Origin: Octopus sinensis
Lineage: Eukaryota
DNA length: 24,228 nt
Direction of reading: 5' to 3'
Assembly: GCF_006345805.1 (NCBI RefSeq)
Contig: NW_021836485.1
Span: 1 to 24,228 of the forward strand
In this document: piece by piece, positions 1 to 24,228 of the stretch
Position numbering within the stretch: the stretch's first letter is position 1
Layout of the letters: every line of letters starts with the position of its first letter
Notes under the pieces: generated by a model
Told to the model about the DNA's origin: nothing
Database searches by the model: none
What the model saw: only the letters and a program-made list of their open reading frames with translations
Position numbers and translations under genes: made by a program

Positions 1-197
1 CCATGTGACCCCCTGCTTTGATTCTTAGTAGTGGCAGTGATGGTGGGGTGGTGGTGGTCATCGTGGTGCTCCATTCTGAGACGGTCCTGATCGATTATAT
101 CTATGACCAATGGACATTCAAACGTGACCATTGCAGTGTTTTTTTGGGGTTTTTTCAAATACATTATTTCAAGAATCGTAAAACGAACAGCCAACGG

Positions 198-320
198 AAG
201 GCGGTACCTTGGCCGACTTGTTAGAGAGTAGATAGGATAAAATACTTAGCGATAATGCTATGACTCTTTGTACTTTGAGTTCGATTTCCACCAAGATCGG
301 TTTCTTCTTCTGGGTCAAAA
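198..320 (+). mobile_element. Decayed tRNA-derived SINE head
   Basis: AAGGCGG start, B-box-like GAGTTCGATTTCC, colinear with better copies at 1357 and 8926. Confidence 0.5.
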
Positions 321-384
321 AGCTGTGGATAAACGAAATTGCTAAAGGGTTCAAACGGGTCATCATGCAGTATTTGTTCAGGTT

Positions 385-590
385 CATTGCATTTGACGTC
401 ACGCTTTTGATGGCACTGTGCCAAGCCAAGTCAGCCCTTGCTTTGCGTTTCCCTTGGATATCATCTCTGGCATATATAGGGGACACTTGCATGCATGAGC
501 AACCTTCTGTCTTTCACAAAGAAAATGCCCAGATCTGCGCTTTAGGGAAGGACCTTCCAATTGCACATGCTCACCAGAACCGTTAACCGT
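385..590 (-). mobile_element. Decayed interspersed repeat, possibly derived from an RTE 5' UTR
   Basis: Minus strand reads ...GATGATATCCAAGGGAAACGCAAAG...GCTTGGCAC..., resembling my recollection of RTE-clade 5' UTR motifs. No coding signal. Confidence 0.3.
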
Positions 591-727
591 CATATATTTC
601 CCTTTTTTTTTCTTTCTTTAAAACTATTATGCTAGGGCGTAACTTGTGAAGAAATTTGGCAGTTATTTCTAGCATTTAAAGTGGGTACTTGAAGATGTCC
701 TTGTTGGTTTGTGTTCCACGAATGGAT

Positions 728-787
728 CACATGGTGGTACATGGTGGCACATAGTGGAACATAGAGGCACATAGTGACACATAGTGG
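728..787. repeat. 10-bp minisatellite, about 6 copies (consensus CACATAGTGG)
   Basis: cacatggtgg tacatggtgg cacatagtgg aacatagagg cacatagtga cacatagtgg read directly. Confidence 0.9.
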
Positions 788-1084
788 TGTTCATTTGTTT
801 TTTCTTTTTTGTTCTTTTATGGATTTTTTGTCATTATATGATTAAATTACATCCAAACCAACGAGTGAAAGAGATATACAGAGTGAGAGAGAGAGAGAGG
901 GGAAGAGAGGGAGAGTGAGAGAGACCGACTGACGGAGAAAGAGAGAGAGAGAGAAACAAACAGACAGATCGACAAAGCTTCCAAGCGGCCTCTCGATCTA
1001 CGAGAAACAGCAACCAAATTTTCAACCACAGAGGAAAAAATAACCACGTTGTGTAACATAAGGCTAGATGCACTGCCTGGAAGA

Positions 1085-1170
1085 AAATGATAGATGGAAT
1101 AGTCATGGCTAGATTGCTTTGATCATAGGTCTATTCGATCACGGTTAACCTGGAGTTAAACAGTGACAAC
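1085..1170 (+). repeat. Short interspersed repeat fragment, with a related copy in opposite orientation at about 75-140
   Basis: GTCATGGCTAGATTGCTTTGATCATAGGTCTATTCGATCACGG resembles the reverse complement of CCTGATCGATTATATCTATGACCAATGGACATTCAAACGTGAC. Confidence 0.45.
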
Positions 1171-1356
1171 AATAGCAACAGCCGTGGCAGCAATAGCAAC
1201 AGCAACATGAACGAAAACAAAACTGTTATGATGATCGGAATTTTAAAATATTTATGCTTTGGATTATGAAATTCCAAAATTTTCAGTTGTTGTTTTTTTT
1301 CTGCCATGACCTTAGCTCAGTTTATTAACCGAATATTTCTAATATTGTTATATTAT

Positions 1357-1580
1357 AAGGCGGAGTGCTGGCATAGTCGTTAGCATACAGAGCAAAATTA
1401 TTAGCGGCATTTCTTTTGTCCTCACGTTCTGAGTTCAAATGCTGCCGAGGTCGACTTTGCCTTTTATCGCTTCGGAGTCGATAAAACAAGATAAGTACTA
1501 GTTGATTACTGGGGTCGATGTAATCGATTAACCCTGTCCCCCGAAATTGCTGGCCAAATTTCCAAAGTTTGATACCAGTA
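1357..1580 (+). mobile_element. tRNA-derived SINE (family A in this window)
   Basis: AAGGCGG..CTGGCATAGTCGTTAGCA head, B box GAGTTCAAAT, body GAGGTCGACTTTGCCTTT...GTCGATAAAA...TACTGGGGTCGATGTAATCGA. Many homologues in the window. Confidence 0.85.
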
Positions 1581-1715
1581 TTGTAATAAGGAGTATCGGC
1601 ACCCTTACAAATATAATTTTTTTAAAGATTTTTTCTCAAGGTATAAAATCTCCAAACGCAGGAATAAAATGCTTACTACAGGAATAAAATACTTAGAGAT
1701 AAAAAAAAAATTTAA

Positions 1716-1951
1716 ACAAGTCTAAGTAGGTTAATCTGGTCTATTAAAGACAGAAACAAAAACTATAATATCAACTGGGAATTAATCAGTACTGCAAACC
1801 CATACAGACCAGGAACTAATAAATGTGACTTGTGTATAGAAGAATTATATCAAATTTTTACATCTGAGCGTAATATAATAAATTCTAGACATGAACAAGC
1901 TTTATAAGATGCTTGCATGTGAGAAAATTTACCTTTGCTCAATATAAATGA
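1716..1951 (+). pseudogene. Penelope-like element relic: C-terminal part of the GIY-YIG endonuclease region
   Basis: Manual translation TSLSRLIWSIKDRNKNYNINWELISTANPYRPGTNKCDLCIEELYQIFTSERNIINSRHEQAL*, then after a frameshift IRCLHVRKFTFAQYK*. Matches the PLE pattern LSxxIWxLKD..Y.I.W....A.PY..G...CxLC.....NxRxE...CxH. Not in the ORF track. Confidence 0.8.
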
Positions 1952-2292
1952 ATTATGAATAATTAAATAACGAAATGTTTTGAAATTTTTAACTAACCAT
2001 AAAGAATAAACGAGTGATTATCCAACCAGTGCTTGGAACTGATGATAGTTCGCGTCTAAATTCACATCATTGAACGCAAAGAAAATCGACATAACATTTT
2101 AACCAGTTAAATCTTAAAGAATATTGAAGTGAAGACGATGAAGAAAGTGCACCAGTATTATAGTATGGTTGCAATTATAGTAGTTACTAACCGATGCAGA
2201 CGAAACATATGTAGATTTATTTGAGGCAGTATTTATATATCAAAATTAATTAAAGGAAATACTAATGCTACTTCGTTAAAATTATTGTAATT

Positions 2293-2295
<3 letters not shown>

Positions 2296-2371
<76 letters not shown>
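2296..2371. repeat. (CA)n(TA)n compound microsatellite
   Basis: Direct reading. Confidence 0.95.
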
Positions 2372-2373
<2 letters not shown>

Positions 2374-2754
2374 CGCAGGTGGTTGAGTGGTCAGTAACTT
2401 GCTTACCAACTACATGGTTCCGGTTTCAGTCCCACTGCGTGGCACCTTGGGCAAGTGTCTTCTACTATAGCCTCAGGCCGATGGACCAAAACCTTGTGAG
2501 TGGATTTGGTAGGCGGAAACTGAAAGAAGCCCGTCGTATATATGTATATATGTGTGTGTGTGTTTGTGTATGTGTTTGTTCCCCCTCTCCCAGCATCGCT
2601 TGACAACCGATGCTGGTGTGATTACGTCCCCGTAACTTAGCGGTTTGGCAAGAGAGACCGATAGTATAAGTACTAGGCTTACAAAGAATAAGTCCTGGGG
2701 TCGATTTGCTCGACTAAAGGCAAATGACTGAAACAAGTAAAAGAGTAAAGAGTA
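2371..2754 (+). mobile_element. tRNA/CORE-type SINE with internal (TG)n (family B)
   Basis: tRNA-like head, CORE-like GCACCTTGGGCAAGTGTCTT, internal microsatellite, tail GACTGAAACAAGTAAAAGAG. Lacks the CCAGCATGGCCG block seen in the copies at about 5330 and 15078. Confidence 0.9.
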
Positions 2755-2909
2755 ATTTGCGTGTGTGTGTATACACATACACTCTAAGATACGAAAATAC
2801 AAAACTCTCGGCCTTAAAGTTGGTAGACAGACAGACAGACAGACAGACAGACGGACGGACGGAGGGAGGGATGGATGGATGGATGGACAGACAGACAGAC
2901 TAACATATA

Positions 2910-3300
2910 CAGAGGATTACAGAATTAACTATTTATTTCAATGAAATTCAACAAATCTAAAATAAAAGAATGAGAGAAAATTATGTTTATTCTAAACATA
3001 AATTTCTAAACTTTGCATCAAAACTTCATTGAAAATATTCAACGTGTGCTGTGTAAGTATTTCTTAGGGATAGAAATAGAGAAAATGTACGCAGCCTAAT
3101 TGAACAAAAAAAAAAAAAAAAAAGCTGTCGTGGACAGGTAAGCAGGTAAGCAGGAATGAAAATAAAATTATGAAAATATATGTATAAAATTATAAATAAA
3201 ATTTAAAATGTATACATTTTTAACGCATATTAAACAAATAAAACTGTTTTTTACAGTGTCCGATTTCACTGAAATGGATAATTAATTCTGGGACACCCTG
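2910..3300. mobile_element. Tc1/mariner-type MITE, 391 bp
   Basis: Imperfect 38-bp TIRs (2910-2947 vs reverse complement of 3263-3300, 29/38 identical by my alignment), starting CAG and flanked by TA at 2908-2909 and 3301-3302. Confidence 0.75.
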
Positions 3301-3349
3301 TATATGTACACATACAATATGCATACATACATTATTAATTTATTTTGAT

Positions 3350-3470
3350 TATGCATGCATGTATGTATGCATGTATGTATGTATGTATGTATGTATGTAT
3401 GTATGTATGTATGTATGTATGTATGTATGGATGTATGTATGTATGTATGTATGTATGTATGTATGTATGT
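3350..3470. repeat. (TATG)n microsatellite
   Basis: Direct reading. Confidence 0.95.
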
Positions 3471-3586
3471 AGTTCCCTCCCACCAAATTTGTGGCTTTAT
3501 GCTTCTTTTAGACATCGTTTTTTCAATAAACATTCCATTGTAGTTCAATTGTGTATGTGAGAAGGAGAGTGAGAGAGAGGAGAGAG

Positions 3587-3624
<38 letters not shown>

Positions 3625-3765
3625 GGTGTCACAAAAGAAGGTGTTGTTGATGACGTCAGTGACATGTCTGTCAATGGAATGAGAAATTGACAACAATCAA
3701 ATGGAAAGTGGGTCGTGGACTCGGCAGTTTGTACATGCTCAATGTCACTCACTACTTTATATCAC

Positions 3766-3995
3766 CACACACACACACACACACACACAACACACACATA
3801 ATATACACATGTCTATACATGTATGCAAATATACACACGCACACATATATATATATATTTATACACATATACATATACTCTCATATATATGTATGTGTGT
3901 ATGTACGTGTGTCTGTATCTGTATAATGTATGTATGTACATGTGTGTGTGTATTTGTGTGCGTATGTGTATTTGTGTGTGTGTGTGTCTGTGTGT

Positions 3996-4052
<57 letters not shown>
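3766..4052. repeat. (CA)n/(TA)n/(TG)n compound microsatellite
   Basis: Direct reading. (TG)n resumes at 4611-4702 beyond the inserted element. Confidence 0.95.
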
Positions 4053-4054
4053 CA

Positions 4055-4244
4055 GGGGTGTAGCGAGCTTAAGGGGGCTCTGGTTAGAGGTAGTACCTTT
4101 GGGGTCTTGAAGCTGCACCTTGCCAGGGTTCGTCGTGTTGACGGGCATCACTGACCCTCATTCACCTCCTGATCTCTCACTTGATGGCTCTTAAGGCCAC
4201 ACTCCGGCACCCCACTTCAACTGGTGGGCTAAACCAAGTGAGAG
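4055..4244 (+). ncRNA. HDV-like self-cleaving ribozyme fold
   Basis: P1 GGGGTGT 4055-4061 / ACACTCC 4199-4205. P2 CTCTCACTTGAT 4174-4185 / ACCAAGTGAGAG 4233-4244 (11/12 paired). P3 GGC/GCC with 7-nt L3 TCTTAAG. P1.1 GG 4206-4207. P4 CCCAC/GTGGG. J4/2 CTAA with catalytic-position C4229. Confidence 0.75.
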
Positions 4245-4610
4245 GATGGTCTTAACACAGTACTCGTAGGCGAACGACTCCGGGTAATAGTTTCCAAAGT
4301 GTCCCCAGCTAGGGCGGGGGAACCTGCTCAGGTCAACGGACAAGTATTCGCGGCCAAGGCGTGTTTCAAGTAGCTGCATACGGTTGTGGTTAACAGTTTA
4401 GAGAGGAATGGGCGACGCTAGACTAACCTGCGTATGATACATTCATGATCATGACAATCAGACCAGAATCCATAATTGATCGGTCGTTGCCCGGATTGCC
4501 GATTCACAGAATGCAACAGAAGACCTAGGAAGAGTGCGAAATTCGGTTGCGACGACATCAACGAATATCCCAACGACCACACGGTCAAGGGATGGGAGGA
4601 GGAAGAAGAC
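4055..4610 (+). mobile_element. Short non-autonomous retroelement: ribozyme-headed 5' part plus RTE-like 3' tail
   Basis: GC-rich island interrupting (TG)n. 5' end coincides with ribozyme G1. 3' part encodes remnant NATEDLGRVRNSVATTSTNIP and ends CCCAACGACCACACGGTCAAGGGATGGGAGGAGGAAGAAG, like RTE 3' termini. Confidence 0.6.
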
Positions 4611-4643
4611 GTGTGTGTGTGTGTGTATGTGTGTGTGTGTGTG

Positions 4644-4678
<35 letters not shown>

Positions 4679-4915
4679 TATGTGTGTGTGTGTGTGTGTG
4701 TGTTCTAGCAGCCACGTGATTCTCGATCCGATACCACTATGTAGCTACTTATTTTTACATTTTAACTGTCCTTTCTTCTCTTTTTCCCAACAGAACGAAG
4801 CCATTTGTTTGTTTGTTTTTTTATTCCTCTAAGTTGAGAGCTTCTACGTTGTCGTCACTTGACCTGTTGAAAGTAGCAGGCAATGTTCCCTTAAATTACA
4901 TCCCTAAATTACAAA

Positions 4916-5035
4916 TGGCACAGTCGTGGACGTGTGGTTAATAAGCTTGCTTCCCACTTGGGCAAATGTCCTTTACTATAGTCTTAAACCGATCAAAGAC
5001 TTAATCGTGGGTTGTAGACGGGAACTGGAAGCCCG

Positions 5036-5068
<33 letters not shown>

Positions 5069-5076
5069 GTGTGTGT

Positions 5077-5112
<36 letters not shown>

Positions 5113-5378
5113 TGTACGTATGTATGTATTTATGGGTGCCTGTGTGCGTTTCTTTGTGTTTATGTTGAGTTTGTCCCCAGTACCGCTTGACAACTGGTGT
5201 TACTTTGCATACGTCTCCGTAACTTATCAGTTCGGAACTAGAGACCCGATACAGTAAGTAGAAGGATTAAAAATATTAATAAAAAACTTAGGTCAATTTG
5301 TTTGACTAAACCCTTCAATGTGATGCCCAGCATGGCCGCGGTCCAATGACCAAAACAAGTGAAAAGTAAAAGATAAAA
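4916..5378 (+). mobile_element. Family B SINE, diverged, with internal (TG)n
   Basis: Colinear with 2371-2754: CTTGGGCAAATGTC, GAAGCCCGTCG, GCTTGACAAC, CCAGCATGGCCGC, AACAAGTGAAAAG. Confidence 0.85.
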
Positions 5379-6027
5379 CTAATGTGGTCCTAGATATACT
5401 AACTTACCCCATTATGAGATGTTTTAGACCATAAATCTATCTAATGAGGGCTAAATTGAAATTAAATAACAGAGTAAAACACCCATCTTTTAAAAACACA
5501 CCTACTTCTCCCAGATGTGATACTGAAAGACACCAGATACGCTTGAGTTCGTTCTCTTAGAATCCACCAATGAAACGCGGCGATTGTATGACGTAAAAAA
5601 ATAAACATGGCAGCCATCATCTGAATTTCAAGGTTTCTGGTGTCATTAACACTGGAATTTGTAACTGCTGTTTGCGTTACGTCATTTGTTCGATACGTGA
5701 TGTGTTAACCATCTATGTCATTCGACTTCTCCATTCATACACAACTGTTACTGCAACATTAAATGACATGACTAAAGGTTTCGATTCCATTTTGCCAGTA
5801 TTCCCACGCATTAAGACAATATTTTGAATATTTCAAGTAAATAACTTGAAATTATATATTCCCAATCACGTGTCAGCATACCAAGAAATGTGTGTATGTA
5901 TGTATGTATGTATTCATGTAGATGCATATGTATTATATGTATATAGATGTATAGGATATTGCATACATTCACACTCAAATATGCAGGTATACAAATGTAC
6001 AGGTATATAAATATGTATATACATTAC

Positions 6028-6071
<44 letters not shown>

Positions 6072-6077
6072 ATATAT

Positions 6078-6766
6078 TAATAATTAAATTAGAGACAAAA
6101 CCACTATTAGGCAAATCATACAATGAAAAACTTAAGCAATACATAAGATTATTTAATTTTATATTTAAATATATAAACAAATTATTAAAAAAATATAATT
6201 AATATATCACTACGATCGTTTCATGGCTGTTAATTTCTTTAATTTTCGAGTTACAGTCATTCATCAGGTGGTTTAATATCTAAATATAATCAATATTTTT
6301 AAGATATAAATAATATATATAATATAATATAATAATTTTACTTATAATAAACTCTATTATCAAATCTGATTATATCGAAATCGACTATAATGTTAAATAT
6401 TAACTTTAATTTATAAGGTAGGAAACCCATAATCTAATATCAATATTAGTCTATATCTAATTACATAAATATTTAAAATGACTAATATATATAAATTATC
6501 AATGAAATATAATAAATTATAATCAAGATCTAAAATAATCTCTATAAATATTGTATATAATGAAAAACCTAATAAATTAATTTTTCATATTTAAAGATGA
6601 ATAGCTAATTTCAAAATACAAATAAACTAACTTAATTGCTCTATTTTGTATTGGAGTATGATTATAGACATTTATATATCTATTTATTTATAATATATGT
6701 GGATGTGTGTGTTTGTATAAGTGGTATATGTGTATATGATGATGTTGTGTATAATAAAGAAATATA

Positions 6767-6806
<40 letters not shown>

Positions 6807-6960
6807 AATATTTTATAATTAAAACATAATTATAATTAGGGTTCACTAATTCCTTCGCCACATACCGAATTTAGAAATAGGAGTTAAAAATTCCTTTTCT
6901 ACTACTGTAAGAATCTCCATTACGGTAACATACTTTTTTTATGAAGGCAAAGAGAAAACC
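6078..6960 (-). mobile_element. AT-rich ORF-less hammerhead-bearing element, probably a non-autonomous Penelope-like derivative
   Basis: Contains a minimal type I hammerhead and is bounded by (TA)n tracts. No RT/EN homology seen. Boundaries approximate. Confidence 0.45.
6208..6270 (-). ncRNA. Minimal type I hammerhead ribozyme
   Basis: Minus strand: cac CUGAUGA augacugu-loop-acagccau GAAA cgaucg UA gug. Intact core boxes, GUA triplet, palindromic stem III (ACGAUCGU), 3-bp stem I. Confidence 0.8.
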
Positions 6961-7009
6961 AATGAATCAACACGACCAGGAGTAACTATATACGCGTTTC
7001 ACCCTATTT

Positions 7010-7069
7010 ATTATATATTATTATATATATATATATATATTATATATATATATATATATTATATATATA

Positions 7070-7100
<31 letters not shown>

Positions 7101-7284
7101 CAGATAAGAAAAAGAGAAATACATCTAAATCAAATATCAATAGTATATTGGATATATGTTATCCCATGGAGGGTTGCATTTACAACCCCTATCTCAATTT
7201 ATAATATATATATATATATATAATATATATTAATATATTATATATTATATATATATATATATATATGAATAAAGCTAGCTAGCC

Positions 7285-7368
<84 letters not shown>
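7010..7368. repeat. (TA)n and (GATA)n microsatellites with a short unique spacer
   Basis: Direct reading. Confidence 0.9.
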
Positions 7369-7369
<1 letters not shown>

Positions 7370-7504
7370 TGTAAGAATCCCTATATCATGCCCGTCTGAC
7401 AAGCACCTTTTTAGATTTTCCTATATATGCGAAATCAATAGGTAAAATCTATGCATAATACTGTACAATGTGTGCGTGTGTGTGTATATCTTTGTTATTC
7501 TCCT

Positions 7505-7880
7505 TCAACTGCCAAATGTGACATTAAACAGGGTGACATGTTTGGCCTAAGTCAATCTCTGTACGACATAACCAACCGTACGCTATATGACAGCGTTAGC
7601 AGCGTAGCTCCAGATTTCATAAAAATAAATGTCCAGGCTGTCCTTCGCAAGTGTTCGATGATACTCTATCTGTCCAAGCAAGCTTTCCGCCTGAGTTGTA
7701 CTGAAAGGACTGGTTTCACCACAGAAACAATAACAACACAAGCAATAAAAACAAGATCTACATCCTACAACAATAACATTGACAGTCAAACATTCCTTAA
7801 ACAAATCCCCTTTACTGTGGAAACAACAAATCCTGAACACTTTGTACACATCTCAGATATGCTAACGGTGGTTAAATGAA
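7505..7880 (+). pseudogene. Heavily decayed non-LTR reverse transcriptase fragment
   Basis: CDIKQGDMFGLSQSLY resembles the RT motif GVxQGxxLSPxLFxLY. Downstream ERTGF...IDSQTFLKQI loosely follows later RT blocks. No intact (Y/F)ADD. Confidence 0.4.
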
Positions 7881-8189
7881 GAACCAAAATAAGATGAGAT
7901 GCCAATTATAACGTGATATGATTAAAGCCGTAGACAGCGTCTCGATGGGGAATCTGTCAGTGGTGGACCTTCCGTCGGTCTCGTGGGAGACCATTTAGTT
8001 TTTCTACTAAACAGATTTCTAATCTTGAAATTAACGTGTAAACGGTGAGTATATTGTGTTCACGTGACATCATACGACAAAGCTGGACCTCTGGATTTAA
8101 AATGCACGTATAATCCAAAGAGAGGGAGAGGTAGACAGTGAGTGAGTAAATGAGTGAGTGAGTGAGTGAGAGAAGAATTTATCCGAGGC

Positions 8190-8715
8190 TGGAATTTAAT
8201 TCATTGACGCCTTAAAGAGGGAAAGTAAAGAATAACCTCGCCGGGATTTGAACTCAGACCCCAGAGACAGAACGAATACCACGATGTAATTTATCTGAAG
8301 TTCTACGCCTAGCAACTGTATTTCTTTTCTTTTCTGTTTATTTATTGTTTAGTCAGGAGGGATGGACACTTCTAATGACCCTTTATCCCCTAAGACTGAC
8401 GGGAAAAAAGGGAAACCCAAATGCTAGCAACAAGGTGGATTCTACTAAAAGTACCCAATGACCAGCAGGCTACGGCAGGATTTGACCGCAGAACGCAAAT
8501 AACCAGAACAATTACAGCGAGACATCTGTCCGACGTTCTAACGATTCTGCCAGTTCACTGCTCTAGTTCTGGAGTTCAATTATCAAACTCAGCGGCCGAT
8601 AAATGGTAAGGGAAGCGATGAAAAGCAGAGTTGACCGCGGTGAGAACTGAACACGGAACATATGAAGCTGGATTAAAGACCGAAAAATTCGAATCATTGG
8701 TTTGAACAATTGCTC
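8190..8715 (-). mobile_element. Cluster of about three decayed family A SINE fragments
   Basis: Reverse motifs GGATTTGAACTCAG (~8245), GGATTTGACCGCAGAAC...TAACGATTCTGCCAG (~8480-8553), GTTGACCGCGGTGAGAACTGAAC (~8630). Confidence 0.6.
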
Positions 8716-8719
8716 CAGA

Positions 8720-8880
8720 CAGAAACGTAGTGAGAGTGATCGCTCGGCCCGGGCGACGCTTTCATGGAGGCACCTTTAGGTATGCTGTATTATAAGCATG
8801 TACTGGATGTAAGGTCAGGAAGAGTGACGCGCTAAACTCAAAGACTGCCCTGGGTGGAGCACACTCTAGTTACACTAATG
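8720..8880. mobile_element. Possible small MITE with degenerate TIRs
   Basis: CAGAAACGTAGTGAGAGTG vs reverse complement of CACTCTAGTTACACTAATG. Inner GCCCGGGCG / GCCCTGGGTG motifs. Confidence 0.35.
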
Positions 8881-8925
8881 GATCTAGATCCACCAAACTT
8901 TATTGAATTATCTATAAAGTAATTA

Positions 8926-9558
8926 AAGGTGACGAGCTGGCAGAATCATTAGCACGCCGGACAAAATGCTTAACTGTATTTCCGTCCGTCTTTAGGTTCT
9001 GAGTTGAAATTGCACCGAAGTCGACTTTGCCTTTCATCCTCTTGGGATCGATAAAATAAGTACAAGACGAGTACTGGGGTCGATGTTATCAACTATGCCC
9101 CTCTCCCAAATTCCAAGCCTTGTGTTTATAGAACAAAAGGATTATCTACAAAGTAATTAAAGGCAGAGATCTTGCAGAATCGTTAGCATTTGGTTCATCT
9201 TCACGTTCTGAGATGAATTTCCGCCAAGGTCGACTTTGCATTTCATCTTTTCTGAGTCGATAAAATAGATACCAGTCAAGTACTGCAGATGATGTCATCC
9301 ACCCCCCCCCCCCCACAAAAAAAACTGCTGGCCCTGTGCCAAAATTTGAAACCATTATCTAAAAAATAATCAAAGGCAGCGAACTGGCAGAACCGTCATC
9401 GCACCGGACAAAATGCTTATTGCATTTCTTCTGGCTTTACATTCTGAGATCAAATGCCGCCGAGGTTGACATTGCCTTTCCTCTTTCTGGGGTCGATGTA
9501 ATTGATTGCCCTCCCTCCCACAAAACTTCAGGCCTTGTGACCATAACAGAACAGATTA
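8926..9558 (+). mobile_element. Three head-to-tail family A SINEs (about 8926-9143, 9160-9356, 9373-9558)
   Basis: Each has an AAGG..GCAGAA(T/C)C head, TTCTGAG, GT(C/T)GAC(T/A)TTGC and a 3' tail. Confidence 0.85.
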
Positions 9559-9883
9559 TTAAGTAAGTCATACATACTCCACCGAAAAAAAAATTAAACA
9601 ACTAAATATTTTTTACTGTCATTAGTAAAATATTCAAAATTATTAAAGGTTGAGTAACACTGTGCTTCTGAATTCCTTGACTTTAACCTATTTCTATAAT
9701 GAAATTTTTGACCGCACAATGATAATAAAAAAAAAATGGTGTGTTGAGTGAACCTTAAAAATTGTTCTGTACTGTTTACATTTGGCGCAATTTTTCACTT
9801 TACTGCACGCAGAAGCATTTGCTATGGTTATAGAAACTTTTACATTTCGTTCAAAATTTGGATCTTGTGCTTGAAAAATAAAA

Positions 9884-9938
9884 TTCGTAAACCCGGGATC
9901 ACGTAAAGCAAGTCCTCGTAAAGCGAGGTATTACTGTA
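9884..9938. mobile_element. Solo pogo/Tigger-like terminal inverted repeat
   Basis: Reverse complement reads TA-CAGTAATACCTCGCTTTACGAG. Subterminal CGTAAA motif occurs three times. No partner TIR found. Confidence 0.55.
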
Positions 9939-10377
9939 TAATTAGATTATGAGATTTCACTGTCATGGCTTCCAGTCTCTATCGCAATTTACTTACACTT
10001 TTTAGGACACTAAACTGCATGTTAACAGCTGTATAACCATTCTTTACTAAAGGAAGGTTGTTATTATTACTGTTTGAGTAAACCTACGATGAATGTACGA
10101 TAACATGAACGCTTACGTATCATTAGTCACGACTTTTCGAGATTCCTTCACTCACCTTCGAGTAGGTGGGAAAACAATGTTAATAGAGGATACAATTTCT
10201 GACCAAAGAAATAAGCTTCTTACCATAATAGGCCAAAGAAGGAACATTCCAACCAGTTGATAAATTTCAAAACTCTGGTCACGGTGACCCAGGGGATAAA
10301 TTAGTCCACCACACAAACGGCAATCATTCACTAACTCCAAAAAAACTGAATTTGTTGGTATTATTTCCCTTTTTCTT

Positions 10378-10510
10378 CCGTCGAGGTCGACTTTGCCTTT
10401 CATCCTTTCGGGGTCGATAAATTAAGCACCATTTACGCACTGGGGTCGATCTCATCGACTGGCCCCCTCCCCCAAAATTTCGGGCCTTTTGCCTAGAGTA
10501 GAAAAGATTA
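10378..10510 (+). mobile_element. 5'-truncated family A SINE
   Basis: GAGGTCGACTTTGCCTTTCATCCTTTCGGGGTCGATAAATTAAG...CTGGGGTCGAT...GCCTAGAGTAGAAAAGATTA. Confidence 0.9.
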
Positions 10511-10956
10511 TTTCACTTGTTCTTAGCGTTATTTTAAAATTTTAAACGCTCAAAAAGATTTAGTGTACAGATTGCTTCGATAAACTCAGCCGATCGATGC
10601 CTTTCAGCTCAATATATATTACCTGAGTGAGACCTTACTATGTTTAACGATTCATTGATTTCTAACTTTGATTTGAAATAAGAATATAAAATTATTTAAT
10701 AAATGTTGCAAGACGTGGCCTTTTGTCCGATGCCACGCCAATGTCCAAATTTTCCCGCCCTACAAATTTCTGATTTAAGCTGAAAGTTACGCATTTGGTG
10801 GGGGGGGTGTCTATAAGGCGAATGTTAATATGTATACATACAGAGAGAGAGATAGATAGTGACATGTTCATGCAAATGTTTGTGTATAAGTTTGTGTGTA
10901 TGTATGTGTAAGCGTATATATCTATTTATCAATCTAAAGACAGACAGACACACACA

Positions 10957-10994
<38 letters not shown>

Positions 10995-11084
10995 ATACAC
11001 TGACAATATCCCCATTGAGCATCCCTTTGATTTTCATTGCTTTTCTTTGGTTTTTGAATTCCACATTCGTCATAGATTTACCTA

Positions 11085-11107
11085 TATATATATACCTACA
11101 TACATGA

Positions 11108-11140
<33 letters not shown>

Positions 11141-11212
11141 CATATGTGTGTGTATGTATGTATGTATGCATGTGTGTATGTATGCATGTACATAAACACA
11201 CACACATGTATG

Positions 11213-11246
<34 letters not shown>

Positions 11247-11308
11247 TGTATGTATGCATGTATGTATGTATGTATGCATGTATGTATGTATGCATGCATG
11301 TGTGTATG

Positions 11309-11342
<34 letters not shown>

Positions 11343-11372
11343 TGTATGTATGTATGTATGTATGCATGTATG

Positions 11373-11434
<62 letters not shown>

Positions 11435-11570
11435 TGTATGTATGTATGCATGTATGTATGTATGTATATATGTATGTATGTATGTATGTATGCATGTATG
11501 TATGTATGTATGTATGTATGCATGTATGTATGTATGTATGTATGTATGTATGCATGCATGTGTGTATGTA

Positions 11571-11606
<36 letters not shown>

Positions 11607-11660
11607 TGTATGTATGCATGTATGTATGCATGCATGTGTGTATGCATGCATGTGTGTATA
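11085..11660. repeat. Long (TATG)n microsatellite with CATG/TATA variants
   Basis: Direct reading. Source of the six overlapping MYVC/HTYI ORFs. Confidence 0.97.
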
Positions 11661-11719
11661 CGTAGCCAGGGCATTGTCGGCCAGTCTGCCTCCACCAATT
11701 CTAGTATTCACTGTCTCTG

Positions 11720-11878
11720 ATATAAATAGTTCCATCTGAAAACAGAAATGCCGTTATTATACTATTTTTTTCTACTCTTATCAACAACATAATCGTTTAA
11801 TTCATCTGCTTTAACCCTTCTCCTCTCGCCGCATCTTGGCTTTAATCTTGGTTTTTGTCTGTCTGGGTGGGTGTGCGC

Positions 11879-11910
<32 letters not shown>

Positions 11911-11943
11911 TAATATATATATATATATGGTATAAATATATAC

Positions 11944-11975
<32 letters not shown>

Positions 11976-12150
11976 AATATATATATATATACACACACAC
12001 TCATGTATACAAACAACATATTATACATATGTATATATATGTGTGTGTGTATGTATATATATATATATATTATACGTGTGGGTGTGGGTGTGCGTGTGTC
12101 TGCGTACATGTTAGCGTGTTTATTTATAACTTACCGCTCTCTTCAACTTA
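11720..12150 (-). other. Copy 1 of a duplicated module with putative splice donor, intron and acceptor-ATG
   Basis: Minus strand: GAAGAGAGCG|GTAAGT (GT at 12134-12133) and TTTCTGTTTTCAG|ATGGAACTATTTATAT (AG at 11737-11736). Homologous to 15975-16145. Confidence 0.45.
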
Positions 12151-12219
12151 CTTCTCTCGAAAAAAAAAACGTAACCATGACAATAATAATAATTATTATT
12201 AGTGTTGTTGTTGTTGTTA

Positions 12220-12745
12220 GTTCTTTATTAGCCACAAGAGCCGACGAGGACAATACGAAAGACAGGATATAACAAAATGAGCGGGGAGCCTACAAAAAAA
12301 GCTAAAGGATAGAAAAATTCATGTAAAACAAACCTAACAAAAACAAAAGTTAACAAAAAAATATATCAAGAAAAATTCCCAAAAGGCGGGAAATGGTCCC
12401 TAGAGCCAGTCAAGGGACATCTTACAACCTGATCATCCGGAGCAAGCGCCATCCTCCAAATGTAATTTTCTAGTTTAAAGCGCATGTTCAGGGTGGGCCC
12501 TCTCCCTGAAAACATATTCGTCACTCTGTTACACCTTTCAGCAAATTTATTAGGTAACAGCATTTCCCCCTACCTTCGACTTCCTCATCTAAGAGGAGTG
12601 GTCGTAAAGTAAAGTAATATCTGATCTCTCTTCGGCCCCTCTTAGTCACGTTCACCGTAGAACCTGACTCGCAGTAAAGAGAAGAAAAACTATCTGCCCT
12701 TCCCGGCCAAACAGAAGGCGGTGAGTGATCTTTACAATGAACTTA
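12220..12745 (-). mobile_element. 3' fragment of an L1/Tx1-like LINE
   Basis: Minus-strand remnant ...EMLLPNKFAERCNRVTNMFSGRGPTLNMRF, a T-rich 3' UTR and terminal GGCTCTTGTGGCTAATAAAGAA. Clade assignment is from recollection. Confidence 0.5.
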
Positions 12746-12795
12746 GCCATTGGACGAAATAATGGAAACAGCTTAAAATTTCAAACAAATATATT

Positions 12796-13218
12796 TTAAT
12801 ATGGGGTAGGACCGCCTTTAGCAGTAATTACAAAGTTTCCAAAGGAATTTTTGTCCATTCTTCACCTAAAACAGTCTGCAGTTCTTGTAGTGATGATGGT
12901 TGAGGATATCGACTCCTTACTTGTTTTTCTAAAATGTACCATAAATGTTCAATAATACTGAGATCTGGCGGATTGTGGTGGCCAGATAAGATGTTCAACT
13001 TCACTAGAATGTTCCTCGTGCCATTCACTAACAACTTTGGCTGTGTGAATTGATGCATTATCATCCTGAAAGATTATGTTTCCCTCCGGAAACTGTTTCG
13101 CAACCATAGGATGAATTTGATCAGATAAAATGCTTAAATAGTCTTGACTATTAATTCTGCCATGAAGGGGAACCATTGGGACGGCGGATTTCCAAGATAT
13201 AGCCTCCCTGATCATCAC
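12796..13218 (-). pseudogene. Tc1-type DDE transposase relic (C-terminal catalytic domain)
   Basis: FQDDNASIHTA...WPPQS/PDLSIIEHLW...LQELQTVLGEEWTKIP with a 1-nt frameshift near 12970, then after a deletion VITAKGGPTPY*. Confidence 0.92.
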
Positions 13219-13369
13219 ACACGTACCTATATATTATATGCGTGTGAGTGAAAGAGAGATAGAGAGGGAGAGAGATAGATAGATAAAGTGTGCGTGTATT
13301 CAAAATTGAAGGATCAGAGCATCTAAAATCCGTAATCAGTCTCTCTTCAGGTGATATACCCTCCTCTTC

Positions 13370-14020
13370 CACTTCCAAACAGCATCTGAAACAAAAAGCA
13401 AAGCATCGATCCTTTACAGCCAAACCATACACGCCACCTTCGCACACCTATAAAATGTACTAGAGAGGTACTACACTTCTCTTTTCATCTTCAGATTCTA
13501 TTCTAAATAGGATAGGCAGAAGTTGATGAAGTCTGGTCAGAAAGGGGAAAAAAACATCTCTTCGTAGCTCTCCAGCTTTGCCATTCATGCGACCACCATG
13601 AGAAAGAAACAATACTTCATCCTCTTTATCAATGGAATTGCCATACTACTTCATCGGTCCTATACTAAACGACTACAGATTGACATAATCACTTTAGTCA
13701 GCAATCTGTGAACTTTAGTCTAGGGAAAACGTTTATCTCTCACAGTTAAAATGCTGGTTGGCTTGGTTTCTTCACGTATCCTTGATCCACCAGATCGGAA
13801 ATAAGAGCTCATTAGAATAACTTGTTTGAAATAAGCTTTTGGGTCGATTTGGTTAGCTAAGCCATTCGTACACCGCCGTTCAACGTCTGAGACCAGCTCA
13901 GGGATTTAGACATCGATGCCGAGAGCATTCTCTCTTCTTTCCAAAGCAAGCACTCTTTAGAATGGAATGAGTGTATTTTCCACCAACTGCACACTACCCA
14001 ATTAACATAATGCTGTTAGG
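13370..14020 (+). mobile_element. Possible very old CR1/L2-like LINE 3' remnant
   Basis: Only scattered resemblance to the ORF2 C-terminus, with multiple stops. Confidence 0.2.
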
Positions 14021-14486
14021 GCCTGCCAAGCTCTCGTCTCTCTTTACGCTTGACCCAGTTTTACAGAACAGTTAAAGAGATGAGTTCGTCTGACTGACAT
14101 TACGACTACACCTGCCTACTGTTCAAGATACTTTGTAAATAAAGTATGTTGAAGATTCATTAATCATAACATCCGAAAATGTCTTCAGGGCGACTGTAGG
14201 CAACAGATGTTCTTCTAACAAAAATATATAAATAAGTAAATAATGTAAGCACTCGCCACTTGTGCTCGGTCTGTAAGGGATAACTTTCTCCTAGGCCGTT
14301 TCTGAGTGCATTGAGCCATTTTGTTGTCATTTCTTCTCAGTCTAGCTCCCTCTGGAGATACAAACCAAGCCAAACCTCGAGCATTTTAACTGGTCCTTTA
14401 ATCAGGGAACAAAGACTGTTGCCGGAGAGCCTATGTCGAGGGAATTCTTATATAAGGCATTCGACTTTGCTAAAACCTATACAGAT

Positions 14487-15123
14487 AGGTACAAGTGTGG
14501 CTGCGTGTAAAGAAGTTTGCTTCCTAATCGCATTGTTCTGGGTTCAGTCTCCCTGTGTGGCACCTTGGGCAAATGTCTTTTATTATAGCCTGGGGTCGAC
14601 CAAAGCCCTGTGAGTAGATTTGGTAGACGTCGTGTGTGTGTGTGTGGTGGAGTGTCTTTACGTTTGTTATTTCTTTACTGCCCACAAGGGGCTACACACA
14701 AAGGGGACAAACAAGGACAGACAAACGGATTAAGTAGATTATATCGATCCCAGTGTGTAACTGGTACTTATTTTATCGACCTCCGAAAGGATGAAAGGCA
14801 AAGTCGACCTCGGCGGAATTTGTACTCAGAACATAACGGCAGACGAAATACCGCTAAGCATTTCGCCCGGCGTGCTTACGATTCTGCCAGCTCACCGCCT
14901 TCCTTACGTTTGTGTTTGTCCTCCACCCGCGTTTGACAACTGCTAAGCTACGGTGTGTTTACGTGCCCATGGCATAGCGGTTCGGTAAAAGATCCGATAG
15001 AATAAGTACCAGGCTTAACAAAAAGAAAAGTCCTGGAGTCGATTTATTTGATTAAAAATTCCTGAAAGCCCTGCACCAGCACGGCCGAAGTCTAATGACT
15101 GAAACTAGTAAAAGAATAAAAGA
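14487..15123 (+). mobile_element. Family B SINE interrupted by a nested SINE
   Basis: GGCACCTTGGGCAAATGTC, GGATTTGGTAGACG-like block, resumes at 14914 with TTGACAAC...GACTGAAACTAGTAAAAG. Confidence 0.88.
14668..14900 (-). mobile_element. Full-length family A SINE with target-site duplication
   Basis: Head AGGCGGTGAGCTGGCAGAATCG. TSD TCTTTACGTTTGT 14655-14667 / TCCTTACGTTTGT 14901-14913. Confidence 0.9.
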
Positions 15124-15417
15124 TTAGTGACAGGGACAAAGATATAATTATGAATGCCAGGAAATCCCTGATTGACAATGGGTCAACCTGGGCCAAACAA
15201 ACGAACACAAATGACGGTTTTGATACGTCAAAGGGGCGTAATATAGATAGGTTCAGTAAGAACTGAACTATAACCTCAATTCCCTTATGATTATCATTGA
15301 TACAAAACCTATCAATAGTTAACTTTTTAGATGTTACCTTAGATCCAGATTAGTTCTTATAAATCCTTCAACAAGCCGGAACAAATACTACAAAAGTCTT
15401 TCTTGCGTTCAAACGAT

Positions 15418-15729
15418 TCTGCTAATCTGCTGTCGTCTGCTAATCTGCTGTCGTCTGCTAATCTGCTGTCGTCTGCTATTCTGCTGCCGTCTGCCAATCT
15501 ACTGTTGTCTGCTAATCTGCTGTCGTCTGCTAATCTGCTGTCGTCTGCTAATCTGCTGACATCTGCTAATCTGCTGTCGTCTGCTAATCTGCTGTCGTCT
15601 GCCAATCTGCTGTCGTCTGCTAATCTGCTGTCGTCTGCCAATCTGCTTTCGTCTGCTAATCTGCTGTCGTCTGCTAATCTGCTGTCGTCTGCTAATCTGC
15701 TGTCGTCTGCCAATCTGCTGTCGTCTGCT
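15418..15729. repeat. 18-bp minisatellite (TCTGCTAATCTGCTGTCG) x17
   Basis: 17 units counted from the ADDSRL translation, with few variants and no indels. Confidence 0.95.
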
Positions 15730-15759
15730 TCCTCTTTATAAACGTATCTAACATAGGGC

Positions 15760-15930
15760 ATGAAACTTTGGATGAGGGATTAGTCAATTACGTCAATCCC
15801 GTTCTTGACTGCTACCTAATTTAATCAACTCCTGGAAGAATGAAAGACAAAGTTGACCTCGTTGGGACTTGAACTAAGATCAGAAAAGGATGGAACTCTA
15901 ATAATAATGCAATGGCATTTTTTGTCTGAT
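15760..15930 (-). mobile_element. Decayed family A-like SINE
   Basis: GAATGAAAGACAAAGTTGACCTCG...ACTTGAACT matches the reverse SINE body. Confidence 0.6.
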
Positions 15931-15974
15931 ACCAGCACAAGTTCTTTGCCCATGTCTTCTTTCTCCTCATAATA

Positions 15975-16145
15975 ATATAAATAGTTCCATCTATAAACAG
16001 AAATACTATTATTTTCTTTCTACTCTTATCAAATATATTCGTTAATTCTACTTTAACTCTGCCTCTCTCGTCTCCATGTCTTATCTTCCTTGTATTTATG
16101 TGCTTGTGTGTAATTTATTTATAACTCACCGTACTCTTCAGCTTC
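15975..16145 (-). other. Copy 2 of the duplicated donor-intron-acceptor-ATG module
   Basis: Minus strand: GAAGAGTACG|GTGAGT (GT at 16129-16128) and TTTCTGTTTATAG|ATGGAACTATTTATAT (AG at 15992-15991). Confidence 0.45.
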
Positions 16146-16181
16146 TCGCTAATTTTTTCTCTTTTTTTAAAAAAAAATTCA

Positions 16182-16192
16182 TAATAATAATA

Positions 16193-16229
<37 letters not shown>

Positions 16230-16270
16230 TGGTGGTGGTGGTGGTGGTGGTGGTGGTGACGATGACGATA
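16182..16270. repeat. Compound trinucleotide repeat (AAT)(GAT)(GGT)
   Basis: Direct reading. Confidence 0.95.
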
Positions 16271-16529
16271 ATTAAGTACCGAATGCACATATATAAACAG
16301 ATAGTTGACTTCGTTAAGTAAAAACACAGCTTCTAACTAACCCATGTAGTCCTGTCGACAACGAACCGACTGTGCATACTAGAACTGCTGCTGCTGCTAC
16401 TACTACTACTACTACCACCACCACAACCACCCTACCACCACCAAAATTACCTAGTAGTAGTATTAATTCTTGTTTTGTTAACAACCAACTCTGCCCTCAA
16501 CACCACCAGCCCTCTTTCTCTCACACAAG

Positions 16530-17108
<579 letters not shown>

Positions 17109-17779
17109 TTTACTTCACCCTTTCGCTTTTCTCTGTTTTTTTCTTTTTCTTTTTCTTCATTTATTTTGTTGAGAGTTTTCGTTATCAGGTATCTCTGTTC
17201 CTCACCATTTTAGGTGCGTCGCTCACTCGATAGACCTCGCCATTACGGTATTGCTTCCTTCTTTCCGTCTATTTACTCCATGCAATATCAACATTCCTAG
17301 AAGACATCGACTTCCTGGAGAGAACGAATGAGAGTGATAGAGAGAGGGGTACCAAGAGAGAGAAAAAGAGAGTGAGAAAGAAAGAAAGAATGAATGAAGG
17401 AAGGAAGGAAGGAAGGAAGGAAAGAATGAGTGTGGGTGTATGTATGTGTGTGTGAGAGAGGATGAAAGGAGGAGGAGGGGAGAGAAAGAATGAATTACAC
17501 TCTTGTTAGATTACTTATATTACAAGAAGGAGCAATCTGCTCGTCTCGCCCGATCTTTTAAAGTGCTGTCAGTGAGAACATGAGATTTATTAACTCGAGA
17601 CTTTGACGAGTAACAGACGATAGACGGTATTATACCACCATGTATGTGTGTGTGTGTGTGTGTGTGATAAAATATTTGTTACTCAGACTCCATACAGGTG
17701 TCGTCAGAAAGAAGGTGTCAGAAAGCTCGTTATCCCAGCAATGTTTAGTTAGAATCACCGAGTTAAAATGGTCTTATAT

Positions 17780-18070
17780 AGGTGTTTGCTATGCATACAG
17801 TATCGATCAAACTGTCTCTGGTCACTATGCACTTCGCATTATTCTAGCTTTCGAATTATGCCACCTTGCTGGCTAGGTGAGCAGGCCAATATTCACACTG
17901 ATCGGAAGGCTAAACCGTTGCAGGGTCACCCATTTAACTGCTGAGTGGACTGGAGCAATGTGAAATGAGGTGTTTTGGTTCAAGAACACAACATGCAGTC
18001 GGTCTGAGAATCGAAACCACAATGTCGTGATCGTGAATGTAACACCCCTAACCACTAGGCCACACGCCTT
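17780..18070 (-). mobile_element. tRNA/CORE-type SINE (family C)
   Basis: Minus strand: A box TGGCCTAGTGG, B-box-like GGTTTCGATTC, CORE-like GTGTTCTTGAACCAAAACAC...TTGCTCCAGTCCACTCAGC. Confidence 0.8.
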
Positions 18071-18196
18071 GACATTTGGTATATAAATTCACATAGTAAA
18101 TAATTGAGAGTCACCTATACATACATAGATATTTGATGCATAAATTAACGTGTAGATATTTGGCCATCATACTATAAGAGAGACAAACAGACAGAG

Positions 18197-18248
18197 ACAT
18201 ACATACATACATACATACATACATACATACATACATACATACATACAT

Positions 18249-18279
<31 letters not shown>

Positions 18280-18287
18280 GCCAGTCT

Positions 18288-18346
<59 letters not shown>

Positions 18347-18462
18347 GGATGGATGGATGGATGGATGGATGGATGGATGGATGAATGGATGGATGGATGG
18401 ATGGATAGATAGATAGAAGGATGGATGGATGGATGGATGGATGGATGGATGATGGATGGATG

Positions 18463-18532
<70 letters not shown>
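18197..18532. repeat. (CATA)(GACA)(GATA)(GGAT) compound microsatellite
   Basis: Direct reading. Confidence 0.97.
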
Positions 18533-18533
<1 letters not shown>

Positions 18534-18600
18534 GGCTTAGTGGTTAGGGCATTTGGCTCACGATCGTAAGGTTGTGAGTTCAACTCCCGGCGACACGTTG
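18533..18600 (+). mobile_element. tRNA-derived SINE head (family C-like)
   Basis: A box TGGCTTAGTGG 18533-18543 and B box GAGTTCAACTCC 18576-18587. Confidence 0.8.
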
Positions 18601-18601
18601 A

Positions 18602-18798
18602 TGGACAATCAGGGTGACGGAATACACACCAAAACAACGAACAAGATCAAGAGGTCGACCAAAGACAAGATGGCGAGATGATCTCACTCGCTACATGGGG
18701 CCTACATCGCTACAACTGACCTGAGATAGACAGCGGTGGAAGGAGTTCAAGATGGGATTCCGCCTTCAGGAATGATGAAACCCTGGAAATGAAGTGAA
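18602..18798 (+). mobile_element. 3' terminus of an RTE-clade LINE
   Basis: Manual translation [56 protein letters not shown], with the RGRP..RW.D and DR..W motifs. Short TGAA-type tail. Confidence 0.85.
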
Positions 18799-19087
18799 GA
18801 ACCGCAAAGAGAGAGAATCGTTAGATCGTGTACGAAATGCCTTGCGGTATTTGTTATGGCTCTTTCAGCTCGGAGTTAAAATCCCGGCGTAGGTTATTTG
18901 AGGTGGTTGACCTAACCCGCCGCTCGATTTAACACCACCAACTTGCCCTTCGGTTCCTCTAGCAGTGTTACAAATATTCCAGCTTGAGGATAGCTTCTTC
19001 CCTTGCTCACAAAAAAGTCTCGGAGGCTCGGAAGACCTTTAAAACGACATCGATACTGCTTACTTCTAACCAAAAGGATAATGAATA

Positions 19088-19290
19088 TAATCTTTCAAAT
19101 TTTGGCTTCAGGGAGAGGGGTTAATTCGATTATATCGACACCAGTTTTCAATTGCTACTTATTTTATCGGCCTTGTAAGGGGAAAGGCATAGTCGACTTA
19201 GCGGAATTTGAACTCAGAGAAGAAAGACAGATGAAATACCGCTAAGCATTTTACCTGGAATACTAACGATTCAGCCAGTTCGCCACCTTA
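19088..19290 (-). mobile_element. Family A SINE
   Basis: GAAAGGCATAGTCGACTTAGCGGAATTTGAACTCAG...TAACGATTCAGCCAGTTCGCCACCTT. Confidence 0.85.
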
Positions 19291-19319
19291 ATGAGTGGAT
19301 AGAATGTCCTCTGGGTAGT

Positions 19320-20165
19320 TCATACTCTCCACTCCAATTAGGAAGAGGAAAAAGGACGAAACCCATAAACTGACCACAGTCTGTTTACTCTATATCAAAA
19401 GCCTCTCGGAAAAGGTACAAAAAATATGCGGTCCAAATGGCATCAGGGATGTATTCAGGAGTAATACAATACATCTCAAATATCTCCTCCAGGTAAAAAC
19501 CACCCATAGAAGAGAATAAGACCAAAAACTGCGTGTACTCCATCCCATGCAGTTGCGGTAGGGTGTCTCCCCCTTAAAATAAGAGTAAAGGAACATCATA
19601 AAGCTGTGATACGAGGGGATATTGAAAAATCGGGTACAGCCAATCATGTATGGAGAAACGGAGACCATCTTCCCCTGTGGGATGAAGTTAAAATAATAGA
19701 CAGAGAACGCCACTGGAAAATACGAAAATTAAAAGAGGCAGCATATATGCTAGGTCACAATAACCTCCTAAGTAGATCTAGTGCAGATATGAATGTAATA
19801 TGGGAATTAAGAAAAGATAAAATATTAGGTTTATAAGCTCAAAAATTAACTCTATAATTGCCCACGGTCTTATAGTGTAGTGGATAAGAGCGTGGGCTAC
19901 AGACCCTCGGGTTCTGAATTCAATCTCAAGCAGGAACTTGAGAAATAAAATCAACAAAAAATAACATCAGCAAAAAAGAATACCTTAGGAATGAGAACAG
20001 AGTACCCCATTGGTCAAATAAAGGGTTGGGTTCGAAATTCCACCAGAACACCTGATGAAGGCTGGAAAGTACATCAGCCGAAACATTGTGGCAGCAACAA
20101 ACAATGTGAGGGCACCTATCCGTCCATTGAAAATTATATACTATTTCTAATATTTCGTGAGTATG
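19320..20165 (+). mobile_element. 5'-truncated Penelope-like element: GIY-YIG relic plus pseudo-LTR region
   Basis: Frameshifted LYIKSLSEKVQKIC..., NCVYSIPCSCG, LKIRVKEHHKAVIRGDIEKSGTANHVW...WDEVKIIDRERHWKIRKLKEA, followed by a hammerhead motif. Confidence 0.88.
20049..20090 (+). ncRNA. Minimal hammerhead ribozyme, probably inactivated
   Basis: cac CUGAUGA a ggcug-loop-cagcc GAAA ca uu gug. Stem II is perfect, but the stem III pair is broken (AACAUU instead of palindromic AACGUU). Confidence 0.65.
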
Positions 20166-20376
20166 ATTGCCCCCCATTTTGCTTTCCCAAGCGGCAGTTT
20201 TTCATGCTCGATTTCAGATGAGCCATACAAGATTTGTATCCCCGCTCAATTACTGTAATAATTTATGTTTAATATAGATGTATTTTAGTACTTTTTAATG
20301 TTATATTAATTTAATATTTATAAGAGAAAGGGCAATGGGAAAATTACTTGCTTTAATGAGAAATTTGAGCATGTTT

Positions 20377-21430
20377 TCATTTTGCCAAGTTTTTAATGGT
20401 TGGCGTTAAATTAGTTACCGAGAGCAACATATACATATATATATATATGTGTGTGTGTGTGTGTATGTATGTCATCAAATTTGAATCAGTTAATCGCGAC
20501 CTCGCTTTGGATTTTATCACTTTTATGGATGATAATGTATTTTCACATCTGTACGTTCCTCCGAAATGCAATATGTAATTCTGGATAAATTTTCTTACTT
20601 CTCAAAAATGTTCAGTGAGTAATGATCACTAAAAATTACTCATGTCGACAGCATTTGTAACTGAAGGACGCTCATCAAATTCCATTACGCTTTCAAGCTA
20701 AGTTCTATCCAATGTTTCTATGCATTCTCGTGGCTTTATTGTTCATTAAGTACAAATATGATTAGGAATACGAGTATTCAGTCTTCTTTAGTAAAATCAC
20801 ATATAACGACTTTCAAATGAGTTTCTTTCTTTTTTTTTCTTTTTTTTGGGGGGGAATAACCTGATTTCTTTCAGTATAATCAACATATTTTTTGTAAAAT
20901 TGCCATTTTCCTAGGCACGTTTATTCCGCTCTTTTAAGTGTGAAAACTAGTTTAAATTCTCATTTGCAAACTGATAGATGAACATTTCAAATTTCAGCTT
21001 GAATGCATTGATATCATTTAGCAAGCTTGAAAACAATTTGTTCTTGTCTTGTAGTTTCTTATTTAGATCATTGAGATGGCTAGTTATATCAGCTAAAGAT
21101 GGTAAATCAAATAGCTAATTGTTCTGACATAAACGGATTCTTTCTTCGCGAAAATCTAACCAGAACTAGTCCTCTAGAAAGCCAGCGCAACTCACCATGG
21201 AGGTCATGATCGCTACATTCCATTTTGTAATGTTCTCTAAAATCTTGTTTATTTAACGTCCTTGTTCTAATTCTATTCACGTATCTCACAACCATTACTA
21301 TAATATCACACAATAACTTCTTGGCATATAACGCAGTGATATTTTAGTAAAAGACGATCTCAAATTCTTTCACTGAACATGAGAGTCCAAACGCTTTTGC
21401 AAACCAACGACGAAGCTTTTTCAGTATATT
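20377..21430 (-). pseudogene. hAT transposase relic (Buster/Charlie, GTF2IRD2-like)
   Basis: HCVICQE, VNRIRTRTLN...LRWLSRGLVLVRF, LADITSHLNDLNKKLQ, and the dimerisation motif FGGTYRCENTLSSIKVIKSKARSRLTDSNL. Stops, frameshifts and a microsatellite insertion at about 20428-20472. Confidence 0.88.
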
Positions 21431-21473
21431 AAAATTTACTTATAAATCTATCTTGCGAAGATTTTATTTCGTT

Positions 21474-21590
21474 AAGCTTGCTTCCCAACCACATGGTTCC
21501 GGGTTCTTCCACAATAACAACGGGCCGAACAAAGCCTTGTGAGCGGATTTGGTAGACGGAAGCTGAAAGAAACACGTCGTGTGTGTATAT

Positions 21591-21622
<32 letters not shown>
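21474..21622 (+). mobile_element. Internally deleted family B SINE 5' fragment
   Basis: GCTTGCTTCCCAACCACATGGTTCCGGGTTC...AAAGCCTTGTGAGCGGATTTGGTAGACGG. Confidence 0.8.
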
Positions 21623-21645
21623 TCAAATCACAAATAAGACTTAAG

Positions 21646-21676
<31 letters not shown>

Positions 21677-21714
21677 GTATATATATATATGTATATATGT
21701 ATATATATTATATA

Positions 21715-21757
<43 letters not shown>

Positions 21758-21764
21758 GATAGAT

Positions 21765-21800
<36 letters not shown>

Positions 21801-21832
21801 TAGATATAGATATATAGATATATATAAATATA
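21646..21832. repeat. (TA)n/(GATA)n microsatellite
   Basis: Direct reading. Confidence 0.95.
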
Positions 21833-21935
21833 TAGGGTTAGGTTTAGGGTTAGTGTTAGGGTTAGGTGTTAGGGTTAGGGTTAGGGTTAGGGCTAGGGTT
21901 AGGGGTTAGGGGTTAGGGTTAGGGTTAGGGTTATA

Positions 21936-21968
<33 letters not shown>

Positions 21969-22531
21969 ATAGGGTTTAGGGTTAGGGTTAGGGTTAGGGT
22001 TAGAGGGTTAGGGTTAGGGTTAGGGTTAGGGATTAGGGTTGAATGTTTAGGGTTTAGGGTTAGGGTTAGGGGTTAGGGTTAGGGTTAGTGTTAGGGTTAG
22101 GGGTAAGGGTTAGGTTTAGGGTTTGGGTTAGTGTTAGGGTTTAGGGTTTGGGTTAGTGTTAGGGTTTAGGGCTTTTGTTAGGGATAGGGTTCGGGTTAAA
22201 GGTTAGGGTTAGTGTTAGGGTTAGGGTTAGGGTTAGGGTTAGGTTTAGGTTTAGGGTTAGGATTAGGGCTAGGGTTTAGGGTTAGGGTTCATGGTTAGGG
22301 TTAGGGTTAGCGTTAGGGTTAGGGTTAGGGTTAGGGGTTAGGGTTAGGTTTGTGTTAGGGTTGTGTTAGGGTTAGGGTTAGATTTAGGGGTTAGGGTTTT
22401 TGTTAGAGTTAGTGGTTAGGGTTAGGTTTAGGGTTTGGGTTAGTGTTAGGGTTTAGGGTTTTTGTTAGGGTTAGGGTTCGGGTTAGAGGTTATGGTTAGT
22501 GTTATGGTTAGTGTTAGGGTTAGGGTTAGGG

Positions 22532-22572
<41 letters not shown>

Positions 22573-22997
22573 GGTTAGGGTATAGGGTTTAAGGTTAGGG
22601 TTAGGGTTAGGGTTAGAGGGTTAGGTTAGGGTTAGAGGGTTAGGGTTAGGGTAAGGGTTAGAGTTAGAGTTAGGGATTAGGGTTGAATGTCTAGGGTTTA
22701 GGGTTAGGGTTAGGGTTAGGGGTTAGGGTTAGGGTTAGTGTTAGGGTTAGGGATTAGGGTTAGGTTTAGGGTTTGGGTTAGTGTTAGGGTTTAGGGTTTT
22801 TGTTAGGGTTAGGGTTCGAGTTAGAGGTTAGGGTTAGTGTTAGGGTTAGGGTTAGGGTTAGGTTTAGTGTTAGGGTTGTGTTAGGGTTAGGGGTTAGGGT
22901 TAGGTTTAGGGTTTAGGTTAGTGTTAGGGTTTAGGGTTTTTGTTAGGTTTAGGGTTCGAGTTAGAGGTTAGGGTTAGTGTTAGGGTTAGGGTTAGGG
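21833..22997 (+). repeat. Degenerate interstitial telomeric array (TTAGGG)n, about 1.16 kb
   Basis: TTAGGG units with TTAGTG, TTTAGGG, TTAGGGG and TTCGGG variants. Non-telomeric DNA on both sides. Confidence 0.95.
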
Positions 22998-23161
22998 TAT
23001 TACTGTATTGAACAATTACAAGCCGGTGAGTAATATGTAATTTCTAATTATCCATATCGTCACTTTTGAGTTTCCTCGTCGACACGCCACGATGCGACAG
23101 TATAGGCATGTTGTGTTTGTTTCCTTTTGTGGCCTGGTCTTTTCTCGAATGTCTATAGGCT

Positions 23162-23267
23162 CTGCTACTGCTGCTTTTCCTCCAACTCCTCCTCCTTTTA
23201 CCACTACTATTACTACCACTAATACTACTCCATCTACTGCTACTGCTGCTGCTGCTGCTGTTGATGG

Positions 23268-23316
<49 letters not shown>
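23162..23316. repeat. Compound trinucleotide repeats (CTG/CCT/ACT/GAT)
   Basis: Direct reading. Confidence 0.9.
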
Positions 23317-23318
<2 letters not shown>

Positions 23319-23408
23319 CAACGAAGAAGAGTGTCGGATAAAGTAGACACGTCGAGAACAATGCAACATTTTGTGCCCATCTTTATATGAAACGTGTGTT
23401 TGTGTGTG

Positions 23409-23449
<41 letters not shown>

Positions 23450-23765
23450 TGTGTGAGCGCGTGTGTGATTCGAGAAAAATTTGGTTGCTATTTCCAGCAA
23501 ATGTAATGACCACACAGCGATTTCCCCGTCGTCTCGTCAGCCATTTAACGTGGTCTGAATGTGTGGGTGAAGACGCCGGATAAAATGGTTTGTGTGTTAT
23601 AACACTCATCATGTATTAATCTATCAAAACAGTTTCATTTTTGTTTCATTTTCCTGGAACGGGTAGGAGGGAGGTGGAGCGAGGGGTAGGGATCTCTGAA
23701 ACATTGACTTCTATAATACACTTGTTGATACGGCAACGCTTAAACAGAAAGAGCGATTTTAAAAC

Positions 23766-24185
23766 TACAGAGTAATTCTGGTCTACGTACGGCATATAAC
23801 CCCTCATAACTAAAAAGATTTTGCTGCGTTTTAAGGGCTATTTAGCTATTATTTTTAGCACATCTCATGACCACCTCATACCCTCCTCGTGTGTTTGTTA
23901 GTATGACGTATTGATGTTTTTCCATATCTTTCTCCCCATACACACATTTAATGCTGAGATTTATTGCTGAGATGTAAGCTAAAAATTCGGACTGTTCATA
24001 TTTTAAACTGTGATTTAAAAAAAACTCTCTTTTTTCTTTTTTTTTTTTTTAGCCTCGTGAATTCCTGTGTATAGAATACAAATTCGCGAAAATTTTCTGA
24101 AAATTCAAAAAAAATAAAAGTAGTTATGAGGGGTTGTATGCCGTGCGTAAGGCAGAATTCCGCCGAGTGGTCGACTCCCTATGTA
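23766..24185. mobile_element. MITE-like element with 39-bp inverted repeats
   Basis: 23774-23812 vs reverse complement of 24121-24159, 34/39 identical. Outer ends are TACAG... and ...TGTA but asymmetric. Confidence 0.65.
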
Positions 24186-24228
24186 ATAACAGATAAGAAA
24201 ACCTTAGCTTTATAAACAATATTTCGTG

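Follow-up and report, generated by a model that had tools for sequence, protein, structure and literature searches.

HDV-like ribozymes of RTE elements were reportedly described by Ruminski in 2011, and Agam-2 presumably belongs to an RTE. Bipartite RTE LINEs that have lost their ORF (RTESINE1/2, WALLSI3, MAR4_MD, RTE-N2_Lch and Bov-A; PMC5786205) consist of the 5' and 3' ends of an RTE LINE, and Kojima (2018; PMC5786205) noted that such elements usually retain the LINE 5' end and that a 5' ribozyme is predicted for RTE families, and raised the link to a ribozyme head as an open tendency. Elements that are internally deleted, headed by a ribozyme and mobilised in trans are also represented by the R2 SIDEs and the R2/R1 hybrid SIDEs (PMC3414825) and by the trypanosome elements RIME and NARTc (named in PMC5786205).

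The octopus element described here belongs to a class that is already described (RTE ribozymes, R2 SIDEs, RIME/NARTc). It resembles R2 SIDEs, RIME and NARTc in its internal deletion, its ribozyme head and its putative mobilisation in trans, but it belongs to the RTE clade, is dispersed rather than rDNA-specific, and is apparently extinct. Like the RTE LINEs of PMC5786205, it joins the 5' and 3' ends of an RTE LINE, has no tRNA head and ends in a microsatellite tail; it is, however, longer (~570 nt) and retains a whole 5' UTR together with the beginning of the ORF and ~45 codons of its C-terminus. The Ceph-SINEs (PMC5786205) share RTE 5' UTR sequence with it, but in them a tRNA forms the head and the UTR piece is an internal one, whereas the octopus element is without tRNA and begins at the ribozyme. 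In layout, the ribozyme itself is closest to the drz-Agam-2-1 type (PMC4908430): both have a nested double pseudoknot, a long structured J1/2 (P1.2) with short linkers, an extended P2, and G+1 as the 5' end of the element, and the copy studied here departs from this type by G25A, by a lengthened linker and by the U-G pair of its P1.1.

The window, by which we mean the whole stretch of 24,228 nucleotides of Octopus sinensis DNA that was analysed (contig NW_021836485.1), contains one copy of this element, and the HDV-like fold at its head is real (Table 1). All helices occur in nested double-pseudoknot order where the preliminary description had put P1, P2, P3, L3, P1.1, P4 and J4/2, and every one of these coordinates was confirmed. 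J1/2 measures 112 nt, as had been said; the pairing proposed within it (4066-4070 with 4110-4114) is specific to this copy, involving a 10-nt insertion and a substitution at 4110, neither of which occurs in the family majority. The fold had been seen at the 5' edge of a GC-rich insertion; the edge does lie at 4055, and the insertion has to be extended to ~4610. GT arrays flank the element (3941-4047 and 4611-4703), and the target duplication of the window copy itself is not resolvable inside the GT repeat.

Table 1. Features of the element copy and of its HDV-like head in the window.
Feature	Position	Strand	Remarks
Whole element copy	4055..4610 (end ~4610)	+	Bipartite non-autonomous RTE; sits within a (GT)n microsatellite
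HDV-like ribozyme fold	4055..4244	+	Predicted cut 4054/4055; predicted catalytic C4229
P1	4055-4061/4199-4205	+	7 bp including one G-U; G+1 opens P1
P1 5' strand	4055..4061	+	Same sequence as the family majority
10-nt insertion	4062..4071	+	Absent from the majority; extends the linker between P1 and P1.2; apparently shared by the X7 ortholog
J1/2 domain	4072..4173	+	Window copy with 15 substitutions; the family majority forms a long P1.2-like stem here
Core P2/P3/L3/P1.1/P4/J4/2	4174..4244	+	L3 changed at 4191 (C22U), 4194 (G25A) and 4195
P2	4174-4185/4233-4244	+	11/12 paired, one A-C
P3	4186-4188/4196-4198	+	3 bp
L3	4189-4195	+	A (4194) at the place of G25
P1.1	with 4206-4207	+	One C-G and one U-G
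P4	4211-4215/4224-4228	+	5-bp helix
J4/2	4229-4232	+	C-N-A-A pattern with C4229
Rest of RTE 5' UTR	4245..4444	+	First ~430 nt of the family 64% identical to the 5' end of the APE-bearing RTE L267
Decayed RTE ORF start	4445..4496	+	~17 first codons; stops at the internal-deletion junction
C-terminal end of the RTE ORF, decayed, plus purine tail	4498..4610	+	3' segment without its first 30 nt

Elsewhere the window contains an interstitial telomere-type array (21833-22998; a 6-nt unit repeated ~188 times with 80% matches), a stretch in which an 18-nt unit occurs 17 times in tandem, with one open frame per strand (15418-15729), and a 108-aa open frame without a Pfam match (19510-19836), which resembles the terminal part of a Penelope-type GIY-YIG element. 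No convincing mitochondrial frame was present in the AT-rich stretch near 6060-7000.

We gathered the family from the source genome (2.7 Gb), each search returning at least 40-47 matches, and reduced 83 loci with the 5' part to 53 distinct copies, which form the sample for the family counts. The family is a repeat of ~570 nt whose similarity runs from 4055 to ~4610 and which ends in a (GGAA)n-type tail; its copies are dispersed and show both the microsatellite tail and target duplications. ARAGORN predicted no tRNA gene in the window, a weak test if a tRNA-derived head has decayed, and the head of the element aligns to an RTE 5' end and not to a tRNA. Outside CpG sites the copies diverge from the family majority by 11-19%, except for two short ones (8.6% and 28%), and the window copy, with 16% and with 18 of its 23 CpG sites kept, is typical of the family. 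A degenerate 29-nt core motif was found at five places with one mismatch and nowhere exactly, and no young intact copy was seen; from this we infer an old and small family, which probably numbers on the order of a hundred copies.

Both parts of the element are homologous to RTE LINEs. The final ~135 nt, when translated, give an RTE C-terminus (~45 last codons). Among 20 fetched loci, nine are similar to the family only from position ~433 onward and carry RTE RT/C-terminal coding sequence upstream of it; five further loci show the same pattern, and 14 junctions coincide at one place. These loci sharing only the 3' part are decayed, 5'-truncated copies of the partner LINE. The C-terminus of a full-length RTE protein from public data (P0119; 1029 aa, with APE and RT) matches 47 of 55 sequences (the 53 copies, the window and the family majority). 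P0119 agrees with the 3' peptide of the element at 68% over 31 aa and with the peptide before the junction at 61% over 18 aa, the latter being weak alone (E 0.02-0.03). A search of the source genome with the N-terminus of P0119 led to locus L267, which is identical to the 5' part of the family at 273 of 424 positions (64%) from the first bases onward (score 305, maximum of 200 shuffles 109); downstream of this part follows an endonuclease ORF that is 59% identical to the N-terminus of P0119. The 3' piece of L267 resembles L245-L258 and not L141-L150, which assigns the locus to a sister RTE family, and no second copy of it was found in the source genome at the search sensitivity used. L267 (87-319, 1000-1680) is rearranged, an inverted 3' piece adjoining its 5' end, and L246, from the same family, likewise contains an inverted endonuclease segment.

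Because RTE homology is present at both ends, with an RTE LINE sharing the 3' end as far as a sharp junction and the 5' part homologous to an RTE 5' UTR and ORF start, the element is an RTE 5' UTR and ORF start fused to an RTE ORF end and tail. The window copy has a 30-nt deletion at 4497/4498, i.e., at this junction. We are highly confident that the element is a bipartite RTE with an HDV-like head, in line with the earlier proposal that the fold heads the 5' end of a non-LTR element.

The 5' end of the direct parent was not found, every partner fragment being 5'-truncated in upstream walks. The best 30 loci of an RVT_1 search for the partner represent a different LINE type, 20 chromosomal RVT_1 loci gave no strict-descriptor match and no 5' homology, none of 16 relatives of P0002 had a 5' match, and none of the six loci of metagenome relatives of P0119 extended to the 5' UTR. 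The head could derive from the ribozyme of another RTE family fused to a LINE 3' end, so that the element would be a hybrid and not the product of a simple internal deletion. This would agree with the lack of any locus joining the exact 5' part of the family to the endonuclease domain of the partner, with the origin of the sole APE-linked homologue in a sister family (64%), and with the precedent of the R2/R1 SIDEs in Drosophila (PMC3414825). However, the two halves correspond to opposite ends of one kind of protein (P0119, P0102), and a missing 5' end is expected of an old, low-copy, 5'-truncated partner, and we consider a hybrid origin unlikely.

As the preliminary description had anticipated for the 5' ends of the copies, family similarity begins at G4055 and target duplications end there. 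In a sample of 38 near-complete copies (39 of the 53, minus the window copy), G is found in 3-9 copies at upstream positions and in 17-22 copies at +1 to +4, where conservation is only 45-58%, and identity climbs to 84% at +7. The alignment places the family boundary at G+1 (G4055), with some copies seemingly a few bases shorter. Exact duplications of at least 6 nt that end no more than 2 nt from G+1 were present in 8 of the 30 copies having both ends (null mean 1.9; 0 of 2000 re-pairings). The signal was weaker in a 5-nt version of this test (11 of 30 against 6.5 under the null; 58 of 2000) and in a 7-nt version (4 of 30 against 0.8; 15 of 2000).

The ribozyme of the family majority is more canonical than that of the window copy: P1 consists of seven Watson-Crick pairs and P1.1 is C-C/G-G. 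The majority has the U20-G25 reverse wobble feature of L3 (U20 in 43 and G25 in 44 of the 53 copies), which the window copy, with A at 4194, lacks. The A-C mismatch of P2, taken for damage in the preliminary description, is also present in the majority and is a feature of the family instead. The C at the catalytic position (C75; window C4229, family position 165) is retained in 30 of 53 copies. Preferential mutation of this C, considered post hoc, was not supported: 18 of 48 copies carry a substitution there, compared with 20% for C overall, but it shares this high level with two further C sites, and a site elsewhere with an identical 5-nt context is changed in 14 of 41. The nested minimum free energy structure of the majority includes the native P1 and P3, and its J1/2 forms one long stem (P1.2) with linkers of 1 and 3 nt beside a 12-bp P2, in agreement with the layout of P1.2 with short linkers and long P2 that activates an HDV-like ribozyme (Webb 2016; PMC4908430). 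In the sister RTE at L267, P4 is still paired with three pairs altered on both sides (read by eye), four of the seven pairs of P1 are mismatched, and P2 has no clean pairing. The ribozyme of the master copy was very probably active.

The window ribozyme differs from the majority by 22 bases and the 10-nt insertion, and in L3 three of seven bases are changed (C22U, G25A and C26G). In the HDV-like ribozyme of C. briggsae, no cleavage was observable in 60 s with G25A (PMC13635239). In a nested folding model, which does not represent the pseudoknot, the 5' strand of P1 pairs into J1/2 with a probability of 0.90, against 0.0 for the majority; since native P1 stacking (-12.9 kcal/mol) outweighs what the rival pairing would gain (-6.7 kcal/mol), this misfolding is a possible trap and not a certain one. 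A contig of run X7 (organism label C) spans 4050-4407, differing at 10 letters and having 6 gap letters, and by our reading of the depth table it has the same insertion and L3 changes together with an additional P1 wobble at 4200; the insertion is therefore old and shared. A contig of run X3 is identical across 4092-4405. No RNA run was listed as carrying the locus, which speaks neither for nor against its expression. Given G25A, the two further L3 changes and the insertion in J1/2, the window copy is probably slow or dead, as the preliminary description had suspected, and that it would be much slower than the master is a reading we hold with good, though not full, confidence.

The window copy might instead be a live ribozyme retained by its host under selection, with a non-canonical L3 that has A at the place of G25 and G one place on. 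It is the sole copy of the 53 whose five helices are largely intact (28 of 29 pairs, the next best copy keeping 26), its three changes at paired positions all preserve pairing, and the locus is present in runs under other organism labels. Neutral simulation, however, yields 28 of 29 pairs in 0.5-0.7% of single copies and with a probability of 0.22-0.31 for the best of 53, so that the intactness of a copy chosen for being intact lies within best-of-53 chance and was rejected as a sign of selection. Moreover, three of seven L3 bases including G25 are altered, divergence is typical of the family, the X7 ortholog has the further change in P1, and no gene was identified on the 24-kb contig. We therefore regard a live window copy as very improbable; if true, the U20-G25 rule would have a natural exception here, in the form of an exapted retroposon ribozyme shared by related species.

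A relaxed HDV descriptor, composed post hoc with the sequence already known, found 4055-4244 as its single match on either strand of the whole window and matched 2 of 3000 dinucleotide shuffles of 4055-4610; a search of this kind had been proposed in the preliminary description. Rfam matched no ribozyme family in the whole window or in 4000-4700. A search model (R1) run on 44 sequence sources, source genome excluded, recovered only the window, which was itself in the training set. Covariation among genomic copies, which had been looked to for support, was absent: the helices scored 0.158 against 0.175 for shuffled data in 20 of the 53 copies, picked for intact cores, in which P1 pairs are kept at just 61%, partly owing to 5' truncation. 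This does not refute the ribozyme reading, because the copies are dead and decay after insertion from one master. A chance arrangement in GC-rich sequence with no ribozyme past, to which the missing Rfam match and covariation could point, has almost no probability given the two matching shuffles, the more canonical majority, and the coincidence of the P1 start with the family boundary and the end of the target duplications.

We think it very likely that the fold heads an old retroposon without genes of its own, assembled from both ends of an RTE LINE. Its master likely cut its own RNA at the first G and was likely copied in trans by RTE protein, and the window copy is predicted to be a slow or dead descendant. 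By analogy with what is established for R2, L1Tc and RTE elements (PMC6765202, PMC3414825, PMC5786205), the master copy would have been transcribed by read-through from host promoters, and self-cleavage dependent on C75 and Mg2+ would have left G+1 as the 5' end of the RNA. The reverse transcriptase-endonuclease of an RTE would then have recognised the LINE-derived last ~135 nt in trans, and element copies would have been inserted by target-primed reverse transcription. The family would subsequently have become extinct, its copies, including the one in the window, presumably decaying neutrally.

Other LINE families of the source genome were encountered in the course of the analysis. A second RTE family (L096:1016-1115, at C16:29092515+, and L225-L244) starts at G+1 of an unrelated HDV-like sequence, exactly in 14 of 21 loci and within one mismatch in 18 of 21. 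It is younger, its top copies being 91-97% identical, and its fold has a 7-bp P1, a short J1/2, an L3 with G at place 6, a U-U as the first P3 pair, and a long P4 with a 5-nt subfamily indel; judged by sequence, it is the best candidate for a live ribozyme in the source genome. At the 5' end of a third RTE family (L270, L271, L274), a P4-like hairpin is followed by CUAA and a P2-like strand, with P1 and P3 not resolved by eye, and its core is possibly a variant one. A very young RTE family (L272, L273 and others) has open frames of 1123 aa and near-identical 5' UTRs of ~700 nt, and in a relaxed scan its 5' end yielded no HDV fold. The best RVT_1 matches (L061-L090) are near-identical LINE ORFs of ~870 aa, all on small unplaced contigs, and may represent a very young family or the sequence of another organism within the assembly.

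No such cephalopod ribozyme turned up in the papers surveyed; the word 'ribozyme' does not occur in PMC9115989 and PMC13282606, nor 'octopus' in the accessible portion of PMC5786205. The family may already be catalogued in Repbase, Dfam, the supplementary sequences of Kojima or octopus repeat libraries. The octopus element supplies an invertebrate instance of the rule by which non-autonomous elements derived from RTE retain the ribozyme head, and here this link is accompanied by target duplications at the predicted site of cleavage and by the layout of P1.2 and long P2. The younger RTE family represented by L096 is the more useful lead, as its head may still cleave.

Follow-up and report, generated by a model that had tools for sequence, protein, structure and literature searches.

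Structure of the element and its surroundings

The window, the whole stretch of 24,228 nt of Octopus sinensis DNA analysed here, contains a 555-base non-repetitive island (4055-4609, + strand) between an upstream (TG)n array (3941-4047, with 5 extra nt extending the segment to 4054) and a downstream (GT)n array (4611-4703) that is the target of this copy only. The island is a whole copy of a short, internally deleted RTE derivative, and differs from the family column majority by 16.6%. From 5′ to 3′ on the + strand it comprises a predicted HDV-like ribozyme (4055-4245; based on sequence, a descriptor with shuffles, column majorities and the 5′ boundary), a UTR-like middle (4246-4444) with homology, over its final ~65 nt, to the pre-ORF stretch of related RTE-type elements, a remnant of RTE-type ORF sequence covering the first ~18 codons (4445-4498; by comparison with the N-terminal 50 aa of proteins P0094 and P0066), an internal-deletion junction (4496-4499) at which a further 30 nt are absent as a subfamily trait, the RTE-type ORF's 3′ end, common to long RT-bearing copies (4499-4595), and a decayed purine tail (4596-4609; the family tail is (GGAA)n).

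An earlier note, made from the letters of the window, had described a ~555-bp element with no RT/EN ORF and no pol III A/B boxes, flanked by (TG)n on both sides and ending in a GGA/GAA tail. The longest stop-free stretches were 45 aa (+ strand) and 68 aa (- strand), the A/B-box motif was absent on either strand of the element, and a tRNA gene search of the element found none; the description held on these points, as it did for the two arrays. The trimer tail was not borne out, the tail of the window copy being a decayed (GGAA)n. A SINE derived from tRNA, 5S or 7SL RNA (including Ceph-SINE and the OR/OK SINEs) was rejected, since the pol III head with A and B boxes is absent.

Other features were observed in the window. 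An interstitial degenerate (TTAGGG)n array of ~188 units (21833-22998) lies 1.2 kb from the contig end, and an 18-bp minisatellite (15418-15729; 17.3 copies, 92% matches) is open in more than one frame (several). Broken frames at 12828-13233 (- strand) seem to resemble a Tc1/mariner transposase catalytic region, and a 108-aa frame at 19510-19836 (+ strand) seems to resemble the GIY-YIG-like end of Penelope-like elements. An inverted pair of another dispersed repeat (1357-1477 and 14781-14901) is 79% complementary.

Family size, age and shared junction

A search of the own genome gave at least 43 matches, those other than self showing 66-76% identity (40 of 106 candidates scored). The pooled loci (L001-L057, L118-L164 and L168-L197) corresponded to 79 distinct places. 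Head, junction and 3′ end were present at 50 of these, and junction and 3′ end without head at 19; the rest were 2 long RTE copies and 8 partial ones. After one near-identical duplicate pair and one insertion-split copy were taken into account, ~75 distinct copies of a ~575-nt family remained. A 19-nt motif gave 11 exact matches (reversed control, 0), all of which lay, by their coordinates, at known places, 8 of them already in the own-genome search. This suggests a low-copy family, of the order of 100 copies or fewer, an estimate that is low because the searches share words. Three sequencing runs of unknown kind contained 0.27-0.54 of the words searched; no RNA run was among those listed.

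The 40 copies with at least 400 columns differed from the column majority by 18.6% on average (range 13.7-24.4%); the family is old. It also appears to be dead. The only near-identical pairs were L018/L024 and L047/L048, which share flanks and are apparently duplicated segments.

The earlier note had predicted many copies with the same internal junction, and had taken single-copy status, or 5′ and 3′ halves that never co-occur, as evidence against its proposal. Besides the ~75 copies, all 30 loci picked via the pre-junction segment crossed the junction. The 3′ 130 nt alone selected 27 loci: 24 (including the query) have the pre-junction sequence, two are long copies of the RTE, and one is doubtful. 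Of four further pre-junction matches, two reached the 3′ end, and the others ended at profile positions 399 and 401. The family was amplified as a single unit, its junction being fixed, as predicted.

The window copy belongs to a small subfamily with L004, L005 and L030. These four have the extra 30-nt deletion at the junction, and a diagnostic base is present in 4/4 members vs 1/50 other copies.

Several individual features of the copies were noted. The CpG content of copies L001-L147 was roughly bimodal (mostly 0-1.5 vs 2.5-6.4 per 100 nt), as expected from mosaic DNA methylation, and the window copy (29 CpG) falls in the CpG-retaining class. L165 (G000 C14) is a copy split by about 4.4 kb, L186 has a 5′ duplication, and in the L014/L166 pair the J1/2 segment of L014 is tandemly repeated.

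Long RT-bearing copies share the 3′ end

Two of the loci, L043 and L056, run upstream into a broken RT-type frame. When RTE-only DNA lying upstream of the shared part served as query, 21 loci came back; in 20 of them the 3′ part of the element is present and begins at profile positions 419-426. The majorities of the long (n = 17) and short (n = 51) copies showed 3 differences in the 131 columns before the tail. Divergence of the copies from their own majority was 18.9% (17 long) and 18.2% (51 short), indicating that both sets were active in the same period. Tails were GATA-type in 12/17 long copies and GAAG in 47/51 short copies.

An RTE-like 3′ terminus, also proposed in the note, was confirmed by the match of the 3′ part to the C-terminal end of the RTE-type ORF. 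Copies other than that in the window matched protein C-termini with E values around 1e-9. For the window copy, tblastn found no match to the C-termini, and its shortened 3′ translation was not significant against four proteins (score reached by 109-932 of 1000 shuffles).

One of six partner fragments matched Pfam RVT_1 (E 1.7e-4, below the curated cut-off), and a partner fragment retrieved single-ORF EN+RT proteins of 1019-1053 aa. The partner is probably RTE-type, a label taken from this layout of its relatives and from RTE motifs. Searching G000 at the protein level yielded 28 decayed RT fragments, 2 of them with the shared 3′ end (one weak, E 0.007); a first homolog search gave no match.

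The long partner copies are 5′-truncated, and the longest one followed extends ~1.3 kb into the RT region. An upstream walk along the partner gave 4 matches, then only the query itself, and ended inside the RT region. No ribozyme head was found in the six extended partner regions, and 5′-directed searches returned only short or interrupted copies and no long copy with head or UTR. The autonomous RTE expected to share both ends of the element was thus found in regard to the 3′ end (20/21 loci; 3/131 columns); for the 5′ end, no head-bearing partner was found.

Predicted HDV-like ribozyme head

The earlier note had placed a ribozyme at the head of the element. On the + strand, 4055-4245 can form a nested double pseudoknot with P1, P1.1, P2, P3 and P4 in the correct order (P1, P2, P3, L3, P3, P1, GG, P4, CUAA, P2). 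The predicted helices are P1 (4055-4061/4199-4205), P2 (4173-4185/4233-4245, with one A-C mismatch), P3 (4186-4188/4196-4198), P1.1 (4190-4191/4206-4207) and P4 (4211-4216/4223-4228). The predicted L3 is at 4189-4195, the putative catalytic C at 4229, and the predicted cut 5′ of 4055. J1/2 is long (~100 nt) and includes a ~10-nt insertion private to the window copy.

This long J1/2, together with the UTR, leaves space for a promoter. An element of the same anatomy could have a head acting also, or mainly, as an internal polymerase II promoter, like Pr77 of L1Tc/NARTc, which is reported to be both promoter and ribozyme (PMC3185411), and it would then not depend on host transcripts. None of the analyses here indicates a promoter, however, and ribozyme-bearing RTE elements lack a promoter of their own according to a 2019 review in NAR (PMC6765202). 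We regard a promoter head as conceivable, though somewhat doubtful.

Two ribozyme descriptors were used, a strict one and a relaxed one, the latter devised with the sequence already in view. The relaxed one gave a single match in the 24-kb window (both strands) and none in 5000 dinucleotide shuffles; the strict one gave no match in the window copy. Of 32 head-bearing copies, only the window copy passed the relaxed descriptor. The aligned majority string failed both descriptors because of its P1 columns. At P1 position 3, 14 of 26 copies have A and 12 have G, mostly facing C; a mismatch in P1 may thus have been present in one master. Mismatches in P1 and P2 also occur among R2 ribozymes (PMC3774820).

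All five helices can be built from the column majorities, in which L3 has U-C-C...G and J4/2 has C-U-A-A. Conservation in L3 was 33/38 (U), 30/38 (C), 32/38 (C) and 31/37 (G), and the J4/2 C is kept in 29/40 copies. The named pairs except P1 were paired in 79.5% of cells, vs 35-47% with slid partners. The residues expected at the active site (U and G of L3, P1.1, C and A of J4/2) are thus present in the family majorities, and the window copy is without the L3 G: position 4194 is A in the window copy and G in 31 of the 37. At 4191 the window copy has T, vs C in 32/38 copies. In a Nasonia R2 ribozyme, such a G-to-A change in L3 was reported to abolish cleavage, and in HDV not fully (Eickbush 2013, PMC3774820). 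The predicted ribozyme of the window copy is therefore probably impaired in cleavage.

Covariation was not above shuffles (312/500 shuffles reached the score), and RNAalifold gave no consensus pairs on the family. Both outcomes would be expected of neutrally decaying copies, for which covariation is uninformative, but they leave the fold unproven. Rfam gave no match in the window at the gathering score, and at E ≤ 10 only two chance matches driven by (GT)n. MFE folding gave P2, P3 and P4, with a z of -0.91 that is not significant.

The 5′ boundary of the family provided independent support for the ribozyme. The first P1 base (G in 16/25) marks the onset of conservation in 25 full-length copies, and the sequence upstream of this base is A/T-rich and variable. 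The predicted HDV-like fold therefore starts exactly where family homology starts (4055), in agreement with the proposed ribozyme head. The missing Rfam match, the lack of covariation and the P1 and P2 mismatches would suit a pseudoknot that is vestigial or due to chance and never cut in the family; yet such a fold is unlikely, given that no shuffle of 5000 matched the descriptor, that the majorities form five helices with the L3 and J4/2 residues, and that the family boundary coincides with the predicted cut.

Origin of the 5′ part

The UTR-like middle described in the note proved to be of RTE origin over about 4380-4498, as indicated by a DNA profile and by N-terminal protein alignments. Window positions 4386-4430 aligned with the first 15 aa of P0094, and 4386-4430 plus 4442-4501 aligned with the N-termini (50 aa) of P0094 and P0066, each best score being reached by 0/1000 shuffles. 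Alignments of the window copy with the N-termini of P0106 and P0096 were not significant (84 and 65 of 1000 shuffles). Profile positions 306-435 matched 4 of 7 metagenome loci (E 1.8e-17 to 6.6e-8), and these matches end at about the family junction.

The RTE-type relative L199 continues through TAACA into its ORF, and the partner copies have TAACA at the start of the shared part; together these point to a 5-nt microhomology at the junction. L199 itself is not the parent but a relative. Long copies bearing the head were not found, and the head's parentage is therefore inferred. The ribozyme model gave no match on the 7 metagenome loci. Positions 130-215 of L199 contain a TCCTCGT loop, a GCTAA that follows a stem, and pairing like that of P2; this 5′ region is possibly an HDV-like ribozyme of its own. 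Model R1 gave it no score.

With RTE homology evident only from profile position 306 onward, and no partner carrying the head, the head (about 4055-4380) could have come from another non-LTR family and been fused to RTE parts. Because 5′ UTRs diverge fast between families, however, a missing match in distant relatives is expected. Hybrid elements of this sort are known among the R2/R1 SIDEs (PMC3414825), but RTE families themselves are reported to bear 5′ ribozymes (PMC5786205, PMC6765202) and the alignment shows no second junction. We consider a hybrid origin improbable.

Integration marks and target site

Starts of the copies occur at many positions, i.e., 5′ truncations are staggered, and the 5′ part is inverted in both L027 and L141. 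In an anchored test for target site duplications (TSDs), from which the window copy, L013 and L018 were left out, 7/23 copies scored 6 or more vs 9.5% of mismatched pairs, a weak excess (permutation p = 0.0095). An unanchored test (p = 0.0003) was set aside because it is inflated by the microsatellite of the window. For RTE elements, TSDs of 7-15 bp have been reported (PMC6007223). The truncations, 5′ inversions, repeat tails and weak TSD excess fit target-primed reverse transcription.

The enrichment of (TG)n flanks anticipated in the note was not found. Repeats of (TG)5 or longer were present on both sides at 1 of the 79 places (the window copy), on the 5′ side at 2 and on the 3′ side at 3, with a background of 23/1136 windows; the microsatellite site is therefore particular to the window copy. 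In this copy 4032-4049 equals 4611-4628, a possible 18-nt TSD that is not diagnostic within a microsatellite. A currently active family targeting (TG)n, to which the flanks and possible TSD of the window copy might point, is already contradicted by these counts, by the 13.7-24.4% divergence of the copies and by near-identical pairs that look like duplicated segments, and we give it almost no credence.

Discussion

Very probably, the element in the window represents, in decayed form, a low-copy family in which the 5′ and 3′ ends of an RTE-type retrotransposon were joined, which likely spread by means of the endonuclease and reverse transcriptase of its parent, and whose 5′ end is set by a predicted HDV-like ribozyme. 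The anatomy on which this explanation builds was observed directly: a family with a fixed junction, a 3′ end common to long and short copies of equal age, an RTE origin of the sequence before the junction, and a boundary at the first P1 base. Cleavage by the head, promoter status and mobilisation in trans are inferred.

The family most likely arose as follows. In one RTE-type RNA or copy, nearly the whole ORF would have been lost in a single deletion or template jump across the TAACA microhomology, and the head, the UTR and the 3′ recognition end kept. RNA polymerase II would have produced the transcripts, either from an internal promoter or by read-through, and the ribozyme would have trimmed upstream RNA at G1. 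The partner protein would then have bound the shared 3′ end and integrated the copies in trans by target-primed reverse transcription, and the short and long families would later have died and decayed neutrally. More tentatively, we suggest that the family consists of promoterless, ribozyme-headed RTE mini-elements that cut themselves out of host transcripts, with ~50 head-intact copies and a parent present only as 5′-truncated copies. It could then be an RTE counterpart of the R2 SIDEs, with junction, partner and cut site mapped, and absent from the cephalopod papers searched.

Bipartite, ORF-less LINEs derived from RTE, Ingi, Vingi as well as R2 are on record (Kojima 2018, PMC5786205). They usually retain the true 5′ end, which is tied to self-cleaving ribozymes in that account. 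The octopus family joins the bipartite non-autonomous RTE elements among them, a kind already known from other animals. RTE-N2_Lch, RTE-N1_ATr, RTESINE2, WALLSI3 and Bov-A likewise consist of RTE 5′ and 3′ ends joined by internal deletion, and the bipartite RTE LINEs of that paper likewise have no ORF and no small-RNA head. The octopus family is longer (~575 nt vs 195-286 nt in the RTE-N families listed) and, unlike them, keeps short coding remnants on either side of the junction. The cephalopod elements described in the same paper are Ceph-SINEs with only an internal piece of RTE UTR, unlike the octopus family.

A 5′ ribozyme combined with a 3′ end recognised by a partner protein is also the arrangement of R2 SIDEs and R2/R1 hybrid SIDEs (Eickbush and Eickbush 2012, PMC3414825). 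The R2 SIDEs spread by target-primed reverse transcription, as proposed here; however, SIDEs are site-specific for rDNA and use R2 or R1 proteins, whereas the octopus family is dispersed and RTE-type, with a ribozyme that is predicted. NARTc/L1Tc of Trypanosoma cruzi (PMC3185411) provides a dispersed non-autonomous partner with a 5′ HDV-like ribozyme. It belongs to another clade, its ribozyme was reported to cleave and its 77-nt head is also a promoter; the octopus head is a prediction and has a J1/2 of ~100 nt. RTE elements are listed among carriers of HDV-like ribozymes (review PMC6765202; Ruminski 2011 via citing papers). RTE-2_OV of Octopus vulgaris (Petrosino 2022, PMC9115989) is an octopus LINE of the RTE clade, as is the partner by its label, and is described as having UTRs of ~600 nt and a 1109-aa ORF. 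The partner is probably a different family because its ORF ends at the tail and its copies are decayed, a distinction by description and not by sequence.

The note knew of no description in cephalopods. For the family this stands, within the literature searched; supplements, repeat libraries, Dfam and Repbase may already contain it. It does not stand for the kind of element, which is in print (Kojima 2018, PMC5786205). By term look-up, the text covered of two octopus repeat papers (PMC13282606, PMC9115989) does not mention ribozymes, that of PMC8967140 mentions non-autonomous elements once, and the only ribozyme mentioned in that of PMC4758252 is L1Tc.

The octopus family leaves knowledge of the mechanism unchanged, and provides a clean worked example of how a SINE-like element can arise with no pol III promoter. 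Kojima 2018 (PMC5786205) did not settle whether 5′ ribozymes account for the predominance of RTE, Ingi and R2 among bipartite elements, a question for which the predicted ribozyme heads could serve as one test case. The short copies may also retain the parental 5′ end, no full-length parent having been found.
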